Shown in pieces: positions 1-64,000 of a DNA stretch of 64,000 bases. The position numbers were made by a program, and so were the translations under genes. The number at the start of each line of letters is the position of its first letter. The stretch's first letter is position 1. Origin of the DNA: an uncultured delta proteobacterium (lineage in GTDB: Bacteria > Myxococcota > Myxococcia > Myxococcales > Myxococcaceae). The DNA is taken from the NCBI GenBank assembly GCA_963796055.1, contig CAWCKH010000004.1:1152001-1216000 (forward strand). Reading direction: 5' to 3'. Below the pieces are notes generated by a model. That model had not been told where the DNA came from and made no database searches. It saw only the letters and a program-made list of their open reading frames with translations.

Positions 1-515
1 CGCAGCCGGGAGGTCCAGGCCAGCGCCCCGATGAAGGCGGCGTCATCGGAGACCCCGAGGACGACCCGGAGCGGCCGTACTCGGCGGGCCCAGGCCTCGA
101 ACGGCTCCGAGGCCCGGAGCACGAGCACCGGGCATTCCGCCTCCACCGCCACGCGTTCGGAGGTCGATCCCACGCGCCAGAGCGGACCGACGTGCCGCCC
201 TGAGGAGACGACCAGGAGATTGGCGCGGTTCCGGGCGGCCTCCGCCGCGAGCTCGGAGGCCGGATGCCCCCGCAGCACGACCGCCCGCGCGCGACAACCG
301 GGCCAGTCCCGGATCAGCTCGACGGCCAGCGCCTCGAGCCGCTCGCGAGCCCGGATCGCGAGGCGCGCATCGGCGTCCGGATCCAGGGCGGCGTCTGCCC
401 CGTCGCGCACGTGGACCAGCACCAGCGGGAGGTCGAGGCGCACGGCGAGCGCCGCCGCTCCGGGGACCAGCGCGTTGGACACGTCGGAGAAATCGTGCCC
501 GTACACTAGACGCAT
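1..515 (-). CDS. Universal stress protein (3' end outside window)
   Basis: Not in the ORF track. Read manually from ATG 515: MRLVYGHDFSDVSNALVPGAAALAVRLDLPLVLVHV...GHPASELAAEA...LLVVSSGR...VGSTSERVAVEAECPVLVLR, a USP pattern. Confidence 0.75.
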   Translation of the reverse strand, partial: MRLVYGHDFSDVSNALVPGAAALAVRLDLPLVLVHVRDGADAALDPDADARLAIRARERLEALAVELIRDWPGCRARAVVLRGHPASELAAEAARNRANLLVVSSGRHVGPLWRVGSTSERVAVEAECPVLVLRASEPFEAWARRVRPLRVVLGVSDDAAFIGALAWTSRL

Positions 516-528
516 GGCGCACCTCGAT

Positions 529-544
529 TGCAGTCCGTGTGCCG
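529..544 (-). promoter_or_regulatory. Putative sigma-54 promoter for the left USP
   Basis: Minus strand CGGCACA-CGGA-CTGCA (GG-N10-GC spacing) just upstream of ATG 515. Confidence 0.4.
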
Positions 545-616
545 CGACCGATCGGTAACCCTCGCCCCGGAGCGTGCAAGGAAACGACCTGGCCAGTGCG
601 CAAGGTCTGCGCGCCA

Positions 617-632
617 TGGCATGGCCCATGCG
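617..632 (+). promoter_or_regulatory. Putative sigma-54 promoter for the right USP
   Basis: TGGCATG-GCCC-ATGCG; flanked by two copies of CGCAAGGTCTGCG (599-611, 654-666). Confidence 0.4.
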
Positions 633-749
633 CTCTTTAACGCTTCCCGCGCTCGCAAGGTCTGCGCGCACCGAACCTCGTGGGCCCAAAGGGCAACCCT
701 TGCCCCGGCAGCACGCTGCGATACGGATGGATCGAAGAGGAGGTCCGTC

Positions 750-1187
750 ATGTACAGGCACGTGCTGATCCCGACCGACGGGTCGGACCTCTCGGCGAAG
801 GCCGAGGCTGCGGGACTCACCCTGGCGAAGGCGCTCGACGCGAAGGTGACGGTGCTCACCGTGACCCCGCCGTTCCAGTTCATCGGCACCGAGCCGATGA
901 TGTTGACGGCCACGGAGCCCGAGTACGAGAAGGCCCAGACCGCCCGGGCGGAGAAGATCTTCGAGCGGGTGCGGACCACCGCCACGGCGATCGGGGTCCC
1001 GGTGGAGACGCTCCGGTCGATCCAGGTCCACCCCTTCGAGGCGATCATCGCCGCCGCGAAGGAACGCGGCTGCGACCTGGTCTTCATGGCCTCGCACGGA
1101 CGACGCGGGATGGCCGGGCTGATCCTCGGCAGCGAGACCGTGAAGGTCCTCACCCACTCCAGGGTGCCGGTGCTCGTCTACCGCTGA
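750..1187 (+). CDS. Universal stress protein (UspA family)
   Basis: MYRHVLIPTDGS...DLVFMASHGRRG...LGSETVKVL; RBS GAGGAGG upstream of ATG 750. Confidence 0.92.
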   Translation: MYRHVLIPTDGSDLSAKAEAAGLTLAKALDAKVTVLTVTPPFQFIGTEPMMLTATEPEYEKAQTARAEKIFERVRTTATAIGVPVETLRSIQVHPFEAIIAAAKERGCDLVFMASHGRRGMAGLILGSETVKVLTHSRVPVLVYR

Positions 1188-1209
1188 GGCCCGGCCCGGG
1201 GGGCCGAGA

Positions 1210-2553
1210 CTACTGCCAGCGGGTCGCGGCGGCCGGACGGCGGTGCCCGTTCCTTCGGGGCGGGCCGCCGGAGAAGACCGCGCCGCGCGCCTGACCGTGG
1301 GTCCGGGCGTGGCGGCCGGGAACCTGCCCTGTCGGCCGTGAAGACATGCCGTGCCCGGGCTGGCGTGGCCCCGGGTCCCGCTGCCGTTCGGCGCTCGCCT
1401 CGACCGCGGCGCGGAAGGCCGGCGTGCCCCGCGGCACCTGGCCCTCGGGGACCGTCGCCCGGGTGAGCCGCTCGATCGCCTGGAGCAGCGGGGCGTCCTC
1501 CGGCGCGACGAAGCTCGAGGCCCGTCCGGTCGCCGCCGCCCGCGCGGTGCGGCCGATGCGGTGCACGTAGTCCTCGGGCACGTGTGGAAGGTCGTAGTTC
1601 ACGACATGACCGATGTCGGCGACGTCGATGCCCCGGGCCGCGATGTCGGTGGCCACCAGGACCCGTACCCGGCCGTGGCGGAAGCTCTCCAGGGCGCGCT
1701 GGCGCTGGGCCTGCGACCGGTCGGAGTGCAGCCGGTCGACGGCGTGCCCGGTGCGCTCGAGAGAGCGGGCCACCTTGTCCGCCCGGCGGCGGGTCCGGAC
1801 GAAGACCAGGGTGCTGTCCTCGGACTCGCCGAGGAGCGATTCCAGAAGGGCAGTCTTCTCCGTCTGGCCGATGCGGTAGGCGAGCTGGGTCGCCCGGGCG
1901 GCGGTCGTCCCTGAACGGGCCACCTCGACCCGGACCGGCGACTGCAGATGCTTGCGCGCGAACTCGGCGACCTCACCGGCCATGGTCGCGGAGAAGAGCA
2001 ACGTCTGCCGCTTCGCCGGTACCCGGGCGAGGATCCGTCGGAGCTGGGGGGCGAACCCCATGTCCAGCATGCGGTCGGCCTCGTCGAGGACGAGGATCTC
2101 CACGTCGTCGAGCCGCGCCGTACCGCTCTGGAGGTGATCCACCAGGCGACCCGGGGTGGCGATGAGGATGGAGCGCCGCTCGCGGAGTTGCTGGCGCTGG
2201 CCCTCGGGCGAGACGCCCCCGATGACCACCGCCGCGCGGGCACGGAGCTCACCCCCGAGCACCTCGACCGAGCGGGCGATCTGCACCGCCAGCTCGCGGG
2301 TCGGGGCCAGCACCAGGGCGCGAGTCCCCGTCTTTCCCGCCAGCCGCTCGAGCACCGGAAGGAGGTAGGCCGCGGTCTTGCCAGTGCCGGTGGCGGCGCA
2401 GCCGATGACGTTGGACCCGGCGAGTGCCGGCGGGATGGCGCGCGCCTGGATGGGCGTGGGGGTGGAGAACCCGGCCGCGCTCACCGCGCGCAGGGACGCG
2501 GGCGAGAGGCCGAGGGTGGAGAAATCGGGAGCAGAGACTTGCTCTGTGGACAC
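1210..2553 (-). CDS. DEAD-box RNA helicase (RhlE-like)
   Basis: Q motif PTPIQ, ATGTGKT, PTRELA, DEAD, SAT, HRIGRTAR. Confidence 0.95.
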   Translation of the reverse strand: MSTEQVSAPDFSTLGLSPASLRAVSAAGFSTPTPIQARAIPPALAGSNVIGCAATGTGKTAAYLLPVLERLAGKTGTRALVLAPTRELAVQIARSVEVLGGELRARAAVVIGGVSPEGQRQQLRERRSILIATPGRLVDHLQSGTARLDDVEILVLDEADRMLDMGFAPQLRRILARVPAKRQTLLFSATMAGEVAEFARKHLQSPVRVEVARSGTTAARATQLAYRIGQTEKTALLESLLGESEDSTLVFVRTRRRADKVARSLERTGHAVDRLHSDRSQAQRQRALESFRHGRVRVLVATDIAARGIDVADIGHVVNYDLPHVPEDYVHRIGRTARAAATGRASSFVAPEDAPLLQAIERLTRATVPEGQVPRGTPAFRAAVEASAERQRDPGPRQPGHGMSSRPTGQVPGRHARTHGQARGAVFSGGPPRRNGHRRPAAATRWQ

Positions 2554-2743
2554 GTCTGAGAACTACCTTCTGTCGAGCAGGACGGACCGGCCGGACGGGA
2601 AACACACGCACCAGCACGGCGCGGGAGCTCGCAAGCAGCAGCAGGCTCTCGCGATGCGTCAAGCCTTAACAGCCCGGTCACCGAAAAGCGAATCTTCAGC
2701 GACGGCGAGCGCTTCGCCCCTGTGCCTACACCCTGGAGGAACC

Positions 2744-3046
2744 GTGCCCGACCTGGAAATCCGCCCGCTGCTCGCGGTGGGAGTCCTGCTTTCCACGGCG
2801 CTCACCGACGCGGTCTACGTGCTCTTCACCTCGGCGGTTGCCGCCCGGCGACGTCTGGCGGCGGCGACCTGGAGCAGCTGCTGGTACCTGCTCTCGGCGT
2901 TCGCGGTGATCAGCTACACCCGCTCGTGGATCTACGTCGCCTTCGCCGCCGCGGGCTCGTGGCTCGGGGCCTACGCCTCCCTGACCTGGCTGAAGGCCCG
3001 GGACGTGCCCGGCCCGACGACCGCGCCCCCGCCCCGATCTCCCTGA
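2744..3046 (+). CDS. Small membrane protein
   Basis: GGAGGA then GTG 2744; about three hydrophobic segments. Confidence 0.6.
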   Translation: MPDLEIRPLLAVGVLLSTALTDAVYVLFTSAVAARRRLAAATWSSCWYLLSAFAVISYTRSWIYVAFAAAGSWLGAYASLTWLKARDVPGPTTAPPPRSP

Positions 3047-3110
3047 CCGGGATCTCGCAATGGAAGGCCTGGCCCCAGCGTCTGACTCGCATCTCGCAGG
3101 GGGCGCACCC

Positions 3111-3709
3111 ATGACGCGCACGACCAACGCCAGGCTCGCGGGTCTCGCCTTCCTCCTCTACATCGCCGTGGGCATCACCCAGATGGTGCTCTCCGGCCCG
3201 ACAGCCAGCGCGGAAGGAACGGCGGCGAGGCTCGGGCTCTTTGCCCGGCACGCAGCCCATGTCCGGGTGAACGTCGTGCTCTCGCTGGTCGTCTGCGTGA
3301 CGGCCCTGGTGCTGGCAGCGGCGCTCTACGGGCTGACCCGCGACGAGGACCGGGACGTCGCGGTGCTGGCGCTCTCCTTCCGCGTCGGTGAGGCCCTCCT
3401 CGCCGCGCTCGCGCCCCTGCCCACGCTCGGATTGCTCTGGCTGGCATCTCCGCGACGCTCTTCGCCGTGGGGAGCACGCTCTTCTCCTGGCTCTTCCTGC
3501 GCGGTCGCTTGATTCCCGTCCCGCTGGCCTGGCTCGGCGTCCTCGCCTCGGTCCTCCTGGCGGTCGGCCTGCCCCTGCAGCTGGTGGACGTCCTCGGCGG
3601 CACCGTCGTTCAGCTGATGTGGATCCCGATGGCTGCGTTCGAGATTCCGCTCGCCTTCTGGCTTCTGATCAAGGGCGTCGCCGCGTCGGCGCGGCAGCAG
3701 ACGGCTTGA
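3111..3709 (+). pseudogene. DUF4386-like membrane protein, disrupted near 3450
   Basis: MTRTTNARLAGLAFLLYIAVGI... continues in another frame as ...GSTLFSWLFLRGRLIPVPLAWLG...FEIPLAFWLLIKG. Confidence 0.7.
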
Positions 3710-3716
3710 CGCGGCC

Positions 3717-4301
3717 TCACCGGCGTCGGAGATCCGGGCCCCCGCCTCGACGTCTTCGCCCTGGCCGCCCGGCGACCCGGAAGTCGTCCACCGTGATCGC
3801 CCACCGCTCATGGTCGCGCCAGCGTCCTCCGATCTTGAGGTAACCGGGAGAGAAACCCTCCTTGCGGAACCCGGCACGACGCACGAGCGAACGCGACGCC
3901 CTGTTGCCGGGCTGCACGTTCGCCTCCACACGGTGGAGCCTCAGCATGCGGAAGGCATACCGGAGCAGGAGCTCCATTCCCTCGCTCATGTACCCCTGAC
4001 CGGCGAACGGCGCGCCGACCCAGTAGCCCAGGTACGCGCTCCGGAAGTTTCCAAGGAAGATCTGCGAGAGGTTGAAGGCGCCGAGGATGGCCGCGTCTCG
4101 ACGCCGGACGAGGAGGAACGCCCGGACCGGCCCTTCCCGGCTCCGGCGCAGGTAGCCCCGGAACGCAGCGGGAGTGTCCGGCGGATACGCCCAGGGCCGG
4201 TGGAACGCGCGACTCGCGTTCACCGCGGCGAGGAACTTCGCCTCGTCAGCGGGCCGAGGCGGGCGGAGCAGCACGCGTTGACCGGTTCGAGAGCTGGACA
4301 C
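3717..4301 (-). CDS. GNAT N-acetyltransferase, RimJ/RimL family
   Basis: AYLGYW...GQGYMSEG...LHRVEANVQPGNRAS...GFRKEG...WRDHERW. Confidence 0.9.
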   Translation of the reverse strand: MSSSRTGQRVLLRPPRPADEAKFLAAVNASRAFHRPWAYPPDTPAAFRGYLRRSREGPVRAFLLVRRRDAAILGAFNLSQIFLGNFRSAYLGYWVGAPFAGQGYMSEGMELLLRYAFRMLRLHRVEANVQPGNRASRSLVRRAGFRKEGFSPGYLKIGGRWRDHERWAITVDDFRVAGRPGRRRRGGGPDLRRR

Positions 4302-4689
4302 GGACTGGCTGGAATTCGACCTTCGCGCTCGAGAGGTCGTACATCGCTCCTGCGATCTTGACCGCCTTCGAGGTGACGAGCTCCCGGATGACCGGGCTGG
4401 TTTCCTGAAATCGCGCCATCGTCAACTCGACGTTCTTCCGGGCGACCGCGTCGACGAACTTGGAATCCTTGCTGGTGCGAGCGCCGGCGCAGGACGTGGG
4501 CTCTCCTCGGGCGAAGCGGGCGTTGCCCTTGCGCATGATCTCCAGGATCTCGTCCGGAGAGAGCCTCGCTCGCTGCTCGGCCGTGAGCGCATCGGCGAAG
4601 GCGGGAAACGAAAGACCCAGCGTGCAGGCAGCGGCGGCAGTCGACGCTCCGAGCAGCGCCCGGCGAGAGACTCGGAACCCGCGCTGCAC
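4246..4689 (-). pseudogene. Beta-carbonic anhydrase remnant with Tat-like signal and large in-frame internal deletion
   Basis: RRALLG signal; N-terminal LSPDEILEIMRKGNARFARG joined directly to C-terminal FVDAVARKNVELT...SPVI...IAGAMYDLSSAKVEF; the zinc-binding CxDxR and HxxC core is absent. Confidence 0.7.
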
Positions 4690-4805
4690 GTCACCTTCCG
4701 GGGAACCTTCATCGGGCGACCCTCCTCTTGAGGCCGCGTGAGCTCCGGCGGGAGGAATCTACTCCGGCGGTCGAGGGGGAGCGACGTCGACCAGCTCGAC
4801 GCCTT

Positions 4806-5114
4806 TCATCTCCAGCCCCGTGGAAGACGTGATCCGAGCGACGCTGTCGCCTGCAGGTCCTCCTTCCGGAGGTCCGCATGCTCCGAGGACACGGCAAGAT
4901 CGGGCAGCTGGATCCGCAGCACTCCGTCGTGGAGCTCGGCGCGGCGTTCCGGTCCCCGGACGAGGAGGACCCGGATGACGTCGTGGAGGAGGTACCGGGC
5001 CGGTCCTGCGAGAGGCCTCTCGGACTCGATCTGGAGAAAGAGACAGGGCGCGGTCTGTGCGGGCCGCCGTCGCGCCCTTTCCCCGAGCGACCGCGTCTCG
5101 TCCCTCCCCGGCAT
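4806..5114 (-). pseudogene. Possible FHA-like N-terminal fragment of a regulator
   Basis: LFLQIESERPLAGPARYLL...RIQLPDLAVSSEHA resembles myxobacterial FHA-activator N-termini; short and truncated. Confidence 0.3.
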
Positions 5115-5143
5115 TTCGTGACGATAGCGCCATCCGCGCGAGC

Positions 5144-5280
5144 CTCACACAGGCATCCGTGTCATGGGACCGGTTCCCGCACCGAGCGTCGAGCACTCAG
5201 GGCCGCAACTGACGGGCTCCGCGGGCCAGCTTCCCTGGCACGCCGAATGCTCCCTGTCTCGCAGGCTCGAATTCATCTCG
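5144..5280 (+). repeat. Copy 1 of a duplicated ~137-bp promoter region with sigma-54 site at 5236-5251
   Basis: Closely similar to 7102-7237; contains TGGCACG-CCGA-ATGCT. Confidence 0.85.
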
Positions 5281-5427
5281 CTTCGCCCTACCGCCGCCCG
5301 CCCTCGCCTCTCGTCGGGGTCATCTGTCATCTGGCCCACGATGCTCGAGGGCTCCTGACCGGGTTCACGCGGCCGGCCGGCCGTTGAGCGCTAGCTTCGG
5401 ATTCGGAACAACCGGGCGGATCTCTGG

Positions 5428-7029
5428 ATGGAAGCCGAACGCCTGCTCGCGCTCGCCGTCGCGGTCGCTGCGGAACGCAGCCTTCCGCGCGTGTTGCAGA
5501 TCATCGTCCAAGGCCTGGCCACTCACCCCGGTGTCGCCCTGGCGCGGATCTGGCTGCTCCTGCCCGGCGACATCTGCGGTTCCTGCTTCATGCGCGCCGA
5601 ATGCGCCGACCGAACGCAGTGCTTCCATCTGGTTGCGAGCGCCGGAACGCCGCTGAGCTCTCCCGGCGAAGACTGGTCGTTCCTCCGGGGACACTTTCGC
5701 CGCATGCCGGTGAATGCGAGGAAGATCGGGCAAGTGGGTGGCTCGGGAACCGCCATGCTGATCAAGGACGTCGTGTCGGAAGGCGAGCGGATCGCGCGAC
5801 CTGAATGGGTGGCTCGGGAGGGGATACGCAGCTTCGCGGGGCACCCCTTGATCTTTCGCGACAACGTGCTTGGCGTGCTCGGGACATTCACCCGGAACCC
5901 GATCGATGACGCGGCATTCGTCTGGCTCGGAATGTTCGCGAACCAGGCCGCCGTGGCGATCGCGAACGCGCGCGCTTTCGAGGAGGTGGATCGGCTGCGG
6001 AAGCAACTGGAGCTCGAAAATGCCTACCTCCACGAGCAGGTCAAGGAAGGGCTGGCGTTCGGGAAGATCGTCGGCCAGAGCCCGGCGCTTCAGGAGGTGC
6101 TCCAGCAGGTCGAGATGGTGGCGCGTACCGACGCCGCAGTGTTGATCAGCGGGGAGTCGGGGACCGGCAAGGAGCTCATCGCCCGGGCGATCCATGACCG
6201 CAGTCCCCGGCGCAACCACGCACTGGTGACGGTCAACTGCGCCTCCGTGCCGCGCGAGCTGTTCGAGAGCGAGTTCTTCGGGCACGTCAGGGGGGCCTTC
6301 ACCGGGGCGCTCCGTGACCGGACCGGTCGTTTCCAGCTCGCCAACAAGGGGACCATCTTCCTCGACGAGGTGAGCGAGATTCCCCTGGAGCTCCAGGGCA
6401 AGCTGCTGCGGGTACTTCAGGAACGGCAGGTCGAACGGGTCGGCGAGGATCAGCTGCGGAAGGTCGACGCGCGCGTGATCGCTGCGACCAATCGCGATCT
6501 CCAGGACGAGGTGGAGGCCGGCCGATTCCGACGTGATCTCTACTATCGGCTGTGCGTTTTCCCGATCCACCTACCTCCGCTGCGGGAGCGACGGGAGGAC
6601 ATCGAGTCGCTGGCGGCTCACTTTCTGGAGCTCGCGGCGCGACGGTTGAGCTCCCCGGAGGTACGGCTGACCGACCATGCCCTCGAGTTGCTGACGGCCT
6701 ATGACTGGCCCGGGAACGTTCGGGAGCTGCACAACGTGATCGAACGCGCGGTCATCCTCTCCCAGCGCGGTCCCCTCCGCATCGACCTGGTCCTCCGGGG
6801 CAGCCCAGCGGGCTCACGCGGAGGAACGACGCTCCGTCTCCCCAACCTCGCCGAGGCCAGGAGCGGCGTCCTGTCGGAGGCGGAGATGTCCCGCCGGGAG
6901 CGGGACAACATCATCGCCGCGCTGGAGCGGACCGGCTGGAAGATCTCCGGTGCGGCGAGGATGCTCGGCGTGAAGCCGACGACGCTCGCCTCACGGCTCA
7001 AGCGGCTCGGTATCGAGCGCCGACCGTAG
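5428..7029 (+). CDS. Sigma-54 enhancer-binding protein (GAF-AAA+-Fis HTH)
   Basis: GESGTGKE, GAFTGA, FLDEV, WPGNVREL, C-terminal HTH; Cys-containing GAF (CGSC...C...C). Confidence 0.95.
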   Translation: MEAERLLALAVAVAAERSLPRVLQIIVQGLATHPGVALARIWLLLPGDICGSCFMRAECADRTQCFHLVASAGTPLSSPGEDWSFLRGHFRRMPVNARKIGQVGGSGTAMLIKDVVSEGERIARPEWVAREGIRSFAGHPLIFRDNVLGVLGTFTRNPIDDAAFVWLGMFANQAAVAIANARAFEEVDRLRKQLELENAYLHEQVKEGLAFGKIVGQSPALQEVLQQVEMVARTDAAVLISGESGTGKELIARAIHDRSPRRNHALVTVNCASVPRELFESEFFGHVRGAFTGALRDRTGRFQLANKGTIFLDEVSEIPLELQGKLLRVLQERQVERVGEDQLRKVDARVIAATNRDLQDEVEAGRFRRDLYYRLCVFPIHLPPLRERREDIESLAAHFLELAARRLSSPEVRLTDHALELLTAYDWPGNVRELHNVIERAVILSQRGPLRIDLVLRGSPAGSRGGTTLRLPNLAEARSGVLSEAEMSRRERDNIIAALERTGWKISGAARMLGVKPTTLASRLKRLGIERRP

Positions 7030-7047
7030 GACTTCGCTCCGAGCACC

Positions 7048-7083
7048 GACGAAAGTTCGTCGACCCCCGACGATGCGTCGTCG
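7048..7083. promoter_or_regulatory. Tandem palindromes, putative activator-binding (UAS) sites
   Basis: CGACGAA-AG-TTCGTCG and CGACGA-TGCG-TCGTCG, about 110-145 bp upstream of the -24/-12 site. Confidence 0.55.
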
Positions 7084-7101
7084 CTGGCCGCGCGCGCAGC
7101 G

Positions 7102-7237
7102 CTCACACAGGCATCTGTGTCATGGCTCCGGTCCCCGCACCGAGCGTCGAGCACTCAGGGCGGGAATGACGGGCTCAGCGGACCAACTTCCCTGGCACGC
7201 CGAATGCTCTCCGCGTCGCAGGCTCGAACTCGTCTCG
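7102..7237 (+). repeat. Copy 2 of the duplicated promoter region with sigma-54 site at 7193-7208
   Basis: TGGCACG-CCGA-ATGCT, 40 bp upstream of the operon start ATG 7249. Confidence 0.85.
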
Positions 7238-7248
7238 GGGAGCACGCA

Positions 7249-8031
7249 ATGAAGATCGTCGTCATCGGAGGCAGTGGCCTCATCGGGACGAAGCTCGTGA
7301 ATCGACTTCGTCGCTGCGGTCATGAGGTCGTGGCAGCGTCCCTCATCTCGGGAGTGAACATCATCACCGGGGAGGGACTGAGTCGGGCCCTCGCGGGCGC
7401 TCAGGTGCTGGTCGACGTGGCGAACTCGCCCTCGTTCGAGGCCCGGGCAGCCCTGGAGTTCTTCGAGACGGCGGGGCGCAATCTTCTGGCTGCGGAGAAG
7501 TCTGCTGGGGTCCAGCACCATCTCGCGTTGTCAATCGTCGGTACGGACCGCATGGCCGACAATGGGTATTTCCGCGCCAAGCTCGCCCAGGAGAGCCTCA
7601 TCAAGGCGTCCGGAATTCCGTACACGATCCTCCGCTCCACCCAGTTCTTCGAGTTCATCAGCGCGATCATCGACTCGGCCACGGTCGGGGATGTGGTGCG
7701 CCTGTCACCGGCCCTCTTCCAGCCCGTAGCGGCGGACGAAGTCGTTGCCGTTCTGGCGGATCTCGCGCTGGAACCTCCCCTCAACTCGACCCTCGAAGTG
7801 GCGGGGCCCGAGGCGCGTCCGCTGGAAGAGATCGCCCGGCAGTTCCTCGGTGCCACCAGGGACGAGCGCCGGGTGATCGCCGATGCCCGGGCGACCTACT
7901 TCGGGGCCGTGCTCGACGACCGCTCGCTGACACCGAGCGCTGGCGCCCGCCTCGGGGCGATCCACCTCGAGGATTGGCTCAGCCAGTCCCGCCTCACAAA
8001 CAGCAGCAGAACAAAGGAGCAGAACCGATGA
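7249..8031 (+). CDS. NmrA/atypical SDR NAD(P)-binding protein
   Basis: [26 protein letters not shown]. Confidence 0.9.
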
Positions 8032-8849
8032 GCACGATCAAGGCGAAGGACGGTACCACCATTTATTACAAGGATTGGGGCAAGGGCCCGGTCGTCACAT
8101 TCTCGCACGGCTGGCCGCTCAACTCCGACATGTGGGACGGGCAAATGCTGTTCCTCGCCCAGAACGGCTATCGGGTCGTTGCCCATGACCGGCGTGGCCA
8201 CGGGCGCTCCGCACAGGCCTCGAGCGGCAACGACATGAACGGGTATGCCGACGATCTGGCGGCACTGATCACGGCGCTCGAGCTCGACCACGTGACACTG
8301 GTCGGACACTCCACCGGTGGTGGCGAGGTCGCCCGCTACATCGGACGTCATGGAACGGCGCGGGTCGCCAAGGCCGTCCTGATCGCTGCGGTGCCGCCGC
8401 TCCTGTTGAGGACGGAGACGAATCCCGAAGGCCTCCCGATGGAAGTGTTCGACGGTATCCGGGCAGGCCTCCTCAAGGACCGTGCGCAGTTCTATCGGGA
8501 CTTTGCCCCGGTGTTCTACGGCGCCAACCGACCCGGCGCGGTGGTCTCGCAAGGCGTCCTCGATCAGTTCTGGCTCTGGAGCATGCAGGCCGGCCTCAAG
8601 AACGCCTACGACTCCGTCAAGGCCTTCTCCGAGACGGACTTCACCACTGACCTCGCGAAGTTCGACGTCCCGACACTCCTGCTTCACGGCGAGGACGACC
8701 AGATCGTCCCGGTGAAGGATTCGTCCATGAAGTCGGCCCGCCTCATCAAGGGCGCGAAGGACATCTACTACCCCGGTGCCCCGCACGGACTCACCGCCAC
8801 GCATCAGGGACAGGTCAACGAAGAGCTGCTGGCCTTCCTTCGGAAGTGA
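8028..8849 (+). CDS. Non-heme chloroperoxidase / perhydrolase (alpha/beta hydrolase)
   Basis: [33 protein letters not shown]. Confidence 0.93.
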
Positions 8850-8857
8850 ACCGAGCC

Positions 8858-9505
8858 ATGAGTGCCCCTAGACGCGAAATTGCCGGAGTGATGGTCCCGG
8901 ACACTCCACTCGTTGCCCGTTCGATGGAAGAGGCGCGTGCTCTCTCTGAGCCGTACCTGTTCAACCACGCCGTTCGCTCGTGGCTCTTCGCGGTTCAACT
9001 CGCCGACCTACAGGGCGTTTCCTATGACGAGGAAGTCGTCGCGGCGGCGTCGCTGCTTCACGACGTCGGCCTCACGAGGGAGTACCAGGGCACGCGGCGC
9101 TTCGAGGTCGAGGGAGCGGACGCGGCACGGGCTCTGGCGAAGGCGGCAGGCGTGGACGATCGGAGAGCTCAGCTCCTCTGGTACTGCGTCGCATTGAACG
9201 CAACGCTGTCCATCAGCCCCTACGCTGAGCCAGAAGTCGGGATTTGCACTGCCGGGGCAGGTCTCGACTACGCCGGGTTCCTCTCCGATCGAATCCCGAA
9301 GGAGATCATGGCGAGCATTCTCGCCGCGTTCCCTCGTCTTCAGATGAAGCGCCAGTTGAAGGAATGTCTTTGCGGCATCGTGCGAGCGCGGCCGCAAACC
9401 ACCTACGAAAACTTTCTTCGAGACTTCGGCGAGCGTTTCGTCGCGGGCTACAAGCCGCCAATTTCGACGGTGGACCTCCTTGCAAACGCTCCGTTCGATG
9501 AATGA
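8858..9505 (+). CDS. HD-domain protein (cyanamide-hydratase-like family)
   Basis: NHAVRSWLF...LLHDVG...RFEVEGADAAR. Confidence 0.8.
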   Translation: MSAPRREIAGVMVPDTPLVARSMEEARALSEPYLFNHAVRSWLFAVQLADLQGVSYDEEVVAAASLLHDVGLTREYQGTRRFEVEGADAARALAKAAGVDDRRAQLLWYCVALNATLSISPYAEPEVGICTAGAGLDYAGFLSDRIPKEIMASILAAFPRLQMKRQLKECLCGIVRARPQTTYENFLRDFGERFVAGYKPPISTVDLLANAPFDE

Positions 9506-9813
9506 ACCACACGCGCCACATTTCCTATGAAAACAACCAACTGATGAGGAATACCGCAATGAGCACTTCAGAACCATCGTTCCAGTACCAGAGGCGCCAA
9601 CGCCTCTTCGTCGCCGCGGCGCTGGCTGTCCTAGGCATCGGCGCCGTCTTTTACGGGTTCCGCTCGCGTCTGGCGCTGGGGGAGCCAGAATCGGCTTCGC
9701 ATCCACACGCGACGACGCCGATGACCCAGCAGTCCGTGCAGCCGCGCGCTGCCAGTGCGGATGCCGACGTCGGCCCCGGGCAGTGTGAGCCGTGTGTCGT
9801 CGGCCTGCAGTGA
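9502..9813 (+). CDS. Hypothetical single-TM protein, possibly truncated by the IS remnant
   Basis: ATGA overlap with the HD gene; one hydrophobic segment. Confidence 0.35.
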   Translation: MNHTRHISYENNQLMRNTAMSTSEPSFQYQRRQRLFVAAALAVLGIGAVFYGFRSRLALGEPESASHPHATTPMTQQSVQPRAASADADVGPGQCEPCVVGLQ

Positions 9814-9915
9814 ACGGTTTTCCCGGAAGTTCCGCGACGAGTGCCTCAACGAGCACTGGTTCACCTCGCGGGTCGAGTACAACGAGGTCCGAGGTGCCCC
9901 CTCGATTGGTCCGCC
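9810..9915 (+). mobile_element. IS3-family transposase C-terminal remnant
   Basis: ERFSRKFRDECLNEHWFTS|RVEYNEVR...SIG resembles the IS3 ESFNGKFRDECLNEHWF...EYN.RPHSSLG signature with an internal deletion. Confidence 0.7.
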
Positions 9916-9954
9916 TGACCTCGCCACGCGCCGTCTGGATGAGGAGATTCAACC

Positions 9955-10830
9955 ATGACTGAAGGAAGCTTCAAAGGTGTCGAAGGCATCAAGATCTTCA
10001 CGCGCGAGTGGCAGCCGGCGGGCAAGCCGCACGCCGTGGTCGTCATCTCCCATGGATTCAACGCGCACAGCGGCCAATACGAATGGGTAGCCCAGCAGTT
10101 CGTTTCCAAGGGGCTCGCCGTCTACGCGCTGGATCATCGCGGCCGCGGCCGCTCCGAGGGCGAGCGCTTCTTCGTCAAGAAGTTCACGGACTGGACGAGG
10201 GATCTCGCGACGTTCATCGACATGGTCAAGGCGCGCGAGCCGGGCCTGCCGGTCTTCCTCCTCGGTCACAGCGCCGGTGGCGTGATCGCCTGCGGCTACA
10301 CGCTGGAACACCAGGACGAGATCGCGGGCCTCATCTGTGAGGATTTCGCGTACCAGGTGCCGGCGCCGGACATCGCGCTGGCGATCCTCAAGGGGGTCAG
10401 CTACGTGGCGCCGCACGCGCACGTGTTCAAGCTCAAGAACGAAGACTTTTCGCGCGACCCGGCGGTCGTGGCGGCGCTGAACGCCGACCCGCTGATCGCC
10501 AACGAGTCGCAGCCGAGCGAGACGATCGTCGAGATGGTGCGCGCGGACCAGTTGCTGAAGGAGAGCTTCGGGCAGTTCACCCTGCCGCTCCTCATCCTGC
10601 ACGGCACCGCCGACAAGGTGACGAAGCCGAGCGGCAGCAAGGAGTTCTACGAGAAGGCCGGCTCTAACGACAAGACGTTGAAGCTGTACGAGGGGCACTT
10701 TCATGATCTGCTAGCCGACGTCGGCAAGCAGCAGGTCATGGCGGACATCCAGGCCTGGATCGACGCGCACATCGGCACGGAGATCCCGCGCACGCCGCTC
10801 GAGCGCAGCGCCAGTCCCGGAGCCCCATGA
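9955..10830 (+). CDS. Lysophospholipase/monoglyceride-lipase-like alpha/beta hydrolase
   Basis: SHGFNAHSG, DHRGRGRS, GHSAGG, HGTADKVT, FHDL. Confidence 0.9.
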   Translation: MTEGSFKGVEGIKIFTREWQPAGKPHAVVVISHGFNAHSGQYEWVAQQFVSKGLAVYALDHRGRGRSEGERFFVKKFTDWTRDLATFIDMVKAREPGLPVFLLGHSAGGVIACGYTLEHQDEIAGLICEDFAYQVPAPDIALAILKGVSYVAPHAHVFKLKNEDFSRDPAVVAALNADPLIANESQPSETIVEMVRADQLLKESFGQFTLPLLILHGTADKVTKPSGSKEFYEKAGSNDKTLKLYEGHFHDLLADVGKQQVMADIQAWIDAHIGTEIPRTPLERSASPGAP

Positions 10831-11063
10831 CCATGGCAACTCAATCGACCAGCTTCGCGAAGGACATCAGGCCACTCTTTCGTGCGAAGGACATCAACGC
10901 CATGAAGAAGGCGTTCGACCTGTCCGACTACGACGACGTGCGATCCCACGCCGATGCGATTCTCGGGAAGGTCTCGGCCGGCTCCATGCCATGCGACGGC
11001 CCGTGGCCACAGGACCAGGTGGACCTCTTCCGTCGCTGGGTCGAGGAGGGACTGAAGCCGTAG
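10827..11063 (+). CDS. Small hypothetical protein
   Basis: SFAKDIRPLFR...MPCDGPWPQDQVDLFRRWVEEG; ATGA-coupled to the upstream gene; cytochrome-c-like pattern but no CxxCH. Confidence 0.7.
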   Translation: MTMATQSTSFAKDIRPLFRAKDINAMKKAFDLSDYDDVRSHADAILGKVSAGSMPCDGPWPQDQVDLFRRWVEEGLKP

Positions 11064-11216
11064 GAACGGAACCCTAGGGCACCGTGGCGCTGGTGCAGCC
11101 GCACGACGCCAGCGCGGACGTTGACGTCGGCCCCGGACAGGTGGAGCCTGTACTGGTCGGCGGCGCGCAGTAAGGAGCCGATCCGCCCGACTCGATCGGG
11201 ATCTGGAGAAGGACAC

Positions 11217-13802
11217 GTGGAGGCCGGGCGCGAGAGCAACGCTGCAATTCGGACCCCGGATCAGAGGCTGCGCGTCTTCGTGAGCTCGACGCTGACCGAG
11301 CTCGCCGAGGAGCGCACCGCCGTGGCGCGCGCCATCTCCGCGCTCCGCCTCACGCCGGTGCTCTTCGAGCTCGGGGCTCAATCGCACCCGCCACGGGAGC
11401 TGTACCGGGCCTACCTTGCCCAGTCCGACATTTTCATCGGCCTCTACTGGCAGCGATACGGCTGGATCGGCCCGGAGATGGACATCTCGGGGCTGGAGGA
11501 CGAGTTCCGGCTCTCCGGGTCGATGCCGCGCCTGCTCTATGTCAAGACCCCAGCGCCGCAGCGGGAGGCGCGGCTCACTGCGATGATCGAGGAGCTGCAG
11601 ACCAAGGGCACCGTCTCCTATCGATCGTTCCGTACACCGCGGGAGCTCGGGCGACTCGTCCGTACCGATCTCGCCGTGCTCCTCAGCGAGCGGTTCGAGG
11701 CTGGAGCCGGCCGCGCTGCTCGTTCGGCCTCGCCCTCGAACGACCTCGGGAGGCTCCCGCGCTCGCTGCCCGTGGCATTGACGACATTGATCGGACGTGA
11801 GCACGACGTCTCGGAGGTCTCGAAGCTGCTGGAGACGGACGGAGCCCGGCTGGTCACGCTCACGGGTCCTGGTGGCATCGGGAAGACGCGGCTGGCAGTC
11901 GCGGTAGGTGCGCGCCTGGATGGTCGCTACCCACAAGGCGCGGTCTTCCTGCCGCTCGCCTCGATTGCTCGGCCGGAGCTCGTGGTTCCACGCATCGCCG
12001 CTGCGGTCGGCGCGTCCCTCGAGGGCGGACGTTCTGCCGTGGACGTCGTGACTGAGCGTCTCGGGGACACGCCGACCCTGCTCGTGCTGGACAACCTCGA
12101 GCAGGTCATCGGTGTGGGGCCCGAGCTCGACCAGCTTCTGGCCCGCTGCCCTGGGCTCAAGATCCTGGGCACGAGCAGGACGGTGCTGCAGCTGCGCGCA
12201 GAGCGCGAGTACCTCGTCGGGGCCCTGACTGTGCCGCCGCTCGCACGTCGCCCCTCGCTGGAGGAGCTGGGCTCGTCGCCCGCAGTCCAGCTGTTCGTGG
12301 ATCGCGCCCGGGCGGTGCGCCGCGGCTTCGACCTGACTTCCGGCAACGCCTCCGCCGTGGCCGAGATCTGCCGGCGCCTCGACGGTCTGCCGCTTGCCAT
12401 CGAGCTCGCGGCCGCGCGCGCGCGCCTCCTCGAACCAGAGCAACTGCTCGGACGGCTCGTCGGGAGCCTGGACGCGTTGGGCCAGGGTCCGACCGACCTT
12501 CCCGAGCGACAACGCACGTTGCGCGCCACGGTCGAGTGGAGCATCGGACTCCTCGACGATCCGGAGCGGAAGATGCTGGCCACGCTGTCCGTGTTCGTCG
12601 AGGGCTGGACGATCGACGCAGCGGTGCACGTTTCCGGTCTCGCCGAGGAACGAACGCTCGATCTGCTCGACGCCCTCGTTCGGCACAGCCTGGTCAGTCT
12701 CGATTCGACCAACGCTCAGCCGAGGTTCCGGATGCTCTCCTCCATCCGTGAGCTGGCCGCGGAGCGCCTGACCGCCAGCGCAGATCGAGCTGAGGTCGAG
12801 CGACGGCACGCCGAGCACTTTGGTGCGCTCGTGGAGAACGCCGACTGGCCCCCCGAGAGGCAAGCGGAGTGGGCCGAGCGTCTGAGGGCCGAGGATGGGA
12901 ATCTCGGTATCGCCATCCGCTGGTTCTTTGGCCACGATCTCAGACCGCTGCCGCACATGTTTCGAATCCTCTGGCTGTTCTGGCAGATGCGAGATCGTCT
13001 CCCGGACGGCTGGGCGTGGATCCAGGAGCTCCGGCACCGGGCCGATGCCCTGGACGACCGTGCGCGGGCCGAGCTGTCGTTGATCTGCGTCGTGACGGCG
13101 GCCGAGGTTGGTGATGACGAGGGTGCGCGGGCCGAAGTCCCTGAGCTCGAACGACTCGCCGGCCGTATCGATGATGCGTCTCTGAAGAGCGCGGCGCAGC
13201 TGGCAATTTCGTGGGTCCGGCCAATCGTCGATGACCTCGAGGGCGCGCTGCAGGCCGCCCTGGCTGCGCACGAGGGGTTCCGCCGCCAGAATGAACCGTT
13301 CCTGGGATGGGCCGCGCTCACCGCCGGGATGCTGGAACTGGCGCTGGGCCGGCACGACGCCGCGCGCGTGCACCTCACCGAGGCCAGCGCGCTCGGCGGC
13401 CAGCTGGGCAACTACTGGCTGAGATCGACTGCGCGAACACAGCTCGCCTCGCTCGCCGTGGCGACGGGTCATCTCGACGAGGCTCGGACATTGCTGCGAG
13501 AGTCCGTGGACGCAAGAGAGGATACGGAGCTGAGCACGCAAGCCTTGACCTTCTCGCTCATCGCCCATGCCCAGCTCGCCCTGGCGCAAGGAGACCCCCG
13601 ACCGGCGGCGCTGGCTCTGGGTGCCGCCAACGGGCTCCGGCAGCGCGTCGGACTCCGGGCCTGGCCGTCGACGCGACGGAGCGAGGCCGACCTTCTCGCG
13701 GGTGTGGCGGAAAAGCTCGGTTCAGATGCGATGGAGCAGGTCCTTGCGGAGGGTTCCCGGATCGATCGGTCTGATGCCATCGCCCTCGTGCGCATGGCCT
13801 GA
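11217..13802 (+). CDS. DUF4062 + STAND-type ATPase + helical-repeat protein
   Basis: RVFVSSTLTELAEER...IGLYWQRYG...LEDEF; Walker A GPGGIGKT; LVLDNLE; LDGLPLAIELAA. Confidence 0.85.
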   Translation: MEAGRESNAAIRTPDQRLRVFVSSTLTELAEERTAVARAISALRLTPVLFELGAQSHPPRELYRAYLAQSDIFIGLYWQRYGWIGPEMDISGLEDEFRLSGSMPRLLYVKTPAPQREARLTAMIEELQTKGTVSYRSFRTPRELGRLVRTDLAVLLSERFEAGAGRAARSASPSNDLGRLPRSLPVALTTLIGREHDVSEVSKLLETDGARLVTLTGPGGIGKTRLAVAVGARLDGRYPQGAVFLPLASIARPELVVPRIAAAVGASLEGGRSAVDVVTERLGDTPTLLVLDNLEQVIGVGPELDQLLARCPGLKILGTSRTVLQLRAEREYLVGALTVPPLARRPSLEELGSSPAVQLFVDRARAVRRGFDLTSGNASAVAEICRRLDGLPLAIELAAARARLLEPEQLLGRLVGSLDALGQGPTDLPERQRTLRATVEWSIGLLDDPERKMLATLSVFVEGWTIDAAVHVSGLAEERTLDLLDALVRHSLVSLDSTNAQPRFRMLSSIRELAAERLTASADRAEVERRHAEHFGALVENADWPPERQAEWAERLRAEDGNLGIAIRWFFGHDLRPLPHMFRILWLFWQMRDRLPDGWAWIQELRHRADALDDRARAELSLICVVTAAEVGDDEGARAEVPELERLAGRIDDASLKSAAQLAISWVRPIVDDLEGALQAALAAHEGFRRQNEPFLGWAALTAGMLELALGRHDAARVHLTEASALGGQLGNYWLRSTARTQLASLAVATGHLDEARTLLRESVDAREDTELSTQALTFSLIAHAQLALAQGDPRPAALALGAANGLRQRVGLRAWPSTRRSEADLLAGVAEKLGSDAMEQVLAEGSRIDRSDAIALVRMA

Positions 13803-13968
13803 GGCCGGGCGTCTTCGCGGAGTTCGATCCGGTCGAGAGACCGTAAGGAGCAGCCCCGCTAGCGGTGGGGAGCTTCTGTCGGATTGTGGCGAGCCAGCTC
13901 CGATGCCCGCTTAACAGCCGCCCGCCTGGCGTGTAGTAAACCACGCTGCATTGGGCGCGAGGCTCGCG

Positions 13969-15255
13969 ATGCGTTGGCGCGTATACGGAGTCCTGGCCCT
14001 CGTGCTGGGCGCCATCGGCACCATGCTGGGGGTGGACCTGGCCGCCGCCATGGCCGCCTCGAGGAACGAGGAAGCCCTCACCCTCCGCACGCTTCGCTCG
14101 ATCGAGCTCGCCGACGACATTCGCTGGCAGATCGACCGCCTTCCCCGGACTGGCAACGTGCTGGCCTCGGCCGGCACTGCGGGCGACGCCAGGCTACACC
14201 GGCTGGACGTGGACCTCGGAGCCTACGAGCCTCTGGCCACCTTCGAGAACGAGCGTCCGGAGTGGCTTCAGCTGCGCACTCTGGTCGACGAGCTGAAAGG
14301 CGATCTGGCCCGGGGCGATGCCTCCGGCCTGGCGATACATGCGGAGCGGGCGAACACCTCGGTGAAGCACCTCGTTCAGCTCAACTCCAAGGAAGCCACC
14401 GTCGTGGGCCAGCGGATGGTGGCTCTTCGACGAAACGAGCTGGTCATCGATGGAGCGGCCGGGGCCTTCACCCTGCTGCTGGTGTTCCAGATCGGAGCCG
14501 CTCGGCTCCACTCGATGGAGCGGGAGCGGGTCCTCATGGCGGAGAACCTCGTTCTGGTGCAGACGAAGAACCGTGAGCTGGAGACGTTCGCCGGTCGGGC
14601 GGCGCACGACCTCCGCGGTCCCCTGGCGCCGATCCGCGGGTTCGCTGACCTGATTGCCCACGGTCACAAGGCGCCGGAGGAGATGGTCCGCCTTGGAAAT
14701 CGGATCAGCGCCGGAGTCGCCCGGATGGGGTCGACCATCGACGCCATGCTCGAGCTCTCCCGCTCGGGTCAGCTCCCCGAAGGTGTGGCCTCGGTGGCGG
14801 AGACGGTCCGCGACCTGGTCGACGAGCTCGCGCCGTCGCTGGTGGGAGTGGGCCTCTCGCTGGAGGTAGGGGATCACTGGGTGGCCTGTGCTCCGCACGT
14901 GCTGGCACAGATGCTTCGAAACGTTCTGAGCAACGCGCTCAAGTACCGGGCTCCGGAACGAGCTCCGGAGGTGACCGTCGTGGCGCGAGTGGAGGAGGCC
15001 TTCGTCGCCATCGAGGTCTCGGACAACGGTGTGGGCATGGATCCCGAGTGCGCCCGTCGCGCGCTCGAGCCCTTCTTCCGGGGCCAGACCGAGGCGGCCG
15101 GCCATGGGCTGGGCCTGGCCATCGTCGACAGCTTCGTCCGGGCCGTGGGGGGCTCGGTGGAGATCGCCTCCGAGCTGGACGTCGGAACCCGGATCACGCT
15201 GCGGCTGCCCCGGGCCGCAGGGAGCCCGACCTCAAACGTCCGGGTCGTGTCGTGA
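13969..15255 (+). CDS. Membrane sensor histidine kinase
   Basis: Two TM segments; H-box AAHDLRGPL; NVLSNALKY, DNGVGM, GHGLGL. Confidence 0.92.
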   Translation: MRWRVYGVLALVLGAIGTMLGVDLAAAMAASRNEEALTLRTLRSIELADDIRWQIDRLPRTGNVLASAGTAGDARLHRLDVDLGAYEPLATFENERPEWLQLRTLVDELKGDLARGDASGLAIHAERANTSVKHLVQLNSKEATVVGQRMVALRRNELVIDGAAGAFTLLLVFQIGAARLHSMERERVLMAENLVLVQTKNRELETFAGRAAHDLRGPLAPIRGFADLIAHGHKAPEEMVRLGNRISAGVARMGSTIDAMLELSRSGQLPEGVASVAETVRDLVDELAPSLVGVGLSLEVGDHWVACAPHVLAQMLRNVLSNALKYRAPERAPEVTVVARVEEAFVAIEVSDNGVGMDPECARRALEPFFRGQTEAAGHGLGLAIVDSFVRAVGGSVEIASELDVGTRITLRLPRAAGSPTSNVRVVS

Positions 15256-15669
15256 CACGGGTGGGCAGCGGGAGAAGAGCTCGTTTGTCGCCCGGATGAT
15301 CTCCTCCAGACCCACCGGCTTACGGAGGAGCGCGACGCACTCCATCCGGGAGATCTGGGCTTCGATGTCCGGATCGGTCAGGCCGGTGATCACCACCGCC
15401 GGCACCTGGACCCCCGCCGCCCGGGCACTGGCGATGACCTGGAGCCCGCTCATCCAGGGCATGGCCACGTCCGTCACCAGAAGATCGAAAGGGTGGTAAT
15501 CGGCCAGAAGGCTCACCAGCTCCGCACCACTCGTTGCCGTGCGAACCTCTACTTCCGGCCCCGAGAAGGCAGACCGGAGAAATTCCAGGGTGGACTGGTC
15601 GTCGTCGGCGAGGAGGATGCGGATCATCGGGAGCTCCGCCGGAGGGAACGAAATCAGTTGCCCGGGCAT
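15232..15669 (-). CDS. Single-domain response regulator
   Basis: ILLADDD...LLVTDVAMP...ITG...KP; start could also be 15627. Confidence 0.88.
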   Translation of the reverse strand: MPGQLISFPPAELPMIRILLADDDQSTLEFLRSAFSGPEVEVRTATSGAELVSLLADYHPFDLLVTDVAMPWMSGLQVIASARAAGVQVPAVVITGLTDPDIEAQISRMECVALLRKPVGLEEIIRATNELFSRCPPVSRHDPDV

Positions 15670-15815
15670 TCCGGGGTCTCGGGAGGTTGACGGCATGCAC
15701 GGCTTGCCCGCTCGTGAGGCGGGTGGGTAGAGGCCCAGACATTCGCTTGCGTGGCTCCGAGTCCTGCATACCGGGGTGAACCATCGGACTGCCGCCTTCG
15801 CCTACCGCGGCGCTG

Positions 15816-16504
15816 TCAAGTACTGTTCCCGACGGCGACAACTTCAGCCGGTGCGAGGGGCGCATCTGCCGCGATGGTGACCACCCATCCATCGCGCGTC
15901 CGCCACAAGCCCCAGAAGGTGGCAGCGGCCGCTCTCACCTGGAACCGGCGCCACCCACTCTCCGGCGCCAATTCGAGCAGCTCCACCGCGAGCGTGCGCG
16001 TGTCCAGGCGAAGGCCCTGGCGAAGCGCCTTGGCCGCGCATTCCTTGGCGCTCCAGATCAAATTCGCTGAGAGATCCCGTCCCAGCGGCGACCGGAGTAC
16101 CGATTTTTGCTCGGCCTCGGTGAAGAAGTCGCTCACGAAGGCAAAGCTCCGCGGCTCGAGCCGCTCGAGGTCGGCCCCGAGCGCGACCTCGGGCCCGGCC
16201 ACCGCGCAGAGCGCGCGACCATCGCGATGGCTCAGCGAGATGGTGACCGGCAACTTCGCACCGCCGATCAGCGCCTCGGGAGCGCCGTCGGGCGCGGCCC
16301 GGATCTCCAGTGACGCGAGCTGCAGAGGGTTCGGCATCCACCCGGAGAGGGCCTGGCGCGCGGCGAGCCTTCCGAGCAGGAAGTCCCGGCGCCGCTGCTC
16401 GATGCGCATACTGCGAGCGCGGTTGCGCTCCGCAGCCGAGAGCCATCCATCAGATGATGGAAGCTCATGCTCGTCCACAACGAGCCAGCCGATCCGGCCG
16501 GCGT

Positions 16505-16508
<4 letters not shown>
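15816..16508 (-). CDS. 4'-phosphopantetheinyl transferase (Sfp-type)
   Basis: GTG 16508 overlaps the carboxylase stop; FLLGRLAAR, DGAP, ISLSH, GADLE, WSAKE..KAL..GL. Confidence 0.88.
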
Positions 16509-21763
<5,255 letters not shown>

Positions 21764-21767
21764 GGCG

Positions 21768-24700
21768 TCACCCCGCCAGCCGCGAGAGCAGCTTGGGGTC
21801 CAGTGCGTCGGGGAGAGGAGTGGTGCGGTAGCCGCTCAGCCGCACGTACGCGTTGCCTGCCTCGTCCACCACCTGGGCATCGAAGGCACCGCCAGGGCCA
21901 TCCACCACCACTGCGCTCAAGCGTCCCACCGCGCGCCGGAGCTCGCCCGCTGCTTCTAGGTAATCCACGTGCTGGGGCAGTCCCAGGTGACCGGTGGCGC
22001 GCATCTCGCGCAGGCCGGCGGTCTGGAAGCACAGCTCGATGAGCCGCGGTGAAAGCAAGAGCGGCGCCTCCGCCGGCTCGTGGTCCAGAGGCAACTGCGC
22101 GGGAAGGACTCCCACCGTGTCGGTCCCAGTGCCATTGGACGCGCGCTCGAGGACCCGGTACGCCGGACCATGGAAGTAGACCCGGTAGATGTCATCCGCC
22201 GGAACCCAGGCGCCCTGTGGCTCGGCCCGCGTAGCCGGCGCCAGCGATGGCGGCGTGCGCGCGAGTCGCACCCGGGCGGTGAAATGGGTGGTGATCTGGG
22301 GAGCCTGTCCGGCAAGCGTCCGCTCGCCGCTCAAGCTGCAGTCGGCGACCAGCTCTCCTCCTTCCTCGCGAATCTGCGCGCACAAGCTCAAGGTGCGAGG
22401 CTGAGCGCGGAAGAACTTGAACGGCGCGAGGAACTCGATCGCCTCCACCGCTGCGAGGTAGTAGCCCGGAGCCAGCAGCGCAGCCAGCTCGCCGAACCCC
22501 TCCACGCCCATCACGCCGGGTAGCACCGGGATCCCGTCGATCTGGTGATCGCGCAGGAACGGCTGCCGCTCGGGATCGAGCGTGGTTTCCACCTCCAGAC
22601 CTCGCTGAAGCGTCATCCCGACCACCCGGCCGATCATCGGGCCGCACCTCGAGGTATCCACCCGCTCAGGAGCGAGCCCCCCGGTCGGATCGCGCTCGTC
22701 GAGCAGCGTCCCCAGCCGCCCGGCGACCACCACCTCTCCACGAGCTCCGCCGCGCGTCAGCTCTCGCCGGATGGTCGGAATGCCTACCTGGGGCGGGAGC
22801 ATCTCGATGCCGGCGCGCTCCATCATCGCCGGGATGGAGCCACGCGTGGCCATGCCGATGCCGGCCCAGGCGGTCCAGTCGATCGCGATGCCCCGCGTGG
22901 CAGGACGCGTGGTGCGCAGCGCGCTCGCCTGCTTGCAGAGGAGATCATTGGCCGCGCTGTAGTCCGTCTGGCCCGCGTTGCCGAAGCGCCCGGCAACGGA
23001 GCTGAAGGCCACCGTCGCCCCGAGCGGCATCTGGCCAATTGCGTGAATCAGGTTGAACCAGCCGTCGCATTTCACGTCGAAGACGAGGTCGAACTCAGCC
23101 TGGCTCTTGTCGGGTAGCACTCGACTGAGCTCCAAGCCGCCGGCGTGGAGCAGGACGTCCACCCGCCCGCTGCCCTCGCGCACCGCATCGATGGCCCGGG
23201 CCACGGCAGACGCATCACGCAAGTCCGCCGAGTGCCAGAAGGCGCGTCCGCCTGCCTCGCGCACCGCCTTGATCGCCGCCGCGCCACTGGCGGCCCGCTC
23301 CAGCGCCGCCAGCTCCTTCTCCACCAGCGCCGGCGTGGCCCGGTCACCGCGCGCCTTCATCCGCTCGAACAGCTCGCGCTTGAGGCCCTCGCGGTCGGTC
23401 GCCAGTCGCTTCACGTCCGACGACTGCCCGTCAGGCTCGGGAATCAGGTCGAGCAGGTGGAAGGTGCCGCCGGAGGAGGCCGCCAGATCGCCGACGATCG
23501 CCGAGACGATGCTGCCCGCCGCGCCGGTCACCACAAAGACGGTATCTCGTCCCAGCGAGAGGCCGGGTTTGCCGTCCGCGGCGAGCACGTCGCGGAGGAC
23601 GACCGAGAAACGTTGCTCCCCAGACCAGCCGATCTCGACTGCCCCCGGATCCCGCAGCGTTTCTTCGACGAGCAGTCGGGCCACCTCCTGGGGCGCCCGG
23701 GAGCCGTCGAAGTCGACGGCCTTGACCAGCGCTTCCGGCCGCTCGCGCGACAACGCCTTCGAGAAGCCAACGACCGCGCCCCCCATCGGCGCACTCGCCC
23801 CGGTCTGGCCATAGCCGTGCAGCCCGCCGAGCCGGGTGGCGACGATCGCGAATGCACCGGGCGCCCCGAGCAACGGATAGAGAGCCCGCGCAGCGGTCGC
23901 GAGGAGCTTCACGCGCAGAAAGAGCGCGGCACGCCACGCTTCCAGCGTCATCGCTCGCAGATCGCCCTCGTCGTCGAGCGCGGGCAGCCAGTAGATGCCG
24001 CGCAGGCCCTTCTCCGCCTCGGCGGAGATCCTTGCCGCGAGCTGATCGGGCGATGTCTGGCGGTCGAGCAGCACCGCTTCCACTCCGATCAGTCCGAGGC
24101 GCGCGACCAGCGCCTCGGCCACGCCGCCGGCATCGGGCATCACCAGCACGCGCGCGCCTCGCTGGAGCAGGACGGCTGTGTCCTTGCAAACGGCCAGCGG
24201 CGGTCGGAGAACCGGGACCGGCACGCGCCGTGGAAAGGCATCGGCCGCGTCAGTCGAGGTCGCCGGGGAAGGACCGGCGCTCGCCGAGGACATGGCGGAC
24301 AGGGGCGCGTCCATCGATGATGCAGGCACCGGCGCAGCGGCCCACGGTGCGGGTAGCGGCGCGGCGGCCGACGGGGGGCCCCCGAGATCCGGTCGCCGCT
24401 CGAGCACGAAGCGAATCACGTGCTCGACGGTGGGAAAGTCGCGCAGCTTGAGGTTCTCATCTCGCGGGATGCCATAGGCCTGGCGCACCGCCGCAAACGT
24501 CTCCGCCTGCTTGACGGTGTCCACGCCAAGGTCCGCCTCGAGGTCGAGCCCCGGATCGATCATGTCCGGCGGATAGCCGGTCTTCTCGGCGACGATGGAG
24601 AGCACCTTGGCGCGCACCGCATCGTCAACCTCATTTCCAGCCACGGGCGACGGACCCCCGGTCGGTGTTGCGGGCTGCGCTCCCGGACCTGCCAGGTCCG

Positions 24701-27700
24701 GCCGCCGGTCGCGGACGAAGCGGATCACGTGCTCGACAGTTGGGAAGTCCCGAAGCTTGAGGTTCTCTTCGCGCGGAATGGCGTAGGCCTCACGGACCGC
24801 GGCGAAGGTCTCCGCCTGTTTGACGGTGTCGACCCCCAGATCGGCTTCGAGGTCGAGCCCCGGGTCGATCATCTCGGGCGGGTAGCCGGTCTTCTGCGCG
24901 ACGATGGCGAGCACCTTCTCTCGAACGGGATCGGCCGCAGCGGACGACGCCGGCGGCGGCGCGGCAGCACCGGCTTGGATCGGAGACGTGGCCGCAGGTC
25001 GACTTGCCGTGGCACCGGCATCCGTGTCGCCTCGACCAATGGGCCCAGGGCTCACCGCGAGATCTGGCCGTCGATCGCGGACGAAGCCGATGACGTGCTC
25101 GACCGTGGGGAAGTCCCGAAGCTTGAGGTTTTCCTCGCGGGGAATGGCATAGGCCTCGCGAACGGCGGCGAACGTCTCCGCCTGCTTGACGGTGTCCACA
25201 CCCAGATCGGCCTCCAGGTCGAGTGAGGGGTCGATCATCTCCGGGGGATAGCCGGTCTTTTCCGCGACAATCGCCAGCACCCTGGTCCGCACGGGATCTG
25301 CGGAGGACGGGGGCGTCGCAGCTGAGCTCAGGCTCGAGGCCGCCGGGGACGTTGCCGCCGAGCTCGGGGTCGGAGCCGCTGGGGCTGGCGGCGCTCCCAC
25401 TCCCGCAGGCGAGGCCGCTCGGCCCGGCTCAACCGCGGGCGCCTGCATCGCGACAGGCGGAGCGGTGGGAGAGGCAGCGCGCGGGGCCGGGGCAGGGGTA
25501 GCAGCCTCTCCCTTGGCGCGCCCTCGGCGGGCATGATCGCCGCTGTCCTGCACGCGCAGCGTCCGCTGAACGACCTCGAGCCGAGCATCCTTTCGTCCGC
25601 TGACCCGGGCAACCCAGGAGTCGAACGCGGCAGGGTTCTCGATTCGCCACTCGTAGCCGAGTGCTTCGGGTGCGCGGCGCGAGCCGTCCACCGACGCCGA
25701 GCGCCGCACGAGCGTCATGCTGATTTGCGATCCGAATCCCGCGGCCAGCCGGAGCGCGTACTCGACCGGTTGCGCTCCGCCCTTGGAGAGATTGAGCGCG
25801 CCAAGCTCGGGATCGACCTCCTTGAAATTCGGAATGGGGGGCACGATGCCGGTTTCGAGCGCCTTGAGCGCCACCACGTCCTCGATACCGACGCCCATCG
25901 GGTGACCGGTGAATCCCTTCGTGTTCGCCACCACGATCCGGTCGGCATCCGCCCCGAACACCTTGCGCAAGGCGAACACCTCGGCGGCTGCGCTTCCGCC
26001 TCGGGCCGGGGTGTACGTTTCGTGCGACAGGAAGACCAGCTGGTGCGCGATCTCGGCTCGCCGAAGGCCGGTACGCTCTTCGACCTGCGAGATGAGTCGC
26101 TCCATCAACCCGCCGATGTGCTCGACGTCGAGGCGGGTCCCATGGAATGCGCTGTTCGCGGCGACCGCCCCGAGCACCTCCCCGATCGGGCGAAGCCCAC
26201 GGTCCTGTGCGGCGGAGGCGCTTTCCACCACCATTGCAGCGGCGCCCATCCCGACGATCATTCCGTGGCGCCTTCGATCGAAGGGGGTGGCCGCGTCCTC
26301 GGCGAGCGCATCCGTGGCTGCCGCTCCGCTGGCCAGAAAGCCTGCACCGATCCACTCCATCAAGTTGTCCGAGGTCGCATCGTCCCCGGCGATGACGATC
26401 ACCCGTCGGCAGCGGCCGGCACGGATCCAGTCCTCCGCCAGCGTGACGGCCAGCGTCGTGCTGGCGCAGGCGGAGTTCACTTGGGTATTGGGCCCGCGCG
26501 CGCCGATGTACTCCGCGAACTGCGAATGACCCATCGACAGAACGCGGAACAGGAACCGCCGGTCGAATGCGTATGGCTCGCGTTCCAGCTGGCCGCGAAG
26601 CTCATCGATGCGGCGAGCGAGGTCGGCGATGACGGGATCGTGCCCGTTGTCCGGAGCCCGCCGCGCATGGAGGGCCTCCAGCGCCTGCAGCTGCTCGCGG
26701 CGAGCCCGATCGCGGTGGTAGCGTGTCATCTCTCCGGCCAGCGCATTCAGCCCCGGAAATGCCGAGGCGAAAATGACGCCGGTCTCGTCGCGAAGCTCGT
26801 CGGGAAGCATCCAGCGATCGGGCAGCTGCGTCCCGCGGGTGGTGGTGCGATAGCGCAGGACGAGCGGAATTCCGGCGTCGCGCAGCGCCTCGAGACCCGC
26901 GGCGATCGCCAGAGAGGTCGTGACGTCGAACGCCTCGACGCGTTCCTTGGGCACGCCGAACTCGGCGGTCAAATCGAACTCGCCGCGCCGGCCCGCCAAC
27001 TTGATCACCTCAGCTGGGCTCTCCAGCGCTGCGAAGTTTGCGCTTCCGTCCTCGCCCTTCACCAGCCGGGTGATGTGCTTGGCGAGCATCGCTTTCCGCA
27101 GGCGAGCCGGAATCGAGTCGATCAACTGCTCGCCCTCGAGGATCCGAGCCACGTTGTCGTCGGCGAAGACACGCTCGCCTCCAGGCAGACCGAGACCTGC
27201 TCCGGTGATGACCACCGGCTCGGCCACCGCCGGCTTGGCCGCTGGCGGACGAACTTGCGGCTCGGGCAGAGGTCTGGCCGGCGCTTCCGGTGCCGCTTCC
27301 GCCCGTCCCGATCCGATCCCTGCGGCGTAGAGCCCGCAGAGCGCCCGATTGAAGGCGACCGCGTCGTCGATCTTCGGATGATTCGTGAACAGGACGCTCA
27401 CGCCCTCGCGGTCGCCGAGGACCTCCTCGGCAAACCCTTGCAGTGCCTTCTTCGGCCCCACCTCCACGAAGACGCGTGCGCCGGCCCGATAGAGAGTCTC
27501 CAGGCCCTTGACGAACTGAACCGGCGCCGCGACCTGCTTGCTCAGCATGTCGATCACCGCCGAGCGCACCTCGCCTTCCGCCGGGTAGAAGTCGCCGGTG
27601 ACGTTGGCCACCACGGGAATCCTGGGCGGCTTGACCTCCAGTCGCTCGAGCATCTTGCGCAGCGGCTCGCTGGCCGGGGCGACGATCGCGGTGTGAAAGG

Positions 27701-30104
27701 CATGGCTCACTGGCAGAAGCACCGTGTTGCGCCCCGCCTCGGTGAACATCTGCTGGGCCTGGGTCACCGCCTTGCTCTCTCCGCCGATCACCGCTTGAGT
27801 GCGGCTGTTCACGTTCGCCACCACGGCGTAGCCGTCGATCTTCGCCAGCGTTTGCTCGATCTCCTCCAGCGGCGCGGTGACCGCCACCATCAACCCGTTG
27901 TCCTCCAGCGAGACCCGGGTCATCTCACGGCCGCGCGCGCTCACCGCTTCCAGCGCGTCGCGGAACGAGAGCGCGCCGGCCACGGTCAGCGCGCCGTACT
28001 CGCCGAGGCTGTGGCCGATCACGAAATCCGGCGAGACTCCGAACGATGAGAACAGGCGCGTCAAGGCCACGTCGACGGTCAGCACAGCGGGCTGGGTGAT
28101 CGCCGTCTGGCGAAGCGCCTCTTCCGCAGCGGGGTCCTTCGGATCGGCGAACAGGTAGGAGCTGAGCGATCGGTCCAGCAGGGCCGGCATCTCCCGATCT
28201 GCTTCGGCGAACGTCTCCGCCACGATCGGTTCCAGCTCCCGCAGCTTCCTCAGCATGCCGACGTACTGCGAGCCCTGGCCGGTGTAGAGGAACGCGAGCT
28301 TCCCCGCCGGGCCCCGCCCGCGGAAGATTCCCCGCGCCCGCAGCGCCTTCCACGACCCGGCTTCGTCGTTGACCAGCGCATGGCGCGCCAGCGCGGCGTT
28401 CTCCGCCAGCTCGGCCGCGTTTCCGTAGTCCAACGCCACGCGCTCCTGGGCGCGCAGGTCGCGCTGGTCGGGCGCGAGCAGCGGCGGCAGGCGTCCCTCG
28501 TGCGCCTCGCGCTCGGTCGCCTCCAGCCTCCGGGCGAGCTCTTCACGCGTGGTGGCGCCGATCAGCAGTGCCCCTCTCAGCGGAGGGCGCGGCTCGGAAG
28601 CATCGCGCGCCAGCGCGACGGGCTCCGTTGGTTGTCGCAGTGCAGCCCCGGTCGGAGAGCTTCGCTTGCCCGAGAGCATTCCTGGCACGAACTCCTCCAG
28701 CACGACGTGGAAGTTCGTGCCGCCGAACCCGAATGCGCTCACCCCCGCGCGCCGCGGTGTCCCGTCCTTCGGGGCATCCCACGATTGCAGCTCGCGGTTC
28801 ACCCGGAACGGGGAATGGGCGAAGTCGATGTTTGGGTTCGGCTTCTCACAGTGGAGGCTGGGCGGGAGCACCTTCTCGTGGAGGGCCAGGATGGCCTTGA
28901 GCAGGCCTGCGGCGCCGGCCGCGGCCTTCAGATGCCCGATGTTCGATTTCACCGAGCCGAGCGCGATCGCGCCAGCGGGAAGCTGCGCTCCGCCGAAGGA
29001 CTCGGTGAGGCTCTCGACCTCGACCACATCGCCCACCTTGGTGGAGGTGCCATGTCCTTCGATCAATCCGGCGCTCGAAGGCGGCAGGCCGGCGGACTGC
29101 CACGCACGTTGGACGGCGAGCTTCTGGCCCACCGGGTTTGGTGCGGTGATCCCTTTGCCCTTGCCGTCGCTCGAGCCGCCGATCCCGCGCAGCACGGCAT
29201 AGATCCGGTCGCCGTCTCGCTCGGCGTCGGCCAGTCGCTTGAGCAGAAACACGGCCGCGCCTTCCCCCATCACGAAGCCATCGGCTCCATCGGCGTAGGG
29301 GCGCGTCCCGGTGGCCGAGAGGGCGCCGATCTTGCAGAATTTCACGAATGCATTGACGCCCATGTTCCGGTCGATTCCGCCGGTGAGCGCAGCGTCGATG
29401 TCCCCTTCGACGAGGCCGTGCATCGCAGCCTCCATCGCCGCCATCGAGGACGCGCAGGCGGCGTCCACCGTGTAGTTCGGCCCGCGCAAGTCAAAGACGT
29501 TGGCCACGCGGCCGGCGATGATGTTCGACAGCTCGCCGGGCATGGAGTCCTCGGTGATCACCGGAAGTCGCGCTTCCAGCGCTTCACGCGCATCCCTGGA
29601 GAGCCGCTCGCGGAGGTCCCTGGGGAGCTCCTCGAAGCTCTTGGCGTGCTCCAGCGCCTGAGAGATTTCCGGGATCAGCGTGCGCATCGTGGTGAACAGA
29701 TGGCGCTCGCCCCCCATCGCGTTGCCGAAGATCACCGCGGTTCGCACCGGATCGAGTGGGCGCTTTGGATACCCGTAATCGAGCAGCGCGGCGCGCGAAC
29801 AGGCCACGGCCCACTTCTGGCCGTCATCCATGGCCTCGGCGACCCGAGGGGGAATGGGAAGCTTCCAGCCGATTGGATCCCAGCTCCACGAGCGGACCCA
29901 GCCGCCGATCTTCGAGTAGGTTCGATCGGGCGCCGCGGGATCCGGATCCCAGTGGAGAGCAGGATCCCAACGCTCTGGCGACACTTCGGAGATGCTGTAG
30001 CTGCCTGAGGTGACGTTCCTCCAGAAGGCGGCCACGTCCGGCGCGTCGGGCAAAATGGCGCCCAGGCCCACGATGGCGATGCTCCGGTTCAGCTTGTCTT
30101 CCAT
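21768..30104 (-). CDS. PfaA-like type I PKS/FAS: KS-AT-KS-ACP-ACP-ACP-KR-DH
   Basis: KS1 [38 protein letters not shown]2 NSACAS/HETYT/GHPMG; three [33 protein letters not shown]. Confidence 0.92.
24385..25300 (-). repeat. Three tandem near-identical ACP-coding units separated by Ala/Pro linkers
   Basis: [61 protein letters not shown] occurs three times. Confidence 0.9.
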
Positions 30105-30122
30105 GATCGCCTCCTCGGCGCC

Positions 30123-31790
30123 TCAGGCGGCCTGCTGCTTCTCGGCGGCTCGCCCGTAGATGGCGTCCGCGGCCGCGTCCATGTCGGCCACCAGCCCGAT
30201 CTGGGCTCGATGAATCTCGGGCAGGCCCAGCGAAGCCTCCAGCGCTGGAACCTCGGCGTCGCGAACGCCGCCCGCGCCGCAGATCCACGCCAATCCTTCC
30301 TCGCTGATCCTTGCCGCCGCCTCTCGGGCGAAGATGCGGCTGAGCGCCGCCAGCGGCTCAGGCGCGAAACGTCCGTCGGCCTTTTCGGGGAGCGTTCCGG
30401 CGAATGCCGCTGCCGCCCGGCGCGCGAACGCAGCGGCGGTTTCCCCGAAGGCGATCAGCTCGCCCAAGCGAAACAGCACGTGCTGGTGGCGAGTCAGCCT
30501 GGCGACGCGCGAGCGCTCCATCACCTCGGCGAGCGACTCGAGGGCGAGCGCTGCGATCGGCCCGCCCGAGCTTGCCGGAAGCTGTGTCACCTTCCGCGCC
30601 TGCTCCCGGTGGTACTGACCGCGCGTCTTCAAGTGCTGCTGCCAGCGATCGCGGGCGATGGTCATCTCCAGTATTTCGGAGGTTCCCTCGTAGATGGTGG
30701 TGATCCGGACATCGCGTTTGATTTTCTCGACCATGTACTCGCGGGTGTACCCGTAGCCGCCGAGCGCCTGGATGGACGCGTCGGCGGCGCGGTTGCCCGC
30801 CTCGGTCGCCAACAGCTTGGCGATCGCGCCTTCGGTGTTCAGCTCCTTCTCGCCCTCGTCCAGGCGGGTGGAGGTCTCCTCGACGTGCGCCCGCGCCGCC
30901 TCCAGTCGCGCGGCGTGGGGGACGATCAGCTTGTGGGTGTACCCCTGCTTTCCCGAGAGCGGCGAGCCGCCTTGCAGGCGCGTCTTGGAGTACTCGATCG
31001 CCCGGTCCAGGGCAGCCCAGCCGGCCCCCAGTCCGAATGCAGCGACCATCAATCGGGTGTAGCCGAAGACCGCCTGCGCCTGGACCAGGCCGCGCCCCTC
31101 CACCAGCCCGACCACCCGGTCGACGGGGACCTCCACTTCGTCGAGCGCGAGCGCCGCGGTGTTGCTGGCGCGAATGCCGTGCTTGTCCTCTGGTTTGCCG
31201 GCGCTCAGACCCGGCGTTCCCTTGTCGACCACGAACCAGGTCGGCCCCCCGGGAGCGTTGGCGAGGATGGTGTAGAGGTCTGCAAAGCCGCCGTTGCTGA
31301 TCCACTGCTTGGCGCCGTTGAGGCGATAGCCCACCAGCTGACCGTCCTTCTCCACGCGGGTCGCGGTCGTTCGCAGAGCGCCCAGGTCGCTGCCCGCGGC
31401 CGGCTCGGTTGCGCCGTACGCCATGATGATTCCCTCGTCGGCGATCCTGGTCAGCCAGCGCTGCTTCTGTTCCTCCGTCCCGCCCACGGAGATCGGCTCA
31501 CTGCCGAGGAAGGTGGCGAACAGGCCGGTGGCGATGCCCACGTCGATTCGCGCCATCTGCTCGCACAGGCGGTACAGGTCGAAGGATCCGCCGCCCATGC
31601 CATGCAGCTCCTCGGGCATGAACGCCATCTGGATGCCAAGCTCGGGACCGCACATGCCGCGGATGATCTCGACCGGGTACTCGTCCTTCGCATCGAGCTC
31701 GAGAAGCTTGGGGTCGGTGAGCCGCCTGGCTCCAAAATCCCTCAGGGCATCGATGATTTCTTGAAGCGTCTGCCTGTCCAGTCCTCCCAT
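30123..31790 (-). CDS. Acyl-CoA dehydrogenase with C-terminal extension
   Basis: [36 protein letters not shown]; first gene of the PKS operon. Confidence 0.92.
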
Positions 31791-31994
31791 CCGGCTTCTC
31801 CCCTGACGGGAGAAGCAACTGGCGAGCCAACGAGTGCCTCGGCAGCGGTCGCCCTGCCACCTCACGACGGGACGCCGCGTCGCCTCGAATGGCGTGACCG
31901 CACTAGGTGCGTCGGCCGCGCACAATTTGCGCGCCAGCTCCGGCAAGCCTGATACGACTCCCTCCCCGAAAGCATCGGTTGTTGTTCCTCGGAC

Positions 31995-32876
31995 CTAGGC
32001 CGGATGCGTCGAGCCGAGGCGACCGAGGAATTCTTTCCAGCGATCGACCGGCGAGTATCCCAGCTCCTTGCGGATGCGCTCGCCGGAGCAGGTGAGGCGA
32101 GACGCCGCGGGGGGCACTTCGACCACCGGCTTGCCCAGCACCCGGGCGACGGCGGCCAGGTACTCGGACGTCGGCGCCGACCCGTCGATGACGTTGTAGG
32201 CGCGTCCCACGGCGCGTGCGTGCGTCAGCGCGAGGACGATGGCCTCGGCCAGGTTGTCCACGTCGACGTAGGGCATCTCCAGGAGGGGCCAGATGGGCTC
32301 GACGGAGGTGCGCGCCCGCTCGAGCGCCAGGGGACCCCAGTGGGAATGGCGGTGCATGGAGAGGACCACCACCGGCCGGAGGATGACCGTCGCCAGGCCG
32401 CGCGCCTCCTCCGCGCGCACCAGGCGCTCCCCCTCAGCCTTGGTGAAGCTGTAGGCGTCGCCCGGCTCGGTCCAGAGCGGGCTCTCCTCGTCGAAGGCCG
32501 TGCCCCTCCTCCAGTCGTAGACGGAGACCGTGGAGATGTGCACCAGACGCCGGCAGCCCCTGGCCCGCATCGCCGCGAGGACATTGGCTACGCCCCCGAC
32601 GTTGATTCGCCGGGAGGCTTCCAGGTCCGGCGACCCGATGGCCGCGCAGTGGACGACGGCCTCCATCCCCTCGAGCGCCTGCGTGAGGCCCTCGCGGTCG
32701 ACGATGTCCACCGTCCGCCGCTCCACCCCCGGCGGCGCGTCGCTCCAGGAATTCCGGGCGATGCCGCGCACGGCGCAGCCCGCGGCGGCGAGCCGGGCGG
32801 CGACGGCGCTTCCCACCGCGCCGGAGGCCCCGGTGACGAGAATCCGCCTCGGAAGTGGCGACGACCCTGCGTCCAC
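31995..32876 (-). CDS. NAD-dependent epimerase/dehydratase
   Basis: VTGASGAVG, HCAA, YSFTK. Confidence 0.85.
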   Translation of the reverse strand: MDAGSSPLPRRILVTGASGAVGSAVAARLAAAGCAVRGIARNSWSDAPPGVERRTVDIVDREGLTQALEGMEAVVHCAAIGSPDLEASRRINVGGVANVLAAMRARGCRRLVHISTVSVYDWRRGTAFDEESPLWTEPGDAYSFTKAEGERLVRAEEARGLATVILRPVVVLSMHRHSHWGPLALERARTSVEPIWPLLEMPYVDVDNLAEAIVLALTHARAVGRAYNVIDGSAPTSEYLAAVARVLGKPVVEVPPAASRLTCSGERIRKELGYSPVDRWKEFLGRLGSTHPA

Positions 32877-33160
32877 GGCGCCGGGATCTCTACCACGTTC
32901 GGCAACGACCGAGGCCTCACCGGAGCGAGTCGGTGAAGCGCGCCGCTCCGACGTTCAACTCGACTCCGGCGGGGTGCACGTGCGCGGGCCGAAGCGTTCC
33001 GCGCGGGAGTGGCCTTCGGCGGTCAGGTCATGTAAACGGCGCTGGCCCGCTCCTGATTTCACGCTCTGCCTCGGCCGGCTTTACTGGGTGACGCGGGCTC
33101 CCCTGTTCTCGGGTCATCCTCGTCATCCTGGCCTTGGGGTCCGCCAAATCGGAGCAGCCC

Positions 33161-33973
33161 ATGGAACAGCGAAGGAACGTCCTCGTCACCGGCGCCTCGT
33201 CAGGGATCGGGGCCGCCATCGTCTCGCGGCTTGCCAGGGACGGCCACCGCGTCGTCGGGACCTGTCGGAAGGGCGATCTCAAGAACCCCGACGGAACGGA
33301 GATGCTCCCTCTGGACGTCACCTCCGATGACTCGGTCCGGGCCTGCGTCCAGGGATTCCTCGAACGGGAGGGGCGGATCGATGTCCTGATCAACAATGCC
33401 GGGTACCTCCAGGACGGTGCCATCGAGGAGGTCACGCTCGAGCAGGCCCGCGCGGAGTTCGAGACCAACTACTTCGGGGTGCTCCGGATGGTGCTCGCCG
33501 TCTTGCCCGCGATGCGCGCGCAGAAGAGCGGCCTCATCGCTGCCACCAGCTCCCTGGCTGGCCTCGTGCCGCTCCCGTTCTGGGGCCACTACAACGCGAG
33601 CAAGTTCGCCATCGAGGGCCTGATGGAGACACTGCGTCACGAGCTCAAGCCGTTCGGCATCCGAGTGGCTCTGGTGGAGCCCGGCGCGATCAAGACGCCC
33701 TTCTACCAGCGACCGCACGCCCCGGCGATGACCGAGTACGCTCGCTGGCGGGAACCCTTCTTCGATGCCATGCGGAATTTCGAGCGCAAGGCGCCCGGGC
33801 CGGAGGTCGCCGCCGACGTCTTCGCGCGCCTCCTGAGTCGCGAGCATCCGCCCCTTCACAACACCGTCACCCTCGAGGCAAAGCTGTTCCCGTTCCTCCG
33901 CTGGGTCCTCCCGCCGGGCATGTTCGAAGCCACCGTCCGGACCGGGTTCAAGCTCGACAAGTCGAGCGGGTGA
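33161..33973 (+). CDS. Short-chain dehydrogenase/reductase
   Basis: TGASSGIG, NNAG, YNASK. Confidence 0.9.
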   Translation: MEQRRNVLVTGASSGIGAAIVSRLARDGHRVVGTCRKGDLKNPDGTEMLPLDVTSDDSVRACVQGFLEREGRIDVLINNAGYLQDGAIEEVTLEQARAEFETNYFGVLRMVLAVLPAMRAQKSGLIAATSSLAGLVPLPFWGHYNASKFAIEGLMETLRHELKPFGIRVALVEPGAIKTPFYQRPHAPAMTEYARWREPFFDAMRNFERKAPGPEVAADVFARLLSREHPPLHNTVTLEAKLFPFLRWVLPPGMFEATVRTGFKLDKSSG

Positions 33974-33993
33974 GCCGCCGCGGGGCGATCGGC

Positions 33994-35268
33994 TCATCGC
34001 CCTGTCGGAGGCACGAGCCTTCTCCGGTTCGCCGCCAGGCCGTAGAGCACCGAAGCGAGTGCCACGGTCGCCACCCAGAGGACGAGCGCGCCGACGAAGA
34101 ACAGGATGACCACACAGCCGACGAGGCTGACCCCGGCGAGCACCGCCGGAATTCCCTTGAGCAGTCGCACCGCGGCAGCCATCGACATCACGTACGTCGC
34201 GATGAAGGACGATGTCGAAAGAGGCAAGAGTGAGCTGATCCCGAGCTGGTACCGGTAAGCCAGGCCGATCGCGACGACACAGAGGGCGCCCACCACCAGG
34301 AGCGCCCGGTGCGGAACCCTCGTCTTCGGGTGGAGGGCGCCCGCCCAGAACGGCAGATCCCCTGCCTGTGCCAGGGCATAGACGAGCCGGCTCATTCCGG
34401 CGACGTACGCATTGAGCGGCAGGAAGGTGAGGACTCCACCGGCCAGGCCGATGATCGGGAGGGCTCTGGCGCCGAATGCCCTCGCTCCCATGAGCGCGAA
34501 GGGCGGCAACCCGGCCGAGATCACCGTGCCGTAGGCCCGCGTCCCGATGGTCACCACCGCGAGGGCGAGATAGAGGGCTGCCACCAGACCGACGCTGACG
34601 ACGCTGGCTCGCAGCAGGTCACGTTCCGGGTTCCGGAATTCCTCCGCCAGGGGGGTGATCGCCTCCCATCCCACGAAGGCCCAGAACAGCTGCGTGGCCG
34701 AAACTCCCACCGCCGACCATCCCATGGGCGCAAACGGGGTGAATGCGTCCCAGCGCACGCCGCGAGCCGCAGAGGCGAGTATCAGAATGACGAACCCCAG
34801 CACGCCTGCCGTGACGAGCCCCTGAACCGCTCCGGCGATGCGCAGCCCCAGCAGATTGAGCGCGAAGGCAGCGACGACCATGCTCCCGCCGATGAGGAAC
34901 ACTCCCTCGCGCCCCAGGCCGAACGGAGCGGCGAGGTACGAGCCGGCGATCAACCCGGCGACGACGGTTCCAGTCGGCACCTGAGCGAGGAAGAGCCACC
35001 CCGCCATCGCTCCCCACCGACGCCCAAAGGCGCGCTCGATGTACGCCGAAAATCCGCCGGCCACCGGCTCGCGCCTGGCAAGCGCGGCGAAGGTCAGCGC
35101 CAGCGGCAACGACAGCAGGCACAAGACCGCCCAGGCGACGATCGATGCCGGACCCGCCGTTTCCGCCGCGACCGCCGGGAGGACCAGGATTCCGGTCCCC
35201 AGCACCGCGCCGGTGTAGAGGGCCACCGCCGTCCGCAGACCAATGGTTCGTTCCAGCTCGACCTTCAT
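33994..35268 (-). CDS. APC-family amino-acid permease (YjeH-like)
   Basis: GAVLGTGI, FWAFVGWE..EEFRNPERD; about 12 TM segments. Confidence 0.88.
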   Translation of the reverse strand: MKVELERTIGLRTAVALYTGAVLGTGILVLPAVAAETAGPASIVAWAVLCLLSLPLALTFAALARREPVAGGFSAYIERAFGRRWGAMAGWLFLAQVPTGTVVAGLIAGSYLAAPFGLGREGVFLIGGSMVVAAFALNLLGLRIAGAVQGLVTAGVLGFVILILASAARGVRWDAFTPFAPMGWSAVGVSATQLFWAFVGWEAITPLAEEFRNPERDLLRASVVSVGLVAALYLALAVVTIGTRAYGTVISAGLPPFALMGARAFGARALPIIGLAGGVLTFLPLNAYVAGMSRLVYALAQAGDLPFWAGALHPKTRVPHRALLVVGALCVVAIGLAYRYQLGISSLLPLSTSSFIATYVMSMAAAVRLLKGIPAVLAGVSLVGCVVILFFVGALVLWVATVALASVLYGLAANRRRLVPPTGR

Positions 35269-35394
35269 TGGACGCGTTGGTGTTACCGGCTCGGGTCCTC
35301 GAGTCCAGCCCGACTCGGGAATGGCACCGCGGTCGGACCCAGGCCCTGGCCGGGCCGGCATGCCGTTCCCGCCGCGCCAACCCCGCGAGAGCAG

Positions 35395-35441
35395 TGCCCA
35401 GGGGCGGAATCGAACCACCGACACGGGGATTTTCAGTCCCC
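35395..35441 (-). mobile_element. att site: exact copy of the tRNA-Phe 3' half (distal end of older island)
   Basis: TGCCCAGGGGCGGAATCGAACCACCGACACGGGGATTTTCAGTCCCC, identical to 51776-51822. Confidence 0.93.
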
Positions 35442-36071
35442 GTCGTGGAATGGCCAAGTCCACGGACCGACAGAAGAAAGCGAGGCCGGTGAGCGGGCGT
35501 GCATCGCCGGTGCATCAGTCCTGAGTCAGAGTGGCCCAGCGCGCGGGTCGAAGCCCAGCAGATCCGCTCGTTCCAGATGGAGGCTCGAAGCCCGGGGTGA
35601 GCTGTGCCGTGACCTGCCCCACGAAAACTGGACCAGGTCGCCGTCGATGAAGCGAACCTGTTCGAAGGCCTGTTTGAAGGAGAGATCCGGTCTGCCGCTC
35701 GGACCGACACGGCCTCACGGCTTTCCGACTCGCGGCGGTGGACTCCACATGATGGCGTCCGATCGCCCGGCGCCAGCAGTCCCGTGGATTTTCGCCGGCG
35801 AAGCCCACTTCGGGCAGTTGGCACACCGGGTGCTCTGGAGGCTGCAAGATCCAACGTCGACCTTCGCTCCACCCGAGCGCGCTCACGGGTCGCGCCTTCC
35901 AGAAAGCCGATCGCTCCAGCAGGGCGGAAATGCTGAAGCCCTACCGGCCCTTACGCCCCGCAGGGCTGGGTGTTTCTGGGGGCCGAAACACCGGATGACC
36001 TCGCACGTCATTGATGCGAGCAAGAACAGACCGGGTCTTCGCGGAGGAGGCCCAGCAGGGGACGGGGTCCC

Positions 36072-38987
36072 GTGACAGCGACAGGCCTCGTCAGCAGGCT
36101 CTTTCTGGGCCTTCTGGCGACCGTTGCGACAGGTGTCGCAGCCCAGACCACAGAGCAGTCCCGCGCCTGGATCGGCGAAATGAAGGAGAGCCCGCGCGGT
36201 CCGTTCTCCGCCATCAGGTGGTACTGCAGGGACGGAACCGTGCTTCCGCCGGCCGAGTACGCCTGTGCCAACCATGGCGGGGGGTTCCAGCACGGCGAGT
36301 GGAGCGATCGCACCAAGCAGCTGCGCTCGCAGGGCTACAGGGTGGCGACGCTGCTCGCCGGCATCGACGCGGCAGAAGCGCTGGCTGCGCCCGACTTTCC
36401 CGACGCGTACGGCCAGCTACTGGTCGAGAAGTTCCTGCGACGGATCGACAACGGCTGGATCCTGCGCAGGGCGCTGTTCTATCGCGGCGCCCTGCAGGAG
36501 GAGGACGAGCGCGAAGGAGCGCGAAGTCTCTTGCAGGCAATGGCGGCGCGGCCGGAGTGGATCGGCTACCGTTTTGTCGCGCTGCGCACGGGCGTCCGCA
36601 TGCTGCCGCACGGTCTGGACGCTGCATCGGCGCAGAAGGTGCGGCAGATGGCGGCGGCGCTCTCGGAACGCGACGCTGGCTTCACGGTGCTGCGCGCCAA
36701 GATCCATGGCACACCGGAAGCCAGCGACGCCCTGCGCGTTCGCACCTATGCGGCTGCAGGAAGACCCGAACTGCGCGACAGCTATGAGGAGCTCGCAGCC
36801 GAGATCGATCGCGTCTATCAGCCGAAGCCGCTCGATCAGACGCTGGAAGCCGCGGCGCGAGCATTCAGCCACGAGCCGGCGATTCGGAAGTCGTTGAGCG
36901 ACGCACGGGCAACTTACCTGCGAGACACGGACGCCGTCAGCCGCTATCGCCTCACGGCCGACGTCCTGATGTCGCTCAGGCGCGGTCTGCCGACGATCAA
37001 GTCGGCGCGGGATCGCCTTCGTGCGCTTGACCTCTCCATTGCGGTCGAAGAGGAGAACCTGCGCCTGGGCAGCACGATTCGTACGGCCGTGGACAAGGCA
37101 CAGCGCGGAGGCGACGTGATCCTGATGCGTGCTGCCGCCGATGCCGCGTATGGCACCGGCCTGCTGAACGAGCGCGAGCGCAGCTCGCTTCAAGAGCCCT
37201 TCGAGACGCTGGGTGTCCCCGAGGTTTCGCTGCGCACCTACAAGAGCGTGCTGCGCTCTCTCGGCCTCGTCCCCGGCTGGGGCACCCAGCAGTTGCAGTT
37301 TCAGTTGGGCGAGGCGATGGCCAAGCTGGCAGAAATCGAGCCCAAGTCGGAACTCTTCGTCCAGGACCAGCTGCGTGGCAGTCCCCTGCTGTTCTATTCG
37401 CAGGTGCTCGACGCGCTGAACCACGACGCCAACGGGCTGGCCGGTGTTCGCAACACCGTGTTCGGGAGGGAAATCAGCGTCGGCTTCAACGCGCTGAACC
37501 CGGGCATTGCCCGTGGCGTGCTGCACACGAACCCGGACATGCAGCGTGCTGAGCAGTTTCGGCCGGATGGCATCTATGTGCTCCCGGAGACCATCGCGGA
37601 GTTGCCGCCGATCGCCGGCATCCTCACGGCCGGCGCCGGCAATCCGCTGTCGCACGTGCAGCTGCTCGCTCGCAACCTCGGGATTCCAAACGTCGCGGTC
37701 GATCAGCCAGTGCTCCCGATCCTTCAGCAGGCCAATGGTCGCCGCGCCGTGATGGCGGTGAGCTCTGGGGGGCTGGTCGAGATTGCGGACGACGGTCCGC
37801 AGTGGGACACCGTGTTTGGCACGGCGGAGCAGGCGGGGGCGAACCTGACGTTCGAGCCGGATCTGAACAAGCTCGATCTCTCGGTGCGCAACTTCGTGAG
37901 CCTCGACGCGCTGCGCGCCAAGGATTCGGGCCGCATCGTCGGGCCGAAGGCGGCAAAGCTCGGGGAGATCAAGGCCAGCTTCCCGGATCGGGTCGCGCCC
38001 GGTGTCGGTATCCCGTTCGGCCTTTATCGCGCGACCGTGCTCGACCGCCCGTACAAGAACTCCGGCAAGAGCGTATTCGAGTGGATGGTCCAGAGCTTTC
38101 GCAAGCTCGAGGCCATGCCGGCCGGCTCGAAGGAAGCTGCGGCTTTCGCCGAGCAGCTACGCGCCGAGATCTACTCGACGATCGTGAAAACTGATCCAGG
38201 AGCGCAGTTCCGCGAACAGTTGCGCGCGGCGATAGGCAAGGAGTTCGGCGCCGATTTCCGCGGCGGCGCGTTCATTCGTTCCGACACCAACGTCGAGGAC
38301 CTGCCGGGATTCACCGGGGCAGGACTCAACCTGACGCTCTTCAACGTCGTCGGCTTCGACAACATCGTGAAGGGCATCCTCGAGGTCTGGGCTTCGCCGT
38401 ATACGCAACGCGCCTGGGCCTGGCGCCAGGCGCACATGAAGGGGCCTGAGTACGTCTATCCGGCGGTGCTGCTGCTGCGTACGGTGCCCTCCGACATCTC
38501 GGGGGTGATGATCACGCAGGACGTCGAAAGCGGCGACCGCAACATCCTGTCGGTCGCGGTCAACGAAGGGGTCGGCGGTGCGGTCGACGGCCAAGCGGCC
38601 GAATCGGTTCGGATCGACAAGCGCGACGGTGGTGTTCGAGTGATGGCAGCCGCGACCGCGCCGCGTCGCATGATGCCGCAGGCGTCGGGCGGCGTCGCGA
38701 AGCTGGCGACCACGGGTGCCGAGACGCTGCTGAAGCCCGGCGAGGTCAAGCAATTGATCGACTTCTCCGACGACATCGACAAACGCTTCCAGCAGCGCGA
38801 CGAGCGTGGCCAGCCGACTGCGGCAGACGTGGAATTCGGCTTCGTCGACGGACGTCTCTGGCTGCTGCAGATCCGGCCGCTCAACGAGAGCCGGGAGGCG
38901 CAGGAGAGCGCGTATCTTGCGAAGATGAATCAGGCACTGGAAGAGAACCTGGATCGCATGGTGAACCTTCGCGAGCCCGTCAAGTGA
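36072..38987 (+). CDS. PEP-utiliser/dikinase-like protein with N-terminal signal peptide
   Basis: Signal-like LFLGLLATVATGVAAQ; phospho-His motif LSHVQLLARNLGIPNV; ATP-grasp motifs GPKAAKLG, RSDTNVEDLPGFTGAGLN, DVEFG...LLQIRP. Confidence 0.85.
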   Translation: MTATGLVSRLFLGLLATVATGVAAQTTEQSRAWIGEMKESPRGPFSAIRWYCRDGTVLPPAEYACANHGGGFQHGEWSDRTKQLRSQGYRVATLLAGIDAAEALAAPDFPDAYGQLLVEKFLRRIDNGWILRRALFYRGALQEEDEREGARSLLQAMAARPEWIGYRFVALRTGVRMLPHGLDAASAQKVRQMAAALSERDAGFTVLRAKIHGTPEASDALRVRTYAAAGRPELRDSYEELAAEIDRVYQPKPLDQTLEAAARAFSHEPAIRKSLSDARATYLRDTDAVSRYRLTADVLMSLRRGLPTIKSARDRLRALDLSIAVEEENLRLGSTIRTAVDKAQRGGDVILMRAAADAAYGTGLLNERERSSLQEPFETLGVPEVSLRTYKSVLRSLGLVPGWGTQQLQFQLGEAMAKLAEIEPKSELFVQDQLRGSPLLFYSQVLDALNHDANGLAGVRNTVFGREISVGFNALNPGIARGVLHTNPDMQRAEQFRPDGIYVLPETIAELPPIAGILTAGAGNPLSHVQLLARNLGIPNVAVDQPVLPILQQANGRRAVMAVSSGGLVEIADDGPQWDTVFGTAEQAGANLTFEPDLNKLDLSVRNFVSLDALRAKDSGRIVGPKAAKLGEIKASFPDRVAPGVGIPFGLYRATVLDRPYKNSGKSVFEWMVQSFRKLEAMPAGSKEAAAFAEQLRAEIYSTIVKTDPGAQFREQLRAAIGKEFGADFRGGAFIRSDTNVEDLPGFTGAGLNLTLFNVVGFDNIVKGILEVWASPYTQRAWAWRQAHMKGPEYVYPAVLLLRTVPSDISGVMITQDVESGDRNILSVAVNEGVGGAVDGQAAESVRIDKRDGGVRVMAAATAPRRMMPQASGGVAKLATTGAETLLKPGEVKQLIDFSDDIDKRFQQRDERGQPTAADVEFGFVDGRLWLLQIRPLNESREAQESAYLAKMNQALEENLDRMVNLREPVK

Positions 38988-40266
38988 GCTCGATCTGCCC
39001 GACACATCGCCCGGCAGGCGCCGCACTGGCGCTTTCGGTAGCGCTGAGCATGTCCGCCGCCAATGCGTATCCGCTCGATGCCTATCCGGAGACGGGACTC
39101 CGCCGGCTCGAGGGTCTTCGCCTGGCCAATGAAGGAAAAGTCGCTGACGTCAAGCAACCCAAAGGAGCAATGCTGCCGCTGAAGGCCGTCGACCTCAGGC
39201 TCGTCGGCTCGACGTTCGATCTGCCGCCGTCCGACCCCGAGCTCGACAAGCAACTCGCCGGGATCCTCGGCGGCGGACTTGCCGGCTACGGAGTCGCCAT
39301 CCTGGATCTGCCGATCCAGCGGAACCGCACTACGCCGAGCACAACAGCACCTATCGCCAGAACGTCGGCAGCGTCGGGAAGGCAGTCGTGGCGCTCTCCC
39401 TGTTCCAGGCGCTCGCCGACACGTACCCCAACGACATCGCGGCCCGGCAGCACATTCTCAAGAACACGGTCGTGACTGCGGACGGCTTCTCGCAGCACGA
39501 CCACCATACCGTGCGCATGTTCAACGTCGAGACCGGGAGCCTCACCCGCCGTGCAATCCGGGTGGGTGACAGGGCCACCCTCTGGGAGTTCGTGGACTGG
39601 ATGATGTCGCCGAGCTCCAACTCCGCCGCTGGCATGGTGATGCGCGAGGCGATGCTGCTGCGGCAGTACGGCACCGCGTATCCGGTGCCCGAGGCCGAGG
39701 CCAGGCGCTTCTTCGGCCAGACTCCGAAGCCCGAACTGACCGCACTGCTGGAGAAGACCTTCTTCGAACCGGTCACGCGCAACGGGCTCGATCTGGAGCA
39801 ACTCAGGCAAGCCAGCTTCTTCACCGCGACCGGCAACCAGACCGTGCCGGGAGCGGGGAACAGCTATGGCACCGCACGAGAATTGATGCGCTACCTGCTT
39901 CACATGGAAGAGGGGCGCCTCGTCGACGAATGGTCGAGCCGCGAGATCAAGCGCCTGATGTATGTGACCGAGCGCCGCATCCGCTACGCCAGCGCGCGGT
40001 CACTCGCCAACGCGGCGGTCTACTTCAAGTCCGGTTCGCTCTACGAGTGCGCGCCGGAGCCCGGCTTCCGCTGTGGGCAGTACATGGGGAACGTGAAGAA
40101 CTACATGAACTCGATCGTGATCATCGAGTACCCGGCAGGTGAGCGAAAGCTCCATTACATGGTGACGCTCATCTCGAACGTACTGCGCAAGAATTCGGCG
40201 GCCGAGCACCAAGTCCTAGCGGGCAGAATCCAGCAAATGATTCTGGCGCGTCGAGCGAGCCGTTGA
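38984..40266 (+). CDS. Exported class-A-beta-lactamase-like serine hydrolase, frameshift near 39310
   Basis: Signal peptide; after the shift SVGK (SxxK), SSN and KSG motifs; GTGA-coupled to the upstream gene. Confidence 0.7.
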
Positions 40267-41187
40267 TCCGATCCCGACGCTGGAGAAGTTGGAGGCAACG
40301 TGTTCCCGCTCGGGCGGTACGATCAGATCGTGCATCGGGCCCGCAAGCCGGGCGAGCCATTCGCCGCCCTCGGCGTGTTCGGCGATGCCGACCAGCACGT
40401 AGCGCTTGCCGCGGCACTCCACCAGCGCGCTGTCCGCGTGCGTCTGCCTCCACGTCCCGGACTTGCGAAGAATCTCGACACCCGGTCGTCCCTTGAGGCC
40501 CTTGACGAAGTAGTGCTGAATCCCAGGCCTGGACAGAACCTGCCTCATCAATGCGTTCATCGGCGGGCTCAGCAGCTTGTCGGTCGCCAGCATCCAGTAC
40601 AGGCGCGCAACCTGGAAAGCCGTGGCGCCGTGCGAGAGGTTGTGCAGCGGGTCGCGCCGCGTGGCCGGCTCCGGCCCGTAGCCCTTGCCAACCCAGAGCC
40701 CGCCGGCACCTGCCCGATCATAGAGGGCAAAGCGCGAGGACTGCAGGATCTCCGCAAGGCGGTCGACGCCGACCCAGCGGAGCACGCGGCTCGCGTCCGC
40801 GTTGCTCGAGAACCGGATCATGCGGGTCATGGCGGCCACGGTCTCGCCGTTGATCGGCAGCCGACCGACCTCTGCTTCAGCCAAGGCGCCGAGGAGGATC
40901 GCCACCTTTGGCATGCTCGCCGCGTACATCATGCGGTCGCCGTTGAGCATGGCGAGGCGTGGCGCGGCCGGATCGGTCGCATCCACCAAGGCAAGGGCGA
41001 GGCGACCCTGTGCAACCTCGCCACTCAAGCCGGCATCGGCGACGACACGCTCCATCGCCGCCTGCAACTCGGAGTCCCGGGAGTCGCGCAGGCCCGCGAC
41101 GGTGGTTTCCGCAGAAGCCGACGCGGCGATGAGGGTCAGAGCGCAGACGGCGCAGTAGCGGGCGAACGGATTCCGGAGAAGCGACAT
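40216..41187 (-). CDS. Exported class-A-beta-lactamase-like serine hydrolase
   Basis: Signal peptide; YAASMPK, FSSN, RKSGTW. Confidence 0.85.
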   Translation of the reverse strand: MSLLRNPFARYCAVCALTLIAASASAETTVAGLRDSRDSELQAAMERVVADAGLSGEVAQGRLALALVDATDPAAPRLAMLNGDRMMYAASMPKVAILLGALAEAEVGRLPINGETVAAMTRMIRFSSNADASRVLRWVGVDRLAEILQSSRFALYDRAGAGGLWVGKGYGPEPATRRDPLHNLSHGATAFQVARLYWMLATDKLLSPPMNALMRQVLSRPGIQHYFVKGLKGRPGVEILRKSGTWRQTHADSALVECRGKRYVLVGIAEHAEGGEWLARLAGPMHDLIVPPEREHVASNFSSVGIGSTARSTRQNHLLDSAR

Positions 41188-41444
41188 CGATCAGCGACCC
41201 AAAGCATGACGCTCACGAGAAGTCGAGCTGGGGCGGGACCGGAGGCGTGGGGCTGGACGGCCGCCACCGGCGGGCTCTGGGGGCTCTCGTACGAAGAGCT
41301 ACGGCAACTGCCTCCTGCCCGGCCCCGGGGCAGGAGCCGAGGTCCAGAAGGACGGCGAGCTCATCCTCGTCCGGGAGCTCCGTCATCCCGGGCGATTGCG
41401 TGGCAGGCGCTGACCGGTCCTGCGCGCCTGTCGGGAATGGGAAC

Positions 41445-41654
41445 TCACTTCATCAGGGCGAGCTCTTCCTGGGTGAAGCTCGGGTCCGGTCCCTCGAACG
41501 CGTCGGCCCGGATCTCACCCCACCGGTCGCGGCTCGGGGCGCGGGCGACTCTCTCCCGCTCCAGCTCCGAGCGGAAGAAGACGCGGGCGATGCGGGCGAG
41601 GAGGCCCGGGCGGCGCTCGAGATGGGATTGGGTGAGGACTTCCTGGGGGTACAT
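41445..41654 (-). CDS. Small hypothetical protein
   Basis: [11 protein letters not shown] before ATG; 69 aa. Confidence 0.4.
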   Translation of the reverse strand: MYPQEVLTQSHLERRPGLLARIARVFFRSELERERVARAPSRDRWGEIRADAFEGPDPSFTQEELALMK

Positions 41655-41680
41655 TCTGCTCTCCTTGGAAGAGGTCCTTC

Positions 41681-42738
41681 TCAGGGCTGCGGCGCCGGTA
41701 TGCCGTCGCCCGCGGGGGGCAAGAGACCGGCGGAGGACGCGGCGGCGGTCCTGAACGTCGGGGGCCGGCGCGTGACCTCCGTGCCCACGTCGGCTCGGAC
41801 ATCGGGCACGGCGGCGGCGGTGGCCGGGCCCTGCGCAACAGTCGACGCCGGCATGGCGGGCGGCGCCACGAGGCGGTGCGCGCGCGTGGTGAGACGCGCG
41901 TCCGCGCTCTCGGCGCCGGGCAGGGCCTGCTTGGCAGGCGAGATCTCGCGGGCGACGGTCGCGGCCTGCTCGCCCTTCCCGGTCTGCTCGTAGGCCTGGG
42001 CGAGCAAGCTCATCGCCACCTCGCGGTTCTTGCTCCCTCTGTCCTTTTCCAGGAAGGTCTTCAGGGGCGCGATGGCCGGCTCGTACTTGCGCTGCCGGAC
42101 GAGCGCGGCGCCCAGACGGAACGAGGCCTCGATCTGCTCGGACTCCGACGGCTCCATCGTCAGGGACCGCGAGAACTCGGCGGCGGCGGCGGCCCAGACC
42201 TTGGCGCGGAACGCTTCCTTGCCTCGCTCGAACGCCGCCTGCCCGAGCTCCCGCCGGAGCGCGGCGGCGCGGTCCGCGAGCGCCTGGCGCTCGAAGGGAT
42301 CAGCTTGCCCTGGTCCATCCTGGCGAGCGCGGTGACGCCCTCCAGCCGCCGTTCCCCCGGCAGATTGGTCATCATCCGGTACGCCTCGGCGGCAGAGCGG
42401 TGCGCGGCGGCGACGGCGGCCCGCTCCGCCCGGTCCTTGTCGACGGACCGGGTGAGCGCCTTCAGCTCGGCCACCGCCTTGTCCCGCTCGCTGTCGGCGG
42501 CGGCGGTGCGAGCGCCCGACAGGAACAGGGCTGCGCCTCCGGCGAGCAGCGCGAACATCGCGTACGCCGCGGCCGAGGAGAGCGTCTGCCGGTGCTCGAA
42601 CGCCTTCTGCCTCGCCCCGAACGCCCTCATCTGGGCGTGAAACGTCTTCAGGAGGTTGTCGGTGCGGATGACGAGGTTCCGCCCCTCGATCACCTCACGG
42701 CGGAGGTCCGCCAGCTCTTGTTCCAGCTCCGTCCTCAA
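41681..42738 (-). pseudogene. Coiled-coil/TM/TPR protein, frameshifted near 42295
   Basis: ELADLRREVIEGRNLVIRTDNLLK...TM...; continues in another frame to TPR-like ASFRLGAALVRQRKYEPAIAPLKTF. Confidence 0.6.
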
Positions 42739-43003
42739 CGTGTCCTCCCATCCAGCTCACTCGGCAATCGAACGGACCACCTCGGACCTCGGGTCTGTAG
42801 GGGTTCGTCTCCTCACCCGCGTTCATGTTTCGCCCGACAGGTGGCGAAACACTTGCCCGCACGAAGTCTCCGCTCCTTTCGCCGGCCCCACCTTTCGGTG
42901 ATGTCCCGGAGCATCCCCACCAGGATCACGAGGAAGAGGGCAGCGCCGATCAGCGCCACGGCCCATCTCGAGGAGTAGCGGTCGAGCTCGGTCGCGTCCA
43001 CGG

Positions 43004-43922
43004 TCAGGCAGTGCCTCGGCTTGGATGTGAGGAGCTCCATCGCTGGTCGGCTCGAGGCCTTTCGACGACCACGTCGATCCAGCCCAGCAGTTGCTCCAGA
43101 ACCTCCTGGCGGTTGATCTCGTTGAGCATCTCGTGGCGTCCGCCCTGGTAGAAGTCGTAGGAGATGTCGTCGATTCCCGCCCGGCGGTAGCGCTCGATGA
43201 GGAGCACCAGCCCCCGGAGCTGCTGACCCACGGGATCCTCGCTGCCCGAGAACAGGTAGATGGGGAGGTCCCTGCGGATGCGTTGAAGTCTCACGGCGTC
43301 CGACACCCGCGGCGCAGCGCCCAGGAACGACGCGAGGGACGCCGGCCGAAGCGCCGCGAAGCACAGCGGATCGCCGACGAATGCATCCACCACGTCGGGA
43401 TCGCGACTCAGCCAGTCGAACGGGGTCCGCGCCGGCTCGAAAGGGGCGTTGAGGACGTTGACTCCGTGCGCAGCGGAGCTTGCCAGCCGGACGAGTCCGT
43501 CAAGAACGCCCGAGCCGGAGAGTACCAGCGCATCGATCATCCCGCTGTGCTCGAGGACAAACTGCTGGGCTGCGAAGGAGCCCATGCTGTGTCCGAGCAG
43601 GATGAATGGAAGGTCGGGGTCTCGCTCCTGTGCGATCTGGCTCAACCGCACCATGTCCTCCACCAGGAGGTCGAATCCGCCCGTTCCGAGATCGCCGACG
43701 TACCCGGCGGATGGAGCGGTCCGGCCGTGACCACGATGATCGCTGCCGTAGACGGTCAAACCGCTGGACACCAGCGCGTCGATGGTGGCGCGGTACCGAC
43801 CGATGTGCTCGCCCATCCCGTGGGCAATCTGGACCACGCCGCGCTGTGGACCGCGCGCATCCCAGCGGAAGCAGGCGATGCGCAATCCATCCGAGCTGGT
43901 GAATCGGAACTGCGGGTTCCAT
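43004..43922 (-). CDS. Lysophospholipase-like alpha/beta hydrolase (indel just after the start)
   Basis: HGMGEH, DHRGHGRT, GHSMGS, GSEDPVG, RHEMLNE; RBS plus ATG 43922 is out of frame with the body. Confidence 0.8.
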
Positions 43923-43935
43923 GACCCGGTTCTCC

Positions 43936-43951
43936 AGCACTTGGCATGCCA
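43936..43951 (-). promoter_or_regulatory. Putative sigma-54 promoter
   Basis: Minus strand TGGCATG-CCAA-GTGCT immediately upstream of the hydrolase RBS. Confidence 0.5.
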
Positions 43952-44213
43952 GCCCGGGTGGCGTGTCGCGTGCGGAAACGACACCACTGACAGGAGCTGG
44001 TGCCCGTGTCGACACGAGCTGCAGTGCCGTCGAGACCGTGACGGGTGCTCCGACCGCCGAAGTTCGGACGGGACTGTCGGCCCCTGCACCCTGACCAGAC
44101 AGAAACCCGGCATTTCGTCGAGCACTCGCTGGGTGAAACATCGCGACGTTTCGCGATCCAAACGAGTGGATGGGCTCCGGTGATCCGGGGCTCCAGGCAC
44201 GGGAGACGGTCAG

Positions 44214-44833
44214 ATGGGCAGGGCAGTGGGGCTGGTGGTGGGCTCCTCGGCGCGGGCGCGCTCGGGGACGGCGTGGCGGGCGGAACGGAAGGAGAGAAGC
44301 AGCCGCTGCTGGCCGCCGCCGGGACCGAGAGTCACCTCGAGCCCGTTTACGCCGGGACGTATGTCTACGCCGGAAGCGAGGCGGAACGCGCCGCGGTGAA
44401 GGCCGCCGTGAACCGGGCCACCGAGGGAATGTTCGGAAAGGTCATCGCTCGCGAGGAACTGATGCAGCGTTCCGAGATCCGCCCGAGCTACACCATCCGC
44501 CTGGACTCCCCGGGGAGGGTGAGCGTCGAGACCCCCGGGTTCCCCCCGGAATCCTCACCTCTCGACGGGACGGAGGTGGAGCTCCGCACCAAGTACGGCG
44601 ACGTGGTCAAGAACAGCCAGCAGTTCGTCTCCGGCTCGCTCCTCCAGGAAGGTCACACCCCCGACGGGAGCGGCTCGACGGAGTTCAAGCTGCTGGCCGA
44701 CGGGAACACGCTACGGGTCACCCGCGTCAGCAGGAGTCCGAGACTGCCCAGGGCGGTCGAGTACCCCGGACCTACGTCCGCAGCAGGCCACGCGCTGAGG
44801 CGAGCCCGGCGCTCGACTGCGGCCTCGCCCTGA
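44214..44833 (+). pseudogene. Hypothetical exported protein with probable frameshifts
   Basis: Protein-like core YAGTYVYAGSEAER...LRVTRVSRSPRLPRAVEY; start and end lie in other frames. Confidence 0.45.
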
Positions 44834-45224
44834 GGCGAGCGTCTCCGGTCGCCCCGGTCGCGGTCCTCGACGAGACGATGCGAGCCACGCCGCCCCTTCG
44901 CCTCGAGTGCCGCCCGATGACCTGGAGAGCCTTGACCGTCGCCGCCCGGCCTTCCGGGTCATCTCGTAGCGCGCTCCCACCTTCCGGAGCGCCCCGAGCA
45001 GGACCAGGCGGTCCACCGTGGCGACGGCCACCGCATCGTCGAAGGCCGGCCCTTCGACGAGCCTCAGCGCGCGACGGGCGATCATCGACTTCTCGAGCGG
45101 CTCCTCGAGGACGGCCGTCAGAACGGCGAGATCTTGCAGTGACAGAGGCGTTCGCATTTCCCATTGGAGACGGATGGCGGTCTCTTGTTTCAGCTGGTGA
45201 CGGCCCGGCCGATGTTCCCTTCCG

Positions 45225-45680
45225 GGTGTTGCGTCCGGGCGCGCGCTTCTCCGGGTACGACTGGTGCCTCCTCGACTCGTTCAATCCCGCGGACCGGACC
45301 ACGTGCGGATCAAGAAGGGCATCGAGCAGGGCAACGGGATGGCCGAGCTCCGTCCGGCCTCCGACGTGCTCGACTCTCTGCTCGACGCGGGATTCGAGGT
45401 GGAGGCGTGCGGTGACTGGGCGGCCACGGCACACCCGCGCTCGCCGTGGTACGGACCTCTCACCAGCGGCCTCTCACTGACTGGCTTCAGGAACAGTCGC
45501 GCCGGCGCGTTCCTCTCTCGCCAGCTGATCCGGGTGCTGGAGGCGCTCCGGCTCGCCCCTCGCGGAACGCTGATGGTCCACGACGTGCTGCGACTCGCGC
45601 AATGGTCCCTGGTGGACGCCGGGCGTCGGGGCATCTTCACTGCCAGCTTCTTCTGGCTGGCGCGAAAGCCTGGGGGATGA
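45225..45680 (+). pseudogene. Sterol C-24 methyltransferase C-terminal remnant
   Basis: FRVLRPGARFSGYDWC...DHVRIKKGIEQGNGM...AGFEV...PWYGPL...LAPRGT...GIFT..FWLARKP; SAM-binding N-terminus missing; frameshift near 45295. Confidence 0.72.
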
Positions 45681-45890
45681 CCGCCGCTGGATGTGAAGGC
45701 GCGCTGACGGTCGTGTCCCAAGTCCAGCTGGAGCACGCCCCGAAGCATCGAAGCGTGCCTCGCAATTGGCCACCGCCACTGGGCACCCGGCTGCCTAACG
45801 GTACGGATAGCCGAAGCGGGTGAATTCGTACGTATTCCCCGATGGCGGCGTTCCGGCGAAACAAGCGGCCGGGACGAACCACCCAGGAGC

Positions 45891-46760
45891 ATGCCGTACA
45901 ACGGCACTCCGGCGCACGGAAGCAAGGTCCCGCACGTCACGCTCGCGTCTGGGCGGCGAAGATCCTGGCCACCACTGTGGGCGAGACAGCGGGTGACGCG
46001 CTCTCGATGACCCTGAATCTCGGGTACGCCATGAGCTCGGTCGTCTTCATCGCGCTCTTCGTGGTCGCGGTCTGGGCCCAGGTGCGCGCGCGGCGCTTGC
46101 ACCCGCTGCTCTACTGGACGGTGATCGTCGCCACGACCACCGCCGGCACGACCATGGCCGACTTCGCCGACCGCTCGCTGGGCATCGGCTATGTCGGTGG
46201 CTCGCTGCTCCTCTTTGTGCTCGTCCTGCTCGTCCTCCTCGCCTGGTGGCGAACGGAGGGAAGCGTCTCGGTGGACGGCATTCGCCGACCGCGCGTGGAG
46301 GTCTTCTACTGGGCGACCATCCTCGCCTCGAACACGCTCGGAACCGCGCTCGGCGACCTTCCTGGCCGACGACTCCGGGCTCGGCTACCGCGGCGGCGCG
46401 CTGGTGTTCTGCGCCGCACTCGCCCTCGTGGCGGTCGTCTGGCGCTTCACGTACGTCTCGCGCAGCCTGGTGTTCTGGGCAGCCTTCATCCTTACCCGAC
46501 CGCTGGGGGCGACCCTTGGCGACATCCTCACCAAGCCCACCTCCACCGGCGGGCTGAACCTCGGAAGGTTCGGCTCCTCGGCGGTGCTCCTGGTCTGCAT
46601 GGTCGCGTGCGTGCTCCTCACCTCGCAGCGGTACGGCGGCGAAGCGCGGCGCGATGTACGGAAGAAGGGGTCCCTTGAACGGGTGAGGCTTTCGCCAGCG
46701 AAACCCCTCCGCCCAGGAGCCGAGGACGCGCATGGCGCTGCTCACCTCCCATCAAACAGC
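45891..46760 (+). pseudogene. COG4705/DUF347 membrane protein, frameshifted (3' end approximate)
   Basis: SKVPHVTL|WAAKILATTVGETAGD...YWATILASNTLGTALGD|FLADD...FWAAFILTRPLGATLGD..TKP...GGLNLG. Confidence 0.8.
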
Positions 46761-46777
46761 GTGGATTCCGAAAACAA

Positions 46778-46824
46778 TGCCCAGGGGCGAAATCGAACCA
46801 CCGACACGGGGAGTTTCAGTCCCC
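46778..46824 (-). mobile_element. att site: tRNA-Phe 3'-half copy with 2 mismatches (junction between the islands)
   Basis: TGCCCAGGGGCGAAATCGAACCACCGACACGGGGAGTTTCAGTCCCC. Confidence 0.9.
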
Positions 46825-47013
46825 GTCGTGGAGTGGCCAAGCCCTCGAACGGCCTCCAGAAGACGAAGGAGCTGAACTGGACTGCATCGCCGGTGCATCA
46901 GCTACCGAGCGCGCGACCCGAGGGCGAACGGCCGCGTCGAGTCCGGGCCGGTCCTGCCCGCGGCCGACGGCGGGGCGACCACCTGGACGGCCCGTCCCCA
47001 GCGCGAGACGCCG

Positions 47014-49230
47014 CTACCGCGCGGGAGGGTTGCGCCGGGCCAGCGCCCTGTCGATGGCAGCGCGTAGCAGGTGGGGCGGCTCCCCACCGCTGTGGACCTC
47101 GCCGTCGATCACCAGCGAGGGCGGCTTCACCCCCAGGGCGCGGGCCTGCTTGAGCTGCTCGACCTCCGCGCCACCAATGCCAGTCACCATCACGTAGTCG
47201 AACAACCCCAAATCCGCGCCGATCTGCCGCGCATACCGGCGCAGCACTGCTGGAGACGGGATCTCCGGCGGCGGCCAGGTGAAGTCGTCGCGGCGCTGGT
47301 TCGCCAGGACCAGGTCGTGCAGTTCCCAGAAGCGGGGACCCACGCCGGCCACTGCTCGGGCGAGCCGGGCCCCCTCCGGCTGGTGAAGCTCGGACACGTC
47401 CCACTAGACGAGACGAAGCTCGTCGCCGTAGCTGGCCAGATCGTGTGGAACACCGGCTCCATCAAGGCGCAAAAGTAGCTGACGAGTCGCATGAAGAAGG
47501 ACGGGGAGTGCCGTGCGAGGAGGGCCGCCTCGCGAAGGTCGCGACCCTGGGTCGGGCAGCGCTACCCGCGGCCGATCCTCGCCGTGCTCGCGCGCGCCTC
47601 GCTCGAATTCCTCATAGAAGTGGAGAGCCTGCTCACCCAAGCCGAGCCGGCGCCGGGCCTCGGCCAGCTCGTCAGCAACGACCTGCTCGAGCTCGGCGCC
47701 GTCGTCAGTCATGACCTTCCGCCGGTGAGAAGAAGCCGAGGATGCCCGGAGGCCCACGGGGCGGAGAGGTTGCCCTCGACGACTTGCCGGCCGAGGGGTG
47801 CTCCGTCGAGCGCCGCCAGACCGCCTCCGGCTCGAGCGCAGCGCGCGGGCTTGCTTGATCAGCCGGGTCGGTTCGAGCAGCGGTGAGGCGGCGAAGAGCA
47901 GATCATGGGCACGCCAGAAGGCGGCCGAACCCCGCTGCAGCGCGACCTCCCGGGCGACCTGCGCCGCCCCGTCGGCGTAGCGGTGGACACTCACGGGGTA
48001 GTCCTTCCAGACCAGCCGCAGCTTCTGTGGAAACCGATCGAACAGGCGCCTGAGCCTCGCCTCCGCGGCTTTCGAGTAAGGGCAGTGGAAATCTGCGAAC
48101 TCGATGATGGTCACGGCGGCTTCGGCGGGGCCCCGAGAGGGAGAGTTTCCGATCGGGCCAAGCCAGCGCTCGAAGGGCCCGCGAGCCGGGCCCGGAGACG
48201 TCGGGAGCAACGGCCGAGGCGGCTCGAGGCCGGCGCTGAACGCCCAACTACCCGCCGCGCCAGACCGTGCGTGCTCCGACAGCCGCGAGCCCGAGCACCA
48301 GCACCAGGGCAAGCGCGGCGCCGAGCACCGCGAGGCGAGTGGCCAAAGAGCGCGAGGTCCGGAGAACAATCGGCCGTGCCTTGACGGAGGTCGGGGCGGT
48401 GGCCGCCCCGAGGTCGAAGGCGAGGTCGGCCGCGGACTGAAAACGGCGGGCTGGCTCCTTTTCCAGGCATCGCCGCACCAGCAAATCGACCGAGGGGGGA
48501 ACTGACTCCGGAAGGGGAGGAGGCTCGGATTCCAGGATGGCGTGCCCGCTCTCGATGAAGCTCTTGCCGGGGAACGCGGGGGCGCCGGCCAGCATCTCGT
48601 AGAGCACCGTGCCAAGGCTGAAAATGTCCGTCCGGGCGTCCACGGGGTCGCCGCGTACCTGCTCGGGGGACATGAACGCTGGTGTTCCGAGCACAGCGCC
48701 GGGCCGGGTCCCGAGGCCTTCTGGGGTGAGCGTGGTGTCGAGGAGGTTCCTGGTCCCCTCGATGCCCCTCGGCGCGGTCAGCTTCGCGATGCCGAAGTCG
48801 AGCAGCTTGGCTCGACCACCCGAGGTGAGGAATACGTTCTCCGGTTTCACGTCCCGGTGGACGACGCCGCGCGCAAGACAGCCGCCAGGCCCTCGCCAAG
48901 CGGAGCGCCGAGCTCAAGCGACCTGCTCGACGGCGGACGACAAGGACGACGATGACAGTGACCCGCCCTCAGGCCGGTGCCACCAGGAAAGGAGCGCCGC
49001 CTTCGGAGCCGACGTCGTGCACGACGACCAGGTTGGGATGGTTCAACGAGCCGGCGAGACGGGCCTCCTGCTCGAAGCGTTGAAGGCGCTCGGGGTCGAG
49101 CGCCGCCCCATCGGAGATGACCTTGAGGGCTACCTCCGACCCATCGGGTGTCGAGGGCGCGATACACGTCGACGGCTCCCCCCGGTCGGAGGACAGCGAG
49201 AACTTCAGGACCGACTCGCACCCCAGCTCT
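47014..49230 (-). pseudogene. Decayed Ser/Thr kinase-TM-DsbA/thioredoxin fusion
   Basis: EVALKV, RFEQEAR..LNHPN, HRDVKPEN, DFG, MSPEQ; TM; IIEFADFHCPYS; second DsbA-like unit FWELHDLV; several frameshifts and a degraded Gly loop. Confidence 0.75.
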
Positions 49231-49709
49231 AAGCCGCAGGCCCAACCTCCGTCGCGGCAACGCCAACCACCGAGCGGCATCTTCGCCGATCTGAAGATGG
49301 CGAGGAATTCGCCTTGCTCTCGGGCTCTCCGCACCGGGGCGCAGCACCTCATCCTCCCCGCTCGCCTTTCTCCGCCGCCTCGCCGCTCTCGTCCCCCCAC
49401 CCCGGGTCAACCTCGTCCGGTACTCGGCGTCTTCGCCCCCAATGCCCGACTCCGCCCCCGCCTCCGGCGGCCCTGACCGACGACGCTCCTCCTTCCCACC
49501 CCCAACGCCGGCTCACCCCAGAGGGCCTGGCTGACCTGCCAATGGCCCTCCAATGCGCCCGCAAACGCGCCCGAGAATGCGCTCCCGGATCGGGCGTATT
49601 TCCGAGCTCTTTCCAGGGCACGAACCAGGGCCGATTCGAGGCTCCGTTCTCCAGGACTCTCAGCACTTGCGCCCTCGCCCATCCCATTGTGCGCGCGGCA
49701 GCAAGCGCA

Positions 49710-49775
49710 CCCCCGAGATTCCCGCTCACGCCCTCACAACCACATGACTGAGGGCGTGAGCGGGAATCTCGGGGG
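49710..49775. repeat. Perfect 27-bp inverted repeat with 12-nt loop
   Basis: CCCCCGAGATTCCCGCTCACGCCCTCA-caaccacatgac-TGAGGGCGTGAGCGGGAATCTCGGGGG. Confidence 0.92.
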
Positions 49776-50036
49776 GTACGGACAAGACTGGGTGGGGCGG
49801 GCGAGGGGATCGAGGGGATCAGGTGAGGAGGAGGTAGTGAGAAAGTTCCTGAGGCAAGGAAGCGAGTGGTGAGGAAGCGGGTACGAGGACGGTACGGACC
49901 GGAGAACCGAGGAGCGGCGTCGCGGCTCGAGGTGGAAGCCCAGAGGTGTGTGTCAAGACGTTTGGACGCAAAAGAGCTCTTGGGGCTTCGAGAGAACGGA
50001 GCGAGGCGCGTGCTTGGTGTTGCCGAGATGGACCTC

Positions 50037-50058
50037 AAACAGGCTGTTTTGGTACTAT
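50037..50058 (+). promoter_or_regulatory. Extended -10 promoter with adjacent palindromic operator
   Basis: AAACAG-G-CTGTTT followed by TG-G-TACTAT; ATG 7 nt downstream. Confidence 0.5.
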
Positions 50059-50065
50059 GTTGGAG

Positions 50066-50380
50066 ATGCAGCGGAGCCAAAGCCAGGACACCAACACGAC
50101 CCGCGTCTCGGTCTACCTGAAGAACTTCCTTGTCGACTGGTGCGACCAGCGCGCCGAGCAGCTCGGGGAGAGTCGACAGGCTGCGGTTGTCGAGGCTGTC
50201 CGCGACCACTGGAATCTCTACGGCCTGCCGGCCCACCTGGAGGAGGTCCTCCTCGCCGAGAAGAAGGCCAAGGGCTACGACAACCGGACCTACCTCCGCT
50301 ACGTCGTGGCGCTCCATGCCCAGGCCCTCTTCGATCGCCGGCAGGCGAGCGAACCCGCCAAGTCACCCCGAAGGAAGTAG
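50066..50380 (+). CDS. Putative ribbon-helix-helix DNA-binding protein
   Basis: TRVSVYL strand followed by helices ...AEQLGESRQAAVVEAV. Confidence 0.55.
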   Translation: MQRSQSQDTNTTRVSVYLKNFLVDWCDQRAEQLGESRQAAVVEAVRDHWNLYGLPAHLEEVLLAEKKAKGYDNRTYLRYVVALHAQALFDRRQASEPAKSPRRK

Positions 50381-50386
50381 GCCCTG

Positions 50387-50827
50387 ATGACCGACCGCGA
50401 GCAGGACTTCGAGCAGCAGCTCGGGCCGCACTGGCGGATGAAGATCTCTCGGGAGCGGGAGATTTACGCCGAGCCGATGCTCGACGCGGAGAACATCCGC
50501 CGTGAGTTCGGCTGCTCGCGATCGAAGGCCTACGAGCACCTCCACGCCGCTCTCGCGCACTTCGGAATCGTCCCGGAGGCTGGCAAGCAGCTCCGGATCC
50601 GGTGGAGCATCTGGCAGCGGTACAAGCAATCGAGAATCCCATGGGCAAGGGTAGATATCGGCTCACCAGGCGCGGCCTGGTCTGGTACGCGCACGTCTAC
50701 GAGAACGGGGCACGGAGGCAGATCTCCACCCGTTGCACCGACCTCAAGGCGGCCGAGCTTGCGCTCCGACAGCTCGAGCGGGACAGCGCCGATCCGGCCC
50801 ACGCTGCCGCGAAGAAGGCCTCGCTGA
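50387..50827 (+). CDS. Putative excisionase-like HTH protein overlapping the integrase 5' end
   Basis: MLDAENIRREFGCSRSKAYEHL HTH pattern; position directly before int. Confidence 0.55.
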   Translation: MTDREQDFEQQLGPHWRMKISREREIYAEPMLDAENIRREFGCSRSKAYEHLHAALAHFGIVPEAGKQLRIRWSIWQRYKQSRIPWARVDIGSPGAAWSGTRTSTRTGHGGRSPPVAPTSRRPSLRSDSSSGTAPIRPTLPRRRPR

Positions 50828-51837
50828 GCGACGCGCTCGCTCTGCTCCTCGAGCGCCGCACGGAAGAGGCGACCGCCGGCCGGCGCAGCCCGGAGACGGT
50901 GGCGTTCTACCGGCGCAAGGCCGGCCACCTGACCCGCATCTTCGAGCACCTGGACGACGGCAAGTACGAGCCGTTCATTCTCACCCACCTGAGAGCAGCA
51001 GACGTCGACCACTACATCTCGCTCCGGCGCTCGGAAGCGGTGAGCGACCACACCATCGCCAAGGAGCTGGTGACTCTTCGAGCCTCTCTCAAGCTCGCCA
51101 AGCGCGCGGGGCTGTGGCTCGGCGACATCGATGCACTCTTGCCGGTCGGCTTTGCTCCGGATTATCGGCCACGAACCCGTGCCCTCTCGACCGAGGAGCT
51201 CGGGCAACTGCTGGCCCTCCTGCCGTCAGCCCGAGCGGCGCAGGTGGGCTTCATCGTCGCGACCTCCGCGTGCTGGAGCGAAGCGGTGAAGGCTCGCCGA
51301 GGCGACGTTCAGCTCGATTCCGGCTGGGTCCACATCCGCGGCACCAAGCGGGCTGCCAGAGATCGGCACATCCTCGTCCGACACCCAACTCTCGTGAGCC
51401 TGCTCGCGTACGCGCTCAAGCACGCTCCTGGCGAGGACCTGCTCTTCCCGCCCTGGAGCAACGTCCGCCGCGATCTCCTCATCGCCTGCGAGCAGGCCGG
51501 CATCGAGCCCTGCTCTCCGAACGACCTGCGCCGCACCTACGCCAAGTGGATGCGACTCGCACGAGTCCCGGCTGAAATTGTTGCTCCAACCATGGGCCAC
51601 CGCGACACGCGCATGGTCGAGCGCGTCTATGGCCGCCTGTCGCCTGAGGAAATCGGTGCGCTGCTGACCGCCCACTTCGCTCCGGACTGCATCGCCGGTG
51701 CATCAGACAGCGTGGATTCGGCCGGAAAACGTGGACGAAATGGACGTTCGCGTCGCGCCAAGCCAGCGAAAACAGTGCCCAGGGGCGGAATCGAACCACC
51801 GACACGGGGATTTTCAGTCCCCTGCTCTACCAACTGA
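50641..51837 (+). CDS. Tyrosine recombinase/integrase whose 3' end runs through the att core
   Basis: GTK, NDLRRT, MGH..RMVERVY; stop codon lies inside the tRNA gene on the opposite strand. Confidence 0.9.
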   Translation: MGKGRYRLTRRGLVWYAHVYENGARRQISTRCTDLKAAELALRQLERDSADPAHAAAKKASLSDALALLLERRTEEATAGRRSPETVAFYRRKAGHLTRIFEHLDDGKYEPFILTHLRAADVDHYISLRRSEAVSDHTIAKELVTLRASLKLAKRAGLWLGDIDALLPVGFAPDYRPRTRALSTEELGQLLALLPSARAAQVGFIVATSACWSEAVKARRGDVQLDSGWVHIRGTKRAARDRHILVRHPTLVSLLAYALKHAPGEDLLFPPWSNVRRDLLIACEQAGIEPCSPNDLRRTYAKWMRLARVPAEIVAPTMGHRDTRMVERVYGRLSPEEIGALLTAHFAPDCIAGASDSVDSAGKRGRNGRSRRAKPAKTVPRGGIEPPTRGFSVPCSTN

Positions 51838-51848
51838 GCTACCTGGGC
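51776..51848 (-). tRNA. tRNA-Phe(GAA), CCA not encoded
   Basis: GCCCAGGTAGCTCAGTTGGTAGAGCAGGGGACTGAAAATCCCCGTGTCGGTGGTTCGATTCCGCCCCTGGGCA; 73-nt cloverleaf. Confidence 0.97.
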
Positions 51849-51919
51849 GAACAACGCCCCCGCGCCGCGAGCGGCCGCACGCGAGGGCGCGCAGGAATAG
51901 GACGCGCCTTCCCGGCAGT

Positions 51920-52400
51920 CAAGCTGACTGCGGGCGCCCGGACGTCGCCGACTGCAGCCCGCCTGACGACACCTTGACCCGGACCTCGATTGCGGCCGCC
52001 CGGACCTCGCCGACTGCAGCCCCGTCGACACCTTGACCCGGACCTCGACTGCGGACGCCCTGACGACCCGATTTGCGGCCGCCCGGACCTCGCCGACTGC
52101 AGCCCCGTCGACACCTTGACCCGGACCTCGACTGCGGCCGCCCTGACGACCCGATTTGCGGCCGCCCGGACCTCGCCGACTGCAGCCCCGTCGACACCTT
52201 GACCCGGACCTCGACTGCGGCCGCCCTGACCTAGCTGACTGCGGCCGCCCGGACCTCGCCGACTGCAGCCCCGTCGACACCTTGACCCGGACCTCGACTG
52301 CGGCCGCCCTGACCTAGCTGACTGCGGCCGCCCGGACCTCGCCGACTGCAGCCCCCTCGACACCTTGACCCGGACCTCGACTGCGGCCGCCCTGACCTAG
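51920..52400. repeat. Composite tandem repeat, 83-bp unit, about 5.5 copies
   Basis: CCTTGACCCGGACCTCGA recurs at 51972, 52031, 52114, 52197, 52280 and 52363. Confidence 0.95.
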
Positions 52401-52816
52401 TGGAACGTGGCGCCCAGCGAGGAGCTGGCCGAGGCGAGCAGCGACTCGAGCTCCCCCGGCTCCACCGGCTTGGCCAGCCGCCCGGAGACCAGCGGATGCT
52501 GCGGCGCCACCTGGTCCAGCGCGCTGTGCGCCGAGCAGAGAATGAAGCGGACGCGGGCGCCCACCTGGCGGGCCAGACCGTAGAGCAGCTCGATGCCGCT
52601 CATCCCCGGGAGCATCAGATCCAGCACCACGATGACCGGAGTGTCGTCGGCTGCCGCGCGCTCGAAGAAGCGCAGCGTCTCGCTCGCATCGCGCGCACCG
52701 AGCACGGTGTAGCCCTGTCGCTCCACCGTCTCGCTCAGCAGTCGCCGGAAGAACGCCTCGTCGTCGACGACCAGCACGTACGGCGTCCGAACGTCCCGGG
52801 CAGAAGCCTCGTCCAC
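52397..52816 (-). CDS. Single-domain response regulator (start uncertain)
   Basis: VLVVDDE...VLDLMLPGMSG...SA...KP. Confidence 0.85.
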   Translation of the reverse strand: MDEASARDVRTPYVLVVDDEAFFRRLLSETVERQGYTVLGARDASETLRFFERAAADDTPVIVVLDLMLPGMSGIELLYGLARQVGARVRFILCSAHSALDQVAPQHPLVSGRLAKPVEPGELESLLASASSSLGATFH

Positions 52817-53223
52817 GGCTGAAATGCTAACCCAGCTTCCGCGGCCTGACGATGATCTGGATCCGCGGACGCACGGGGGGATGGCGCGGTGTCCCACCCC
52901 CGCTCAGGCGCACGCAGGGTCATTCCTGGCCGGGCGTTGCCGACTCGTGTCCGCCTCCCCATCCTGCCGACATGTCCTACCTGGGCCAGCTGCTTGCCGT
53001 CTCGGCGGTGGTGATGGGCATCGCCCAGACCATCGCGAGACCTGGCTGGGGTGACGGGAATCTACGGAATCCGGGTTCAGGTGCGCTGGGGCGTGCGGAC
53101 AAGGACGAGACCACGTCCGGCACTGAGGACCGGAGTCCATGGCGCGCCGGGGCTCGGGTCCCGGCGGACTCTCTACACAGACCGGTACCACTCCATGGAT
53201 GATCAGCAGTGAAAGCTGGCTCG

Positions 53224-53592
53224 ATGCACCGCACCACCGTTCTCTTTGTCGACGATGACGACTTCATCCGCGGCGCCTATGGCGACCTGCTTCGCGACGA
53301 GGGCTTCTCGGTGGTCGAGGCCGCAGACGGGTGCGAGGCCCTCCAGGCCGCGAGCGGGATCTCCGGTGACGTGCTGCTGGTGCTCGACGAGATGATGCCC
53401 CGCATGCGGGGAACCGAGGTGCTGGAGCGGCTGGCCCACCAGGCCGACTCCGCCCGCTTCCGGGTGGTGATCATCTCCGGCACCGCGCTGGTGCACGCGC
53501 TTCCCCCGCCTGGGATACGGATCCACGCCGTGGTGGAGAAGCCCTTCACCGCCTCGGAGCTCCTCAGCGCGCTCCACAAGCTCGCGGCCTGA
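53224..53592 (+). CDS. Single-domain response regulator
   Basis: VLFVDDD...VLDEMMPRMRG...ISG...KPF. Confidence 0.85.
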   Translation: MHRTTVLFVDDDDFIRGAYGDLLRDEGFSVVEAADGCEALQAASGISGDVLLVLDEMMPRMRGTEVLERLAHQADSARFRVVIISGTALVHALPPPGIRIHAVVEKPFTASELLSALHKLAA

Positions 53593-53604
53593 TCGGACCG
53601 GAGC

Positions 53605-53871
53605 TCAGCGCACGTCGGCTGTTTCCTGCTCCCTACGCTCGAGCTTCCGCTCGTGCCGGCGCACCTCGGCGACCAGGAACGCCGCGGCCGCGGCGAGGAC
53701 CCCCGCGTCGTCGAGCCAGCCGACCACCGGAATTCCATCCGGAATCAGATCCAGCGGCCAGAGCACGTAGGCCACCGCCGCCACCCCGGCGAGCTTCCGC
53801 CACGCCGCCACGCCCGGGTCCCGGAGGTAACGCCACAGCTTGGTCACGGTGCGCGTCCGCTCCAGCGCCAT
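53605..53871 (-). CDS. DUF1232/YkvA family protein
   Basis: AYVLWPLDLIPDGIPVVGWLDD. Confidence 0.88.
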   Translation of the reverse strand: MALERTRTVTKLWRYLRDPGVAAWRKLAGVAAVAYVLWPLDLIPDGIPVVGWLDDAGVLAAAAAFLVAEVRRHERKLERREQETADVR

Positions 53872-53874
53872 CGC

Positions 53875-56583
53875 TCAGCTCTCTCCGTCGGACGGCTCCG
53901 AGGTCGGCGGCTCGGCGCCGGGCGGCATGATCTCCTCGCCGTTGCCGCTGTCCCCGTTCTCCTCGGTGGCCTCGGGCAGCTTGGAGATGCCGCTCACCTT
54001 CTCCCCGGCGCTCTCCAGGCTGATCAGCCGCACCCCTTGCGTGTTCCGGCCGATGACCGAGATGTCGTGGACCTTGATCCGGATCAGCATCCCGCCGCTG
54101 GTGACCAGCATCACCTCGTCGCGGTCCTTCACCTGGGCCAGGCCAACCACCGTCCCGTTCCGCTCGGTGGTCTTGATGTCGATGATGCCCTTCCCGCCCC
54201 GGCCCTGGATCCGGTACTCGGACTCCTCGGTGCGCTTGCCGTACCCGTTCTCGGTGACGGTGAGGATGGTCGTCCCCCGCTCGACCACGTCGGCGCCCAC
54301 CACCTCGTCTCCGTCGTCGAGGGTGATGCCCTTCACCCCGTAGGCCTGCCGGCCCATCGAGCGAACCTCGGCCTCGGCGAAGCGGATGCTCATCCCCTGG
54401 GCGGTGGAGAGGAGGATGTCCTTGGTCCCGTCGGTGATGAACACTGCCACCAGCGAGTCGCCGTCCTCGACCCCGAGGGCGATGATGCCGGCCGAGCGCA
54501 CGTTGGAGAAGGCGTTCAGGTCGGTGCGCTTCACCACGCCCTTGCGGGTGACGAAGAAGACGAACCGGCCTTCCTCGAACCCCTTGGTGACCAGGATCGA
54601 GGCCAGCTTCTCGCCCTCGCCCATCTGGACCAGGTTGATGATCGGCTTGCCCCGCGCGGTGCGGCTGGCGGCGGGAATCTCGTGCACCTTGAGCCAGTAC
54701 AGCTTGCCCCGGGTGGTGATGGGCATCAGGTAGGCGTGGGTGCTGGCGACGAAGAGGTCGGAGACGAAGTCGTCCTCCTTCATCGACGCGCCGGTCTTGC
54801 CCCGGCCCCCGCGACGCTGGGAGCGGTACTCGGAGAGGGGACTGCGCTTCACGTACCCGGCGTGGGACACGGTGACCACCATGTCCTCCTCGGCGATCAG
54901 GTCCTCGCTGGTCAGCTCGGAGGCCTCGCCGGTGATCTCGGTGCGGCGCTCGTCGCCGAACTTCTCCCGCACCTCGCGCAGCTCGGCCTTCACCACCTCG
55001 AGGAGAGTCGTTTCGACCTCGAGAATCTCGCGCAGCCGGGCGATCTCCCGGGTGAGGGAGATCAGCTCGGTGAATAGCTCCTCGCGCTGGATCCCGGTGA
55101 GGCGCTGCAGCCGCATCTCAAGGATCTGCTTGGCCTGCTCCTCGCTGAAGCCGCCGTCCTCGTAGCGGTGCTGGAGCCCGGCGTACTTCGGCTCCTCGGC
55201 CCGAGCCCGGGCCACCAGCTGCTCCATCTGCGCCTTGGCCGCGTCGAGGTCGAGCCGGGGAAGCTCCCGGAAGCGCTCGTGCTCGTAGAGCGAAGGAGAG
55301 AGCACGTGCATCAGGCCCCACCGCGCCTCGTCCGGATCGTGCGACCGGCGGATGATGGTGATGACCAGGTCGATGATGTCCTGGGCGACCAGCAGGCCTT
55401 CCACCACGTGAATGCGGCGCTCGGCGTTCTTCAGCTCGAAGCGGCTCCGGCGGGTGACCACCTCGCGGCGGTGGCTGATGAACCGCTCCAGCAGCTCTCT
55501 GAGGTTGAGCGTCCGCGGCTGGCCCCCGTCGATCGCCAGGAGCACGATGCCGAAGGTGGTCTGCAGCGGGGTGTTGGCAAAGAGGTTGTTCAGCACCACC
55601 CCGGAGATGGCGTCGCGCTTCAGCTCGATGACCAGACGCATGCCCCGGCGGTCCGACTCGTCGCGGATCTGGCTGATGCCGTCGATCTTCTTGTCCCGCA
55701 CCAGCTCGGCGATCTTCTCGGTGAGCCGGGCCTTGTTCACCTGGTAGGGGATCTCGGAGACCACGATGGCCTCGCGCTCTCCCTTGGCCGCGGTCTCGAT
55801 CTCGTGCCGCGCCCGGAGGGTGATCTGCCCGCGGCCGGTCTCGTATGCGCGCTGGATGCCCTCGCGCCCGAGGATGAACCCAGCGGTGGGGAAGTCCGGC
55901 CCGGGGATGTGCTGCATCAGCTCGCGGACCGAGGCCTTGGGGTGCTCGATGAGATGGAGCGTTCCGTCGATGACCTCCCGCATGTTGTGCGGGGGAATGT
56001 TGGTGGTCATTCCCACCGCGATGCCCGAGCTCCCGTTGACCAGGAGGTTGGGAAAGCGAGTGGGGAGGACCAGCGGCTCCTTCGTCGAGTCGTCGAAGTT
56101 GGGGCCGAAGTTGACGGTCTCCTTGTCGATGTCGGCGAGCATGGCCTCGGCCAGCTCGGTCATCCGGCACTCGGTGTACCGGTAGGCGGCGGCCGAGTCC
56201 CCGTCGACGCTGCCGAAGTTCCCCTGCCCGTCCACCAGGAGATACCGCAGGTTCCAGGGCTGGGCGAGGCGGACCAGCGCGTCGTAGACGCTCGCGTCCC
56301 CGTGGGGGTGGTACTTCTTGAGCACCTCGCCCACCACGCCGGCGCACTTGCTGTACTTGCGGTTGTGGAGCAGCCCCTCGTCCTGCATCGCGTACAGGAT
56401 GCGGCGGTGCACGGGCTTCAGGCCGTCGCGCACGTCGGGCAGCGCCCGGCCCACGATGACCGACATCGAATAGTCGAGGTAGCTCTTGCGCATCTCGTCC
56501 TCGATGTTGATCGGGACGAGATCGCCGGCGCCGCCACCCGGTGGAGTCGGAGGCGCGGGAGGGGTCGGAAGGTCTTCGGACAT
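53875..56583 (-). CDS. gyrA: DNA gyrase subunit A
   Basis: [21 protein letters not shown], GyrA box QRRGGRG, beta-pinwheel repeats. Confidence 0.97.
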
Positions 56584-56703
56584 GAGGGGGTTATCCCCTA
56601 CCTAACTGCCCGGAACCCTTAGGTCAATCCGGCTTTCCGGCTTCGAGCCGGCAATGGCCGCAGGGGGTTCCGCATACAGTGCGCGCCCGCCCGGAGGTGG
56701 CTC

Positions 56704-58098
56704 CTGAGACGACTGCCCGCGCTGCTCCTGCTGCTCCCCTCGCTCGCCCTCGCCGAGCCGGTGTACCAGAGCCGGACCCTCCCCAACGGGCTGACGGTCC
56801 TGGTGGCCGAGGACCCGTTCTCCCCGCTGGTCACCGTGGAGATCGGCGTCCGGAACGGCTCGATGACCGAGCCGCCCGAGTACAACGGGCTGAGCCACCT
56901 CTACGAGCACATGTTCTTCAAGGCCAACGCCGTGCTCCCCGACCAGGAGGCCTACCTGGCGCGGGCCCGGGAGCTGGGCCTGGTCTGGAACGGGACCACC
57001 AACACCGAGCGGGTGAACTACTTCTTCACCACCGCGCGTGAGCGGCTGCCCGAGGCCCTCGCGTTCATGCGCGACGCCATCGTCACCCCGCTCTTCGAGC
57101 AGAAGGAGCTGGAGCGGGAGCGAGTGGTGGTCACCGGGGAGATTGACCGGAACGAGTCCACGCCCCAGTACCACTTCTGGCACGAGGTGAATCAGCACGT
57201 CTGGTGGAAGTACCCCTCGCGCAAGGACCCGCTCGGCAACCGGGCGACGGTGCTCGGGGCCACCGTGGAGAAGATGCGGACCATCCAGGCGCGCTACTAC
57301 GTGCCGAACAACTCCATCCTGGTGGTCACCGGAGGCGCGAAGGCCGAGGACGTCTTCTCCCGGGCTGGATCGCTCTTCGCCGGCTGGAAGCCGACCCCGC
57401 GCGATCCGCTCCAGGCCTATCCGCTGGTGAAGCACCCGCCGCTGAAGCGCTCCGAGCTGGTCCTGGTGGAGCAGCCGGTGCAGACCGTGTCCGGTCAATT
57501 CGTGTGGCACGGGCCCTCCACGGTCGCCAAGGAGCTCCCCGCCACCTACGCCGCCGACGTCCAGGGCACGGCGGTCAACCGGCCCGACTCCCGCTTCCAG
57601 CGTGCCCTGGTGGATTCGGGGCACTGCGTCCGCGCCCAGATGTTCTGGATCACGCAGGTCAACACCGGTCCGAGCTCCGTGCAGTTCGAGAGCACGCCCG
57701 AGCGGACCAGGGAGTGCATCGAGGCCATCCAGGCGGAGCTCCCGAAGATGGCCCAGCCGGACTACCTCACCGCGGACGAGCTCCGGGACGCGGTGCACCG
57801 GCTCGCGGTGGACCGGGCGCTCGAGCGGGAGAAGCCGAGCGACCTCGCCCACGTCCTGACCTTCTGGTGGAGCTCGGCCGGTCTCGACTACTACCGGACC
57901 TACCTCGACCGGGCCGCGGAGGTGACCCCGGCAGAGGCGAGCCGGTACGTGCGAACCTACCTGCTCGAGCGACCGTACGTGCTCGGGCTGATGGTCTCCC
58001 CGGAGATGCAGAAGCAGGGCCTGGACCGCACGACCCTGGCAAAGCTGGTGCGCCCGCTGCGCGCCCCTCGCCGCGTGACCCAGGAGGCGAACCGATGA
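56704..58098 (+). CDS. M16 zinc peptidase, catalytic subunit
   Basis: HLYEH (HxxEH); signal peptide when extended to CTG 56704. Confidence 0.9.
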   Translation: MRRLPALLLLLPSLALAEPVYQSRTLPNGLTVLVAEDPFSPLVTVEIGVRNGSMTEPPEYNGLSHLYEHMFFKANAVLPDQEAYLARARELGLVWNGTTNTERVNYFFTTARERLPEALAFMRDAIVTPLFEQKELERERVVVTGEIDRNESTPQYHFWHEVNQHVWWKYPSRKDPLGNRATVLGATVEKMRTIQARYYVPNNSILVVTGGAKAEDVFSRAGSLFAGWKPTPRDPLQAYPLVKHPPLKRSELVLVEQPVQTVSGQFVWHGPSTVAKELPATYAADVQGTAVNRPDSRFQRALVDSGHCVRAQMFWITQVNTGPSSVQFESTPERTRECIEAIQAELPKMAQPDYLTADELRDAVHRLAVDRALEREKPSDLAHVLTFWWSSAGLDYYRTYLDRAAEVTPAEASRYVRTYLLERPYVLGLMVSPEMQKQGLDRTTLAKLVRPLRAPRRVTQEANR

Positions 58099-59456
58099 GA
58101 CCGCTCGCGCTCTGCTCGCTCCTGCTCGCCGCCTGCGCCCTGACCCAGACGCCCCCGCCCGCGCCGGCGCAGGGCCGGGAGGCGCCCGCCGTCCTCGCCA
58201 CACCCGCCCTCGAACCCGCGGACCCGAACACCCGGGTCGAGGACTGGCAGGGAATCCGCGTCCTGGTCCGGCGCCGTCCCCAGGCCGAGCTGGTCACCAC
58301 CGAGCTCGTCGTCCGGGGCGGGGTCACCCTGTCCGACCCGGCCACCGCGGGCGCCGAGTGGCTGGCGCTCTACACCGCGGCGAGCGGAGGGACCGAGCGG
58401 CTCCCCAAGCAGGACTTCCAGGCCAGGCTCGCTCGGCTCGGCAGCTCGCTCGAGGCGCGCGTCGATGCGGATGCCTCGGCGCTGGAGGCCAAGTCATTGA
58501 GCGCCGCGTGGTCCGAGACGTTCGACCTGCTCGCCGATGCGTTCCTCCATCCGGCGCTCCCTCCCACCGAGCTTGCCCTGCAACAGAGACGGCAGCTCAA
58601 CCAGGTGCGCCGGATCGAGGAGGACCCCGACCTTCTGCTCGCCGACCTCGGTCGTCGGACCGTGTTCGAGGGCACGCCGTACGCCCAGCGGGTCCTGGGG
58701 ACGAAGGAGAGCATTCCCCGCCTCACCGCGGAGGTCGTCCGCGGCCAGCTCGATGCGATGCGCGCGCGGAACCGGTTGCTGCTGGTGGTCGTCGGGAACG
58801 TGGACCCCGACCTGGTCCTGACCCGAGCGAAGGCGGCCTTCGGCAGTCTCCCTGCCGGAGCAGCGCTGCCTGCACCTGTCCCCCGGCCGAAATTCGCCGC
58901 CGCCCGGGTGAATGCGCTCCAGCGAACGCTCCCCACGAATTACGTCCTCGCCCAGGTCCCTGGACCGACGTGGGACGATCCGGAATTCGTGCCCGGGCTG
59001 GTGAGCATGCGCATCCTGGCGGATCGAGAGTTCGAGGCGATCCGGACCAAGAGGAACCTCACCTACGCGGTGACCGCGGGGCTGGTGAGCCGGCAGCGGC
59101 TCCCGCTGGCCAACCTATACGTCACGGCGGTGGACCCGCCCACCACTTGGCGGGCGATGCAGGAGGAGGTCCGGCGGCTCCAGGAGCAGGATGTCGAGCC
59201 CGAGCGGCTGAGCGGCGCGGTGGCGGAACTCCGGACCCGCTGGCTCATGGACGGCGAGAGCACCAATGGGGAGGCGCAGCAGCTGGCCCGCGCCGAGCTG
59301 CTCGGCGGCGACTGGCGGCTGCAGCGCCGCATCCCCGACGCATTCCCCTCGGTCACCGGCGAGCAGGTGAAGACCTACGCCCGCCGCTGGCTCAAGGACT
59401 GGCAGGTCGCGGTGGTAGGCGACCCGGCGAAGGTCGACGTCGCGCTGTTCCGCTGA
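58095..59456 (+). CDS. M16 peptidase non-catalytic partner, probable lipoprotein
   Basis: LLAAC lipobox; no HxxEH; IRTKRNLTY motif; ATGA-coupled. Confidence 0.85.
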   Translation: MRPLALCSLLLAACALTQTPPPAPAQGREAPAVLATPALEPADPNTRVEDWQGIRVLVRRRPQAELVTTELVVRGGVTLSDPATAGAEWLALYTAASGGTERLPKQDFQARLARLGSSLEARVDADASALEAKSLSAAWSETFDLLADAFLHPALPPTELALQQRRQLNQVRRIEEDPDLLLADLGRRTVFEGTPYAQRVLGTKESIPRLTAEVVRGQLDAMRARNRLLLVVVGNVDPDLVLTRAKAAFGSLPAGAALPAPVPRPKFAAARVNALQRTLPTNYVLAQVPGPTWDDPEFVPGLVSMRILADREFEAIRTKRNLTYAVTAGLVSRQRLPLANLYVTAVDPPTTWRAMQEEVRRLQEQDVEPERLSGAVAELRTRWLMDGESTNGEAQQLARAELLGGDWRLQRRIPDAFPSVTGEQVKTYARRWLKDWQVAVVGDPAKVDVALFR

Positions 59457-59487
59457 GGTGACTCGGCCTGCGTGAGAACACCCGCCC

Positions 59488-60021
59488 ATGGCGGAGTACA
59501 CGACGCGGGACCTCGGCACGTTGCCCGAGGGGCTTCCGGTCCCGACGGACGACGGACGGGCGAAGCACCTGACCGGCCTTGCAGTGCCATCCATCCCATT
59601 GCCGGCCACCACCGGCGAGCGGATCGACCGCTCGACCATTCCGGGCCTCGCGCAGCCACCCCTCACCCCGGACTGGGACCTGGTCCCCGGGGCGCGGGGG
59701 TGCACGCCGGAGACCTGCGCCTTCCGCGACCTCGCCGCCGACTTCGGAAGGCACGGCGTCCGCATCTTCGGGCTGAGCACCCAGGAACCCGCCTACCAGC
59801 GCGAGCTCGCCGAGCGGCTCCACCTGCCCTTCCCGGTGCTCAGCGACGCGGCCCGAACGCTGACCGAGGCCCTCCGGCTGCCGACGCTCACCATCGCCGG
59901 CCATATCCTCCTCGCTAGACTCAGCTGGCTCCAGCGCAACGGCCGGATCGAGCGGGTGTGGTACCCGGTGTTCCCACCCGACCGGCACGCCGCCGAGGTG
60001 CTCGCGGCGCTGCCGTCCTGA
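59488..60021 (+). CDS. Peroxiredoxin (BCP-like)
   Basis: PGARGCTPETCAFRD; GLSTQ; YPVFPPD. Confidence 0.82.
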   Translation: MAEYTTRDLGTLPEGLPVPTDDGRAKHLTGLAVPSIPLPATTGERIDRSTIPGLAQPPLTPDWDLVPGARGCTPETCAFRDLAADFGRHGVRIFGLSTQEPAYQRELAERLHLPFPVLSDAARTLTEALRLPTLTIAGHILLARLSWLQRNGRIERVWYPVFPPDRHAAEVLAALPS

Positions 60022-60053
60022 CGTCCGCGCCATCGCGGGCGTACAGTTCTCGG

Positions 60054-60440
60054 GTGACCTCTGCCTCCGCCCCCCGGGGCGCCTCGAATCGCACCGCGGC
60101 GGGCTACCTCGTGGCGCAGGCCGTTGCGGTCCTGCTCTGGTGGGTGGCGGTCTTCGGCTCGGCGAAGGTCCGGGCCTGGTTCTTCCCTTACGGAGGGCTC
60201 GATCCGGCCTTCGCCGCGTTCGTCGTCCCGGATTTGGTGTTCATCGTCGGCGGCTCCCTGGTGGTCGCCCGGCAACGAGCCCGCGGCAAGGCAGGCCCGC
60301 GGGCCTCCGGAATCCTGCTCGGCGCGGTCGGCTACGCCACCTTGTACACGCTGGGGTGGACCTTGGCGCTCCAGGCTCCGGCCGCGGGTGCGATCGCGAT
60401 GCTGTTCATCGCCATCGGAACCTGGCGCGCCTGCCGCTGA
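60054..60440 (+). CDS. Hypothetical 4-TM membrane protein
   Basis: Four hydrophobic segments; GTG start assumed. Confidence 0.5.
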   Translation: MTSASAPRGASNRTAAGYLVAQAVAVLLWWVAVFGSAKVRAWFFPYGGLDPAFAAFVVPDLVFIVGGSLVVARQRARGKAGPRASGILLGAVGYATLYTLGWTLALQAPAAGAIAMLFIAIGTWRACR

Positions 60441-60450
60441 CAGGGGCGGC

Positions 60451-60823
60451 TCAGCGCGCGAGCCGCTTGCCGAACGGGGCCAGGGCGAGCATCCCGAACT
60501 TCAGATGCTGGAAGGCGAACGGGATGCCGATGATGGTGAGGGCCAACCCCACCCCCAGCACCAGGTGGCTGAGGAAGATCCGAGATCCCCGCCACCAGCA
60601 GCCACAGGACGTTGAGCGCGAAGCTTCCCACGCCGGTGCCGGGCACCTCGTCGAAGTCGTGACCGAACGGGACCAGCCCGAGCTTCGCCAGCTTGAAGCA
60701 CTGCAGCCCGAAGGGGATGCCGACGATCGTCAGACAGAGCAGGACGCCGGCGGCGAGGTACTCGAGGCAGATCAGCCAGCCGCCACCAAGGACGACCCAC
60801 AGGACGTTGAGGAGAAAGTCCAC
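60451..60823 (-). CDS. YccF-domain membrane protein, frameshift near 60583
   Basis: LNVLWVVLGG...TIVGIPFGLQCFKLAKLGLVPFG unit repeated twice. Confidence 0.8.
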
Positions 60824-60831
60824 TGCTGGAT

Positions 60832-61509
60832 CTACGTCGGACCTGGTCCGGCCATTTCCGGCCCGCCGTTCAGGCCCTGGAGCAGGCGCTCGGCCTCCTT
60901 GCCCACCGCGCCGCCGGGGTCGAGACCCCGCGCCTTCTCCAGCGCGGCGCGTGCGCCAGCGCGATCGCCCTTGAGCTTGAACGCGATGCCGAGGTTCAGG
61001 TGCCCGCGGGGATTGTCGTGCTGCTTGGCGAGCGCAGTGCGGAACTCGGCGATCGCCCTGTCCACCTCGCCGCTGAGCAGCTCCTCCTTGCCCTTCTGGA
61101 CGTGGTGCTCGGAGTCGTTCACCAGCTCGACGTCGAGCACGCTCCGACCCGCCACGTTGACCAGCAGCGCGCGGAGGATCCCGGTCCAGTAGAAGGTGAG
61201 CCCCTCGGCCGCCACCACCGCGGCGAGCGGGAGGTCCGGGAGCAGCGGCTTGCCGCGAAACTTGAAGCGCACCTTGGTGTAGCGCCCGGCGTTGGCCCAC
61301 TGCCGCAGGGTGTCGGACACCTTCCGGAGCGCCTCGTCGACGGCGCCGGGCTGAACGTCCACGGGCAGGGTGGAGGGAGCCTCCTCGGCGGACCTGCTCG
61401 GTCGGGGCGCAGACCGGCGCGAGGCCGGGCGGGATGACTTGGCGGGCGCTCGCTTGCGGGCTGGGGCGGATCGCCGCGCGGGAGCCTTCGGACGCTTGGG
61501 AGGAGCCAT
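60832..61509 (-). CDS. TPR protein
   Basis: C-terminal TPRs (AIAEFRTAL...HLNLGIAF...ALEKARGLDP). Confidence 0.75.
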   Translation of the reverse strand: MAPPKRPKAPARRSAPARKRAPAKSSRPASRRSAPRPSRSAEEAPSTLPVDVQPGAVDEALRKVSDTLRQWANAGRYTKVRFKFRGKPLLPDLPLAAVVAAEGLTFYWTGILRALLVNVAGRSVLDVELVNDSEHHVQKGKEELLSGEVDRAIAEFRTALAKQHDNPRGHLNLGIAFKLKGDRAGARAALEKARGLDPGGAVGKEAERLLQGLNGGPEMAGPGPT

Positions 61510-61616
61510 GGCCGGCAGGACGCTAGCAAGAGCGCAATTTCTGCACCTCGAGACCAGCCCCCTGGGTGAGGAAGGTCCTGGCGCAGACCGTGCAATGGTC
61601 GTCCCGGGCCGACCCC

Positions 61617-61946
61617 ATGCACGAGCTCTCCATCACCCAGGGAATCGTCGAATCGGTGTGCGAGGCCGTGCCCGAGGGCAAGGTGCTCGCGGTGACGGTG
61701 GAGATCGGGAAGCTCTCCGGTGTCGTCGCGGACTCGGTGCGCTTCTGCTTCGATCTCTGCGCTCAGGGCACGCGGCTCGAGGGCGCCCGGCTGGACATCC
61801 GGGACGTTCCCGGACGCGGTCGGTGCGGGAGCTGCCAGCGCGAGACGGACATGGAGGAGCTGGTCACCCGGTGCGCATGCGGCAATCCCTTTCTGGAAGT
61901 CCTCCGCGGGCAGGAGCTCCGGATTCGATCGGTGGAGGTGACGTGA
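61617..61946 (+). CDS. hypA: Nickel metallochaperone HypA
   Basis: MHELSI; CGSC and CACG; GQELRIRSVEV. Confidence 0.93.
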   Translation: MHELSITQGIVESVCEAVPEGKVLAVTVEIGKLSGVVADSVRFCFDLCAQGTRLEGARLDIRDVPGRGRCGSCQRETDMEELVTRCACGNPFLEVLRGQELRIRSVEVT

Positions 61947-62857
61947 TGTGCGCGACCTGCGGGTGCTCCGGAACGATCGGCGTGGAACTGACGGCACTCG
62001 GGCCGGATGCCCACGACCACGACCACGCTGACCACCCGGCGCACGAGCACGGGCACTCCCACACGCACGAACACGAAGACGGGCACTCCCACGCGCACGA
62101 CCACGAACACGGGCACTCCCACGCGCACGACCACGAACACGGGCACTCCCACGCGCATGACCACGCTGCGAGCTCGACGGCCGCCCGGACCGTGCAGCTC
62201 GAGCAGGAGATCCTGGGCAAGAACCGCCTCCTCGCCGAGCGGAACCGGGGCTGGCTCCAGGGACGCGAGATCTTCGCCGTGAATCTCATGAGCTCGCCGG
62301 GCTCGGGAAAGACCACGCTCCTCGAGCGCACCATCCGCGATCTCGGCAAGCAGGTGGTGGTCTCCGTCATCGAGGGGGACCAGGAGACCCGCCTGGACGC
62401 CGAGCGCATCCGGAGCGCCGGCGCGCGGGTGGTGCAGATCAACACCGGAACCGGCTGTCACCTCGATGCGCAGATGCTCGGCCGCGCGCTTCAGGAGCTG
62501 TCGCCCGCGATCGGCTCGCTGCTTTTCGTGGAGAACGTGGGCAACCTGGTCTGCCCGGCGCTGTTCGACCTGGGAGAGGGAGCGCGGGTGGTCATCGCCT
62601 CGACGACCGAGGGCGAGGACAAGCCCCTCAAGTACCCCCACATGTTCCGTGCGGCGGACCTGATCCTGCTCAACAAGGTGGACCTGCTGCCGCACCTCGG
62701 CTTCGACGTCGGACGGTTCATCGCCCACGTCCGCCTGGTGAACCCCGCCGCGGTCCTCGAGATCTCCGCCACCACAGGCGAGGGGCTCCCCGAGTGGTAT
62801 CGCTGGCTGGCGGCCCGGGGCACCACCGACCGGACGGCGCCCGCTGTGAGACGGTGA
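61946..62857 (+). CDS. hypB: Nickel incorporation GTPase HypB with His-rich linker
   Basis: MCATCGC; SSPGSGKT; GTGCHLDA; ENVGNLVCP; NKVD. Confidence 0.95.
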   Translation: MCATCGCSGTIGVELTALGPDAHDHDHADHPAHEHGHSHTHEHEDGHSHAHDHEHGHSHAHDHEHGHSHAHDHAASSTAARTVQLEQEILGKNRLLAERNRGWLQGREIFAVNLMSSPGSGKTTLLERTIRDLGKQVVVSVIEGDQETRLDAERIRSAGARVVQINTGTGCHLDAQMLGRALQELSPAIGSLLFVENVGNLVCPALFDLGEGARVVIASTTEGEDKPLKYPHMFRAADLILLNKVDLLPHLGFDVGRFIAHVRLVNPAAVLEISATTGEGLPEWYRWLAARGTTDRTAPAVRR

Positions 62858-62878
62858 GCCGGTCGTCGTTCCGGGCTG

Positions 62879-63097
62879 CTACGGCCGGAACGGACGGCCG
62901 TCGATCAGCAGCTCGCCGATCTCCAGCCGCTTGATCCGTGCGGTGCGAATCGCCAGCGCGTTGATCGCCAGCGCGCCCACCGCGACCGCGCCGATCGCCA
63001 GGGCCCCCATGCTGGTGACCGCAAGCGCCGTCCCGAGCCGGGCCAGCGAGCTCTTCGGCCGCGGCCGCCGGCGGCGAAGGAGATGGACCTGCCTCAT
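62879..63097 (-). CDS. Small single-TM hypothetical protein
   Basis: GALAIGAVAVGALAI repeat; GGAGG RBS. Confidence 0.55.
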   Translation of the reverse strand: MRQVHLLRRRRPRPKSSLARLGTALAVTSMGALAIGAVAVGALAINALAIRTARIKRLEIGELLIDGRPFRP

Positions 63098-63222
63098 GCC
63101 GAGCCTCCTAGCAGATCCGCGGCACCGACTCTCATGTCCAGCAAGGGGCCGCCCGGAGCGAGGAGTGTCTGGCACCGCGGCGCCGTGACCGCGGGGGCCT
63201 TCGCCCCTATCCTCGACGCCGG

Positions 63223-63729
63223 ATGGCCCGGTTCACCCTCATCGCCGAGAAGTCCGAGCTGTGGGCCGAGGCCCGCTCCAGCCTCCATCCGGTGCGGGTC
63301 CATACCGCGGGCCTGCGGGGCGTCGTCGAGGCAGTGCTCGGCGCCGGCGAGCCGATGCTCGGCAGGCCCACCCACGTCGAGATCGAGGCAAGCCGGCTTC
63401 GCTCCGGCAACGGGCTGGTCGACGGCGAGCTTCAGCGACGGATCGACACGCGGAGCCACCCGACCATCCGCGCCGAGCTGACCGAGGTCGCGCGTGGAAG
63501 CTCGGGCGGGACGCTCCGGCTGACCGGTGCGCTCACCTTCCACGGCGTCACCCGCATGCTCGACGTGGAGGTCACGGTCCGACAGGGAGCCCCGGGCACG
63601 TTGATCATCGAGGGCGGGCGGGCCATCGACCTGCGGGACTTCGGGCTGTCCCCACCTTCGTTCTTGATGTTCAAGATGCAGCCCGAGGTCCAGGTGAGGG
63701 CGAGGCTGGTGGCGGAACGAGAAGGCTGA
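63223..63729 (+). CDS. YceI-like protein
   Basis: LRSGN..D; GALTFHGVTR; IDLRDFGL. Confidence 0.8.
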   Translation: MARFTLIAEKSELWAEARSSLHPVRVHTAGLRGVVEAVLGAGEPMLGRPTHVEIEASRLRSGNGLVDGELQRRIDTRSHPTIRAELTEVARGSSGGTLRLTGALTFHGVTRMLDVEVTVRQGAPGTLIIEGGRAIDLRDFGLSPPSFLMFKMQPEVQVRARLVAEREG

Positions 63730-63789
63730 AGCGGCCAAGCCCCTTCGGGGAGGAGGGGATCGCCTGGGCGCGCCGGACCCAGCCCACCG

Positions 63790-64000
63790 TCAGGAGCCGC
63801 TGAGCCGCTGCGTGGGCTGGATCTCCCGGATGCCCTTCGGGTCGATGGTGAGGAAGAACAGCGGCTTCTCCGCCTCCCGCCGGTCGTTGAAGCTGGTCTT
63901 CCCGGTCGCGCCCTCGAAGTTCTTGGTCGCCGCGAGCCCGTCGCGCACCGAGGCCCGATCCAGCGCCGCGGTCTGCTTGTCGAGGAGCAGCCGCAGCATC
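63790..64000 (-). CDS. C-terminus of a periplasmic-binding-fold (LpoA/ABC substrate-binding-like) protein; 5' end outside window
   Basis: FEGATGKTSFNDRREAEKPLFFLTI. Confidence 0.6.
   Translation of the reverse strand, partial: MLRLLLDKQTAALDRASVRDGLAATKNFEGATGKTSFNDRREAEKPLFFLTIDPKGIREIQPTQRLSGS

Follow-up and report, generated by a model that had tools for sequence, protein, structure and literature searches.

Phosphopantetheinylation is described as a modification of serine, and the described substrates of Sfp (group II) phosphopantetheinyl transferases (PPTases) are serine carriers. The exchange of this Ser for Thr has been used as an inactivating mutation, and the S36T variant of the E. 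coli ACP is neither phosphopantetheinylated nor functional (PMC3340395), so that the known enzymes pose a real barrier to the loading of threonine. Beyond the papers cited here, our literature search for a natural attachment of phosphopantetheine to threonine gave nothing relevant.

The synthase family treated here was catalogued as Types R, S and T by Shulse & Allen (PMC3098273). Type R comprises a KS-MAT-'CLF'-ACP(3-6)-KR gene and a downstream PPTase with the P1b' motif hShxH; in Koribacter a carboxylase gene lies between the two. In 2011 Type S of Desulfobacterium autotrophicum was suggested to be the core FAS. The iterative PKS CexF/CexG of Acetivibrio (Clostridium) thermocellum represents Type T, and a CexF knock-out, which is not ACP-specific, abolishes the celluxanthene pigments (PMC12144888). 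The gene layout is thus already known; the threonine described below is not reported in the literature that we found. The main text of PMC3098273 mentions neither threonine nor serine and one of its supplements no threonine, threonine is unmentioned in PMC12144888, and the literature searched held no description of it in this synthase family.

The operon and its described relatives

The operon found in the 64,000-nucleotide stretch analysed here (the window) has the order ACAD - iterative type I synthase - acyl-CoA carboxylase - PPTase (Table 1). By domain and gene order we assign it to the Type R secondary-lipid synthase group: KS-AT-KS2-ACP3-KR-DH follows the Type R order, the PPTase has ISLSHR at the P1b' motif, and the carboxylase gene is placed as in Koribacter. 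Two features depart from the Type R description: the Cys-His-His triad is invariant in the slot named 'CLF' in 2011 (PMC3098273), and the KR is followed by a DH. Close homologues of the synthase occur in Bryobacteraceae, Korobacteraceae and Roseiflexaceae, and, among the loci compared, the window KS groups with those of Roseiflexaceae and Terriglobia.

Table 1. Positions of the operon genes and synthase domains in the window
Feature	Positions	Strand	Remarks
Iterative type I FAS/PKS, 2778 aa	21768..30104	(-)	domain order KS1-AT-KS2-ACP x3-KR-DH, without ER or TE
KS1 domain	28692..30086	(-)	C217/H351/H391 intact; Cys 212/212 in homologues
AT domain	27414..28292	(-)	GHS699LG, R724, HAFH804
Second KS domain (KS2)	25695..27218	(-)	Cys-His-His C1213/H1361/H1401; Cys 258/258 in homologues
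ACP1	25062..25298	(-)	Thr1638, codon ACC at 25191-25193
ACP2	24696..24932	(-)	Thr1760, codon ACC at 24825-24827
ACP3	24387..24623	(-)	Thr1863, codon ACC at 24516-24518
KR domain	22725..23534	(-)	S2369/Y2382/N2386
PKS-type DH domain	21804..22640	(-)	H2520/E2690/Q2694
Acyl-CoA dehydrogenase-family gene (ACAD)	30123..31790	(-)	directly upstream of synthase
Single-chain biotin-dependent acyl-CoA carboxylase	16505..21763	(-)	BC-BCCP-central-CT
Sfp-type phosphopantetheinyl transferase	15816..16508	(-)	GTG start overlaps carboxylase stop

The AT motif is presumably of the malonyl type, and a fatty-acyl or polyene chain is the likeliest product. The ACAD gene, found in 65 of 80 homologous loci, might stand in for the missing enoyl reductase, a tentative assignment. 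The carboxylase has a degenerate BC part in this copy and retains the biotin MKLE motif. Along the operon, short contigs from one RNA-labelled run match at 95-99%, a likeness that does not demonstrate transcription.

CexF (ABN51376.1 / WP_011837763.1) is a full-length homologue of the window synthase (30% identity over 2838 columns) with three Thr-only ACPs (T1624, T1732, T1863). The CexF/CexG system resembles the window in its collinear arrangement, identical domain order, three Thr ACPs and adjacent PPTase. Two KAS III, an AMP ligase, a stand-alone ACP with Ser (CexB) and a hydrolase belong to the cex cluster only; none adjoins the window synthase, which is accompanied instead by the ACAD and the carboxylase. 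The likeness to Type S runs via the Desulfobacter protein WP_319493995.1, which has a matching domain order and four DTVKQVE ACPs, whereas Type S has, in addition, an ER of the NMO type at the N-terminus and one more pair of KS domains. With the PfaA PUFA synthases the window shares tandem ACPs in an EKTGYP...LEADLGID context, and TIGR02813 is the best NCBIfam match of the synthase (885.6, below the 1010.1 cut-off). PfaA ACPs, however, carry the Ser motif DSIKRVE, there is no second KS in front of them, and pfaB/C/D partner genes were not found among the 48 window ORFs scanned.

Threonine at the attachment site

All three ACP domains of the synthase carry threonine where phosphopantetheine normally joins serine, as the earlier note had stated and as our reading of residues and ACC codons confirmed (Table 1). 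Each motif reads [15 protein letters not shown], and its Thr (position 0) aligns with the Ser of solved ACPs (LGVDS / LGADS). The Pfam PP-binding profile (PF00550) matches three stretches of the synthase (63.3 bits; cut-off 20.8). An AlphaFold model (pLDDT 83.6) has the Thr as the first residue of helix II, and Foldseek lists only ACPs in its top rows, with TM about 0.74-0.83 and probability 1.00 but none reaching down to E 0.001. Score, helical fold and site at the start of helix II are those of PF00550; the conserved Ser is missing. The same genome encodes ordinary Ser in AcpP.

The view of the earlier note that a single sequencing error is no explanation holds, and an assembly error is out, too: the synonymous codons flanking the Thr ACC differ among the three copies, the homologues agree, and a contig from run X1, possibly the source sample of the window, spans 24295-24674 including the third Thr codon with zero mismatched letters. 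Neither error nor chance accounts for the threonine, since it occupies the site in 605 of 605 ACP domains of 120 close homologues, and 80 GTDB loci gave 300 Thr, 0 Ser and 6 gapped rows at position 0. The codons counted at this position were ACG (135), ACC (133), ACT (19) and ACA (12), with no Ser codon although Ser is one base away. Among 268 related KS2-bearing synthases, 1245 intact-context ACPs had Thr versus 11 with Ser. Serine in most homologues would have spoken against the earlier note. Most of the homologue sets were ordered by similarity to a Thr query, and related sequences are not independent samples; with a Ser-bearing query, too, 107 of 111 KS2-bearing matches had no Ser copy at all.

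Named members belong to about eleven bacterial phyla and to Asgard and Thermoplasmatota archaea, and in the window's phylum the Thr motif was present in 78 of the 251 genomes sampled. Cultured hosts of Thr synthases are A. thermocellus, which has a visible pigment, Nonomuraea gerenzanensis, with its operon at NZ_LT559118.1 5985469-6017696, and N. rosea. The Thr synthase as the only fatty acid synthase is not generally supported: of 25 Thr-synthase genomes checked, all have other carriers, 24 more than one PPTase match and 17 a FabA/FabZ match.

The synthases contain one to eight tandem ACP copies with a near-invariant motif. Ala or Val is almost never accepted at position 0, and decayed copies have lost motif and position 0 together. 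In 337 Thr-only proteins the active sites are KS1 Cys in 212/212, AT Ser in 232/232, KS2 Cys in 258/258, KR Tyr in 262/262 and DH His in 250/250. Local decay of one gene is thus out, the threonine being family-wide and the active sites essentially invariant. Within the Thr lineage, reversion to Ser was seen in P0223, whose sister P0242 has Thr, and in P0455, and in the first ACP of P0416, P0425 and P0208. Two further ACP threonines are similarly conserved (98% and 100% in the 80 GTDB loci), so that invariance alone is no proof of modification. AT and KS trees, both unrooted, require 2-3 Thr/Ser changes; a single origin of the threonine is neither shown nor excluded by them.

The phosphopantetheinyl transferase

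The PPTase of the window has the Asp-x-Glu...Glu triad and the His and Lys of the CoA site that mark the Sfp type: H94, D113, E115, E156 and K160 correspond to Sfp H90, D107, E109, E151 and K155. Residue alignment likewise bears out the intact KS, AT, KR and DH motifs that the earlier note had listed beside an intact PPTase. D107, E109 and E151 form the metal triad of Sfp (PMC4103896), and 132 Thr-linked PPTases retain the equivalents of D107, E109, E151 and K155 in 132, 128, 131 and 132 cases, respectively.

A PPTase gene lies inside 63 of 80 homologous loci, and all five tested genomes without one in the locus encode a close one elsewhere (E 1e-61 to 1e-85). PPTase and synthase are fused in 31 protein ids, 26 of them with only Thr among the intact copies, and in 11 further Thr loci. 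In the 251 genomes of the window's phylum, 49 have a PPTase match under E 1e-27, a cut chosen after the data had been seen, and all 49 carry the Thr motif; the 173 genomes without the motif gave none. The co-occurrence with a PPTase clade, set as a check in the earlier note, is found as tight linkage and occasional fusion, but an exclusive Thr-PPTase clade is unsupported by a FastTree of 191 rows.

The subfamily has an AcpS-like N-terminal half and an ExRxxxF segment, which we take to lie in the carrier-binding helix. A compensating residue was sought, but no position distinguishes the Thr-linked PPTases from the Ser-linked members of their subfamily: R120 and F124 are common to its Ser clusters, and the GLRxDTR motif is not retained in fused forms. 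In one genome (G005), which also encodes a Ser AcpP, the sole detected PPTase belongs to this clade; it may be retained in that genome for some other purpose.

What the threonine may carry

We consider it highly probable that the cluster PPTase loads phosphopantetheine on the Thr of the carrier domains. Long ago these domains would have changed from the PfaA-type DSIKRVE to DTVKQ(A/V)x and then kept it; with CoA and Mg the PPTase would form a phosphopantetheine phosphodiester on the Thr hydroxyl, and the holo-ACPs would be ordinary thiol carriers for AT, KS, KR and DH. Housekeeping PPTases would be unable to load Thr; this would account for the retention of a dedicated PPTase in the cluster. 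Basis of this reading are the Thr, its position and conservation, the intact active sites, the linkage and fusion of the PPTase and the in vivo need for the Thr-only CexF. The cluster PPTase probably accepts Ser, too. It is possible, though rather doubtful, that this PPTase subfamily prefers or requires Thr and that AcpS and Sfp cannot load the Thr carriers (orthogonal priming).

Alternatively, the Thr domains might stay apo for docking or scaffolding, while a Ser carrier acting in trans (AcpP or CexB), primed by the cluster PPTase, holds the chain. Such carriers exist: CexB with its Ser sits in the cex cluster, AcpP is accompanied by four more carrier-like matches in the window genome, and other PP-binding matches turned up in each of the 25 Thr-synthase genomes checked. 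The S36T ACP is, moreover, inert in E. coli (PMC3340395). We nevertheless regard this as improbable. Another Ser or a trans ACP carrying the arm would have spoken against the earlier note; no conserved alternative Ser was found within the ACPs of the 80 GTDB loci (maximum 24.5%, in one terminal column), nor a stand-alone Ser ACP in Thr loci with four carriers of the window genome as queries, CexB being the exception. Apo domains also fit poorly with up to eight copies of a near-invariant motif where visibly decayed copies drift, with the near absence of Ala and Val, and with PPTases fused to Thr-only synthases.

Slighter still is the chance that the Thr bears a group other than 4'-phosphopantetheine, be it another arm derived from CoA or an acyl chain esterified directly to its oxygen, or that the arm sits on another residue of the domain. 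The PPTase shows no compensating change, and the hydroxyl residues T-21, Y-19 and T+29 are conserved as well, but the TGY motif is present in Ser-type PfaA ACPs, too, and the PPTase retains the full Sfp set of CoA/Mg residues. KS Cys and AT Ser chemistry requires a thiol carrier. The Ser revertants fall exactly at position 0, which marks this position as the interchangeable site.

That the clusters are inactive relics, or their Thr codons read or edited as Ser, is scarcely credible and largely refuted already by CexF, which is required for a real product (PMC12144888): the degenerate biotin-carboxylase part and an RNA-labelled run that does not demonstrate expression stand against invariant active sites, the use of all four ACN codons in many phyla and two domains, and the ordinary Ser in AcpP of the same genome.

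Threonine at the site together with a retained attachment enzyme suggests that the 'serine-only' modification takes place on Thr, too. If loading of Thr by the cluster PPTase is true, a natural Thr version would change the serine-only rule across phyla and into archaea, rescue synthases that motif-based annotation could label inactive, and make the cognate PPTase a predicted necessity for heterologous expression. If orthogonal priming is true as well, engineers would have a ready-made orthogonal carrier/tag pair, and lipid or polyene megasynthases of bacteria and of Asgard and Thermoplasmatota archaea would be insulated from the carrier network of their hosts.

Threonine at the cofactor site of the carrier domains

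All three ACP domains of the window synthase carry threonine instead of the phosphopantetheine serine, as claimed in the earlier note, and the synonymous codons flanking the three ACC codons do differ from copy to copy. In alignments these threonines occupy the position of the serine of solved ACPs. A single-sequence AlphaFold model of the ACP (pLDDT 83.6) places the residue at the start of helix II; the closest structure matches were ACPs, none of which reached E 0.001.

Features of the window and one carrier elsewhere in the same genome (G000)
Feature	Position	Strand	Remark
Synthase, 2778 aa	21768-30104	-	KS-AT-KS-ACP x3-KR-DH; ORF and domain order
Second KS	25695-27218	-	between AT and ACPs
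T1638 of synthase ACP	25191-93	-	ACC
T1760 of synthase ACP	24825-27	-	ACC
T1863 of synthase ACP	24516-18	-	ACC
Acyl-CoA dehydrogenase	30123-31790		tight operon with synthase
Single-chain carboxylase	16505-21763	-	tight operon with synthase
Sfp-type PPTase	15816-16508		tight operon with synthase
Overlapping opposite-strand ORFs	39388-41187		each with weak Beta-lactamase2 match; unrelated to Thr carriers
Phage-integrase-family ORF	50602-51837	+	unrelated to Thr carriers
Gyrase/topoisomerase IV subunit A gene	53875-56583	-	unrelated to Thr carriers
Stand-alone carrier, unusual site AGMTSHASVN	G000:C6:44152-44325	-	about 8 kb from second Sfp-type PPTase

Conservation in homologues, a check suggested in the earlier note, was complete in the best 120 of 6286 homologues of the synthase (605 of 605 ACP domains), and the best 80 of 328 confirmed GTDB loci gave 300 Thr, no Ser and 6 gapped rows (codons ACG 135, ACC 133, ACT 19, ACA 12), both sets being ranked by similarity to a Thr query. 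Two less biased sets were added for this reason. The best 150 representatives after clustering at 50% gave 438 ACPs with Thr and 139 with Ser. Apart from the protein P0223, proteins with Ser alone resembled PfaA (DSIKRVE, DSIKKAQ) or were fragments, and they lacked the second KS. Using P0223 as query, the second KS was present in 111 of 120 matches (107 without Ser copy, 2 Ser-only, 2 with one Ser copy), and all 9 matches without it had Ser. The predominance of Ser among homologues that would have spoken against the earlier note was not found: ACPs in intact context from 268 second-KS proteins comprised 1245 with Thr and 11 with Ser, and 21 decayed copies from the same proteins showed seven different residues at the site. 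No conserved Ser was detected elsewhere in the ACP alignment of the 80 loci, in which two structural threonines are about as conserved as the site Thr.

The cluster PPTase

The PPTase is located inside 63 of the 80 loci. In 11 of the remaining 17, the sequence stops at or short of the site where the PPTase would lie; the other 6 are full-length, and all five genomes tested among these 6 encode a close PPTase elsewhere (E 1e-61 to 1e-85). The co-occurrence looked for in the earlier note thus holds as linkage, but not as an exclusive Thr-linked clade, which was not found, and within the subfamily the alignment revealed no PPTase position that tells enzymes of Thr clusters from those of Ser clusters. 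PPTase and synthase are fused in 31 protein ids (six near-duplicates), 26 of them with only Thr in intact copies, 3 with one Ser copy and 2 Ser-only. Eleven further fusions with Thr turned up in a set of 60 regions; these had been picked where ACP and PPTase matches lay close, so that adjacency there is partly due to selection. A PPTase match under E 1e-27, a cut chosen after the fact with at most 11 candidates scored per genome and kin not independent, occurred in 49 genomes, all with the Thr motif, and in none of 173 motif-less genomes.

Sfp-equivalent residues are kept in Thr-linked PPTases (D107 132/132, E109 128/132, E151 131/132, K155 132/132; for the metal triad role see the available text of PMC4103896). 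Although the window's genome also encodes AcpS and another Sfp-type PPTase, the cluster PPTase is retained as a third enzyme. The E. coli ACP variant S36T is neither modified nor functional according to the accessible part of PMC3340395. A dedicated PPTase is therefore to be expected. A 1989 study of spinach ACP reportedly gave a similar result. Precedents for phosphoester transfer to Thr are ApbE flavinylation and Fic AMPylation.

The cluster PPTase probably accepts Ser as well, since PPTases of the same subfamily serve the revertant and mixed proteins, and since the only PPTase detected in the genome of locus L002 (G005) is of the cluster clade, unlinked from the synthase and beside a Ser AcpP. 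This genome yielded no acpS and no FabA/FabZ match and contains a FabF-like gene; FabA/FabZ matches were missing from 8 of 25 Thr-synthase genomes.

Catalytic domains and the celluxanthene synthase

The KS, AT, KR and DH motifs described as intact in the earlier note were borne out in 337 proteins with Thr alone, where each protein spanning a given domain kept its catalytic residue (KS1 Cys 212/212, KS2 Cys 258/258, AT Ser 232/232, KR Tyr 262/262, DH His 250/250). Cys-His-His of the second KS, annotated as chain-length factor in 2011, is kept in all 258-263 homologues and in CexF. The chemistry of these domains requires a thiol carrier. We propose that the cluster PPTase would take phosphopantetheine from CoA and attach it to the hydroxyl group of the Thr, and that the resulting holo-ACPs would pass malonyl units and the growing chain between AT, both KS, KR and DH. 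We infer the transfer itself, and consider this route very likely.

A working member of the family is CexF, the synthase of the celluxanthene (cex) cluster of Acetivibrio (Clostridium) thermocellum, as the knock-out loses the pigments (PMC12144888, available text). Locus L237, retrieved via a primer from the supplement of that paper, holds three further primers as typed, and its gene lengths agree with Table S6 in the accessible part. CexF was compared from L237 and ABN51376.1 / WP_011837763.1 (3 positions differ), rather than from the DSM 1313 record WP_003512162.1; the PPTase CexG of L237 matches ABN51377.1 / ADU75137.1 exactly. CexF aligns collinearly with the window synthase (30% identity over 2838 columns), its KS, AT and KR motifs are intact, and its three ACPs (T1624, T1732, T1863) all read EADLGID-T-VKQAT. 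Without an ER it makes a polyene. The main and supplement text of PMC12144888, searched without figures, does not mention threonine.

The cex cluster also encodes a stand-alone Ser ACP, CexB, as would suit a chain borne in trans by a Ser carrier with the Thr domains remaining apo; we regard this as quite improbable. Apart from the cex locus, a search of the collected loci with four further carriers from the window's genome showed a stand-alone ACP only beside a Ser cluster. For Thr as the working attachment site there is strong circumstantial evidence.

Some relatives contain an NMO-type ER (P0477, P0263). The acyl-CoA dehydrogenase gene, present in 65 of the 80 loci, might tentatively be assigned as enoyl reductase. 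In the window carboxylase the MKLE motif for biotin is preserved, as is the CT domain; the BC part is degenerate, without the ATP-grasp lid (GGGG loop) and RLQVEH motif, which are also missing in loci L008 and L015 and intact in the acidobacterial copies compared. The enzyme may work as a decarboxylase or a transcarboxylase, or rely on a BC from elsewhere.

Distribution and origin of the threonine carriers

The available parts of PMC3098273 (Shulse & Allen) describe a Type R with the gene layout of the window cluster and, in the 2011 supplement, list for C. thermocellum a protein of Type T whose domain order is that of the window synthase. No report of natural Thr attachment of phosphopantetheine was found in a search outside most subscription papers and the 2011 figure supplements.

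A DNA motif for the Thr ACP occurred in 78 of 251 sampled genomes of the window's phylum (reversed control: one match). Bacterial carriers include Myxococcota, Acidobacteriota, Chloroflexota, Actinomycetota, Leptospiraceae, Gemmatimonadales, Pseudomonadota, Saprospirales, Calditrichaeota, Desulfobacter and Acetivibrio; archaeal ones include Heimdallarchaeota and Thermoplasmatota. Records of these archaea contain type I FAS/PKS megasynthases of the Thr family (P0223, MCY3414055.1; P0147, MDH5403301.1; P0202, P0425, P0426), several with a C-terminally fused PPTase resembling fungal FAS. In cultured Nonomuraea gerenzanensis (L181, NZ_LT559118.1 5985469-6017696) and N. rosea (L073), the cluster encodes one or two Thr ACPs; L181 and L078 have a wax-ester/DGAT gene upstream, hinting at a link to storage lipids.

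Thr ACPs also occur in other architectures, e.g. KS-KS-AT-ACPn plus KS-KS-KR-DH. Those with 2-6 KS domains each adjoin a PPTase (L121, L122, L126, L140, L123-L125, L128-L133, L135, L139, L149, L150); some contain an Ntn-hydrolase domain (PF03417), and DUF2378 genes flank three.

The AT and KS trees, which are unrooted, call for 2-3 switches between Ser and Thr. P0223 and P0455, both with Ser, branch from within the Thr synthases and are therefore reversions. P0416, P0425 and P0208 have Ser in the first ACP (DSVKQVE / DSIKQAE) and Thr in later ACPs of the same chain, offering natural material to probe PPTase preference. The Ser-to-Thr switch at the cofactor site is real, ancient and widespread; the synthase family that shows it is known, yet has hardly been studied.
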